Shown here: piece after piece, positions 1 through 64,000 of the stretch
Layout: every line of letters begins with the position of its first letter
Position numbering within the stretch: the stretch's first letter is position 1
Translations under genes and position numbers: made by a program
Notes under the pieces: generated by a model
Database searches by the model: none
Told to the model about the DNA's origin: nothing
What the model saw: only the letters and a program-made list of their open reading frames with translations
Assembly: GCA_965649765.1 (NCBI GenBank)
Contig: OZ287752.1
Coordinates: 31,062,001-31,126,000, forward strand
Reading direction: 5' to 3'
DNA: 64,000 nucleotides
Source: Bispira polyomma
Taxonomy: Eukaryota

Positions 1-810
1 GAGGTGGCATTTCTCAGGTGGCTTTTTTAGATTCTAGATGCATATTGGGCAATTTTAGATGATACAGAAGAGGACAATTTATATATGCAAATTTAAGAGT
101 AGAGACTGGGATGGAGGTGATTATTTTTTCCACTAGTATTTTTTTCATGAAAGGAAAGAACAATATAATATTATAAATATGTGTCAGTGAAGAGCAAATC
201 TTCAACTGGCTACACACACACACAGGTTTTTCAACACTGTATCCCCGGCTGATAAATATTGCAAACTGCAAACATATAGAATAGTAGCCACATGTATAGT
301 TCAGACATTTTCGGTAATAGATTACAGATAGCTGAAGTCGCTAAAACATACCCCAGACCACTTTTGCCATTTCCTAACAAGTTCCTATTGTGAGGAAGTA
401 AATGAAAAAATAAAATTATAATTTTGGTATGTCCACTGATTGTTAACAGATAAAGGATCAATGAATAACAATTGTCATTGTGGGATAATTTAGGGTCAGG
501 CTAATCCCAAACATACAAGTTACATGGAGCATATCACAGTATAACTTATAGCAGTAGAACTTCAATCATTATCGGGATATAATATTAAGTGAGCAAACTT
601 TATAATTAGCCGACTGTGTTCTTTTTCTTGTGCCTACTTTCTGCTGTATGAATTCTATCATATCCCATGTTTCCCCTGACCTGTTTTGCTAATACAGATT
701 GTACTGTATATTCCAAATTAAAAGTATAATGTCACAGAACAAAACAGATAATGTGTACTACTAGTATCTAAAAATCATTCAGATCTTCTGATGAAGGAGG
801 ACTATATCAT

Positions 811-1572
811 TTAAAATGTGGTGCAACCTTACCGATCGAATGGGATGCTGACATCGATCTTACTTGAACCTATATAGGATCGAACTTACTGGTGATAGGA
901 TCTGATGTATCGCCAATAGGATCGAAAGTATTGCCAATTGGATTTGACGGATTCATATCCCCGACCATAAGGATCGAACGTATAAAATGTCGGGACTGTT
1001 ATGGTAAAATATAGATGACAAAATAAGGTTATTGGAACTAAAATAAAAGAAATAATACCTGTTTAGGGTTCATTTTTGATGAAAGTAAGTTGTAAATAAC
1101 AGCAAATAATTTCATCGTTCATATACATAAACTGCACTGGAAGTGGGTTTGGTGTTGCAAAGGTAAACAACTTTTAAACTTATTTCCATTATCGATAATG
1201 ACAAAATAGGCTTATATATGTGTTTTCATACATATTTTCTTCCCGACCTCCTAGCCACCCCCTTTTCGCCCCCGATCTATACGTTTAGACGGAACAGCGT
1301 TAGGACAGGCCTGGAGTGATATTAAGACCTGTCCGACAGAACGTATCGCCAATAGGATCGAACTTATTCGCCGAAGCCGACCTTCCCGATTTTAGAGATT
1401 GGGGACACAAGTCGGGACACTTTTACAAAATATCAAACATGTTTGATATTCTTCCCGACCTTCCCAACCACCCCATTTTCAGCCCTCGACCTATGCGTTT
1501 CAACGCTTTTCCTGTTATCGATCACAAAGTCGGGAAGGTCGGGGACCAAATCCTGATAGTGGAACCCCCACT
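811..1572. mobile_element. Non-autonomous DNA transposon (PIF/Harbinger-like MITE), truncated copy
   Basis: Inverted homolog of 56929-57655; right end GTGGAACCCCCACT|TAA matches that element's TIR; internal ATAGGATCGAA subrepeats; about 100 bp of the other terminus missing. Confidence 0.65.
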
Positions 1573-2007
1573 TAATAAAGATACATTTCTAAAAAATCCC
1601 AAAACTGCACAAAGGGATCAGCGCAATTTTTTTTAGCTTATCAACCTAAAATAACAGAAAGTTAATTCCATGATTTAATACAAGTAAGAAACGTTTGCAT
1701 CCTGGGAAAGTACATCAGGATATCTCATTCACCCAAAATAACAGTAATCTGATTGTTTGGTTTAATATGAGGGGGGAAATATTGCATTCTATAAAAAGTA
1801 TGTGGGGATATATATAAATCTGGAGGAGTGACAGATCTACTGGTTGATAAATTGCAGGGATGTGAGTTTTTTTGACAAAAAGGATAGTGTTGTATATGTT
1901 TTGTTCTTTTTTATTAAAAAAAGCTTGGCTAAAATCCCGATCACATTTTAGAATTTTGCAATACCCTTGCAGTCTAACAATGAAGATATTAATTTCTATT
2001 AGAAGTT

Positions 2008-2525
2008 GTGTCTCCATTGCTGTGGCTTACAATTGCATTAACATGGTACAGATCTATATGACCTGGTGGTAAGGCTATTAGTCTGGTCACCAAAAGATCC
2101 CTGGTTTGATATATACAACCTGTGTCTCAATTACTCTAGCTGTACATTAAGATGGTATAGATCTGTCTCACCCAGTGGTCAGGCTGGTAGTCCGGTTATC
2201 TAAAAGGTCCCTGGTTTGATATATGTAACCTGTGTTATAAATATGTAGATGTATACTGAGACTGTACATATCTGTGTGACCTAGTGGTAAGCTGTTAGTC
2301 CTATTATCAAAAGGCTCCTGGTTTGATTTATAGAAGCGGTGTCTTAATTACTCTAGCTGTACTTTAAGGTGGGTACATATCTGTGAAACCTAGTGGTTAG
2401 GCTGTTAGACCTGTCATCAAAAAGTCCTTGGCTTGATTTCTAGGAGCATTGTCCCAATTACCATACCTGTTAACTGAGATCGTACAGATTTGTGTGACAT
2501 AGTGGTTAGGCTGTTAGTCTGGTCT
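2008..2525. repeat. Tandem repeat, ~110-bp unit, ~4.5 diverged copies
   Basis: Recurring GACCTAGTGGT(A/T)AGGCTGTTAGTC...CCTGGTTTGAT blocks about 110 bp apart. Confidence 0.85.
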
Positions 2526-2899
2526 GTCCAGATACAACCTAAGAACTGTGTTTCTTTCTATCAACTTTAAGTCTCTACTTAAAACACGTCTCTACTTAAA
2601 ACACGTCTTTTTAAAACAGCTTATGAAATGTATTAAAATGTCAAAATAACCAAGTTTATCTTTTTCTTGGTGAAACCCCTAGCTGTAAGCAGGGCCATTC
2701 AATTTTAATGAAATACTGTTTTATTAAAGAGAACATAAGAATATATGTCTCAAATTCCAGTTGCATTACCAATTATCCCATTATATATATATATGTTTAT
2801 TAAATGTTTATTAAATGTACGCAATATTTCAGAACTCACAAGACAACCAGGTCAGTGGTAAAAAGGGTTTTTACAGTGTTCTACAGTATTCCTCATTTG

Positions 2900-4574
2900 A
2901 TTGCATACTAGAGTTTGACATATTTGAGGCTTGAGGAAGGCTTGATCTTTTATGTTTCAGTGGAACTTCTTGTAAAGGGGACAGTACCTCAGTGTTGGAA
3001 AATGGCTAATGTCACATCTGTATTCAAAGAAAAGGGTAGTAAACAGGAAACAAAAATTATTGCCCTGTCTCATTGCTATCAAATGAAATAATCAAAATTA
3101 ATAGAACGTATGGTGTTTAAACATATGTATACATACTGTTTTGAAAACAAAATTTTAACATGGAGAAATTGGGGTCATAAACCGAATGACTGCACAGTCA
3201 ACAATGAGCTATTACTTATAAAATCAATCAGGCCTTAGAAAAGGGTGAAGATTACTCTTTTATATCATTAGATGCAACTGCTGCATTTAACAGCATGGCA
3301 TGCAGGGGTGATTTATAAACTGCAAAAAATTGGTATTACTGGGCCCCTTTTAAAATGGTTTAAGACAGAGTGGTCATTGGGGGCAAAATCCTGACTATGT
3401 CAGTATAACAACTGTAGTTCCACAAGGCTCCATACTGGGTCTATTGCTATTTCTAATATACTTATAAGATATGGTAGATGACATAAAAACTGAGATCTTT
3501 TCTTATGCAGATGACACCTCCCCATGTAAAGCTATATCAGACAGTCAGTGTTGTTTCGAAAAGTTAAATCAGGATTTAAAAATAATAGAAAATTGGAGTA
3601 AGCCTTGGCTTGTATGGTGCAGAACTGTTTGATAACTGTACTGAAGAACAAAGTAAATTGTTGGGAAAGATTCATATACTGGTGCATATAAAAAACAAGT
3701 CATAATTCTCGGTTGTCTGAGTGTGGTTTTCAACCACTAAAACAAAGATGTACAATAAAAAAGCTTCATCTTATGTATAAGTTACAAAATGGTCTTGTGC
3801 CAGAATATCTCAGACAAATGTCCCCCTTTTGTGTCTGTTACATCGAATTATGAACTAAGATATGGTAAGAAAATAAAGCCAATGAAAACTAAAAAGAACT
3901 ACTTTCACACATACTTTTTCTATCCATTATAAGAGAATGGAACCTCCTAAATCCAAGTGTACAAGCTGCATTGTCAATAGAAACATTTAAGTCAAAATTA
4001 AAAGCAAAACACAAATTTTCCAAAGTGTATCTATGGCACTACAGTAAAGCTGCTGTCCATCATAGTAGGATCAGAATGGGTTTTACGGACTTTAAACTAA
4101 CACAGAAAATTGTTTAATTTCATTGAATCTGGGGTATGCCCTTATTGTGGCACAATGAAGGAGGATGCCAAACATTTCTTTTTGACATGACCATTTTTGC
4201 TGCCCTGAGGTTGGAAATGCTACAGAAAGTAAACATAGAAACACCTTAAATGAAAGTTAACTTTAATAAAAATAAACTATTTCAAATAATTATAAATGGC
4301 ACCGGTAGTTTTGATGTATATAGAAAAATAATTTGAAATTGTGCATTTATATATAGGAAATTTTAAAAGATTCAGTTAATTGTAAATTGTATATCTGTAT
4401 CGTTCATAAATGTATGATGTAATGTAATAACGATGTTATGTGTAGCCTATATTTATTATTTTTATAATGCAGTTTGTAATTGATATGTTACTTTTGGACA
4501 AGAGCCTCTAGTGGCCTCAGGGCTGTGGGCAATAGTTAGGAAATAAATAATGTTTAAATAAAAAAAAAATAAAA
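2900..4574 (+). mobile_element. Degenerate CR1-group LINE 3' fragment (RT and C-terminus) with A-rich tail
   Basis: Frameshifted motifs WKMANVTSVFK, NYCPVSLLS, VPQGSILG, YADDT, CPYCG..EDAKHFFL; AATAAA and A-run at ~4540-4574. Confidence 0.8.
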
Positions 4575-5749
4575 CATGAAACATAGTATGCAGGGAATTC
4601 TCTGGGATGTATGTATGCATTTAATTATAGTACCCCCCCCCCCCCCCCCCATCCCCAGCTGTGTTGTGCAAGATTACCTTATTAATGATCCCACTTAAAA
4701 CTAATGATGGCTGGTGGGTGAGTGTGTGTGTTTCTTAATAAAAGGTGTGTGTGTTTTTCTTAATAAAAAGTCCCCCATGATTTATTGTGTTGCAATGACG
4801 TTTGTAAAATACTTCAAAGTGAAATGTTTATTTTTCATTAAAAACAGAAAAATTGTAGGCGTTGCCTTTTATTAGGACTAATGTGGTATTAATTACTTAT
4901 ACATAGGCAAATTTTGAGTGCAAATATCAGCAAAAATGTAATTCTTGCTAATTGGTAGTCAATTCTTCTTGATTATTCATCATTCTTCCCTATTTTTCAT
5001 CCCTCACGGTGGAGCTCAAGGATTTCAAACTGTTCTCTTTTTATTTGTTATATTTTTTTTAACCATCATAATTTCACTATGGTTGACTTTAGAAGTTTCT
5101 AATTTAGTGGTAGCTTCGTCTTATACAAATCCAACTATGTGTCGCCATTCCTCGTCTATGTTCTCCATTTTGCAGGATAGTCACCAACAATAAAAAAAAA
5201 CATATTAGCCCTTGCCACAGGGAATGATGAATAACCAAAATTCTCAAAAACCCCCTCTCCACAATGGGACGTAGGCATTAGTGAATACTTCCCTAGTCTG
5301 AGACTGTTTTTAGTCTCATATTTTGAGATAGGTTGATATCTGAGGCTGGTGTGAGTAGGAAGGGAAGTGTAAGTGGTGGTCTTAATAGGGATGGACAAGG
5401 CTGCATGTAAACTATGTGATACTCAGTACACAAAATGTTGTTGTCTGGACATATATTTACAATGGTGTAATTCATTTTTAATTCAAGTTTAAAAGGACGC
5501 TTTTTTCAGTAAAGGAAGAACAATTAATCACTTTTAAATAGGGGTTTGGGTGCATGCCCCCCAGTTATAAATACAAAAAAAACCCTAAATGACTATTTTG
5601 GGAGGGGTGTTATGTAAAGAGCCTTATGTGAGGTGCCTTATTAGTTTCTGATAATCCTATATATATCTAAACTATATCCTTTCTAGTGATAACCCTTATC
5701 CTCACACACAGACCAGTGACTGGTCACAGACATGAAAATAATCCTTAAA

Positions 5750-7155
5750 GGTAGAAACACACTAGGCCAGATCGGGATCCATATAATTATCCAAAAACGG
5801 ATATTATCTGTTTACTATTCACATTGGACAAAAAATCTGGCCGAATCATGTGAAATAGCTACTTTTCAAGTTTTCCGGATCTGTCAAAAATTAGAACACA
5901 AATCTGTGTAAATTTTATCCGGGCTGGATCCGTTTTCTGTGTGAATGCTTGCACTGTTTTATTTGTTTCAAAATGATTTAGATCCGCAATCCGGATCCCA
6001 CCTGTGTGTCTAGACCCTAGGGGCGAACAAACTGGGCTTGCCTCCATGTTAGAAATAATATATTATAGCCTGTTCAGATTAAACCGGATTGATCCAGATT
6101 TGGAAGTGAACAAGATTCAACTGAATTTAAGAGACTCAACTGAATCTGGGTACAGTGTCCCGACTGTGTAATTTAATATGGGTTAAAAAAACCTGCGAAT
6201 TGGTATAGGGATGATGTAAGCCTTCCATACAGTAAAGTCAATTATTATTATTGTGGTTTAAGATACACCATTATGTGTCATATTTTAAAGACACTGCAAA
6301 TTTAGAGGGGATCTTAATGATTCGTAGCAAAGTGATAATCAATGTTGTATTACAGGTTGAAAGCTTCATTTGAATTCTTAAATATTAGAACAGAAAATGT
6401 TTGTAATGCATGTTAAAAAAACGTCAAACCTTTAATTCTGCATTACAGACAAATTGCAATCAAGCTTCAGAAGCTTCTATTTGTTAATTAAACATCAGAG
6501 TTACACTGTAGCTTGTGATATGTAGTCAGTTTCCGCAAATACTCCTGTGCAAACTCTAGGAGATGCCAGTCGCATATATTTGCCTTGTCCAGTTTAGAAG
6601 GAGTTAATATCGTATAGGATGCACGCAAGATCGCAAAAAGCAGAATTTAGCATCTTTGAGGTAATCAAGCATCACACAAATTTTTGTAAAGATTGCTAAC
6701 AACAAATAGTAAAGGTCCATTCAAACAGGCTGGTTTTAGATCCGGATCGCGGATCCGTATAATTTGGACACAAATAAAACAGCATGAGCATTCACACAAA
6801 GGATGATTTGGATTCTTACCAAGTACTTGTAAAGTAGCACAAAATATATGATTTAGTATCTTTTCTTACTTTATTTAGTTGTAACAATTCAGTTGTTTTT
6901 TTTCAATAATAATGACACTTATATTTTATCACTGATGAAACACATTAATGTAACTTACATCAGATTATATTCCCCATTACTAACATGAACATATTGCAGT
7001 TCTAAAACACAAAGTGAAAAATATAATGAAATCCCCATTTTTTTCCAACATTCTGTGACAAATTTGGGCGAATTTGTTTTGTTCAGTGTGAAGTGAAACC
7101 AATAATATCCGTGTTTGGATAAGTATGCTGATCCGGATCCATTACAGTGTGAATT
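5750..7155. repeat. Cluster of small CCGGATC-rich MITE-like fragments, including an inverted pair
   Basis: 5930-6020 is the reverse-complement homolog of 6714-6815 (TGTGTGAATGCT..CTGTTTTATTT); repeated GATCCGGATC motifs. Confidence 0.5.
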
Positions 7156-7799
7156 TATCTTAAGCTGGAAACTGTGCAATTGTTGTTATCTGAGATGGAG
7201 CTGGGTAGTAGTTTCAATGCAGTGGAACTGCTGTACTAAGGAAGGATGGAGAGGGGAAGTACAGCACTCTCTGAGGGCTAGCCAGGGAGCAAGGCGTCCT
7301 GCTGGGGAAACTTACTAACAAATAAAACCTCCTTAATTTTGGCTTGAGGTATCCATGCTTCCATAATATTAGTATCCACCAGTATTCTGTGTAGGACAGG
7401 TGTATCGGTTTGTTCGCAGATAGATGTTAAGTTAAGTTCATTGTACTGTATCCACCAGATACATAGTGAAAATATAAAAAAATTACAGATTTAGCAATTA
7501 TAGCAGCCGTCATCTCAGAAATGGTGTAAGAGTATATGGCAACTTTCCACAAAATTTCAGTTTTCGGCATCATTTTTGACTTGTTTAGAGATTCATTTTG
7601 ATCAATAACCAATGTACCATCCCCTAACAATATTTTGTATCATCTTAGTCAGCTTCTCTCCTTCACTTAGTCCTTTATTTTTAGGTTTCTTTGTTTTTCA
7701 TAAAAATGCAAATTTGTTAGTTTCACCTCTTTTTTAAAACACAATGTCTTAAGAAAAATGTCACTATCAACTGTGAATTTGATATGACCATAATAGTTC

Positions 7800-9190
7800 A
7801 ACAGGTTTCTAGCAAAATCTAACTCATACACAGGAGTTGCATATTTAACTATTTCATATTCTATTACTCTGTTAATTACATAAAGATATTCTTTGTGATA
7901 CTAGTCAGGAGTCAACACTCTCTCCAGGCAGCTTTGAATGTACTTGAAGTTTTTGGTAGCTTCTCTGGGCTAAAAATTAATACTGACAATATCCAAGTTG
8001 TGTGGATTGAAAAAAAGGGAATGTAGAGATAAACTTGTGGTGGACAAGAACTTGTTTGGGGCACAACAAATTTTAAAATGCTGGGAATCCATTTCTCTGT
8101 AAAATGAGACAAATACCACAATTAAACTATACTTCCCTCATTGATCAAGTAGAAAAACTCCTTAGTCCATGGAGAAAAAGATTCTTAACACCTATTGGCA
8201 GGATAGCAGTGATAAAATCAATAGTTTTATCCAAATTTAATTACTTGTTTACATCAATTCAAAGTCCCGATCAAAAATCACTTTTACGAGTAAAAAGCAA
8301 GATAAGCAGAAATAAAGTGATTAATTAGTATAAATGCAAAGGGCTTAATATGGTAGACCTGGATTGTTTTATCTAGAGTTTAAAGATATCTTGAATAAAA
8401 AAAGTTTGGACACGCCTTGGAAAATAATCATTCAGAATTATACAATTGACCCAATCAAACAAATTACTGTAACAGTAGGTCATTTGTGGCCCAATCTCAA
8501 TCATCTAAAAAAAAAAAAAACAAATTGGAAAGAGGCACTATTGTCTTGGTCAAATCTTTTACAAAAAACTTGTTCTAAGCAACAAGAAATTATGAAAACC
8601 CCTCTTTGGTACAACAGTAGAATTTCAGGTAACCCTATTATTTTTCAAAACATGGTACCAAAGAGGAATATATATTAGATATACACAATAGTGAGGAAAA
8701 CCTAATGTCTAAATCTGAAATAAGCAGATATTTCCAAATACGAGTGAGTTTCCTTGACTATACGAGGGTAATAAAGTGTCTAAATGCCTCTTCTAAAAAT
8801 AACACTCCCGAGATGGACTGTGAGAGATTGATACTACTGGTAGTAATTGCACTACTGAACAAAGTTAAAAAAGGTATTCGACCCTTCTATGATGAACTCA
8901 AAAGCATATATGATATAGACAATGAATTGAAGCACAAATGGGAGCTTATGTTAGAAGTCAGATATAGTACAAATGCATGGCAAAATATTTATTGAATATG
9001 TTTCAAAAGTATTTTTAACAATGACATAATTTGGCTGCAATATCGTATTATCAATCAAATCCTGGAGCAAAAAACTCCTTTATGAAATGTGAAAGGTGGA
9101 CAATTATTTATGCAGGTTCTGCGACAGATATGAAGAATCTATCAGTCATTTCTTTGTTGAATGTGACACAATTTTAAAATTCCTAAGGTT
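7800..9190 (+). mobile_element. Degenerate L1/Tx1-type ORF2 3' fragment
   Basis: Broken ORFs with WRKRFLTPIGRIAVIKSIVLSKFNYL, PLWYN, WLQYRIINQIL and CRFC..ESISHFFVEC. Confidence 0.8.
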
Positions 9191-9648
9191 TGAAGTCTTG
9201 GAATACAGGCACTAGATTAGATTTGTATGTAACTTGAACTTGTATTAAATCCGGAATGATCCTTTAAAGGTGACTTGTTTTTCAAACACAATACGTACAA
9301 TACAAAACATAAGCATGACATACTGCAACTTTAAATAAATAACTAAAGGAAAATAAAAAAAAAAATTAAAATAAACATGAATAAGAAGACTACACCATAC
9401 ATACAAGTTTAACTATCAAAAACACTAGAAATCACTATTTTTTTGTTTTGTTTTTAATTTTTTTTTATTTATACATTAATACATTATAATATAATTCACA
9501 ATGACAATACAAACAAGAATAGTTACACAGAGACGTATACAGTGGTATTATTACTATTATTATACATAGTGACAAAAGTATTAAAATTTACAAATCAGTT
9601 AATTCATTATTTACTAAACTTTGAAAAACTCCTACCATATCTTTGATT

Positions 9649-12600
9649 CTATACATTTCTTAGGATAGTTTTCAGGCCGTCTTTGATTTCAATGTTAACT
9701 CTTTTAAAATTATCAGAGTAGTCGGGGAGTTTTAAATATAATTCAATCTTTGACTTTACCAAATGCAAATATTCACCAAACATCAAGGGCTTTCCATTTG
9801 ACTTTGAAAAATTTATATACCATTTACTTAACAAAATTAACAAGTTTTGAATCATATTAGTGAATTTTTGTTCCTTAGATCCAGAGCCAAATAATATCTC
9901 ACAAATAGTATATTCTGTATTATTAATATTAAATGCTACATTTACCCACTGTTTCAGTTGCCCCCAAAATTTTCTGCTAGTAGCACAAAAGAAAAAATGA
10001 TGATCAATTGTATCTATTGAGTCACAATAATTACATTTTGGTGAAATCTTAATTTTCCATTTATGCAGATTTAAATTGCAGTTGATCACTCGGTTTATAA
10101 TTTTATATTGGAAGGATTGAAGGTACGGTTCTTTTACCATGAAGTGGACCAAGTTAAATATTTTCTGCCAAGGAGCAACCTCAAGAAACGAATAGGCTTC
10201 AATCCATTTTTCTATAGAAGATGGCTGTTGTAACTTATCATTTATGGCTACCCAGTATAATACCTTATTATTTAATTTTGAGAAATCTGATAATTTACCC
10301 TTTACTAGAATTCTTGGCATTGCGCTTCTTGTCGTATGTGACATTAACATGGGTTTTAAAACATCTTTCCAAGCCTGTGGTATGGAACTAAAAATGATAT
10401 TGTAAGTTAAAAAATCTATATTTAATCTAAACTTCGTGGCAAACTGTTCAAAAGATAGAAAACTGCCATTACTTGATATATATCACTTATTACTAAATCC
10501 TGGGTGTCGGCTTCCTGTAATTTAAAATCTTGTGACTGTAAAGGTTTATTTCCAGAACATATAAATTTATTATCAAAGATAAATTCATTCATGATTTCAT
10601 CGCCTGATTTTGGAGCTACACCATGAAATTGCTCCCAACATTCAAACATCTGCCTGTGAAAAAGTGTTTGGCATTTAAACCTCTGCGTTGGTGGCAATTT
10701 TTTCTTTATTTTACTTTTTTCTATATTTAATAGATACCAGGTTAAAAGTTGCCACTTTCCATGATTTTGAACAAGCAAGTTTTTTATCCATTTTATTTTG
10801 GACACTATATTAATAGCAAATATATCAGGCATTTTAAGACCACCCATGGCATAAGGGGCAGTTATTGTACTCCTTTTAATTTTTGCAGGTTTATTTTCCC
10901 AAAGAAATTCAAATAAAATTCTGTCTATTCTTTTCAATATGTTTGTTGGACAAAAACATACTGACAGTAAGTAGCTTATCTTAGGTAGAACTAGTGATTT
11001 TAATATTAAGATCTTGCCTTTCAAAGACAATTTCCTGCCTTTCCACATACTTATTGTAGTCCCCATTGCTTTTAGCCTATCTTCAAAATTCAGTGCAATT
11101 GATTCATTTAAGTTATATGAAAACCATATGCCTAAAGTTTTAAAGTTTGCTTGATTGATCATAATTTTGTGTATTGACCTAGGTAATGTTACCTTTTGAA
11201 ACCTCGATGTACCAATTGGAATTACTTTGCTTTTTTCAATGTTAACTTTTAATCCTGAACAGTTGTGAAATCCCTTGAGATACGAGATTAAATGAACAAC
11301 AGAGTCAATATTACTTGTGAATACAGTTGTATCATCTGCTAATTGACAGATCTTATATTCCTTCTTTTCTATATTTATTCCTTTTATCAATTTATTATTT
11401 CTTATTGCAATGGCCATTATTTCTACAACTAGTAAAAACAAAAGGGCAGATATTGGACACCCTTGTCTTATTCCTCTACATAACTGGAAATATTCAGAAA
11501 AGTATCCATTATTACTTACACAAGATGCTATACTTCTATATAGTATTTCGATCCACTTTTGGAAATTCGGTCCAAAATTGAAAGCTTTTAATGTTTTAAA
11601 AAGAAAAGACCATTCCACACTATCAAAAGCTTTTTCAAAATCTAATAATACGATATAGCCAGGCAAATTTCTCAAATCTGTGTATGACATAATGTCTTCT
11701 ATCAATCTAATATTTTCCCCTATATATCTATTTTTTAAGTAACCTACTTGATCAAAATCAATTAATTTTGGTAGTACCAATTGTAGCCTATTTGCCAATG
11801 CCTTAGTTAAAATTTTGTAGTCAGTATTGAGAATGCTTACTGGTCTCCAATTTTTTAAAAATCTTAAATCTTTGTTCGGTTTTGGAATAAGGTTAAGGAT
11901 ACCTCGCCGCTGATCATCTGTCAACAGTCCATTTTGAAAAGAGTACTTAAAGCTGTCAAACAATAAGTTTTGGATATCTGGCCAAAAAAATTTATAAAAA
12001 TTTGTTGTAAAGCCATCGTTTCCTGGTGTTTTATCATTTTTTAAATGTTTCAGTGCTGCTGCAATTTCTGGTAATTTTAGGGGACTATCACACATTTGTT
12101 TTTCAATATCATTTAAGTGATATCATATGTTGTTGCTCTTTTATGAAATCTTCAATTCTTTCATCCTCCTCAGTGACCTTAGAAGAGTATAGGTTATAGT
12201 AGTACTTTCTTTCTTCTTCTAAAATGTCTTTAGGATTTGTTATTTCAGCTGTGTCAGTGCATATTAATTTCTTGATATATTTGGAATTATAGTTTCTTTT
12301 CTCTAAGTTAAGGAAATACCCAGTATTCTTTTCTCCCATTTCAACCCATTGCACCTTTGACCTGAGGATTGCCCCTTCGGCCTTTTCATTTTGTAATTCT
12401 TCCCACTGAGTTTTTACCTCATTATATTCATGTATATTTTCAATGTTTTTTGCTATTTCCTTTTCTAAATTTTCTAGTTTTTGCTGTAAACACTTTTCCT
12501 TTTCTATTTTTTTCATTGCTTTTGATTTTGAATATGTTATAGTTATTGTTCTTATTTGGCACTTAACAAAATCCCATAATACATTTTTATTTTGTAAGTA

Positions 12601-13463
12601 GTTATCTAGGGTTATTTTGTGTAGTTCTTCTTTTACTAGACCAACATAAGTTTCATCATGTAGTAATTTGTTATTAAATTTCCAATAACCTCTTCCTCTG
12701 CGCTGAATATTAATAAGCTGCACCGTTAACTTAATTACACTATGATCTGATTTAAACCCTGGTTTAATAGAACAGTTTGATACCTGGGCTCCAACATTAT
12801 TTGAAATTAAGAAGTAGTCTAACCTTGACTGAATCAAACCTGCCCTTGAGTTTTCTCTTCTTGTAAATTTTAACTCTGTTGGATGTCTCAATCTCCATAT
12901 ATCACCTAAATTATACTCTTCCATAATACTTATGATTCCTGATGCATATTTTGTCAAACTTTCATTACTTCCTCCCTTCTTGTCAAGTTTAGGATTCAGG
13001 TAGGTATTGAAATCTCCACCAATAATTACACTCTTATCAGCAAATTGTTCCAATATATTTTTAAAGCTTTCCAAAAATTCTAACTGTAAATCCACCTTAT
13101 CTTTTGTAGGTGCGTATAAATTTACTAGTAGAAATGGGTTTTGATCTATTTCACAATCTAGAATAATCATCCTACCTTCATCATCATTTTGCGCATTCAA
13201 AATTGTTAATTTGATATCATTTGGTATTAAAATTGCTACCCCCCTACTTTGATTGCTACCATGTGAGAAATGTATGTCTCCTTTCCATTCGTCTTGCCAC
13301 TTTTTTCATCGAGTATAACAGAATGAGTCTCCTGTAACATTATCAGGCCTCGATTTTTGGACAGTAACCACTTAAAAACTGCGTTTCTTTTCTTAACATC
13401 CCTTAACCCTCTGCAATTAAAAGAGTTGACCGCTATCTCATCTTTATCTGAATACATCTTCAT
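9649..13463 (-). pseudogene. LINE ORF2: apurinic endonuclease, reverse transcriptase and CCHC zinc finger, at least 3 frameshifts
   Basis: NCRGL, LQETH, GGDFN, SRLDYF, SDH (APE); KTPGNDG, NWRPVSILNTDYKI, LDFEKAFDSV, RQGCPIS, QLADDT (RT); CNYC..DTIDHHFFFC. Split across ORFs 13236-13463, 12109-13200, 10422-12095, 9649-10350. Confidence 0.93.
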
Positions 13464-14160
13464 TAAAGGATATCCATTTTATTTTCAAAATCATTTGATA
13501 CAGTAAGAGTTTTAAAACATGCTAGATACACTGATTTTTTGGCAATATATTGATCTCTATTTAGAGTCATACCACGAACATAGAAGGACACGACACACAA
13601 AATACACATAACACACCTCAAATAACAGATACAAAGAACATAATACATGTAATAGAACATGTGACAACCAAATATCACTAAAAGTTACAGGTGTTTAGGC
13701 CTTTCTCTCACAAAAATAATTCTAGATAGAAAGCTAAACACATATAATAGTTTTCCAATTTTATATTTAATTAACCTTTCATTACATGAATAAACTCATG
13801 CAGTTTCATTACCATAAATCTACCGTGTACTTTCATGATACATTTCAACATGTAAATACTTTTTATCATGAGTACAAAGTTAAAAAACAATGAAGTATTA
13901 GTTAAACAGTAACATATTATGAGCACGTCAAGGGCCAGAAGTTTTAATTGTTTAAATATACTAGTACTTTGTTATCTGCCACCACTATTTTGTAATTATG
14001 GACATTTCTGTCAATGATACTTTATATAGTATGTACTATGTACATGTATATGCATAATCTACCAATTATAATTCTTTAAGTATACACACATATTATTAAG
14101 TTATTTCTCACAATAAATTTTCACTTGTAAATCTATTTTATATGTCTTTATTATAAACAG

Positions 14161-15364
14161 TTATAAGGAAGGTTTTAGTTCAGTTCTTACTTTCATCAGT
14201 GCTCGTCCCATCAGGTTGTTTCCTTTCCATTGTCTTTTATCCCATAACTTTTTATCTCCAAGTGAAAGTCCTATTCCATACTCTTTGTCTGATTTGCTGG
14301 CTTCCGCAATCACAGTGTCCTCAGTTGCAATCAGGAAGGCACTTAACTCTGAATTCTGTCTGAATTTTTCAAAAAGTCCATCATGCAGTATTTTTTCGAT
14401 TTCTCTCTTCCAAATGTTCTTGTCAAAGTGTTTCACGGTCCTGCCAAGCCTTTTAATAACTACTGGATCATGCTCAGATGATAGTTTGTGGATTAGAAGT
14501 GGGTCTCCAAAAAGCTCTGCTATCCTTATAAACAGAAATTGTTCCATGCTGCTATATGTTTCTCCATTCACAGTAAATTTACACTGATAATGATTAGACA
14601 GCATATTGTACTTTGAGTAAAATCCCGTTACATCTCCTCTAGTTGGTGTGAACAGCTTGTTCAAATCCAGCTTACAGTGTTGTTTCTCCAAGTCCCCAAC
14701 TTCATATACCTCCGATTTCACAATTAACTTGTCATCTTTGAGATATATTCCCCCTGTATCTTTATTTTCCTGTTCAAAACCAGCTTTTACTGCCTCCATC
14801 ACCGGGAACAACTTCCTTCTTGCCTGTGCAATTTCCAATGGTAAATCTTCCACAGTTGTTATGCCTTGTTGATTACTTATCTCCCTTTTTATCCTCAGGA
14901 TGCTCAGTTTGTCCTTAAAATTTGCTAATCTTGCTATAACAGCCCGATTCTGTGAATCTGTGAATTCTTTCAAAAGATCGTCAGTCCAGTCTTTGAGGCC
15001 CCTTGAGAAACTTGTTGCAAATATCCAACATTTTCTGCTCTAAATTTTCATCTCTCTCTTCAGCTACACCCAGAAATCTGATATTATTTTTCCTTTGAAA
15101 CAGTTCTAACTTATTAACTTGATCGTGAAGTTTCTTATTTTCCTCTTTCAACTGTGTAATTTCTTCTATATTCTTTGTTTTTGTCTGACAAAAGTCTTTT
15201 TTTAAGGATTCAAGATTGCTCTGAATAGGTTTTATATGCTCATTTAACTTCTCATCCAATACTTCTCTTAAAATATCCTTGAAATTTTCATTTTGATTTA
15301 ATAATCCTTCAGGTGAAAATAACATATCTGTGTGAAGGCATTTTGGGGTACAAGGTGAAGCCAT
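14161..15364 (-). pseudogene. LINE ORF1 (coiled coil, RRM, CTD) fused to a C-terminal NADAR domain; one stop and one frameshift near 14955-14983
   Basis: ATG at 15364; coiled coil; RKNNIRFLGVAE, ERIHR, RAVIARL, EDLPLEIAQARRKL (L1 ORF1 motifs), continuing in frame into NADAR motifs. Confidence 0.88.
14164..14631 (-). other. NADAR (YbiA-like) domain within LINE ORF1
   Basis: FYSKYNMLSNHY, YSSMEQF, IKRLGRTV, FDKNIW, EKFRQN, LIAT, EASKSDKEYGIG, WKGNNLMGRALMKVR match the NADAR signature order and spacing. Confidence 0.9.
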
Positions 15365-17103
15365 TTTAATAACCAAACACTATATTTTACTTTTTTTCTG
15401 CACTACACTTCAATGACCTAATTCTTCGACAGTTCTAAAAAAGACTATTTGGCTGTACTGGGTCTTCCGCTATTGTTCATAGAAATCACAACATGTCATT
15501 CATTACCCTGCCTTCCCAAAACACTATAACTTGTTTCTCTGCAGTGCACTCCAATGACCTAATACTTTGACAGTTCTCTGTGCTGAATGTTTCTTCTGCA
15601 GTTTATATTATTCACAACATGTCATTAAATAGCTTGTCCAGTCTCCACACTTTGGTTAGCCCTATGTATCTTTGCACACTTGATTTAATTAATCTATTAT
15701 TATTCCTTATAAGGCTTGATTTACTACTTGTGTATATCCTTTTTCACCAGTATTAAACTTTCTATCTTTCAAAATATTCATTTTTTCCTTATTATTCTAA
15801 GACATATTCAACTATCCATTTATGTCATTAAAGTCTCTGGAATTTAATCTTCCATATTATATAAAATTCATGTCTTTTATATGCCTGTTAACACCTTAAA
15901 ACTTTAACTTTTTAACTGAGAAACAAAACCATGTCTCTCCCTCTGAGGGGGAAAATTAAAAATCTAGTAAATTACACTAGGAATCACTATATTATACAGG
16001 TTTCCCATTTACTCATTTGCTACCAGAAGACCTTTTATTATTTGCAATTTACTTACTAGCTCTCTATATTTTAATTTTCATATTGCAATTTCATTCATTG
16101 CAGTTTATGATATCTGTTTTAAATTTAAAATAACATTTTAAAATGCTATAAATCACACTTTTCCTGTATTGATGAATTAACCATCGGTGATAACAGTTCA
16201 CATTGAATAGGATATAGGATAGACAGTACTAGTATACAGTATCTTGGATATCTTTTTTATGTAGTGATTATTGATAGCAAAAAGTATTTATAATGATTGG
16301 GTACTTTACATGACAGAAGCAGAAGCTTAGTTCAAAGTAACAAGGAAGTTACCCTTGTTGTATAGAGTCAACTAAAATTTAGTCCTTTCATAAGTCAAAC
16401 AAACAAACAATTTAGGCATGCCTTTCCCTCAGAGAATTGGGTAGTTGATCACTCGTGGCCAACAGTGAATGTTTTTACTACAGAACTAGTCAAACTGATG
16501 TCTGATAACTCACTTAAATTCCTCTTCTTGCAATCTATGTTTTTATTTTAAGTCACTGAAATGCATCTAGAAGTACAAGATTTACTTTTTGATCACATAG
16601 ACTGTCAACACACACACAACTTGATCTAAAGAGAGGTTTGTTTCTTCAACTCTGCATTTATTCAACCTAATTAATTGGCTATCCTCCTGAGGCTGTACCC
16701 ACATAATATATTTCAAAAGTTGCTTGTTTTTCGTTGTATTTAAAATAAAAAGTTTTTTAAAACATTTTTTTTTTAAGTATCATTCAGTACAGATTTGATA
16801 TGAAAATGATCCACATACCTAAAATTTTCTATTCACCATAATATATCCATGAGTCCTATAGGGTATTTGGTTAAAAGTATGAAAAATTTATTGAGAGTAA
16901 AGAACACAGCCTGCATTTCTAATTCTCCAGCAAACACAACAGTCACCAAATGGACATGTCAGTATAAATAATATATTACTCTGTCCATTTAATAGTAATT
17001 CATACAATTAACAAATGTTTACAGAAGAGGATAAAATTATGATATATGATACATATATATATATATATGTACAGATATATGATAATGTAGAGAATTACGA
17101 AGT

Positions 17104-18456
17104 TCAATTCAAAAAAAGTTTGCCCAATTCAAAAATATTTTTCCATCCATATTTTGTTGTCAGTGCCTGCAAGAACAAGTTTGCTGTTATGAGAAAGTTA
17201 ATACATTTTACAGCTTGTGCAAGGCTCTCTTTGTGGCTCAGTTTAACAGTATAGCGCATAACCTGTATGCCCTGCCCCAATTCAATCAGACAGTTTGATC
17301 TTCTACAGACATGGGAAACCATTTTGATCAGGTTGTTGAAGTGGTTCACATGGAGGAGATACTTTTCAAAGTTATCCACCATTTCTGACAATTGCCTCAC
17401 AGCTAATTGCATAATGTTGCATTCCAAGTAGTTATGGCTCTGCTTTTTCTCTTCAAAAAGATTACGATTCAGAGCAAAATGGGACAGAACTCCTTGCTCA
17501 AAATACTTTAAGAGAGCTCACAGAAGTAACTGAACTCCTGAATCTACACATTGCCAAACTTCATCTTCTGGGGTGTGTGCCTCACACATCAACAAGAAGG
17601 TTGTCTTGGCCAAATATGAAGTGAAGAAAGCATCATCATTCTCATTGTCATGTTCGCCACATGAGATTGGTCTCAAATAGCGATAGAACATGCTTTTAAA
17701 AAGGACATAAGCATGCCTCTGAAAGGTGCTTATCTGTGAAAACAATTCAGTCTCTACCTCTGCAAAAAAGCACCGTCCACCTGTTTTTCCTATGACTGCT
17801 GCAACATGAACTTTTCTTGAAATATCTTGCCGGATTATTTGGCTTGGCCATTTTCCTTCAGTTTGTAGCCAAGGAATGTCTCTGGGCCACTCTTGAAATA
17901 TTCCTGCTGCAACATAATCCACATGAACCTCAAAGAGAGTTTTATGTTTTACCTTCACAGGCATCTTTACGAAATTATATTTAATGGATGTACCCTCTTT
18001 GTCATAGTGTTGTGGACACATATCTATCTGTGTAGTTGTGCCCAGGGCAAGTTTAAAAGCATTAAGAACCACACCGTTTGGATCTCTAAATTTAGAACTG
18101 TATTCTAACTCCTTTGTTTTTTCTGTATTTGATATTGCTTTTCCATTACTGTCTACAAACACAATGGCACCTGTACTTTCATCCTTTTTGGCTATCCACC
18201 TTTCACATCCACCTGCTGAAAAACATATAAGGTCTGCTTCAAAAATATAATGCTGTATATCTGGATTAAAATTGTATAGTCCAAATGTACCATCTGCAAG
18301 ACTTCCTTGATGTGTACAGGAACTAGTGAAATTTTGGCCATAAACTCCTTCACTAGAAGTCAATAGCCTGAGACCAGATTTGAGAGTCTTCAGCAAACTG
18401 GGGGAAATTCCTTCATATTTTGTTAAGCATAGAATTAGTTTTGTTGTAAATGCCAT
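17104..18456 (-). pseudogene. Mab-21/cGAS-like receptor (cGLR) paralog A, interrupted by one in-frame TGA at 17518-17520
   Basis: GSLADG...EAD, HVDYV, EWP, TSYLAKT motifs; ORFs 17518-18456 and 17104-17427 share a frame; paralog B has CGA at the equivalent codon (52718-52720). Confidence 0.88.
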
Positions 18457-19779
18457 ATTTTAATGTATATATTGAGTTAAACGGTCCAAGTATTTGTATC
18501 ATATATGATTTTTTTTACACCAAAAAACTACATTCTGTTGAACACCCTTTAGATATCTGTACAGATGTTTTGCACAGCTTTTCACCCACAAATGTATTTT
18601 ATCACTGTTACACACAAGTGGGCAAAACGTCTCTTTCTTAACTTGGAGTCAAACTTTCTTATCTCCTCTCTCTAAGTAGTAAATCTGTTAGTCAGTGTGC
18701 ATTAAAATAACATTGGATTGTTTTCGTTTTGACATGAGTGTAACCCATAAAAATAACAAAAACGCCCTACCATATTCTACATAATTAACTTACATTACTA
18801 TGACAAATTACCACTATAAATGAGGTTTTAAGTGGCTTTCTAAAACAGGCTAATAACTGCCTTACACTTTAAGTAATAAAAATGAAAAATGTAAATGATG
18901 TAACTGCTTGATAAAAATTTTATATAATGATTTTCAAGCCAAAATTCACTGGTTTAATAAGACCTGAATGTGTTAAAAAAGTAAAGCTAGTGTAACAAAT
19001 CTGCAGTAATAGTTAATAGAGCAATAGAGGTTAATACTGTAAGGCACCATTAGTTACCCTTAGATAGGGTGTTGATAAGCTTATCTCAAAAATGGCTTGG
19101 AGTTTCAAATTTGGTGGATCTACCCTGTTAGGTACGAAGATGGGTTGCAAAATATTTTGTAACGATACCTACAGTACTTTTTGAAACATTAAGGGTTTTA
19201 TGGGATTTTTCCAAGAACTGGTATGTGTCTACAAGCTAATCTCAGGAAGTACTGTTGCTGGTATTTTGAAATACAATTAAAGTATGCTACAACTATTGAG
19301 GATGAATTGTTTCAAAATTCAGAATAATTCCTTTTTCCAGTAAAGATATATTTCAATTTAGCTGGAGCATAGTTTTTAAACTTATAACCTGCCATGCTGT
19401 TTTATATTCCAGAACATTCTCTCTGTGTGTATAGTAATCTGCCAGTGCGAAAGAAACCATTTTTTTTTTAATTTCTGAGATATCTTCGGTAACTTCCATA
19501 GAAACTAGAACATACATATATACTGGCTAATCAGAGAAAGAGTATGACGCCATTTTCTAAAATATCTCCAACAATTGTCACAAATATTACGAACAGCTTT
19601 TTTTATTTGCTGGTGGATCTCTTATTTATGGATTAAAAAATTAAAATTAGTAATACCTTGCATAGAAATGTGTACTGCTTCTATATAAATAGTGTTGGGT
19701 ATTTTTACCTGATGTTTTTTAGTTATAAATAAATTACACATAATTGTGTCAAGGCAGATAAAAGAGTCAAAGTTCTGTA

Positions 19780-19905
19780 ATCGAGTCCGATCCCGTCTGA
19801 GCCTGAGTTTGACCAAGCCCAAGTCTGACCGAGTCTGTCTGAGCCCAAGTCTGTCCAAACCTGAATCTGTCCAAACTCGAGTTTGTCTGAAGCCGAGTCT
19901 GAGTG
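19780..19905. repeat. Short CCGAGTCT/CCAAGTCT-like minisatellite
   Basis: Repeated degenerate units such as CCGAGTCTG and CCCAAGTCTG. Confidence 0.6.
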
Positions 19906-20114
19906 TATTATAGAGTGTGTCCAATGCTGTTAGATTGTATAAATGTTCATCAGTTGGTATAAATATGTGACCATTAGTGTAAATAGTAACCCGATGGTTA
20001 AAATGTATGAAAAGTCTTTCGCAGAACTTTGGTAGAAATTTTGTAAATAGTTGAACATAGTTGTAAATAGTTGTAAAAAAATTTAGCAAGCAAATATAGC
20101 TCATTAAAAGTGAC

Positions 20115-20328
20115 AAAAAACACATAATATTGTGGTTTAATTATTGGGGAGTACCAAATAAAATTTTGTTTAACAACAAGAATCTATGTTACTAATAAAA
20201 CAAACAGAATAAACGGAAATTTATATAAATTTTTTTTTTCATTTTTTTTTTTTAGTTTTTTTATTCTTTCTTGTCATTAAATTGGTACGCCTGGGCGTAC
20301 TGGCGTTAATGGTAGCTACGCCCCTGGC
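20115..20328. mobile_element. Dispersed non-autonomous DNA transposon end (CAGGGGCGTAGC terminus); inverted copy at ~35380-35570
   Basis: About 200 bp of close reverse-complement match to 35380-35570; related terminus near 41228-41262. Confidence 0.6.
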
Positions 20329-21090
20329 TTTGCAGTGTATCATAAAATATAAACATTTAACTTTGATAATACGATTAAATATCAAACAATTCCAACTGTA
20401 ACCTGTCATGAATCAAACAAATTCATATAATTCCTGACATTTTGAATCACCAATTATCTGACAGGGACTTAGCAAGTTTAAGTCAAAGTTTAATAAACAA
20501 AACTTTTTAATTTTGATTTTGATTTTGTTTTTTGGAATGTTGGTATAGACCTAGAAAATTATACAGTATATTAGTGTATGTAAAAATGTTAATGTGTAAT
20601 ATTGTAAATAAAACAATATAACATGTCTTAACATAGTCTTAGCCTCCTTTTGTGAATACCATTTAAGCCTTAAACCTAGCTAAGACAAAAGTCTTAGATT
20701 TAAGACTTGATGTCCACAAAATGGCTAAGTCTAGACAATGTCCTAAATCTAGCACAAGAGTACATTAGATATAAGACAAAGTTATGGTTTAGTCTTTTTG
20801 TGAATACCATTACATACTCACTGACAGACTTAAGGTGCGAATATACATCCGTTTCCATCATCCGATGTCCAAAATTGCAGATACACTTCTAGATTTTTGT
20901 AGTATACAATACTGTTTAATTATTAAAACTTCCCCAGCCTCATTTTAAAAATTCGGCTCCCTATTGGGAGGTCCTGTCGGCCAGGTGTATTTTACTTCCC
21001 TATTATATTATATTTTAATTTTTTGGATGAGGGAAGCAGACATCAGATGGCGGATTCGGACACAAAATGCGTCCCTTAAGCTAATTCTCA

Positions 21091-21199
21091 GGGCTCGTAT
21101 TTGCAAAAGGACTTAGCCAGGTCTTAGGCTTAAATCAGTATTCTTTTGTGCTAGATTTAAGCCTAAGACCTGGCTAAGTCCTTTCATGAATACAGGCCC
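21091..21199. repeat. Palindromic mini-element with perfect 31-bp arms
   Basis: 21106-21136 is the exact reverse complement of 21154-21184; related partial copies at ~20630-20810 and 21200-21280. Confidence 0.8.
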
Positions 21200-22065
21200 A
21201 GGCTGAAATCTAGCACAAAATTACATGTATTCTAGATTTAAGCCTGAGACTTATCAAAGTCTGTTGGTGAATATAGGCCCAGATCTATCTGTATTCAGAT
21301 AATAGAAGTTCCAGTATTTAAATTTTTTTTGGCATGTAATACGCATATTTAGTTGTAAGTTTCACTTGGTCCATATTTTAAATATAGTCTATAAAAACAC
21401 ACACTTGTGTCTTCATATTACAGATGATCTCAAACTTTTGTTGCACTTAATCTTTGCAAACAAAAAAAAGTACATTGGCAAATTTGTGCAATTAAAAAAT
21501 GGCAAATTTAATTTGAAACAAAGTACTGATTCAAAACCTCCCAACACATGCATATACAAGATAATTAACAGATAATTATCCCTGTAGATTAATTATTAAG
21601 GTGGTGTTTCTTATGTTTCTTATCAAAAGAGACTATTTCAGCGATTTAAATAAATAAAAAAAAAAAGATTTAAATAGTTTTTCAGGACCATATTTATATA
21701 GATTATTATGTGTGTAATGTTGATGTACAATGTAGTAATGTTCATTTTTGACCACATATGGTAATCGGATAATACATTTTCAAACTTGACGTGACACAGT
21801 GGACTGAAGACACACACACAGGTGTTAAGTTCACTTGGTGCAGAATAGGTCCATTAATTGATTATGTAATATTGCCCTATGTAACATGATAAAGTTATGT
21901 TTTTTACATATATTTTGTATTGATATTTATAAAACACTACATAACTAAGACATACACCTATACATTGGGCCATTGTTACACCAAATATGTGGAATATGCA
22001 CAAAATTACAGGGGTTTAAAGTGAAAAATTCAGTGAAAATAGGTCCATTAATTGATTGGGACTTC

Positions 22066-23605
22066 TATAAGTTTGATAAGCAGAACACAGATTGCGGTTA
22101 AAATATTTATTAGAATATTTCAGCTAGTCTTACTATATACAGTTGTAGTTCAGGGCATAAAGTGACCTTAAAGTCACAGAAGCTCACAATACATGAGAGT
22201 TAAGACCACCTTAAAGTGGTAAGTTAAGGTGACAACAGGAGATTAAGGTTCCCTTAAATTTTGAAGTTAGGGTGACCCTAGAATTTATTAAGGTCGCCTA
22301 AAATTGAGGTGTGAGGTCACCTTAACCAGATAAATTACTAAGACTCAATTTTTTAGTTGAAAGAGGATTTGCAAAAGCAAAAAGAGTACATTATGTACTG
22401 GTTGACTGGAAGGGGACCTTATGCCCAGAGAAGTATTATTTTATTTACTGTTAATGAATTAGTGTATGACAACATATATTGTGTGTGGTATATATGTTGT
22501 GTTTACTATTTTACAATTTGTTAAGATTTGCAGTTAAAGTTCTTCATAGAGACTAACAATAAAGCATGTCAGCCACAACAACATTGTATATTGTATATCG
22601 TTAAAACATAAATGAAGATTAATGTAAACAATGTAAAAGCATTAAGATATGTGTAAAATATGAAGAAACTTTTAAAACATTTATCGTAATTTAAGTCACT
22701 TGGCAGTCATTTGGGCATTAACAAAGCCCCAACATTAAACCCCCTAGCTCAAAATGACCAAACCCTTATGTGACCGAGTAATACGGCCCCTTACACTACA
22801 CATTAAATCTCATGGGGAAATGTTGCACATTTGGAGTCAAAATCTGACACATTTTACACAATCTTCTCTCTCAGTTGCAGGGAACCCAGCCGTGACCAGG
22901 AAGTATGCAGGTTCCACGACGATCCAGATATAACTGTACAATACGTCACCAGCCTGATTGGGGACCAAGCCCCAAGACACAAATTTCTACGCTGCCCCCC
23001 CAGCTAAGATGTTATAACTACCAAAGTCACAGCACCACGCGGGCAGGACCCCCGGCTGGAAAAAGACATGCTGATCTGCGAACCACATGGGCCCACCTGG
23101 AGCCACATGGGCCTCCAGCATAATGCTGGAGGAACGACAGAATTCAGACATCACCATCCACAATATAACCACAATCTGAAACTGTAAAATACAATTAAAT
23201 AAGGGTAAGAGGAGGATGGGTTTTTACTGCTTGTTGTTCTGCAAACTTCGAAAAAGGCAGCAAAAGTTAGGGGATGAGGACTTTTATAGTCGTTGACAGC
23301 CCCCCCCCCCTCACGATTAGCCTGGTATCCCAACACTGAATAAGGTATCACCGAGGTGCTACCCCATACAGTGCCTCGGGAAGGACGGCCAAATTTTTTA
23401 TAACCAGAGTGAAAATAATTTGGTATAAGTTTGATAAGCAGAACACAGATTGCAGTTAAAATATTTATTAGAATATTTCAGCTAGTCTTACTATGTACAG
23501 TTGTAGTTCAGGGCATAAGGTGACCTTAAAGTCACAGGAGCTCACAATACGTGAGAGTTAAGACCACCTTAAAGTGGTAGGTTGAGATGACAACAGGAGA
23601 TTAAG
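22066..23605 (-). mobile_element. Element bounded by ~180-bp direct repeats, possible non-autonomous DIRS-like or LTR-like relic
   Basis: 22066-22247 is nearly identical to 23424-23605; TAAGGTGACCTTAA subrepeats resemble the 3' end of the DIRS element (47160-47360) in reverse. Confidence 0.45.
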
Positions 23606-24823
23606 ATTCTATTCTGTGTGACAAGAAAAGAACTTCTTGCAGTTGTATATTTTGTACAGTACTTTAGACATTATTTGTCGGGTAGATATTTCATTATAAG
23701 GACCATAGTACATTGAGATGGGTGATGTCATTCTAGAATCCTAGGGATCAGATGGCCAGGTGGCTAGTAGTGCTATGTCAGTACAGAATCGAGGTTGTTC
23801 ACTGAGGAGATAAGAAGCATTCTAACATTGACGGTCTGCCAAGAGTTCCATTCGACCCTTCAGATTGTTCCTGTTATGACAGGCGGTAGGTTATTATCGC
23901 CAGGAGCACATATTGATGAGAGTATTGGCATATATTATGGGCTTTTATCTCTGAAGAGTATAGCACTTGTAAGGTCATAATCATAATTTTAATAGCAATA
24001 ATAGAAGATGTTAGCCACATCATACTGTGGTAGGTGGTTCGCTGTAACACTTTTTTTGTCATAAACGTGTTGTATGCACACAGCATTATAGGTATGCGGC
24101 CCGATGGGCCATTCCATTTTAATCTTGTTTAAACATATTTATATAGGGTAATTCATATTTTGTAGAAATGTATATACTTGTCAGTGTTACAATTCATCTG
24201 ATAATAAAAAGCTTGCATGCCAGTATTGCCATCAAAATTTGTCTCAAACTAGCAATTTACTAATATTTTGAAATTGACTATCTTATTGTTAGTATGATAA
24301 CAGTTTTACAGTCATCACTACCTTCTCAAACTTTTTATAGTATTCAACAAACAAATTTAATGTGTACTTCGCAAGTGGAACTTGAAGCAAACATTTAATC
24401 GGTTATTGTTTATTTTTTACTGGAATTAAATGTGGTATTTTTCTCCAGTCAATGAATGATCTAAAATAGTAACCTTGTTGAGGCTTACATTTCACTTGAC
24501 TGTGCTAGATATTTTATTTATTAAAAATAACATTACTCTGTAAATGTTATTTTATAAATTGTATTCTAATTATATTAAATAGTGCTAAACTCATTGGAAG
24601 TCATTATATTGTCACTAATGACTGCCCACTGATGTTGCTAAATTCAACACACTTGAGCCTTAAGTATCTTTAAACAAGGATACAATATCAACCACATTAG
24701 TGTTGAAACTCATGACTTCCCTCTTTCTAGCACTGTAAAGCTCTGCAGGGAGACTGCATAAGTTAAGATTACAAGGGGTGTCATGTGTCCCAACTTGTTT
24801 ATAATTATCCTTCTATAGCATAA

Positions 24824-25635
24824 TGTTACGGTGACGGGAGCAAGCGCGGTAGCAATTACCGGTTGCTTTGAGGTTGTAACAGGAAAAGACAAAAAGTTTC
24901 ACTTAACAAATTTATTTAACAAATAAAATAACAACTACAGAATTACAGAATTATAAAATTACAAAATTACAAAATTACAGTCAACTAAGATACCCTTAAT
25001 AGCTCACACAATAATATAATAATGAAATCAATCTGACCTGACCACAGTCCTGTCCACTTAAATAACAATTAAACCAGTTTGTCCACTGTATCCAGCAATC
25101 TGTCTTGAGATCCGCTCAATGTCCACACAATGCCTGTATCCTGTTATCTGTTCAGCGTCCACGCACACAAAATGTATATATCCAGAGAATCTGCACAACT
25201 AAGCTATCCAGTCCAGGATGCAAACAATATCCAATATGCAGTAAATCCAATCTCTGGTAGATCCACAACTTTTATCTAGTTCACTCCAATGAGTTCACCA
25301 CAAAATGTATATAACAAACAGTATAGTAGTTCATATAGCATTCATATAGCACCTCAGCTCAATTAAATCTCTTCTGTGGCCAGGCTGTCAACTCTTATAT
25401 ATACCACTGCTAGAGAAGGTTGCTAGAATGTGTAAGCAATCGCTAGGACATTCCAGAGATGAGATATACATATGAATACAACTTTAATAACCTTCAGAAA
25501 TAAAATAGAACCGGTTTCTAGAAGCTTAGGGGTTTCCCCAAATCTATAAATAGATCACTCCAGCAGAGTGTAAAACCATTAGTACTAACTAGACCGGTTT
25601 TTCTTCAACACACCACAATGTCCCCATATGTAACA
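24824..25635 (-). repeat. 3' LTR
   Basis: TGTTAC...GTAACA; direct repeat of 29976-30787. Confidence 0.96.
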
Positions 25636-25646
25636 CCTCCCCCCTT
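25636..25646 (-). other. Polypurine tract
   Basis: AAGGGGGGAGG on the minus strand abutting the 3' LTR. Confidence 0.9.
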
Positions 25647-25828
25647 AAAGAAAAATTTTGGAAGCCAAGGGGTTACAAAATTTCATATTACACAAAACAT
25701 AAGTGAACATACAGTGTACATATTGATCCATGAAACATTATATTTTAAGTTACACAAGTATTATCCATAAGTAAACATCTAAGTTTTACAAGTTACAACT
25801 TTTCAGTTACTAACATACAAAATAACCT

Positions 25829-28800
25829 TTAACAACAACTTCTTGATAGAGCATCAGCACAAATGTTATTCTTTCCTTTAACATGCTCTATTTGTAAACT
25901 GTATTCTTGCAAAACCAAACTCCAATTCAATAGACGTCTGTTTTTGTTTTTCATTTTGTACAAGAATACTAAAGGGTTGTGATCTGTGTACACAATAGTT
26001 GGTTTTGATGATGAAGAGATATATATATATCAAAGTGTTTAATGGCTAAAATGAGGGCTAAACATTCCTTGTCTATTGTAGAGTAATTCTTTTGATGTAC
26101 GTTAAATTTTTTTGAAAAATAACAAATGGGATGTTCAATATCTTCATCATCAGTCTGCAGTAAAACTGCACCTGCTCCAACATGTATTGCACTTCTTTTC
26201 TTAATTTTTCAAGTTTAATCGAGTTTACACGATATGGGTGCTGTTTGACCGGAATGGCATTGCCAACATCAACATCATGCATGAGTACATTGGTCCTGTT
26301 AGGGGCATCAAGAAATACTGACTTATACTTCAAGAGTAACTCACTAAGTGGGATTCTCTTATCTGGAGGTACATGATTCAGTTTGGTTTCCAAATCAGCA
26401 AGAATCTCTGAATTACTCAACCTGATTTTACAGTTAACTTCAACATCAGGAGTGTCACCCCATGCTTCATGCTCCTGATTGTTATCATTTTCCACATTAC
26501 AGTCAGTAGCCATGACAGGCTTTGTCACACCCCTTTCAAAGTATGGTTTTACCATATTTACATGACACAGTTGGGTTGACTTCCTTCTGTCCGGGGTTTC
26601 AATGACATAATCCAGATCACCTACTCTTTTTAACACTTTGTAAGGCCCATGATATCTGGCCTGTAACGTGTTCCCCTGGACAGGTAATAGCACTAAAACC
26701 TTGTCTCCCGGTTTAAAAACACGGTTTTGTGACTTTCTATCATAAAGCCTTTTCATTTTTGACTGAGAATGTTTCAAATTTTGTTGCGCTAGCTCACAAG
26801 CCTTTTTCAGCCTACTCCTAAACTTTGAAACATAATCTAACAGGTTTAGGCTCTCAGAGTTCTCAGATAACCAATTTTCTTTCAACAATTTGAGAGGACC
26901 ACGGACTGAATGACCAAACACCAACTCAAAGGGACTAAAGCCTAAAGACTCTTGCACTGATTCCCTAACTGCAAACAATAATAAGTTGATGCCTTCATCC
27001 CAGTCTTTCTCATTGTCTAAGCAATATGTCCTAATCATATTTTTTAAAGTGGAATGGAACCTTTCAAGGGCACCTTGTGATTCTGGGTGATAAGCACTAG
27101 ATTTGATCTGTTTGGCACCTAGCTGAAACACAACTTGCTGAAATAATCCTGACATGAAATTTGACCCTTGATCTGACTGGATCTCCTTTGGTAAGCCAAC
27201 TAAAGTAAAGAAATTGACTAAAGCTTTCGAGATTTTCGGGGCTGTTGTGTTGGTCAAAGGTATGGCTTCAGGGAATCTGGTTGAGGCACACATAATGGTT
27301 AGGAGATATTGGTTTCTGGATTTAGTCTTTGGTAAGGGGCCTACACAATCCATTATCACTTTGCTGAATGGTTCCTCAAATGCTGGAATGGGTTTTAGAG
27401 GAGCTACAGGAATTTTTTGGTTTGGTTTTCCTACAACTTGACAAATGTGACAAGTTTTACAAAATTCTGCCACACAGCGCCGGATTTGAGGCCAGTAGAA
27501 ATGCTTGGATATTTTGCCATAGGTTTTGTTGATGCCTAAATGGCCACCCATTGGAGACTCATGAGCTAACCTCAATACATCATTTTGGTACACTTTTGGT
27601 AATACAATCTGATGAAGTATTGACCAGTTCTCAGAGGTAGGGACACTTGGCGGCCTCCACTTTCGCATAAGCACACCATTTCTGATATAATAGCCTACTG
27701 GGACCTTATCTAGCTCTACTGGTGGTAACACCAATTTGAATAGAGCGGCTAATTCAGGGTCATTTTCCTGCTTTACAATCAATTTTGATTTTGAGAGTGA
27801 TACATCTGGATCATCAAATTGGTCTTGTTTCCCAGAATCTTTCCTACCTTTAGGGTCAATCTCACTATGATTTTGCACATCATGGTCACAGTTGTTTAAG
27901 AATGTATCTGATAAATCAACTAAGACATCTGCAGATTGTTTACAATCTTTTGGTTCTTCTTGGGCTTTTTTAGCCATAGCTCGAGTCACAGCACAGGAGG
28001 GAAAAATACCAGGAATAACCTCTTCTAATTTCTCAGTGCTAACCAAAGTGATCGGCTTAGAAGTAACCTTAGGATCAGCAACCACCTTGCCACCTGCCAA
28101 ATCATTTCCCAACAGCAAAGACACCCCTTTAATGGGTAAAGTGGGCCTGGTACCCACCACAACAGAACCAGTAACTAAGTCTGATACTAAGTTGACCTTA
28201 TGTAAGGGAATGTTTACACAACCTCCTTCAATACCTTGAGCAATAATACTCTCACCAGTAGAAGTGCTTACACTCAGTGGCAATACACCTTCTAAAAGTA
28301 GTGACTGAGTAGCACCAGTGTCTCTTAGTATCCTAATGGGAACTTGACTGGAACTACTTTCTAAGGACACAAAACCCTCAGACACAAAAGGTTTGAACTC
28401 ATCCCTAATCTCAGACTTGTCTAAACCAATACTAGATTCTGCTCTATTGGGATTTGAACGCCAATTAGATTTGCTAGAAATAAAAGCATTAGGTGTTGCC
28501 TCCTTTTCTCTCCTTTTCTTAAGGAGCCAACAGTCAGACATAACATGCCCAGGTTTTTTACAGTAATGGCACACAGGAGCAAAGGACCTAGGTTTCCTAT
28601 CCTTACTCATTGTCTGATTTGTTGTTTGAAACTTATCGGAACTCTTTTCTGGAGCTACATTTTCGAATTTCTTTCCTATTTCAGGATAAAACTTCTTTGT
28701 GGGACCAGAGGATTTACTCTTGTTAAAAGTGAACTTGTGAGTCAGCGCATAATCATCAGCATAAGCTACTGCTTTTTGCAAATTTTCTACTTTCTGTTCA

Positions 28801-29864
28801 TCCAGATAGGTTTTAATGTCATCACGAACACCCCTTTTGAACTCCTCAATTAAAATGACTTGCCTAAGCTTTTCAAAGTCTGTACCAACTTCTCTAGAAT
28901 TACACCATCTGTCAAAGTACACTTCTTTTTCATGGGCAAATTCAACATAAGTTTGATTTTCTTGCTTACGATAATTTCTGAATTTTTGACGATATGCTTC
29001 TGGTACCAACTCATATGCTTTCAAGATAGCATTTTTCACACAGTCATAATCTCTACATTCAGAAATTGGCAAAGCTGTATATGCCTCTTGGGTTTTGCCT
29101 TTGAAAACACTTTGCAGCAATAAAGGCCATTGGTTTGTGGACCATTTCAAATTTTGAGCCACTCGTTCAAAGTGTTGAAAATATTTATCAACTTCGGACT
29201 CGTTGAAAGGTGGTACCAGTCGCATATTTTTACCCAAATCAAATTTGGTTGCCATGGACTCTTCATGGGCAATTCGGCGAGCATTGAGTTCCAAAGCCTT
29301 CATTTCCCTTTCATGTTTAAGTTCAAGCTCTTTTTCAAATTTTTGAGCTTCGAGCTCTTCTTTTCGCCTTTGAGCCTCAAGCTCAAGCTCTTCTTTTCGC
29401 CTTTGAGCCTCAAGCTCTTCTTTTCTCCTTTGAGCCTCAAGCTCAAGCTCTTCTTTTCGCCTTTGAGCCTCAAGCTCTTCTTTTCTCCTTTGAGCCTCAA
29501 GCTCTTCTTTTCGCCTTTGAGCTTCGAGCTCTTCTTTTCACCTTTGAGCTTCGAGCTCTTCTTTTCTCTGTTGTTGCTGAGCTTCAAGCTCTTTAAGTTT
29601 TAGCTCTCTTTCAATTTCTAATCGCCTGATCTCAAATTGCCCAGAAGGTTCCATTGGCAGAGGTTCATACACTTCTAAACAACTATCATGCAAAAGGTCT
29701 TCATCAACTAACTGTTCAACAATAAGCCTTTTAAGTTCATGTTTACGTGTTGACTTTTTCACATCTAACTGTAATTCCTGTGTTATCTGCATTAACATAT
29801 CTTTTTTAAAAGTTTCTAGAACCTCAATAGATGGTGACTGTATAAACTCTTTAGCACTAGCCAT
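25829..29864 (-). pseudogene. Gag-Pol polyprotein (Gag with CCHC knuckle, protease, integrase, RT N-terminus, out-of-frame RNase H)
   Basis: CHYCKKPGHVMSDC; LRDTGA; HHCC plus DCVG/SDQG/LERFH; PVKQHPYR; then GAVLLQ..PICYFSKK..YTDHNPL..ADALSR. In-frame TGA at 29538-29540; RT core absent. Confidence 0.92.
29340..29565 (-). repeat. Coding tandem repeat (21/27-bp units, KEELE(LE)AQRR) in the gag coiled coil
   Basis: Repeated CCTTTGAGCCTCAAGCTCTTCTTTTC units. Confidence 0.9.
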
Positions 29865-29950
29865 TTTGAGCACTGTTGACTGTAATATATTTTTCAACAA
29901 AATAAATGATTTTTCAAAAAGCTATAAAAATAGTTAGATCAAATGGTTAG

Positions 29951-29968
29951 ATCCCGGACGAGCCCCCA
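29951..29968 (-). other. Primer binding site complementary to tRNA-Pro
   Basis: TGGGGGCTCGTCCGGGAT, 7 nt downstream of the 5' LTR; the canonical tRNA-Pro PBS sequence. Confidence 0.9.
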
Positions 29969-29975
29969 ATTTTCC

Positions 29976-30787
29976 TGTTACGGTGACGGGAGCAAGCGCG
30001 GTAGCAATTACCGGTTGCTTTGAGGTTGTAACAGGAAAAGACAAAAAGTTTCACTTAACAAATTTATTTAACAAATAAAATAACAACTACAGAATTACAG
30101 AATTATAAAATTACAAAATTACAAAATTACAGTCAACTAAGATACCCTTAATAGCTCACACAATAATATAATAATGAAATCAATCTGACCTGACCACAGT
30201 CCTGTCCACTTAAATAACAATTAAACCAGTTTGTCCACTGTATCCAGCAATCTGTCTTGAGATCCGCTCAATGTCCACACAATGCCTGGATCCTGTTATC
30301 TGTTCAGCGTCCACGCACACAAAATGTATATATCCAGAGAATCTGCACAACTAAGCTATCCAGTCCAGGATGCAAACAATATCCAATATGCAGTAAATCC
30401 AATCTCTGGTAGATCCACAACTTTTATCTAGTTCACTCCAATGAGTTCACCACAAAATGTATATAACAAACAGTATAGTAGTTCATATAGCATTCATATA
30501 GCACCTCAGCTCAATTAAATCTCTTCTGTGGCCAGGCTGTCAACCCTTATATATACCACTGCTAGAGAAGGTTGCTAGAATGTGTAAGCAATCGCTAGGA
30601 CATTCCAGAGATGAGATATACATATGAATACAACTTTAATAACCTTCAGAAATAAAATAGAACCGGTTTCTAGAAGCTTAGGGGTTTCCCCAAATCTATA
30701 AATAGATCACTCCAGCAGAGTGTAAAACCATTAGTACTAACTAGACCGGTTTTTCTTCAACACACCACAATGTCCCCATATGTAACA
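29976..30787 (-). repeat. 5' LTR
   Basis: Direct repeat of 24824-25635, followed on the minus strand by the PBS. Confidence 0.96.
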
Positions 30788-32941
30788 ATAAGTATAACCT
30801 TAACATTTGCATTGTTGTCTAGTATTACTACTATTACTGTCTGTTTACAGTGTATTGACCATTTCTTTTACATAACCTGGCTTCCTTGGAAGATGATCAG
30901 TCCAACATTTGCATTGTTGTCCAGTATTACTACTATTGCTGTAGCTGTCTGTTTACAGTGTATTGACCATTTCTTTTAGACAACCTGACTTTTTTGGGAG
31001 ATGGCCAGTCCAAGTGTGGTAGTTTGGCAAGCCGAAAAATTACTGGGTGAAATACGCACACTAGACAGCAAGTTTTGAAAGTCATGTGACCAGATATGGC
31101 TCCTCAGTAATCAAATTGCACATTTGCAAGTTTGATATGATCGGTATGCAAAAAATGACAATTATGAAAAAAAAAATTATGTTAACACTAGTCTAAGTAT
31201 TTCCTGCTGACAAGGATAAGGTACACAATATGTCAGCCTCTAACAACAGAAAAATGTTGCAAATTAATCCCCCAAAATAGTTGGTAATTGATATATCATT
31301 TTGCTAAATGACAGAATGATAAAGGAGTTTATGGAGAAACTGATTGTAGGTATTGAAATTTTGAGAAGCTGCTTGTCATAAGTATTCAGTATGATGGAAT
31401 TAAATGTGTGAGGTGCTCAGTTGATTAGTTCATTTTAGAATTAGATGTGCTAGTCAGTTACCTGTATCTTAGTAGTTTCGGCTTCACTAATAGTATTTTG
31501 AGCAAGTAATAATTTCGGATATATAATATGGCAGAGATAATTAATTACTTAAAAAAGGCATAAACTCAGTATTGGTATAATTTTTATTACAAACAAAATA
31601 TTAATTATTTCAGGCTTTGGGGTCAAATCGACGTTCATATAGGTACAGTATTCGACTTAGACGTGCAACCTTAGAAGGCGTGAGAATTTTTTGATGAAAA
31701 TGCTCATCACTGTGCGAACAAGCTGGTGAACATCAGAATTACTTCTTCATTACCTGTTATCAATATAAATTATCTGATGCAATGACCATTCATGTATCTG
31801 TGTAAAATACTAAACTACCATGCTGGCTTTGTCAGTGTATTTAATTCAAAACCAGCCACAGAAGAAGACAAAAAAACAGTAATAAGCTATGAAGAGCATT
31901 TAACTTATGTATATTCACTGAATGAGTAACGGACAGTATCTAAAGCAATGTTTCAAATCAAATAAATCAATTATATTTTCTCTGTAGAACAAATTTGTCG
32001 AAGTTAAAAAAACGACCCACATACAACTACTGACCCACTTCATACAGCAGAATCTTTATTATATGAATGTCTATTATCTGATATTATGAGCTTATTATCA
32101 CTCTGCCAAATTTATGTTCTCCTATTGTTTTATAAACAAATGCCTATTATTTTATGAAACATCTATTATCCTAACAAAAGCATCTTGCTCTCCCAACATG
32201 TGCAGAAGATAGACAATGGAGGTTCCATTTGAATCCTCTGTTCAGTGGAATCTTTTGTTGTACTATGGAAGAAATATTCAAAATGTTTCTCTAATTTACA
32301 ATTTAAAAGCAATTCTATTAGAATCAATTCTTTTCACTATTGGCCAGTTTTTAGTTAAAGATTAATATAAATTTTAATTTTCACACTTGGAAATAATTTT
32401 TATTATTAAAGTCACCAAACTAGCCTAAAAATTCCCTGTGAAAATTTCCACGTTACATGTTTATATACAATGTTCCAATTACCTTAATTGAAATTCTACG
32501 TAACAGGGTTGGTATTACCTAAAGTAACTTCTACTTAACTTGTAATTGAACGGATTAGGTTCTACTTAAAGGGGTTTGACTGTATTTAGTTTAATTTTTA
32601 TTACAGTAATGTGTACTTACCTGACAGACATTAGCTGGCCACAACAAACACCAGGAAAATTCTCCGGTCCACAGGCACTGGTTCCCCGATCACCCACCAG
32701 GTGGCGGTGGTGCTCCAGGCGCTCTTGTAGTCACATATGTTTCTCATCTTATTGTTTGATGTGCATTGACATATACCTTTACCTCACTGATTATTCAGTT
32801 GTTTTTCTCTACCAAACTTACTCTGTGTTTTGCAAAAGAAAAAATGTATACATATATATTGTTGTGACTAGCTGATATTAGTGGATGTTTTTTTAATTTT
32901 TAAGCGATTTGTGTGGTTTGTGTTTCTCCACTGACTTTATA

Positions 32942-33420
32942 ATGAATAAACCAAGGTTCAAAACTCCTACTGGTCAGACACAGAGGACATGTGGACACAA
33001 AATGGCCGCTTTAGATAAGCACAACAGTTATGCCAGGTGTAGGAACAAGCACTCGGGGTCTGACTCCTGCGTCCTAAGTCGACCTGGTGACCTTTGTTCT
33101 GTACTGACCCCCGGGTACAAAAAGTGTATGGGAAAGAAAAACAGAGACTGACACTCAAGAGGAACTTTCTCTTACACTGGGTGAAATAGATTCAGCCTTA
33201 GGAGTGTCTATCACTTCTACACAGGTGGCTGCAACAATGACTGCTCCGACCTTCTTGTCGGTGCACACACAACACTTAATTTAAATCAGGCCTATTACTT
33301 CCAGCCAGTTACTAACCAATATTATGTGGAGAGGCCTTTCCAGCCACTTACCACACCACAGCCTGAAGTTCCTACCCCTCATCCAATATTTGAGGAGGTA
33401 AAAACATTGTCATTCCAACA
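32942..33420 (+). mobile_element. DIRS1-type gag N-terminal remnant
   Basis: QRTCGHKMAALDKH..ARCR..GSDSCV..LCSVLT Cys/His pattern resembling invertebrate DIRS ORF1 N-termini; degenerate. Confidence 0.55.
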
Positions 33421-33898
33421 TCACCCACATTATCCACTCAACTGGCTCAAAGTTAAATATAGCCTAAAGTACTCTGGCTGTGTTAGGTAGACCACTTCCC
33501 CCGCCCGGATTATATCTGATAAAACCGAGCTATAATACATAAATTTAAAATTTAGAAAAAAATAAATTATAAGGGAGGGAGTTAAGATTCAGGCAGAAAT
33601 AAAAATAAAATGTTAATGAGGCTACTGTTATTTAAAGTTGGACTGTATATCTAAAATTGTTTAAAATACCTCTTTTTAGAGAGGAAGCGACGGCATCGGA
33701 AGTGCTCCGATTGAGCAAAATACTTTTGAATCATTTACGGCAGTTCTGTGTATGGTTTGATTGCCCAATTAAAATATACTTGACAAGTATTGCAAATAAA
33801 ATATTGCAAATATAACTTTAAGAATGTAGTAAGCACAAACAATTATCATGTTATATCAGTTTGGATATTATTATAGTTGCTTTAACAAAACTTTGTTA

Positions 33899-34425
33899 TA
33901 GCCCAGTCACACCTACACGTGCTATCGTCCCACAACGTACCTAAGCAATATATCTAAAAACGGGGTAGTTTCTTGTCAAAGTGACATCATTTTGACAAAG
34001 GTACAGTCGATTGTGAAGTTTTGTGATGAAGGCTTAGCTGGTAGGATATCACTATCTACTACTACGTAGTGCTACTGTATTGCTACTTACGGCTGCGTTC
34101 TGGTGCGTCATGATGCTTAGTGAAACGTTCCACGACAAATACAGACGACTTGAGATGAATCACTATTTACTGCTACTTACACAGACGAGCAGAGACATCC
34201 TTGAGAAACTGAGAGCTCTGTCAAAATTATTTCAAACAGTTTGAAATTATCGTGGTAGCAGACTAAACAGAGACGTTTCTGGAACGATATCATCCGTGAA
34301 GCAACGTCTGGGAATGAATGCACCAGGGATTTTGCATTACCTTCTACTACGTCTGTACCAGGTTTCTATACAATTGAAAACGTCACACACACATAGCTCC
34401 AGCACGTGTGGGTGTGACTGGGCTT
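33899..34425. mobile_element. PIF/Harbinger-like MITE
   Basis: 24-bp TIR AGCCCAGTCACACC(T/C)ACACGTGCT with one mismatch; TTA on both flanks. Confidence 0.8.
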
Positions 34426-35644
34426 TTAGATATAGATGTTCCTGCAAAGAAATATTCACGGTTTTAATCTTGGTGGGCGTTGATTGGTACCAAGCATGAA
34501 CTGGTCTGTTACCTCTAATTTAAATGTATTTATTAGTACTTCTTAAAGGTAATATATATCTGTGTATGTTATATAATTGTCTGGTCATATATAATACACA
34601 GTTCATATTTTAGTCAATTTTATCAATTTAATAGATGAATTAACGGTTAAATCTACGGACCTTGTATTAATTATGCCTGTGGGTGCGCTCTATGTGCTTG
34701 GCACTCAGGGTCAGTCAGGGATGGCTAATTATAACTTTAATTATTAGTAAATATCGAATGTTATTTGTAGTAGTAGTTGTACTAATTGTTGTAAATGTTG
34801 CTAAGGTGACAGCAAAAGGGTTAAATCATATACTTCCTGTTGTTGGTCAAATACTTAGTCAGTGATCAGTCTGGTCTATTTTAAGACATTGACCCAATCA
34901 TGGTGTAATATACCATAGCTGCACAAATATTGCATCAGCTCTTATTAGGGCAAGGTTGTCATTGAATGGATGTGTGTGGGGTCTATAGCTCTCTGCTTGT
35001 GTAGTTTTAACCCCAAAGGGTCTTGGGTCTCTGATCATATATACCATGCTGTTTTAATCCCATTTTATATTTCATATTGGGTATTTGAGGAGTGCTTTGA
35101 CACACACAGCAATAGCACATCTTTACCCAAAGTACAAAAAGTTTTTTTAGCTTTTTAGTAAATGGTGTATTAGCGCCATTCATTTTTATTGAGCCATAAG
35201 GACATGCCTGGTGACAGATCGGCAAAAAAATATGCTTTTTTTTTTTTTTTTTTGATATCAACCCGAATGCAGCCATCCTAGCACATTTAACTAGACTTGA
35301 GAAGCAGTTGATGGAAGTCAAAGCTGACCGACGACGCGATATGTAACTCTTCCTGCACAACACTTCTCCAGGCCAACGCACAGGCGTAGCTACCATTAAT
35401 GCCAGTACACCCAGGCGTACCAATTTAATGACAAGAAAGAAAAAAAAACTAAAAAAAAAATTATCTAAATTTCCGTTTATTCTGTTTGTTTTATTAGTAA
35501 CATAGATTCTTGTTGTTCAATAAAATTTCATTTGGTACTCACCAATAGTTAAACCACAATACTATGTGTTAACACCCCCCCCCCTCCCCCACGAATTTAA
35601 TTTTGTAGGACCAAAATGAACCTAATATGTATATATTTGTATAC

Positions 35645-36545
35645 AGTGTCTTTATCCATTGCAAAAAGGTTGTTTAAAAGCCAATGATTTTAAGATAAAG
35701 GACCAATCTACACTATCAAATGCCTTTTCGAAATCAATAAGAATGATATAACCTGGTATTTGCTTCAAATCTGTGTATGTCATAATATCTTCTATAATTC
35801 TGACATTTTCTTCTATATATCTGTCTTTGACATATCCTACTTGGTAACTTACTGTTAGTTTTGGTAAGACTATTTGCAATCTATTGCTTGTGCCTTTGTA
35901 CGTATTTTACAGTCTCTATTCAAGATTGTAACAGGTCATGAGTTTTGGAGATATCTTTGATCATTATTTTATTACGGCATTAGGTTTAAAGCTCCCCTCA
36001 GCTGATCCTCAGATAGTAATAAATCCATCAGATCTGGCCAAAATAATTTGTAGAATTTGTAGTAAATCCATCAAAGCATGGTGACTTATCATTTTTTAAC
36101 TTCTCTTAAGCATTTTCTATTTCATTCATCCCTAAGGACCTCTTTATCAAAATTACTTCTTGTGAGTGATATGTTATGATATGAATGTGATAGTAGCAGG
36201 AGCGGCGGATGTTGTTAATGTGAGGAAGAAATGAAGAAAAAAGCAATCAATAGTGACACCTAGGTTTTGGATCTGTTCTGAAGGTGTAATCTCATAGCCC
36301 AGTAGTGTGATTGGGAAAAGTTAACTGAGGAATATTTTCAGTGTTCAAAAATCTTTATAAATGTAATTGTGCTCGGATGCGTTTTTAATATTTCTCTTCT
36401 ACAAGTATCATTTCTTTTTAAGTTACTTCTGGTTTGTCTTTTAGTTTTTAATTAAATATATATAGTATGCAGTATTTTTCTCCCTTCTTTCATCCAATGC
36501 GCATTTGTTCTTAGAATGATACCTCCTGCTTTTACATTTTTTTAA
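35645..36545 (-). mobile_element. Degenerate L1/Tx1 ORF2 internal fragment related to the element at 9.4-15.6 kb
   Basis: QVGYVKDRYIEENVRIIEDIM..IDFEKAFDSVDWSF parallels ORF 10422-12095. Confidence 0.8.
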
Positions 36546-36594
36546 GTGTTCCCATTCTGATCACTTTTATTTTTGAGTATGCAATTGAAACTAA

Positions 36595-37100
36595 ACATAC
36601 TTGTCACTTTGGTTCGCTCAAAGCTGGAATATGCATTATGTGTGTGGAATTTCCTTCTTAGAAAAAGACATGAAGGCAGTTGAATTGGTACAATGCATGA
36701 GTGCACGTTTTGTCTGCAAGTACTATGATTGGAGACACAGTGTAATACAGATGTTACAACAACTCGGCTGGGCAACATTAGAGCAGAGAATAACCGAAGC
36801 CAGTCTCGGTTTCTTTCACAAAATTTTAAATGGAACAGTGGCAGTGGGCATAAAAGAGCAGCTGGAGTGGCCATACACCTCCACCAGAAAGAAACACAAT
36901 CTGCAGTATAGAACTATTGATCAAAATGTGATGCCAACAAATGTTCATTCTGCCTATGAACAATACCAGTGTGGACTAACCTCAACAGTGAAATAGTCAA
37001 TAGTGCCTCGTTTAATTAGTTCAAGGCATAACTAAAAATCAATATACACCAATAAATTACCACCACACACTTCCTTCCTGGAAGAGTTACTTTATTAGGA
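36595..37100 (+). mobile_element. LINE (CR1/RTE-X-like) ORF2 3' fragment
   Basis: LVRSKLEYA..VW, ELVQ..ARFV..Y, SV..ML..LGW..LE.R motifs. Confidence 0.65.
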
Positions 37101-37149
37101 GGTTTTACATCAAATTTGAATGTATGTCATGTAAATGTCAGATCAATCA

Positions 37150-37400
37150 GAAACAAGGGTGCTCCTTTTTGTGACTTTGTCCAAACTAACAAGCTTGATG
37201 TTGTCGCTGTCACTGAAACATGACTCAGATCCTCTGACACTGACATTTTTATTAGGGAAATTACGCCACCTGGCTTCAACTTTACCCACCTTCCATGCAC
37301 TGTAAAAGGGGCGGGGAGTGAGAATTTTTATAGGACAAGACATAACAACCCCCTCTAGTATATTCGACTGACTCAAAAACACATTTTAAATTTCCATCTA
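37150..37400 (+). mobile_element. L2/CR1-type endonuclease remnant
   Basis: LDVVAVTET, EITPPGFNF.H.P and a GGGV-like motif, with frameshifts. Confidence 0.5.
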
Positions 37401-39169
37401 AAATGAAATGTCATTTGCGGAGATTCCAATTTTCATATGTATTCATATGGTTTACAAATTTCATTGATATTTTATTACAGTTTGATTATACCCAGCTGAT
37501 CTATGAGTCCACCCATCTGCCTGTATGAGCTGTGTGTCAGTAAATCGTTCTCATCTGCCAGGATCAATAGAACTCAGCCAGAGTCTACTATATCTCCAAT
37601 AATATATATTTATACCATTTCTAAACCAGTCAAGGAGAAAAGTGGATTTTTGGAAATGTGACTATTAAACCATATTCTACTAGACATCATATCTCCATTT
37701 GTTTCCAGAATTTGATAATTACACTATTCACTCCATTATGTTAAAACAGATTTCCAAAAGGGGTTTAACCTATTTTTAACAGTCACATACCATTCTCCTC
37801 CCAACAAAAACAACCTGTTTAAATTGTCAAGTGAATATAGCAGTTGTTTGAGCCAGGTTTTGTAGAATTAGAAAAAATATATTTTCATCCATGATAATTT
37901 TTAAGACTTTTCAAAATATTTAAATATTGACCATATTTAGGCTCCCGTGTATATAATGTTTACAAATATCTTTTCTTTTTTTTATCTGGTTTTCCATTCC
38001 ATATATAGTCAAATAGCAGTACATTAATATTGTTAAGAGTTCTTTCGAGTGTTGGGATAATATAAGCAATTGGCTAATTTTGACAATATCAAGGTTTTTA
38101 CAACAGTCAGCCCACTGGTTGTAAGTTTGAAATATTGGACATGATGTTGAAGTTAATCAATAATGTGAAAATTCCAGTTTATTGATAATAAGTTTGAAAT
38201 ATGCAAGTATGCAGTAAAGACAAGTGATGGTAAAATTTTTTTTATTTTATATACAGGTAAGGATGAAATTGTTAAAACTTCTAAATTAAATGCGAATAGT
38301 GAATACCTCCCTGTAATGGTGAACACCTAAAAATAGAGAACACTTCGCTTTAATGGTGATCACCTACAGATAGTGAATACCTTTCTATGATGAACACATT
38401 TCCTAATTGTGAATTGTACAGTACCTCAAAATAGTGAACCTTTAGTGGCTGGGTTCCTTGGAGTTTAATTTAACGCGATTTTGGGCATCGGCTAAACAAT
38501 AGCTGGAATATAGATTCAATATAAAGAGGGTCATCAATATACATTTAAATAATGCAATAGACTTATTACAGGGACGGTTATTGATCATTTTTATTTCCAA
38601 ATAAAATATGTTGCACAATTAAAGTTTCTTAACCATCACTAGTCAAATAATTCACCCTTTTATCATTACTGAGATCAAATAATTAAACAGTATTTCTCAT
38701 GGTGTGAGTGGACTTCTAAAAATTGTTTATAAGATCTTTACAAAAGATTACAAAAAGGTTACACAAGATTGATCCCATGAAACCCCCCTTTGTACACAAG
38801 ATTGAAACATTATGATTCCAATATCATTTAGATGGCCACCACGCCCACTATTCATGGTAATGATATATTTGACCATAATACGTTTACAGCATGAATCATT
38901 TAATGGCAGCATTTGTTTTGTTAACCTGTTACTTCTAAGCTTATGCCAATAGTCTGTCGTTTTTACACTAAAATACCCAAAACTGTGAGAGTTTTGAGAT
39001 TTTTTATACTTTTTCCTAGTAGAGTTTGTATTGCTATATAAAGTGTTCTTGGAAAACTGGTATACACAGACAGGAATATGACTTTATCATCTGTATATAT
39101 ATATATTTTTATTGCTTTATTAAACAATATTAAACCACTAAAACAACAATTGCCAAAACCCAAAACCTC

Positions 39170-39950
39170 TAGTTATATTTGAACTGAGCTAGATTATCCT
39201 TCCCCTCCTTAATTGAAACCAGGTAGAATATGACTCCCCTTCATATTTGACAGGACCTAGATTATACCTGCACTCCCTTTTTGAATTTACCTAGACTAGC
39301 CCTCTCCACCTTTTTTTAAGGGGCCTAGATTATCCCTTCCCTCTCTATTTGAATTCAGCTAGATTAGCCCTACCCGTCCTATTTGAAGTGGCATAGTTTA
39401 TCATTCCCCTCCCTATTTAAACTCACCTAGGTTAGCCCTCCCCACCCTTTTTGAAGGGGCCTAGATAAGCCCTTCCTGCCCTATTTGAACTCACCCAGAT
39501 TAGCTGATCTAGCATTATACCTTCCAGCACTCACTGGTTATCTCTTCTAGGCCTACATGGGGATTGAATTCTCCGGCCTCATTGGTTGTCAGGGATTGAA
39601 CCCTCCAGCCTCATTGGTTGTCCATCCTTGGCGTCCACGGAGATTGAACCCCTCTGGTCTCTATGGTTGTCCATTCTAAGCCACATTGGGCATTGAAACC
39701 TCCGGTCTCACTGATTGTCTCCTTCTAGGCCTACATGGAGATTGAACCCTTCGGCATCATTGGTTTTCAGGGATTGAACCCCTCTATGGTGATCATTTCT
39801 AGGCCTCCATGGGGATTGAACCCGTTCGGCCTGATTTGTTGTCCCTTCTAGGACTCCACAGGATTTAACCTTGCAGACTTATTGGTTGTCCCTCCTAGGT
39901 GCACACAGGGATTGAACCCCTGGCCTGATTGGTTGTCCCACAATGGTTGT
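39170..39950. repeat. Two adjacent minisatellites (~39-bp CCTAGATTAKCCC units; ~40-bp GGGATTGAACCC..ATTGGTTGTC units)
   Basis: Regular recurrence of the unit motifs; unit type switches near 39530. Confidence 0.85.
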
Positions 39951-40837
39951 CTATGTGTCCTACCTCTACCGCACGAGAGGAGACAATGTTTGATGCCTTT
40001 TTTGTATATTTGAGTGTTGAAGTAGAGATTCTTGGATGAAGTAAAGAAATCAAAACAGTTTCCATTTTCAGTGATTATGTGGGATATGAACCCACGTTCA
40101 TACACTTTGCAGTACTGTATCTTACCACTGCACCACTGAGCTGCATGGAATACATTGAAACAGTTTTGTGCAAGTTGTGTCGAAATACTTAAATGCACCT
40201 AGCTTTACACTGAAGTAAAACAAAGAAACTTCTTTTCATTGACTTCTATTCATTGACTAATATATCATTGCATCTATAAATTACAAATTAGGCAGGTCCC
40301 CGAAAATAAAAGGAGATTAATAGTATTCTAAGATCTTATTCAATTTAATTATTTTGGTGAAGCAATTGCTATTAAAATGAAATAGATACTAATGTCTCAG
40401 TATACTTTAGACAAAAAATAACCTCTTACAGGATTTAACCCTATTTCATAAGACCATTAGCAAAAACATAATGTACACATATATCAAGTATACAAGTATT
40501 AGTATATGTGTACATTATATTGATCTATATATTGATAATCAATTGACTATTGATTTTTCAATTGGCTAGTGGTTATTTAAAAAAATCACTAAACACAACT
40601 CTACCTAAAAACACACCATTAAAAGCATCAGACTTCCTGGTCCAATGGTAACAGTTTGAAACTAATGTCAGCATATTTTTTTTTCTGATGTGTTTTATCC
40701 AAGTTTTTTTTCTCCATTACAACAATACCTTTTCCTAATACATCTTCACTGGTGATCCCGGTACATTCTCACGGAGAGATAACAGTTAGTGAAACAGCCA
40801 GAAGATTTGTCTTTTGAAAAAAAGACACAGCCGCACA

Positions 40838-41175
40838 AATGTGAGAAATATTCATCTGACACCACTCAGTCTGGTCAGGGTCGATTGATTGCAATCAATC
40901 TGTCAAAACCTTGCATATTATTTCTAAAGTTGAAGCACTTTTTTTTCTAAGATGGCATAGCTAGTGTAGAAGCCAGATTGATATGTGACAGAATCAGACA
41001 CCTCCCCCACACTAATGTGGGAAATATTCATCTGACACCACTCAGTTTAGTCAGGGTAGATTGATTGCAATCAATCTGTCAAAACCTTGCATATTATTTC
41101 TAAGGTTAAAGCAGCCTTTTTTCAAAGATGGCATAGCTGGTATAGAAGCCAGATCGACATGTGACAGAATCAGAC
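40838..41175. repeat. Tandem duplication of ~176 bp
   Basis: AATGTG.GAAATATTCATCTGACACCACTCAG...GACAGAATCAGAC occurs twice. Confidence 0.9.
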
Positions 41176-41299
41176 CCCCCCCCCCCCCCGAATTTATGTT
41201 AGCACAAAATATATTTTAATAAATTAGGGAGTACCAAATGAAAAATCCTGGCTACTCCCCTGCAGTGGTGACCAGTAATGTTGCCATGTATCACCCAAC

Positions 41300-43134
41300 A
41301 CAAGTAAGCAATACTACTACACAACCTATCCCACATGATGGTTAAATTTCTGGCTGCAATACATTAGAAGAATATTCTATTCTCCTTTCTCGTTGGTGAC
41401 ATGCTCACCTACAAGAAACCAATTATTGCTGCATTCTATCTGCACATGTTCTAGATCTACGCTATCTACAACAGATTTAAAGGCTCTGGCATGACAGACA
41501 CTCTGGTAACTGCAAGGGTAAAAGTAAAAGGGTCTATTGACCAAGCAATACAGGAGGCGCTTATCCAGAATGTATGAGAAAGATTCTTTAACATGAGGAA
41601 CTAACACAGAACACCAAGCAGAACGTTGACACTGATCAATAAAGTTTACAAGAAATCTGGCACAGACATGGGGGACTTTTGGATTTCATTTCTGGAGATG
41701 GCTAAGATTACTGATCATCATGGGGGGGTTGCCTGATTATTGCGCAATGTTGTCACATGAGCAAATGGGCTTCTTTGACAATTGTTTCACACAGTAAATG
41801 ACAGTGCCACCATACTCCTGCCAGCCACTAGACCTTTGAATAAAACCACTATGAATCTGAACTCTAAGTTTAAGCAATAGTAGCTTCAGATTCCGCAGAA
41901 TGAGAAGCAATTGTTCTTAACAACAAGGAATGCAAACAACATCGCATGGTTGAGGATAACAGTGAATCAGAATCTCAACTGCCTCTGCCGCAATAGAAAG
42001 CATGTTACAAACAGTCTGCAAGGATCAAGAAAGATGAGCAAGTAAGTCAGTTTCTGTAAACATGCTTGATGGATTTTAAAGCTGGGCCCTTTGACATCTC
42101 CTCACCTGTATTGAGGTCAATACAGTCTAGTCTGATCGCCTCACCAGATTTAGTACCCGACTACAAGACTGCAATTGCAGATGGTCAAGTTCAGGTTGAA
42201 ACCATTCTGCCAGATCGAGTGTTCAGCAAAATCAAACCTCTCACTGCAACCATCCACAGTAATGAGAGGAAGAATTTGTCTGGTGAACAAATCTGTGCAC
42301 CACCTGGTGTATTCATGAAGGTTGCCCACATGAAGAGTTTGGAACTTTCAGCTCTGGGTGAACTTGTGGAGGGATCAGGCTTGGTCAAACTAGAATCAAA
42401 CCCTCTCACTCTACAATGTAGATGGGTCAATGCACAAGAATGCTTAGAGCAAGTTGTTACTGCTGTTTACCCTAGACACAGTTAGTGAGCAACCACCAGA
42501 TTATATCAGCCTCATTGACATGGGGCTGATCTGGTAGCTGGCTACCTTCAAGCATCCAGAAGCCGATACAACACTGCGGGCAGCTTATGTCAAGCTAAGG
42601 ACTGGGAACAACACTTAAGTAATTGTACTAGACAGCGAGGACACTGACATGTATGTCTAAGCTGCTTATGTCTCACAACAATTCAGAGGTGATCTGTGGA
42701 TTAAACGTAAACATGCACTAATTAACTGTAATACTATGCTCTCAGAAGAAGTTGCAGATATAATCATACCTCTCCATATCATCACTGGCAGTGACCACAC
42801 ATCATGCATTCACCATGCATTCAGCATAGTAAAAAGCAAGATCCTTAGGCAAGAGAGCTCCTTAGATGAGTGGGTGAGCTAGAGGAAGAAGTCACAACTG
42901 ATATGAAGGCATTTGTCCTCTCCAGTGTCTATGCTGAGAGAACGGATGTTACATGTGGGCAGGCCAGAGCTTCCAAATAACACAAATTGAAGAAAATTAG
43001 TACAATCCACATCCCACCCAATGACGACTCTTAAAATATGTGAGGAACAGACATATTGCCAGTTCCATTACAACCTACTAGAGCATCTGTCCCCCATTAG
43101 CCATGCCTAGGAAATTCTGAATGGAAAGTGTGTA
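41300..43134 (+). mobile_element. Degenerate large DNA transposon ORF (Academ-like, XPG/PIN-type region)
   Basis: Broken-frame motifs DSEDTDMYV, LHIITGSDHTS, IPPNDDS, ILNGKCVP; superfamily assignment tentative. Confidence 0.45.
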
Positions 43135-43381
43135 CCTTGACACAGCAGGTGTCAAGGATCTCAGTACATGGCCTCACCCACTTTTGTTCTTTGCCTCCCT
43201 TGAACTGTTAACCTCTTCTCTAATTGGCCCTCACAGTTGGGCGCCAAACTCCACCATTTTCTTCATATTTACATTTAACATTCAGCAATGCACATCGAAT
43301 TTAAATTTTACTTGGATTTTTAGTGTTCTGTCTTAGTTTATTTGTACTCTACAAGTACATATATATTAACCAAATATAAAC

Positions 43382-44340
43382 ATGGCTCCGAGAAAGGTGT
43401 ACTGCACTGCATGTAACCAGAAACACAGCAAGCCTGCCGACGAGGAGTGCCCTTATATGGTAGTTGATTCCGAGAATGTTGCTGATACAGAGGACCAGAT
43501 GTTCAGGCTACAGCTGGGACAAGTACTAGTGAGGTCTCTCAAAGGGAGGTTAATTTACAAATACTGTCTGAACTTAAGCAATTAGGTTCTCGTATAGCTT
43601 CTATTGAAGGCAAGGTTGCCAGTACTGAAGCTGACAAAAATGTAAACAAACACTGTACTTCCGAAAGTACTAGTACTAGAAGTGCTGGCAATAACTCTAA
43701 TGTAAACATAGGCGGTAGTTCTGAAAGTACTAGTACTAGAAGCTGCTGTGCTGGCATTAACGTTAATGTAAACAAAGGCTGTAGTTCTGATAGTAGTAGT
43801 AGTATGTGTGCTAGCAACAACCCTAATGTGCCACTTACACAAAACAATGGCTGTACTTCCGAAAATACAAGTACTAGAAGCTGCTGTGCTAGCAATAACC
43901 CTGATAGTCAGCTTCCCTCTTTATCTAGTGTCAAAGAACAATACCAAGTAGAAATAGAGAGCAGATTAAGAGAGTTGCGTCAGGTAAATGAGAAAGAAAA
44001 AACAGGTAACTTAAAATCTCAAAGAGGTGGGCCTGTGGATGTATATGTAAAACACAGAGTTCCATGGCCTCAAAATAGTATTCTCTCAGGTTCTAGCAAG
44101 TCACATGTGTCATATGATAGTCTGAATGTATTCCAATGGGTGGCTGGCTTCAGCCGGATTATTCACGAGGAGTCAAATGCTGACACAAAAAACTTCATGT
44201 TGGAGTATATGTGAGAATTATTTGAGGATGCACATGACTTCTCGTGGACTTCTGCTAAAGCCAGCCACGCCTTGCTCCTATGTCGTATGGAGGAAGGCAA
44301 GGTCGCCTGGAACCAAACTGACCGTATTGACCATATGAAA
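43382..44340 (+). pseudogene. DIRS gag-like ORF1 with internal Ser/Thr/Asn-rich repeats; frameshift and stop
   Basis: N-terminal CxxC..H..C; VPWPQN, YDSLNVFQWVAGF, ELFEDAHDFSW; TGA at 44212-44214; four ~60-bp repeats at 43650-43905. Confidence 0.75.
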
Positions 44341-45873
44341 CGACTGGAAAATTACTGGGACCAACAATTAGTGAGTTTAATTTGCTGTGGTTTCCCTCTT
44401 GATGTAAAAGATCAATCAAATCTGGTAGCCACGGGTGAAAATCACAAGTCTGCCACAGAATTCTCTAAGCATGTCACTCATTATTTAAAGGAAGAACAAG
44501 ATTTTAAAGCAATTATGGGTCCTTTTGATAAAAAACCAGTAAGTAACTTCCACTCATCCCCTTTCATGACCAGGGACAAACCCAACTCAGATAATCGCAG
44601 GGTCATCATTGACCTGAGCTGGCCGAGTCAGCATGCTGTCAATTCAAATGTGAGTCCAGAAATATATTTGGGTACTCCTTTTATACTTACTTTTCCTTCT
44701 GTTGATTTAATAACAAATGAGGTTGTCAAATTGGGACGAGGCTCTAAGCTTTATAAGATAGACATTAGTAGAGCTTTTCGGCATGTGAAAATGGACCCGG
44801 GGAATATCCACATATTGGGTCTTTCCTGGGAGAATCAGTACTTTCTAGACACTTGCCTACCTTTTGGGTACAAGCATGGTAACACTATTTTTCAAAAGCT
44901 AAGTGACTCAGTCAGATACATGATGCAAGAGCTAGGTTTCCCAGTTATCAATTACATTGATGAATTCATAGGCTTTGGACTAACCACTACAGCTAAAAAA
45001 TCCTATCATACCCTCTATGACCTCCTGCAGGAGCTAGGTTTGACAATCAGTAGTAAAAAACTCATTCCCCCTAACACTCAGGTCACATGCCTGGGGGTAG
45101 ACATAAATACTGAGACATTCACTATATCAATACCTAAAGAAAAAATGCAGCAAGTTCTGAATAATTGCATGACTTGGGGTGAGAAAGAAACATGTACCAA
45201 AAGACAATTGCAGTATCTCTTAGGCAGTCTGCTGAATGGCGCAAAATGTGTCAGAGTGGCTAGATGCTTCCTAAACAGAATGTTGCAATTGTTAAGGGAC
45301 AACAAAAACAGTAGAAGTATCAAAATTACTGATGAGTTCAAGAAAGACCTTAAATGCTTTCAAAATTTTCTCCCCTTTTACAAGGGGGTCTCATTTTTCT
45401 TGCATAGACCTGTACAGGAAACAATCAGTCTAGACGCCTGTCTGACAGGCCTGGGAGGTCATTGGGGAAACTTGGTCTATGCCTGCACTATTCCCATAGG
45501 TTTTCTATCTCTGGGAATTGTGCAGCTAGAAATGCTAAACATTCTAGTGGCAATGAGAATATGGGCCCAGCAATGGGCGGGTAAAAAAGTTTTGATATAC
45601 TGTGACAATCAGGCCGTAGTTAGTGTACTCAATTCTGCAAGAACAAAAGACATTTTTCTCGGGGCCTGCGCAAGAAACATCTTAATGTTATCTGCTATTC
45701 ATGATTTTGAGCTTAAAGTTGTTCATGTACTGGGTGTAAAAAACAATGTGGCTGACCTGCTGTCTAGATGGCAGGACACAAAAGCCAACCATGCTCAGCT
45801 TAAAAGTTACATACCCAATCCAATATGGCTAGCGGTAAATGAAGAATACTTATATGTAGATTTCTCATTGTAG
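44272..45873 (+). CDS. DIRS reverse transcriptase/RNase H (catalytic YIDD altered to YIDE)
   Basis: GFPLD, RVIIDLSWP, KIDISRAFRH, LPFG, NYIDE, LDACLTGLGG, CDNQAVV, NVADLLSR. Confidence 0.88.
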   Translation: MLLCRMEEGKVAWNQTDRIDHMKRLENYWDQQLVSLICCGFPLDVKDQSNLVATGENHKSATEFSKHVTHYLKEEQDFKAIMGPFDKKPVSNFHSSPFMTRDKPNSDNRRVIIDLSWPSQHAVNSNVSPEIYLGTPFILTFPSVDLITNEVVKLGRGSKLYKIDISRAFRHVKMDPGNIHILGLSWENQYFLDTCLPFGYKHGNTIFQKLSDSVRYMMQELGFPVINYIDEFIGFGLTTTAKKSYHTLYDLLQELGLTISSKKLIPPNTQVTCLGVDINTETFTISIPKEKMQQVLNNCMTWGEKETCTKRQLQYLLGSLLNGAKCVRVARCFLNRMLQLLRDNKNSRSIKITDEFKKDLKCFQNFLPFYKGVSFFLHRPVQETISLDACLTGLGGHWGNLVYACTIPIGFLSLGIVQLEMLNILVAMRIWAQQWAGKKVLIYCDNQAVVSVLNSARTKDIFLGACARNILMLSAIHDFELKVVHVLGVKNNVADLLSRWQDTKANHAQLKSYIPNPIWLAVNEEYLYVDFSL

Positions 45874-45913
45874 CTGTACTTTCAGAAATTCCTCAAGCTG
45901 CAGGTGTACTGGT

Positions 45914-46858
45914 TTGGCTAGGCTGCAGAAAGCGTTCAGGCCTAACACTACAAAAAATTACCTGGCCATGTTTAAATCCTTCTTGGCCTACCTGTGTTTC
46001 CTGCGTTGTCCCACCTCCAAGGTAACAGTTCCGGTTTTTTTGTCTTTTCTTGAATTTTTGACAAAAAATCAAACATCTGCCTCTATGATAATTAATCATA
46101 TGTCAGCTGTTAAAGCCTATTTTAGTATGTATGGCCTGTCGATTGCCATGTTTGATGAACCTCGCATTAAACTGTATAACAAGGCCTCCCTCAATAATAG
46201 GCCCTTGGTGGCTCAGATCAAACCTGTTTTGAATTCGCATATATTACTTCAGCTTGTATTGGCTTGTGATAGTACTAACATGGGGCAAATCTATAAAGCT
46301 GTGTACTTGACAGCTTATTATTCTTTTCTTCGCATGTCCAATCTGGCACCCCATGTTGCCTCAATGTTTGACCCATCGAGACATTTATGTAAAGGTGATA
46401 TATTTTTCAAGCCTCCGGACATTCACTTGTTAATCAAATGGTCAAATACCATTCAGTCTAGAAACTCAGTGAGACTGATAAAGATTCCCTCCCTTGGCTC
46501 CTCTGCTTTGTGCCCTGTGACTGCCCTGAGAAATGTTTTAAGGCTTTCCCCTGGGGGTCCCAATGCAGCCTTATTTCAAGTTAAAGTGGGTCAAGCCTGG
46601 GCTCCCCTCACTGATAGCAAGATCAGGCATCATCTGGGAATAGTCCTCCATCTGGCGGGCCTTAGTAGTTCAGGCCTAACGTTTTATTCTTTCCGGTGTT
46701 CAGGTGCGTCTTTGGCTTACAATTCTAATGTTGAGTTGGAGCATATCAAAGAACACGGCACCTGGACGTCGGATGCAGTCTATTCATACTTGGTACAAGA
46801 CCAAGCTGCGGGACAGCAAGTGGCCTTAGCTTTTAAAGCCCTTTTGCACAAACCTTGA
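45914..46858 (+). CDS. DIRS tyrosine recombinase (HxxR motif degenerate: YSFR)
   Basis: FLRMSNL, KWSNT, CPV, YSFRCSGAS, HGTWTSDAVYSY. Confidence 0.88.
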   Translation: MARLQKAFRPNTTKNYLAMFKSFLAYLCFLRCPTSKVTVPVFLSFLEFLTKNQTSASMIINHMSAVKAYFSMYGLSIAMFDEPRIKLYNKASLNNRPLVAQIKPVLNSHILLQLVLACDSTNMGQIYKAVYLTAYYSFLRMSNLAPHVASMFDPSRHLCKGDIFFKPPDIHLLIKWSNTIQSRNSVRLIKIPSLGSSALCPVTALRNVLRLSPGGPNAALFQVKVGQAWAPLTDSKIRHHLGIVLHLAGLSSSGLTFYSFRCSGASLAYNSNVELEHIKEHGTWTSDAVYSYLVQDQAAGQQVALAFKALLHKP

Positions 46859-47927
46859 GACTACCCCTACTTTGCTTTGGTGTTTGGTGGTTTTATACAC
46901 CAACAGTAAATATCATATTTGGTTAAAAAGGTATGTTTACACAAATAATCAGTATGGTAAATATATAATGCAATTTATATCAGAATAACAGATCATTCTG
47001 ATCTTATCTTTCATCTGAAATTAATCTTGTTTTACTGCAATTATACGTTCTGTCATTATACTCTTTTATTGCATGTATATGTTTTACATAAGCTTAACTT
47101 TAATTAACGTTACCTTAGTAAAGTTAGTAACCTTAACTTAAATTGCATGTAAAATCTAGAAACTGTAACTCACCTTAACTTAAGGTCACCTTAGTTAAAA
47201 TTGCTCCAATGGTGACCTTAACTTTAACATATTGAAGTAGAAACTTAATCTGGTAATCTTAGTTAGTTTACGATGACCACAGACTGTATATAAAAGTAGT
47301 CACTCTAAAAAACTAGTAAATGTAATACTTTTACTAACATGTAAATAAAATTTTAATCCCTCAAATTGTCTTATATCTTGAGGGTACCTTTACTTACCTT
47401 TCTGGACTTGCCACTGAGCTGGGTACTGCCGAGCAGTGCTTCACATCCTCACCACCTTGCTTCAGCAGTTCACACCTTGCGATTGTTTAGACAAGAGTTA
47501 CAATGACAGTAGTAGTGACGATCAGAGGAGTGAATGTGGAGAATCAACATATTTAGATGTTTGATCCAGTAATGACCATTAGTTACAGAACTAATTATTG
47601 TAAATTGAGGCTCAATACCTTGTACTTCCCTCGAATAAAGTGACTATTGTTAAATTTATTCAAATAAATACAATTTGTTTGGTTATCTCCAGTGATTTTG
47701 TGGTCATGGAGAATGAAGGTTTGGTTCTTACCAACCACAGACATTAACCTTTTTCACCTCTGAGATGACCTTTATGCACTTACTTATAGTTTTACTGTCT
47801 ATAACATAACTATACATGAACAGCGCATTTATTCGAGCCTATTGTGAAGGCTTTTTGATAACTTTAAAAAATTAAGCTTTCCAAGTTGAAAATTGGTAGT
47901 CATCTTGGATTTGAAGATCAGAAATAG

Positions 47928-48168
47928 GTCAAATCATCAAAATAAATATCAAATTTGAATTTCTTGACCACAAAAGTCCCAGAAATGATAAACTATGCAG
48001 CTTGTAGGCCAAACCATAAAAAAAGGATAATTTTTCATTAAATCTGTTAAATCAAATCATCAAAAGAATATCAAATATGAATTCCTTGACCCTAAAAGTC
48101 CCAGAAATGAAGCACTATGCAGCTTGTAGGTCAAACCATAAAAAAGACAACTTTTCATTAAATCTGTT
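47928..48168. repeat. Tandem duplication of ~122 bp
   Basis: TCAAATCATCAAAA...CATTAAATCTGTTA occurs twice. Confidence 0.85.
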
Positions 48169-49369
48169 AGATGTAGGAGGCTCACTACACCATAACTGAC
48201 TTAGATTTTAAAGCTCATTTTGTTGAGATAATTTGTTGTACAACATAATAAAGTCTTCCTTGTCTTAGTGTGGTTTTGAATAAGTCCTGAGTATTTATTC
48301 ATAATATGTTCTTAAATGGGTAACTAAAAAATATTTTTGCAAGCAAAAAAAAAAAAATCTTCCCTAGTAGACATTGTAAAAAATGGTACAAATGGTGTAA
48401 AATGTTTAAAAAATCAGTAAAAAACGAACATGCACCTAATAAAAAAATTGAAATGCATAATAGTTTTCTAAGATAATACATTATTTTATTGCAGTCCTTT
48501 TTATTTTGTTTAATTGTTTCTTCTTTATCATGACTACCGTGTTTCTGTTTTAATGAAGTAATGACATATTTCAAGCATATATGCGATTTGCACAAGGAAA
48601 TTGTATATTTACATATCATTTAATCACTATATAAAAGTAATAAGTGTGTGTGCCACAAAACATACACTTACATATTGTTATCCTTACAAAAATCGAAATT
48701 CGACTGGCACCTGGATATTATCCTATATAATGCACATGCCAAATCTTATGGAGGGAATAACAATACTTTCAGAGAAAAATTGGAGATAAAGGTGTAACAT
48801 AAAAAAATTGTTTTTGATCGTGTCACATTTTGTACAGGTCAAAGGTGAAAAAGTTATATGTCAAAAGTTTTTCCCATTCCTATAGAAGATACCTGCCAAA
48901 AATCATGCTCATAGCATTTGTAATAAGGTAGATATTCAACGGAGACGATGAGAAAACCAGGTGTGTATCTAAATAAGCGGCCTTTACAAGGGATGCTCAA
49001 TTAATCTGTAGCATACAAACGCTTAGGAATTGGGTGTTTTTGTGAATAAGGTTGTCCATGACATTTTGGGCTACAGCATCAAAATGTTTCAGAAGTGTTT
49101 GTGTTTAGCCAAAGGATTGCCAAATACTTAATGTATATTTAAATTAGTATTATGAATGAATGTGTTCACCTGGTATTGGCAAATCTAATCTACAGACATA
49201 TGTGTAGTCATAAATGTTTTTTTTGTTCATATATAGCCACAATTGAGCGATTAATAACTTACTAGAAACAAATTAGAAAAATAAAACTGAATGTATACAA
49301 CCAGGAAGACATATGTAAGGCTCGGCTTCCTTTCAGCTGACATCAGCCGAATGTTTCATCATCCCAATT

Positions 49370-49600
49370 TGAATTGAGATATTTAACAGCTATTCTAGTA
49401 CCTGTTTAGGTTATATTGGGACGGGTAGTTGGAAACGCTGGAGGAAACACTGCATACAGTTGATCAAGGTTCTGCACTGAAACCAGTGGCTCACAGTAAG
49501 GAACTACCACCTTTCCCACATAGGCATTGACGGGAGTCGAACTTACGCCACTCAGAGGTGAGAAACCAGTGATTGCTAACCACTAGCCACCACGGCTCCT
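49370..49600 (-). mobile_element. tRNA-derived SINE
   Basis: Minus strand reads GGAGCCGTGGTGGCTAGTGG (A box)...GTTCGACTCC (B box), then GAACCTTGATCAACTGTATG..TTTCCTC resembling a conserved SINE central domain. Confidence 0.7.
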
Positions 49601-52303
49601 GTTTCGGTCAAAGTACATCTTAGGAAGTGTTTTCTTTGAACAGATTTACTTCAGATCCGATCAGATGTTGGCAGACGTCTATTACACCATCAGATGTAAT
49701 CGGTCAGGGAGCGAAAAATATCTGGAGGTCGGTCTGATATTTCAACAAAAATAAAGAAAAAAAAAAAAGAAAAAAACTTTCTCACACCATCTCACCAACG
49801 AAGATTTAGTACATATCTGATGAAAGGAAGCACTACTTTGGCTGATATTAGCTTTTTATAAATCGACTGACATCGGGATGGGCTGAAAGGAAGACATATG
49901 TAACTTTCACATAATTTTCGTTGTTTTTAGTTTGTACTTTATTAAAAGCTTTATTGTTTTTGGCTAGACATTTGATCCTTGTATCTGTGTTTACAATAAC
50001 CCACACAATATTATACCTCATATTTCAATTCAGCAAGTTAAATTCTATTATAATGAATGATCACAAGTATATAATTATTTCAAGTGGAGGGTACTTGAAA
50101 ACAAGGATGTGTCCACAGTCAGTATTTGAATGTGGGTGTGAGTTTATATAATTACATAATTGGTACCATTATAATAATATTAGTAATGAGTGTGTAAAGC
50201 AGACGGGTGACATATATTTGTCACAAGTAGTGATATTTGTGTTATCACAGTCTCACCCATGTTTTATACTATTTCTTATTTGGCCATGTTTTTAATGCAT
50301 TTCTAAAGACTTCACTGTAACATGATAATCATAATGGCAAATAAAATAAATACCTGCCTGTGAATGTAACAGAGAGAGAGAGTAATTTATAATAGTGTCA
50401 CCTGTATTATTACAATGTTACATACATAAAATGAAGAAATCAATAAGCAGCCAGCCCAAAAGTTGGGCTTATGAAGCATTCTATACACATTAAATCATAC
50501 ACAAAATTGATCAATACACAAATAATTACAAACATTTATAAACACAAATTTTTAACAAAATTGACTACAGATATTTACTGCATGCATACATACAAATTCG
50601 AAATATATAACATATTTAACATATTTTGAAAATTGCCAAAAGATAATAAATAATTCCTGAAGTTCCGAGATATTATCTTTTTTAATGTATTTGTTAGATT
50701 AAATTCTTCAGATATTCTCCAGGTTTCGCATGTATAATATATTTGCTTCATTTTTGAGCGTTATCCAGTTTGCAATATGTATTGGCCAATTAAAAACAAT
50801 TGAATTTCAATTTCAACATTTAAATGACAAAGCTTGCATATTCAGTTTTCGATCTACATATGTCTTTATACCCCTAGGCAGCTGACCCATAATCTAGGAT
50901 AGGAGAATGCTGACTGATTAAGAAACTAGCCGTGCTTTTTGTTTTGACGAATAATTTGCTTAGCCAGTATTTATATAATTCTATTTTCTACACTTTAATA
51001 TGTCTGAAGGTTGTCATCTGGGTTCAATTCCCAGCGTAGGAAGGGTTTGCTAATGGTGTTACATGTTTGTGTCATATCACGATGGACAGTCCACTGATAG
51101 AAAAAATCAATAAGGTAGTTGGTTATGGTTTTCTGCAAATATGATATTTCCATTTCGAAATTTGACCACACAACTGCGGGGGGGGGGGGGGGGGGGGTGG
51201 TGAAGTATTACCATTACACCAGCAAGGCCCTCTTTATACCAATAAACTAAGTGAGTACTTAAGATCATTATCCCCATTGCTCTACTGGCCAAATACATAC
51301 TAACTTCTAATAATGGCAAAAACATTGGTGTAACTTTTGACTCTGTTTTGTCATATGATGCCAACATCAGCAATATATGTATTCTGTTACTATTACATTA
51401 ATAAACCAAAATAATCAGAAATCACTTGTCACTGGATGCTTGTACATTGGTTTTGTAATTTCTGGACTAAAAATATTTGGCTCAAGCCTTTAAACTTTTC
51501 TCTTCCCAGCATAAGATATACCTTTCAAGTGTTTTGTACACCTGTAAGACGAAAACACTAGAAAAAAGTATTATTATTTAGGTATAAAAATACCATACTA
51601 CTAATCTTTGTTATCAGTAATTTTGTTTCTTCAAATAGTTGAGTAAAATTTGCCATTATTGTCCTTTATTGTTTTGTATTGTAATCATGTGATTGAATGA
51701 AAATATTTTAAAAAAGCAATTACTGAAAGTTTAAATCTGGTAAAAATAATTTCTCTATCTAAATGATTCATACTATAGCAACTCTAAGCTTATTAATCCT
51801 ATGTAGTACTTAAACAGGTAATCCAAACAGAGGCTAGTGATGATAAAAATGTTTGTGTTTTGAGGTGTACCTTGTTTTGACGACTTTTTGCAGTCTATTG
51901 AGTTGTTACTTGTAAAGGAACTATATAGGATTAATTGTCAATATCATCACTATTACTCACAAAATATGTATTTTAATTCACTGTTTAAGTGTTTGCATAT
52001 ATTATTGGTGGAAAATATACCCTACACTGCAACTAGCAAAGAGCAAACTATATGTCTCTTTATATTAAAAGTATGTATAATTAACCTATCTTTAAAAAAG
52101 TTTCGTAAAAAACAATATTATATGAATGCATAAATTTAGTCTATACGAAATGATTACTAGCTAATATGTAAGACTGCTATATATTACTCTATTGATTTAA
52201 TAGCAATTCATATTAAAATCTTAAAAATGTATCAAGAACAGAACAGGATTGACTTAAAATATCCTTCTGTACAGATATATGATAATGCAGAGAATTACAT
52301 AGT

Positions 52304-53659
52304 TCAATTCCAAAAAGGTTTCCACAATGCAGAAATACTTTCCAGTCCATATTTTGTGTTCAGTGCCTGCAACAAAAAGCTTGCTCTTGTGAGAAAGTTA
52401 ATACTACCTACAGCCTGCACAAGGCTCTCTTTGTGGCTCAGTTTTACAGTATAGTTCATAACCTGTATGCCTTGCAACAATTCCATCAGAGAGTCCAATC
52501 TTCTATAGATTAAGGAAACAATTTTGATCAGGTTGTTGAAGTTGTTCACATGTGGGAGATACTTTTCAAAGTTATCCACCATTTCTGACAATTGCTTCAC
52601 AGCTAATTGCATAATGTTGCATTCCAAGTAGTTATGGCTCTGTCTTTTTTCTTTAAAAAGGTTATGTTTTAGTGCAAAATGTGGTATATCTCCTTGCTCA
52701 AAATAATTTAAGAGAGCTCGCAGAAGTAACTGAACTCCTGAATCTACACTTTGCCAAACTTCATCTTCTGGTGGGTGTGCCTCACACATCAACAAGAAGG
52801 TTGTCTTGGCCAAATATGAAGTGAAGAAAGCTTCATCATTCTCATGTTCGCCACATGAGATTGGTCTCAAATAGCGATAGAACATGCTTTTAAAGAGGAC
52901 ATAAGCATACCTCTGAAAGATGCTTATCCGTGAAAACAATTCAGTCTCAACCTCTGAAAAAGAGTACCGTCCACCTGTTTTTCCTACGACTGCTGCAACA
53001 TGAAATGTTTTTGAAATATCTTGCCGCATAATCTGGCTTGGCCATTTTCCTTCAGTGTGTAGCCAAGGAATGTCTCTGGGCCACTCTTGAAATTTTCCTG
53101 CTGCAACAAAATCCACATGAATCTCAAAGATAGTTTTACCGTTTACCTTCACAGGTAAAATCACTTGGTTATATTTAATGGATGTACCCTCTTTGTCAAT
53201 TTGTTGTGGACACATATCTATCTGTGTAGTTTTGCCCAGTAGTAGATTAAAAAAATGAAGAACCAGGCCCATTGGATCTCTAAAAGTTGAACTGTATTGT
53301 AATTCCTCTGATAATGCTGTATTTGGAATTGCTTTCCCATTTTTGCCTTCAAAAACAATGGCACCTGTACTTTCATTCTTTTTGGCGATCCGCCTTTCAC
53401 ATCCACCAGCTGAATAATACATGATATCTGTTTCGAAAATGTAATGTGTGATGTCGGGATTAACATTGTATAGTCCAAATGTACCATCTGCAAGACTTCC
53501 CTGCTGTGTATAGGACTCCAAGTCTTTGGTGAACAGCTTGCCATAACCTCCCTCGCTGAAGGCCAATCTTCTAAAAAAGGATTTGATACTGTTCAGCAAG
53601 CTGGAGGATATTTCTGCATATTTTGTTAAGCATGGAATTAGTTTGTCTGTAGATGCCAT
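52304..53659 (-). CDS. Mab-21/cGAS-like receptor (cGLR) nucleotidyltransferase, paralog B, intact 451 aa
   Basis: GSLADG...ETD and HVDFV acidic triad; EWP, RYSFSEVETELF, TSYLAKT, IPHF..NLF Mab-21 motifs; uninterrupted ORF. Confidence 0.9.
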   Translation of the reverse strand: MASTDKLIPCLTKYAEISSSLLNSIKSFFRRLAFSEGGYGKLFTKDLESYTQQGSLADGTFGLYNVNPDITHYIFETDIMYYSAGGCERRIAKKNESTGAIVFEGKNGKAIPNTALSEELQYSSTFRDPMGLVLHFFNLLLGKTTQIDMCPQQIDKEGTSIKYNQVILPVKVNGKTIFEIHVDFVAAGKFQEWPRDIPWLHTEGKWPSQIMRQDISKTFHVAAVVGKTGGRYSFSEVETELFSRISIFQRYAYVLFKSMFYRYLRPISCGEHENDEAFFTSYLAKTTFLLMCEAHPPEDEVWQSVDSGVQLLLRALLNYFEQGDIPHFALKHNLFKEKRQSHNYLECNIMQLAVKQLSEMVDNFEKYLPHVNNFNNLIKIVSLIYRRLDSLMELLQGIQVMNYTVKLSHKESLVQAVGSINFLTRASFLLQALNTKYGLESISALWKPFWN

Positions 53660-53693
53660 ATTTTAATATACATATTAACTTTAATAAGTTAAA

Positions 53694-54010
53694 CTAGAGA
53701 GCCTTGTTATCAAATGATAAACATATACTTGCGTCCATAGAAATTTCTACCTACAAGCACTGTAGACACTATATTTACTATTTAGAGCACAATGAAATAA
53801 AAGCCCTAAAAACTGGGTTACTATTTATATACACACAATATCTTTTGGCAGACAAGTCAGGCCAGTATACAAATCTTATCAATGTTTTGTCCTCCCTCAA
53901 AGACCACACACACACACACACACACACACCAATTTATGCGTACTGAATAGCCTGGCCACAAGGGTATCCAAATTTTGTAAAAAGTGTCTCTGGATGACCG
54001 TCCACCCTTC
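53694..54010. mobile_element. Small insertion with 9-bp flanking direct repeat just upstream of the cGLR-B ATG
   Basis: TAAGTTAAA at 53685-53693 and 54011-54019; the paralog A flank (18471-18500) has a single GAGTTAAA and lacks the insert. Confidence 0.7.
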
Positions 54011-54844
54011 TAAGTTAAATGGTATAAAGTATTTGTATCATATATGAATTGTTTACACCAAGAAACTACATTCTGTTGAACAGCCTTTAAATATATGTAC
54101 AGATGTTTTGCATACCACCCACTCTGTGGGTACTAAATCTGAAATAAATTATTTTTGGCTTTTTAAAATTTTTTTATGTACTCTAAACAGCCACATCCTT
54201 TTTATATACTTTCTAATTGGATGTGTTATTACAATGGGGTAATTAACAGACTGCACACAGGAGACGTTTGGTACTACTCCACTAAATTACAAACACTGCT
54301 TTGGGATGAATCATACACATACATAGTGAACATATGTCACAGCTAATCTGACAGTATAAATCTGATTATATCTCCTGGATATAGTCCTTATTTATAGCTG
54401 CCCAGGACTCTGAGTATATTAATACAAAAGTAAACAACTGTGATAGATTGAAATGGCCAGTTTATTAAGGATGCTGTAAAAAAGTAAATGTTTTTAAGTC
54501 AGTTCCCTTGACTCTTAGTCTGTGTACAAGAACTGGTCAACATCTTCTTCCCCGAAACCACAGGTAGTACAGACTTCCTGTTTTTTCTTATAGATACTTG
54601 GAGTAATTATCTAGGACGTTTCTAAAATTTATCCTCATTTTGGCTTTACCTGGGTCTATAACATTTTGAAATCTTACCTGTACAAACAACACTTTATTTG
54701 ACAACTTCTTCTCTAGAACTACTGAAGGGATACATCTGAATTTGTTCATGGCATTCTGGTCAGACTTGTAGTTTTTCTTAGTCACATTTAATAAATCATA
54801 TAAATTTTTAAATTTTTGTATAGATTGCCAATCAAAATGAAAAC

Positions 54845-56260
54845 ACCCATTATCTCGGAAAGGTGCAAGATAGAGTGATTAAAACCTCGTTTTCGGCCCA
54901 CGAGCATCTTGTTCAGGTGTGTATGACAACTTTTCAATAATTTTCCTATTTTGGTGGCCATCTTGAATTTCTGTATCTTTTCCGGAAATGTCCGCTATGT
55001 CAGAAACGATGTTAGATAGAACAATTTCAACCTCAATTTGATTCCACAGGGCATCTTGTTTAAAGTCTATGACAACTTTTCACAACTTCCACAAATTATT
55101 GCATCTTTCCAGAAATGTCCGCTTTTTCAGAAACAATGTGAGATGGAACAATTTCGACCTCATTTATGGTCCACAGGGTATTCTCTTCAGAGTCTATAAC
55201 AAATTTTTTCTTTTTGGCGACCATCTTGAATTTCCGGGTCTTTTCCGGAAACGTCCGTTATCTAGAAAACGATTCGAGATTGATCAATTTTAAACTTATT
55301 TTCGAACCACAGAGCATCTTCTTTATGGCCTATGACAATTTTTCAGAAAATTTCCAATTTTGGTGGCCATTTCTGGTGTTTTTTTTCTGGTAACGTCTGT
55401 TAACCTAAAAATGGTGTGAAATAGAGTGATTTCGACCTCTTTTTTAAGCCACAGCATCTTGTTCAAGGTCTATGACAACTTTTTAGGAATTTTCAAATTT
55501 TGAATCTTTGTGTCTTTTCAACTCAGAAATGATGAAAGATAAAACGATTTCAACCTCATTTTTGGCCCACAGGGCATCTTATTCTGGGTCAGGGACAACT
55601 TTTCAGAAATTTTTGCGGTGGCCACCTTGAATTGACGCGTCTCTTCCGGAAATATCTGTTATCTTGTATTGTAATGTTAGCCTATAAGAAAACCATGGTG
55701 AAACAATCTTATGCACATTTGACCTACAACTTTGGGTTCAAGGTGAAATTGGTGTCATAAAGGTCAATTTAACTTTTTGAGTATCTTGTTTCAATCAAAT
55801 AATTGATTTTTACAAGTTCATTTTCACTCCCCAATTTTTTTTTCCTATTGTTTTATACTAAAATGCAACTTTCAATTACGGACCTTCTACTATCCAAAAA
55901 AATTCTGATGTGCAGAACATAAAGGCTCTACTGTAAAGAATGCCATCAAACTTGCTACAGTATCTCTGTATTGATCCGTAACCTCAAAGGTAAGGTACCC
56001 CTTTTATTACCCCCTAAAGGGCCAATTTTTATGTTTTTGTTTGACTGTTGGGTTTTGAGACATGGATTGTATTGTGAGCATATGGGAAACCAGGGTCACA
56101 GAATCTAATACACGGGTCAAATTTGATCTTTGAGCTTGCATTTAAGGTCAAGTTGGGATCATGAAGGTCAACTTCCAGTATTTTTGTCATATCTCAAAAA
56201 ATATTACTTGTAAACATGCCAATAAACTGACTAGGGTATTTCTGTATGACTCAATAATCT
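54845..56260. repeat. Tandem ~130-bp array (~6 units) plus flanking segment repeated at ~59830-60545; probable non-autonomous transposon with internal satellite
   Basis: Recurring ACAGGGCATCTTGTT..TATGACAACTTTT units; 55670-56260 aligns to 59905-60545. Confidence 0.7.
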
Positions 56261-56928
56261 TAATAATCATGATGGTCATCGATGAGAAGGAAGCTGACTA
56301 TAAATATTGTTTAAACATATATACGGGTAGTATTAATTTTGTAGATGTGTGCATACTTGTCAGTTTTACCATTTATCTCATAATCAAAAGTTTGCTTGCC
56401 AGTATTGCTAACAAAATTTGCCTCAAACCTGAAATTTACTGAAATTTGGTAATTGTTTATTGTCAGTATGATGAAATCTAGCAGCTTAGAATTTTAAAGT
56501 CATGACTACTTTCAGAAACTTCTTATTGCACACAACAAGAAAAGATAATGTGTACTTGGGAAGTGGAACTTGAAGCAATTATATTAATCCTTCGGTGTAA
56601 CCTTCTACTGGATTTTAATGTCGCCATTTTCTCCAGTCAGTGACTGATTGGAAATAGTATTAGTAGTCTTGTTAAGACTTATATTTCACTTCATTGTGTT
56701 AGAGATTTTATTTATTTATTGTAACATTATTCTGTAAATAATATATTGGAGATTGTATTCTAATTATAGTAAATTGTGCAGTGTTGTCACTACTACTGTG
56801 CATACTGCTGTGTACACTGATGTTCAAAAATTCAACAATACCTTGAGCCTCAGGAATCTTTAAACAAAGCTACAATATCAACCACATTAGTGTTCAAATT
56901 CATGATTTTCCCCTTCCCAGCACTGTAA

Positions 56929-57754
56929 AGTGCGGATTCCACATTCAGGATTTAGTCCCTGACCTTCCTGACTTTGTGATCGATAACAGAAAAATCGGCA
57001 GAACGTATCAAAAAAGTTTGATATCTTGTAAAAGTGTCCCGACTTGTGTCCCCAACCTCTAAAAACGGGAAGGTCGGCTTCAGCAAATAAGTTTGATCCT
57101 ATTGGCAATACGTTCTGTCTGATAGGTCTTAATATCACTCCCGGCCTGTCCTAACGCTGGCCTGTCGAAACATATAGGTCAGGGGTGAAAAAAGGGGGTG
57201 GTCTGGAAGGTTCGGAAGAAATTTATGTATGAAAACACATATAAAAAGCCCATTTTGTCAGTCTCGATAACGAAAATCAGTTTAAAAGTTGTTTACCTTT
57301 GCGACATCAAACCCACTTCCGGTACAGTTCATGTACGCGAACGATGAAATTATTTGCTGCTATTTACACCAAATTTCCACCAAAAATGTGGTCTTAACAG
57401 GTATTATTTCTTCTATTTTAGTTGCAATAAGCCCATTTTGTCAGTCTTTATTACCATAATCGTCCCGACTTCGACTTTTAGTACGTTCGATCTTGATGGT
57501 CTGTGTAGTGAATCCGTCAGAAGCTATTGGCGATACGTTCGATCCTAGGACGATACGTCAGATCCTATCACCAATAAGTTCGATCCTATATAGGTTCAAG
57601 TAAGATCGGGGTCAGCCTCCCGTTCGGTCTGAAAGGTCGCGCATATTTTAATTTTTCCGCCCAAAAATGGATTATTGATTTTTTTTGCCACGGCCTTCCC
57701 AACTTTAAAATCAGGCCCATTTTGCCGATGGAACTTGAATATGGAACCCCCCCT
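56929..57754. mobile_element. PIF/Harbinger-like MITE with TAA TSD
   Basis: Imperfect 13-bp TIRs; TAA at 56926-56928 and 57755-57757; empty site CACTG-TAA-AGCTCTGCAGG in the paralogous block at 24731-24749. Confidence 0.8.
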
Positions 57755-58553
57755 TAAAGCTCTGCAGGGAGACTGATTGTAAAACACTTTTAAAAGTCTT
57801 CTATTTTAAAACAGGCAGAATAATAATTTTTTTCCTATTAAATTCTTAATAAGTGTATGCTAATACAGCTCTGAAGTAATATCTCAAATAGAGACCCATA
57901 CTGAGAAAATTAGGGGGTCTGCACTTAATGGATCATGTGCAATAATTACTTCGAATACTGTAGTTTGTTTGGACTAATGTTCCATAGGGATGTAGATGTT
58001 ATCAAATAACCTCACTTTGACCTTGGAATAATAACTATCAGTCTGAAATTTTGAGAAACTACTTGTCATAAGTATAAAGGGTAAAGGGGCACTAGGGTAA
58101 GGGTGCCAGGTAAGAGGGCCTCATCACACAAAAACATTAATCCCAGTTGGGGTAGAGGGTTGGTAAGGACCAAATATAGTACAATTCTTGACATCTACAT
58201 CTCTTTGTACTATTTGCCTCATTATCCAAGCCTAACCAATAAACAATACTGAACTCCATATTTTTGGCAGAGTGTTGTCTCTGACTAAAGTGCCTGAAAA
58301 CTGGGGTGGACTTTTGATGGGTTTGGGGAAGTTTTTTTGTGGCTTCTTCCAGTAGGCTCAGAGTATGATGACTCAATCTGTTGCCAGGTATACGTGTACC
58401 TGGCTCTGGAGTATTGAATGTTGAACTTTATCCCACTTATAGGTGGTTAAGTGCTGGGATGGAGCTGTGTCACTTGCACTCATGGTTATATACCCAAGTG
58501 AATAATATAAAAGTTTGTTTGAACTTGGTGCAGGTGACAGGAGTAATCTGACT

Positions 58554-58614
58554 GCCTTATATATTAATATTGGTTAATATATTTCGAACTCCTATGGGTA
58601 TTCTCATCAGAGGC
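58554..58614 (-). ncRNA. Type I hammerhead ribozyme (inverted copy)
   Basis: Reverse complement of 59182-59242 with one change in the stem II loop. Confidence 0.85.
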
Positions 58615-59181
58615 TGTATTAGAATCACCTTTTTTGCTTTAAGGTGGTAAAATGAATATAGTGTCAGTGGTATTTGTGTAACAATCATAACTACCAAATT
58701 TATATGTGGTTTACTTGCCATATATTTACCAAATGTACATTAACGCATTCACACATACTCACACTGAACTAACCTGTGTTTATGTATATATTACATGTTA
58801 ATTTTACCTAGTACCACATATGGTTCTTTTCCTTGGTCTATTGAAAACCATGGATAAATGAAATCCAATTAAAGCACATCTTTTGGATTCTATATTTTAT
58901 TCAGATAAAAATATTAATTATACTCCACACAGGTATAATTATAATCATTTATATTATATTATAAAATATTATGTATATCTGCCTTTATTAACTGTACACT
59001 ATCTGTGGACCCTACCTGGTCACCTTAATTAGGTGTAATCATGGTTTTGAGCCTCCACAACACCTGGAAATGACTTAGAGCCCATATAGAGCTCTACTTA
59101 GCTCAACTGCTCCACCGGATCAGGCGGAGTTGGGCGGAGTTCATTTTACCACCTTAAGGCAAAAAAGGTGATTCTAATACA

Positions 59182-59242
59182 GCCTCTGATGAGAATACCC
59201 TTAGGAGTTCGAAATATATTAACCAATATTAATATATAAGGC
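59182..59242 (+). ncRNA. Type I hammerhead ribozyme
   Basis: GCCT-CTGATGA-[GAA..TTC stem II]-GAA-ATATATTAA/ccaata/TTAATATAT (9-bp stem III)-A-AGGC; predicted cleavage after AUA at 59238. Confidence 0.85.
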
Positions 59243-60559
59243 AGTCAGATTACTCATGTCACCTGCACCAAGTTCAAACAAACTTTTATATTATTAACTT
59301 GTCATAAGTATTCAGTATTATAAATTTAGATGTGTGACGTAACAGTGCTCACTGACAGTTGATTAGTCCATCTTTGAATTTGCTGTGCAAGTCAGTTACC
59401 TGTATCTTAGGGGGTTTCGGCTTTACTATAGTTTTTATGCAAGTAATACCTTGAGATCTATAAAATGTAATTCATTAGTTTTTAAAAAAAAGAGCATAAC
59501 CTCAGTTGTCACAAACAAAATATTAATTATTTGATGTGATATTCTAGGGCTTGGGTTCAAATCATTGTTTGTAGGTTAGTCTTGCAACCTTAGAGAAATA
59601 TGTTTTATGAATATGCTCATCACTGTGCAACAAGCTGGAGGAACTTCAGAATTACCTATTCATAACAGGTTCTCAATATAAATTCTCTATAGTATGCAAT
59701 GACTATTCATTCAAATACTAAAGTACTATGCTGGCTTTGTCAGTGTATTTAATTCAAAACCAACCACAGAAGAAAAAAGACAGTAAAAAGTTATAAAGAG
59801 CATTTAACCTATACGTACCCAGTGTGACTGGGCCACATGACAAATTTTCAGAAATTTTCTGATTTGGCCCGTAATCTTGAATTTCCTTCCGTCATCTTGG
59901 AATGTATTGTTAGCCTATAGGAAACAAGGGTCAGGCAATCTTATGAACTGGTCACATTTGACCTACAACTTTAGATTCAAGTACAAACTACGGTCACAAA
60001 GGTCAATTTAACTTTTCAGTATCTTGTGTGATACCTCAAAAAAGTAACAATAGAACCTCTATTATCCAATCCTCTAATATTTGAATATTAGATTTCACTA
60101 ATTCAATGTCATTCACAAAAGTGTTTTTTTGCTATTGTTTTATACTAAAATGCAACTTCTACTTTACTGACCTTCTTTATCCAAACAAATTATTACTCTC
60201 CCAAGATGTCCGTAACATAGAGATGCTACTGTACTTGGAATGCCACCAAACTTGCTACAATATCTCCATAATCTTAAAGGTAAGATTTTTCAACAACTTT
60301 TATGACCCCCCAAAAGGGCCACTTTTTATGTTTTTGCTTTGCATTTTGTTTACTATTGGATTTAGAGACATGGAATGTATTGTGAGCATATGGGAAACCA
60401 GGGTCACTGAATCTAATACACTGGTCAGAATTTATCTCTGAGCTTGGATTCAAGGGCAAATTGGGATAAAGGTAAATTTGCAGTTTTTTCTATCATATAG
60501 AATATTATTTGTAATGCCATTTACCTGACTAAGGTATTTCTGTATAACTTGTAACTCGT

Positions 60560-61907
60560 AATTAGACTTTTATCACACTTTATCTACCCTTTACACCGGG
60601 AACTCTAAGGCGCACCAGCACAAAGGACAGTAATCCAATTTCCAAAATCAAGGGACAGAAAAGGGTCAGCACCAAAGAGCGTGCTGGGGGATGATTGAAA
60701 CTAAGGTGGGTATGCTTTAGTGTACAAGTGGGTTTTAAGCTGCTTTCTAAAACAGGCTAGTGAGGGGGAAGCACGAATCACATCAGGAAGAGCATTCCAA
60801 ACAATGGGAGCATCAAAAGCAAAGCTGTGACCAAACTGTTTAACCGATTTTTGAGTAGATGGGTGGAACTTCGGAACTTATAAACAAGTGTAGCTGTCTT
60901 AAACACTGAACGCTGTTCAACAGGGAGCCAATGCAATTTCTTAAGGACAGGAGTTATACTGGTGTATCGACTGGTGTTTGACACAATTCTAGCTGCACTA
61001 TTTTGAATGCATTATAATTTACGTAAATTAAACTTTGAAAGACTCCTGAAAAACGAATTGCAGTAATCCAGTCTACTACTGACAAAAGCATTGGCCACAA
61101 GTATAGAAGCATCATAAGTGAGACACCGCCTGACACGTCTAAAGTCCCGGAGTTGCACAAAACAGCTTTTGCAGAAGACACTCTGAACGTGTTTAGAGAA
61201 AGAAAAGTCAGAGTCAAACCATACACCTTCTTGACAGAATCATCTGGGCTGAAAGGGCTACCCAGAATGTCAACTGGAAATAATGCTTTCAACTTATCCC
61301 TCTGTTGTTTTGAGCCAAAGATTATGAACTCAGTCTTGTCGGGATTAAGTTTGAGTTTACCAGTTGCTATCCACTCTTTCACATCGTCAAGGCATCTGTT
61401 TAACTGTTCAAAGGCAGTAGATGTGTTCTTATGGGATAGGTGCACATAAATTTGGGTATCATCTGCATAAAAATGAATTTAATATCTGTGTTTTTGCCAA
61501 AAACCAATCTCAGATGGGCAGTGTACAATAAGAACAACAGAGGGCCCAAAACAGAACCCTAAGGAACACCAAACAAGAGTCCACAAAGATCGGACAAAGC
61601 AGAGCCAATTTCCATCGACCGACAATGATCAGTCAAGTAGAAAGTGAACCACTCAAAAACAGAGCCCCCAATTCCAAACCAAGTCTGAAGACAACTGAGA
61701 AGCGTGGAACAACCAATGGTGTCAAAGGCAGCAGAGAGGCCAAGCAACACCAGGGCAGCAGGTTTCCCGCCCCAACAAAGACAGGCGAACTTCACTCCTC
61801 ATAGACAGAAGAGCTGTCTCAGTTGAATGACCTGTCCCATACACAGACTGGCATGGGCCGCCCAAGTCGTGGACAAAGATGTGATCCAACAGTTGCCCAG
61901 CAAACAT
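60560..61907 (-). mobile_element. 5'-truncated L2-type LINE fragment with an A-to-G hypermutated 5' segment
   Basis: HSTETALL, LSAAFDT, GVP.GSVLGP, YADDTQIY, LKLNPDKTEF, LHWLPV motifs across shifted frames. Confidence 0.88.
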
Positions 61908-62273
61908 AACTCAATAATCTTATAAAGTATAACTCACTAATCTTAGTGGAAATGTTCAAATTTTAGGGGTGGCGAATTTCAGATACAGTGGTCAATTTTA
62001 GATTCTTTGCTTAAGTTATTCTGTGGTGCTTTAAAATCGGGAGCAGTTGTAATAACTGACTGCTGTCAATGTCACAGCCCCGGTTTTGAAGGGCTGGAGG
62101 GAGCTGACCTCATTAACATGTATATTACGATGATGTGTGACATGTATCACATGCATAAAAGTTAAAGATGGTAAATTTTTGTCCAACTTATGAACTGAAA
62201 TACAGTTAGCCTAGCTACTTTAATATTAAATACAAGATTCAAGATGTTTCTAAAAATAGAAAAGTCACCCTAT

Positions 62274-62626
62274 AAGGGCCAATATACCTGGCCGATTGTG
62301 CATCGGAATCCGTCATACGGCGTCCCCTTCCGTCATTCGATATCAGAATTTGAGGATACATGTACACTACATCCGAAAAACAGACCGATTTATGTAGTAT
62401 TCCTGTTTTGAATGAAAATTTGAAAATAAAAATGAATAAAATGATTTTACTTTACCGTCCATCATCCAAACAAAATTAGTCTGGGACCAATTTTGAGCAA
62501 TTGTCTCCCGAGGTGATGTCTGCCAGGTGTATCCTACTTTTCTTTTTTCCTAGTTTTTAATTTTTTAGGCTGACGAAAACGGCCGTCGGATTCGGAAGCA
62601 AAATCAGACAGGTGTATTCGCCCCTT
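62274..62626. mobile_element. MITE with imperfect TIRs; related copy at ~20830-21078
   Basis: AGGGCCAATATACCTG vs reverse complement AGGGGCGAATACACCTG; shared GCCAGGTGTAT..GGATTCGGA block. Confidence 0.55.
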
Positions 62627-62738
62627 TAGGCTGACCTGCATGTACTGCACTTTAACTAGCCCTCAGGGTGTATACCTAGGCTTCAGATATTAAACCACAT
62701 GGTGGCTGTCTGCCCTGCTCTATTTCTGTGTGCATAAA

Positions 62739-64000
62739 TGTGACGATCCCGGGGTTTCCGATTCCCGAGATTTGCGGCGCTCCGAGTTTTAGTACCCTCC
62801 CGTTTTCCGGTTCACCGCGAGGTCACAGGGATTTGGTAAACAAGCTAAAAATAGCAGCGAGGGTCCAGCCTAAGTAAACAAGTTTGGATTAACCACAGGG
62901 ATCCGTGGATAAAGGATGGGAGATAGCTTGGGTGCTTGACCAATGACAATCCCTTTTACACCCAGAGATTCCCAACTTTGGGTAGATAAACCAATAGGGT
63001 AGGTTGTAACTGTTTTTTTTTTTTTTTGGGGGGGGGGGTGATCTGGGGGAACTTCTGGATGCCTCAGGGTAGATTCTGTCTCTTTGGTGCTGGGATGTTG
63101 GTGAGGAAGGACCTGCATCACTTCATAGGTATGGTTTTAAGTTCTAATATGTGAGCTTTTATCATGTTTGGTGGGGATAGGGGGGCCGTGGGATATTAGG
63201 GAATCATCTCATCATTATTCTAAATTTATTATAATAAAATCATGTAAACTAGGGAGTTATAAAAATTAATATTTGAACTTTATTTGTTAGGGGAGGAATA
63301 CATTTCTCAGGTAATGGCCATTATTTTGGGATCTTGACCTCCATTGGCTATTTCTATTCATCCTAGACCGACATGTCTGAAAACTGTAGTTTGATTTCAT
63401 ACATTTTCATATTTCATATAAAATACTCTAGGCTAGGATTGGTCTTCCTATGTGGGTCAGTTTTCCTGTTTAGACCAGGGGAAGGACTTGGGTCCATAGT
63501 GCAGATGGGCTGGCTTGGTATTTTTTTATTATTCATATAAAACAGGTGACTGCACCCCTGTTGGTTGCTAACTTCTGGGGGATAGGTACATTGGAGGTTT
63601 GGCTGGGGATTATACCTGGACAGTCACGGGGCTCGGGTAGTTTACCCAGGGTGGCCCTGGCTTAAAAGCATCTCCTATGAGGGTTCTGTGGCAGTTGGCC
63701 CAGAATTAGAACCCTGCACCCATTCAATAGTTATCCATCATTCATTAATTCATCATTCATTTCACTGAGTTATTTCCTTGGTCTCTCTCCTATAACTCCA
63801 CGAAGTGGGATACAGTGCTAGCGGTAGGAACCCTGGGGTTGGGACAGTCCGGTAAATTTCGGCCGGCTGCGTCTCGGCTTTGGCCATGATTCAGCTTCCT
63901 GTGATCTCCTCACTGTTATCACTCAAAGGGACATTATTACCGCGAGTCTATAGGTTGGGTATTATGGATTGGGAAATGGTTATGGTAATGGTAGGGCTGG
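62739..64000. mobile_element. Possible LTR or other retroelement terminal sequence running off the window
   Basis: Abrupt TGTGACG start and rise in GC content; no partner repeat visible in the window. Confidence 0.3.

Follow-up and report, generated by a model that had tools for sequence, protein, structure and literature searches.

A one-way A-to-G tract in a truncated CR1/L2-group LINE copy, probably a trace of ADAR-edited RNA

We analyzed a stretch of 64,000 nucleotides of Bispira polyomma DNA (hereafter the window), in which a 5′-truncated copy of a non-LTR retrotransposon (LINE) lies on the minus strand within an older host repeat. The features of this locus, in window positions, are as follows.

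59888..60549, plus strand: older repeated host sequence in which the LINE inserted, with uninterrupted paralogues
60544..60549, plus strand: target-site duplication ATAACT at the 3′ end of the element
60550..60563, minus strand: 3′ tail of short AATTAC-type repeats, the terminal repeat of the family
60550..61905, minus strand: 5′-truncated non-LTR retrotransposon copy of the CR1/L2 group, dead, the 3′ 1.36 kb of the family element
60550..61525, minus strand: 3′ remainder of the copy, unedited (no change at 225 conserved A)
61526..61898, minus strand: A>G hypermutated tract in the reverse transcriptase (RT) coding region, with A>G at 37 of 81 sense A and no T>C at 134 T
61710..61711, minus strand: second CA now read as TG, probably an edit followed by CpG decay (C in 28 of 29 sister copies)
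61773..61774, minus strand: CA now read as TG, probably an edit-made CpG that then decayed (C in 29 of 29 sister copies)
61906..61911, plus strand: target-site duplication ATAACT at the 5′ junction

The full family element measures ~3.25 kb. The window copy is dead and without its 5′ half, and carries frameshifts, one stop and, at 60877/60878, a private deletion of ~100 bp. A first look in G000 (assembly of 1.04 Gb) gave up to 1,865 candidates for the family. A sister copy matched the Pfam domain RVT_1 (E = 2e-32) and, weakly and below the cut-off, the APE-type endonuclease domain Exo_endo_phos (E = 2e-4), and relatives of ~1,000 aa possess both domains. With endonuclease and RT in one frame, a tandem tail and a 2A-like peptide near the N-terminus, the family has the makeup of an APE-type non-LTR retrotransposon of the CR1/L2 group. 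Such peptides have been reported for CR1, L2, L2A, Crack and Rex1 elements (PMC3708506). In our sister copy (L063, 1712-2326, plus strand) the peptide precedes the endonuclease and a serine replaces the conserved glutamate, a variant (E>S) that has been found in CR1 as well as L2A elements and that was inactive where assayed (PMC3708506). As the 120 listed relatives include no named reference, the label L2 could not be told from CR1 and the family is assigned to the CR1/L2 group only. Deletions of ~80–100 bp, differing from one another, occur in the same 3′ region in the window copy (60877-60878) and in L005, L017, L068 and L071, a possible deletion hotspot of the element. On two chromosomes (L047, C5 at 9.08 Mb; L048, C3 at 74.9 Mb), the same interrupted LINE copy sits within a duplication that extends over at least 7.7 kb (96.5%).

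The window copy is a clean target-primed insertion. It has an intact 3′ tail, a 5′ truncation and a 6-bp target-site duplication, and its empty site can be reconstructed, as two nearby uninterrupted paralogues of the host repeat continue into 61906-61925 and thereby join the left and right flanks. The duplication and the tail support integration by target-primed reverse transcription. Outside the tract (60550..61525) the copy differs by ~2.5% from the family majority, against a family median of 1.8% (240 copies), and is therefore not new.

Compared with the full panel of family copies, the sense strand of 61526-61905 reads G at 37 of 81 A positions, while no T>C was seen at 134 T positions and A>T and A>C are absent. 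The result hardly depends on the reference: when the 29 best copies supplied the majority, 61560-61906 showed 35/79 A>G and 0/118 T>C (Fisher p = 4e-17), the remaining changes being seven C>T, four G>A and one G>T, and against the 15 nearest copies by subfamily alleles A>G reached 36/80. In other copies the background at the same columns was 1.4% (145/10,273; binomial p = 1e-44), and no other copy had G at more than 8 of the 81 sites. Only 3 of 74 G positions in the tract read A, so that there is no sense G>A cluster of the APOBEC type. What is present is clustered A>G on one strand, free of T>C and of other changes of A, as is typical of ADAR hyper-editing. The first edit, at 61898, lies 7 bases inside the 5′ junction. 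The last lies at 61526, a sharp 3′ boundary beyond which none of 225 conserved A was changed; measured against the full-panel majority, 4 of 233 downstream sites read A>G, three of them at subfamily-polymorphic columns. In the upstream flank 0 of 18 alignable A were edited, and further out 1 of 62. Most edits fall in codons whose amino acid is changed (29/36), including those of conserved RT motifs.

An earlier note, made from the letters of the window alone, had placed such a tract at 61560..61907 on the strength of a sense-strand A content of ~14% against ~35% in the neighboring part of the element. Exact counting returned the same figures (47/340 over 61561-61900; 85/240 over 61261-61500) and the tract is confirmed, though it is slightly longer, with edits reaching 61526. 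Part of this contrast is native, the family itself having ~23% A there (79/346), and what is left comes from A>G change. The six ancestral motifs that the note had proposed (LDLSAAFD, TID, QSAYK, DNPYQ, IKNEVH and KW) are all present in the intact ORF of a sister copy. Its further claims, that the changes are dominated by A>G on one strand, that the Gs are not ancestral in the family and that the tract adjoins the 5′ truncation point, are borne out by the counts above.

The edited sites had a pronounced 5′ context. Editing affected 17 of 20 adenosines preceded by T, 11 of 23 preceded by A, 5 of 21 preceded by C and 4 of 17 preceded by G, which reproduces the order U>A>C>G that the human enzymes ADAR1 and ADAR2 follow on long duplex RNA (PMC3113232, including Table 3). 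The earlier note had expected depletion after G; on its own this depletion is borderline (p = 0.055 vs the rest), and it is the enrichment after T that is strong (p = 6e-5 vs the rest). The background A>G of sister copies shows a mild T bias (0.9% vs 0.5–0.7%). As for the 3′ side, a preference for A has been described in invertebrates and for G in mammals (PMC5625713). In the tract, editing was highest before A (14/23, p = 0.14) and stood at 8/15 before G (p = 0.57), neither being significant, and 3′ purines taken together gave 22/38 (p = 0.046) in a test picked after the data had been seen. Five loci in G000 match A_deamin (PF02137). At one of them, on C11, CHAE, PCGD and SCSDK occur, which we take to be the catalytic motifs of the deaminase, and judged by such matches G000 carries a putative ADAR-type deaminase gene.

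Two positions bear on the age of the edits. At 61773..61774 and 61710..61711 a CA of the family now reads TG, as would be expected if an edit had made a CpG whose C then decayed. C>T was found at two of the six CpGs created by edits as opposed to 9 of 247 other C (p = 0.023, six sites only), and at 2 of 23 ancestral CpGs. Although the numbers are small, the CA-to-TG pattern is what editing with later methylation decay in DNA would leave.

Further tracts of this kind were sought in a family panel of 270 other arms at 268 other places, for an aligned total of 528 kb. The panel consists of the top-scoring matches among up to 1,865 candidates and leans to well-conserved copies; it includes segmental duplicates, and HSPs below 80% identity were dropped. 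In none of the 270 arms was there a tract of A>G or of T>C, and a three-letter alignment at 160 other 5′ ends revealed no hidden, heavily edited segment. Among other repeat families, 7,267 alignments covering 770 kb of flanks held no one-way cluster. The search for other A>G copies that the earlier note had suggested covered the family panel and the flank repeats, and found none. At one in 271 arms, with the window copy chosen for its tract, the frequency in this biased panel is near or below 1%; such tracts are rare. Tract searches detected no donor and no descendants (best matches not above 86% or 81%), and the rare variants that the window copy has in common with any one other copy number at most four.

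An assembly or sequencing artefact, in which edited RNA reads or base-calling errors had entered the consensus, is very improbable. It is true that none of the listed contigs covers the tract from end to end, and that the one public run with a match (X1), whose library type is not recorded, may come from the sample used for the assembly and hence is not independent. Nevertheless, an 85-nt contig of X1 is identical to 61806-61886 with zero mismatches, over 81 bases that include 8 edits together with two private non-A>G changes of the window copy, and this match rules out a consensus error. Read support, raised in the earlier note, is therefore exact for part of the tract. In runs X2 and X3, which share a sample, 61840-61890 was not covered exactly, a result that carries no weight, and no RNA run among those listed holds the tract sequence. 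The copy also has a target-site duplication, its private indels recur in no unedited twin, and its CA>TG double changes require time in DNA. Taken together, the two decayed CpGs and the X1 match of 8 edits indicate old DNA and not an assembly error. No better placed is an origin of the 5′ part from a divergent G-rich subfamily, by template switch or gene conversion, which we regard as largely refuted. In its favor, 3 of the 37 sites have G in ~20% of copies, an older subfamily. However, other copies share at most 8 of the 81 sites although 212 of them cover at least 70, and the tract searches uncovered nothing that could have served as donor. Divergence between subfamilies should moreover run both ways, whereas the changes here run one way and alter the amino acid in 29 of 36 cases, conserved RT motifs among them.

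Two other explanations place the change in DNA, and both also predict the observed start of the tract at the 5′ junction. ADAR could have deaminated the sense DNA strand within an RNA:DNA hybrid formed with antisense family RNA, during or after integration, with replication fixing the changes. Spectrum and context would be no different under this explanation, antisense LINE RNA would pair with the element only and so leave clean flanks, as seen, and ADARs react in vitro with DNA in DNA/RNA hybrids with their usual sequence preferences (PMC5389660). We nonetheless consider it improbable. The efficient reaction was reported at dA-C mismatches or with a mutant enzyme (PMC5389660). Editing of first-strand cDNA would yield T>C, of which there is none in 134, and any copy would be exposed at any time, yet none of the 270 other arms is affected. 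Fixation would also need 37 hypoxanthines in DNA to escape repair. Comparably improbable is error-prone second-strand synthesis from the 5′ junction, with G placed opposite T under low dATP and high dGTP or by a Y-family polymerase. Strand specificity and a start 7 bases from the junction agree with it, as does the enrichment of W as the 5′ base (28/43 vs 9/38, p = 3e-4), polymerase eta being known to favor WA sites. But the rate reaches 46% (85% at TA) and all 81 sites are free of A>T and A>C, and polymerases eta and iota have spectra of far lower rate and far lower purity; 5′ T is favored over A (17/20 vs 11/23), and the 160 other 5′ ends lack a heavily edited hidden segment.

Spectrum, strand, context, boundaries, insertion hallmarks and rarity of the tract are observed. 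We find it likely that the LINE RNA was in part double-stranded, that ADAR hyper-edited this part, and that reverse transcription and integration of the RNA followed; the earlier note's inference of integrated, reverse-transcribed edited RNA is thus supported. The transcript of a source copy would have formed a duplex of at least 370 nt within the RT region, which ended near 61526 and whose partner may have been an inverted or antisense family copy. As the spectrum and context suggest, ADAR would have turned ~46% of the tract's adenosines into inosine. Target-primed reverse transcription is the established mechanism behind the integration step: the element's RT would start from the AATTAC-type tail, take inosine for G and stop ~370 nt into the edited part, leaving the 6-bp target-site duplication. 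The copy afterwards aged like its sisters, and two of its six edit-made CpGs now read TG. That the edited duplex itself made the RT stop is speculation, since the 5′ truncation points of the family are scattered along the whole element.

The points against ADAR editing of the RNA are the missing duplex partner, the lack of a significant 3′ preference, the single event, the start at the 5′ junction that the DNA-level explanations share, and the unedited L1 RNA of HeLa cells (PMC5224506). No long dsRNA substrate was found at the locus or in the element: there is no inverted family copy within 144 kb around the locus and no long hairpin inside the element, where predicted stacks reach 13 bp at most, and edited A had no greater predicted pairing than other A. 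The model does not require a local partner, since the duplex would have arisen where the source copy lay. Two inverted family pairs exist elsewhere in the genome, so that suitable substrates are available, although the actual one was not found. One is a head-to-head pair on C2 (~42.226–42.230 Mb; L200 6006-9823) with 1,360-bp arms (96.8%) and a spacer of ~950 bp, predicted to give a long double-stranded RNA substrate; its arms span the edited region and neither is edited. As a source this pair was rejected, being without 3′ tails and matching 24 of 32 diagnostic sites, which places it in another subfamily. The pair on C3 was likewise rejected, its overlap being limited to the 3′ end.

Several known systems resemble the window copy in part. 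In hyper-edited avian retroviruses, ‘nearly 50%’ of adenosines are changed (PMC12925331), and the likeness lies in clustered A>G near 50% in a reverse-transcribed element, attributed to ADAR. Those are exogenous LTR elements edited in U3 or an inverted repeat (PMC12925331), whereas the window copy is an inherited, aged, target-primed non-LTR element with no inverted arm beside it. APOBEC-edited retroelements (PMC4866542, PMC2873906) likewise show a clustered, strand-specific deaminase footprint relative to sister copies, but theirs is sense G>A, via C-to-U in cDNA and mostly in vertebrate LTR elements, in contrast to A>G with ADAR context here. Editing of the APOBEC type is reported to be absent from 19 invertebrate genomes (PMC4866542, PMC2873906). 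The main text of PMC4866542 contains the word ‘ADAR’ 0 times, and its supplements could tabulate A>G clusters. Hyper-edited repeat RNA of Metazoa (PMC5625713), in which chicken CR1 LINEs are among the heavily edited, shares dense A>G clusters with upstream G depleted; there, however, the differences are between RNA and genome, while the cluster in the window is in the genome. In the restriction of human LINE-1 by ADAR1, ADAR meets LINE RNA during retrotransposition, as proposed here, but that restriction is editing-independent and no editing was seen in more than 2.5 kb of L1 RNA in HeLa cells (PMC5224506). The window copy suggests that edited LINE RNA can occasionally complete integration. 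In the literature searched, mostly open-access main texts, we came across no account of germline LINE copies edited by ADAR.

The copy has no evident function and records an editing event. More broadly, we lean slightly towards the view that ADAR editing acts throughout animals as a source of heritable germline mutation in LINEs, in which inosine-rich RNA would escape destruction, be copied by the RT of the element and tend to truncate in the duplex, leaving a datable fossil record of germline dsRNA and of ADAR preference. If true, that record would be the RNA-level counterpart of APOBEC-edited ERVs. If the window copy is rightly explained by ADAR editing of its RNA, LINE retrotransposition can write RNA editing back into inherited DNA, despite the unedited L1 in culture. 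Two questions could then be addressed on assemblies alone: the rate at which ADAR-edited retrotransposon RNA gets through to integration, and a possible role of edited duplexes in 5′ truncation. With a small effect in this family (1/271) and a dead copy, the value lies in the record of a mechanism and not in function.

Elsewhere in the window, a 162-bp inverted repeat (58495-58656 and 59140-59301; 97.5%, ~480 bp apart) is probably a MITE. Gypsy-like gag-pol ORFs with an EELEAQRRK repeat region occupy 26073-29921 (minus strand), as judged by their translation, and a DIRS-like retrotransposon with RT, RNase H-like and tyrosine-recombinase-type ORFs, two of its matches below the cut-off, occupies 43486-46858 (plus strand). 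Two paralogous intronless ORFs lie at 52304-53662 and 17104-18459 (both minus strand). The former encodes 452 aa and matches Pfam Mab-21_C (E = 1.6e-7), and the latter is broken by a stop at ~17518, with a 313-aa part that has no Pfam match; the Mab-21_C match suggests cGAS-like receptors. Finally, a NADAR domain (14161-15039, minus strand; E = 4e-37) comes after an ORF1-like stretch, immediately upstream of L1/Tx1-like endonuclease and RT ORFs (9649-13305, minus strand), and may be part of ORF1 of that element.
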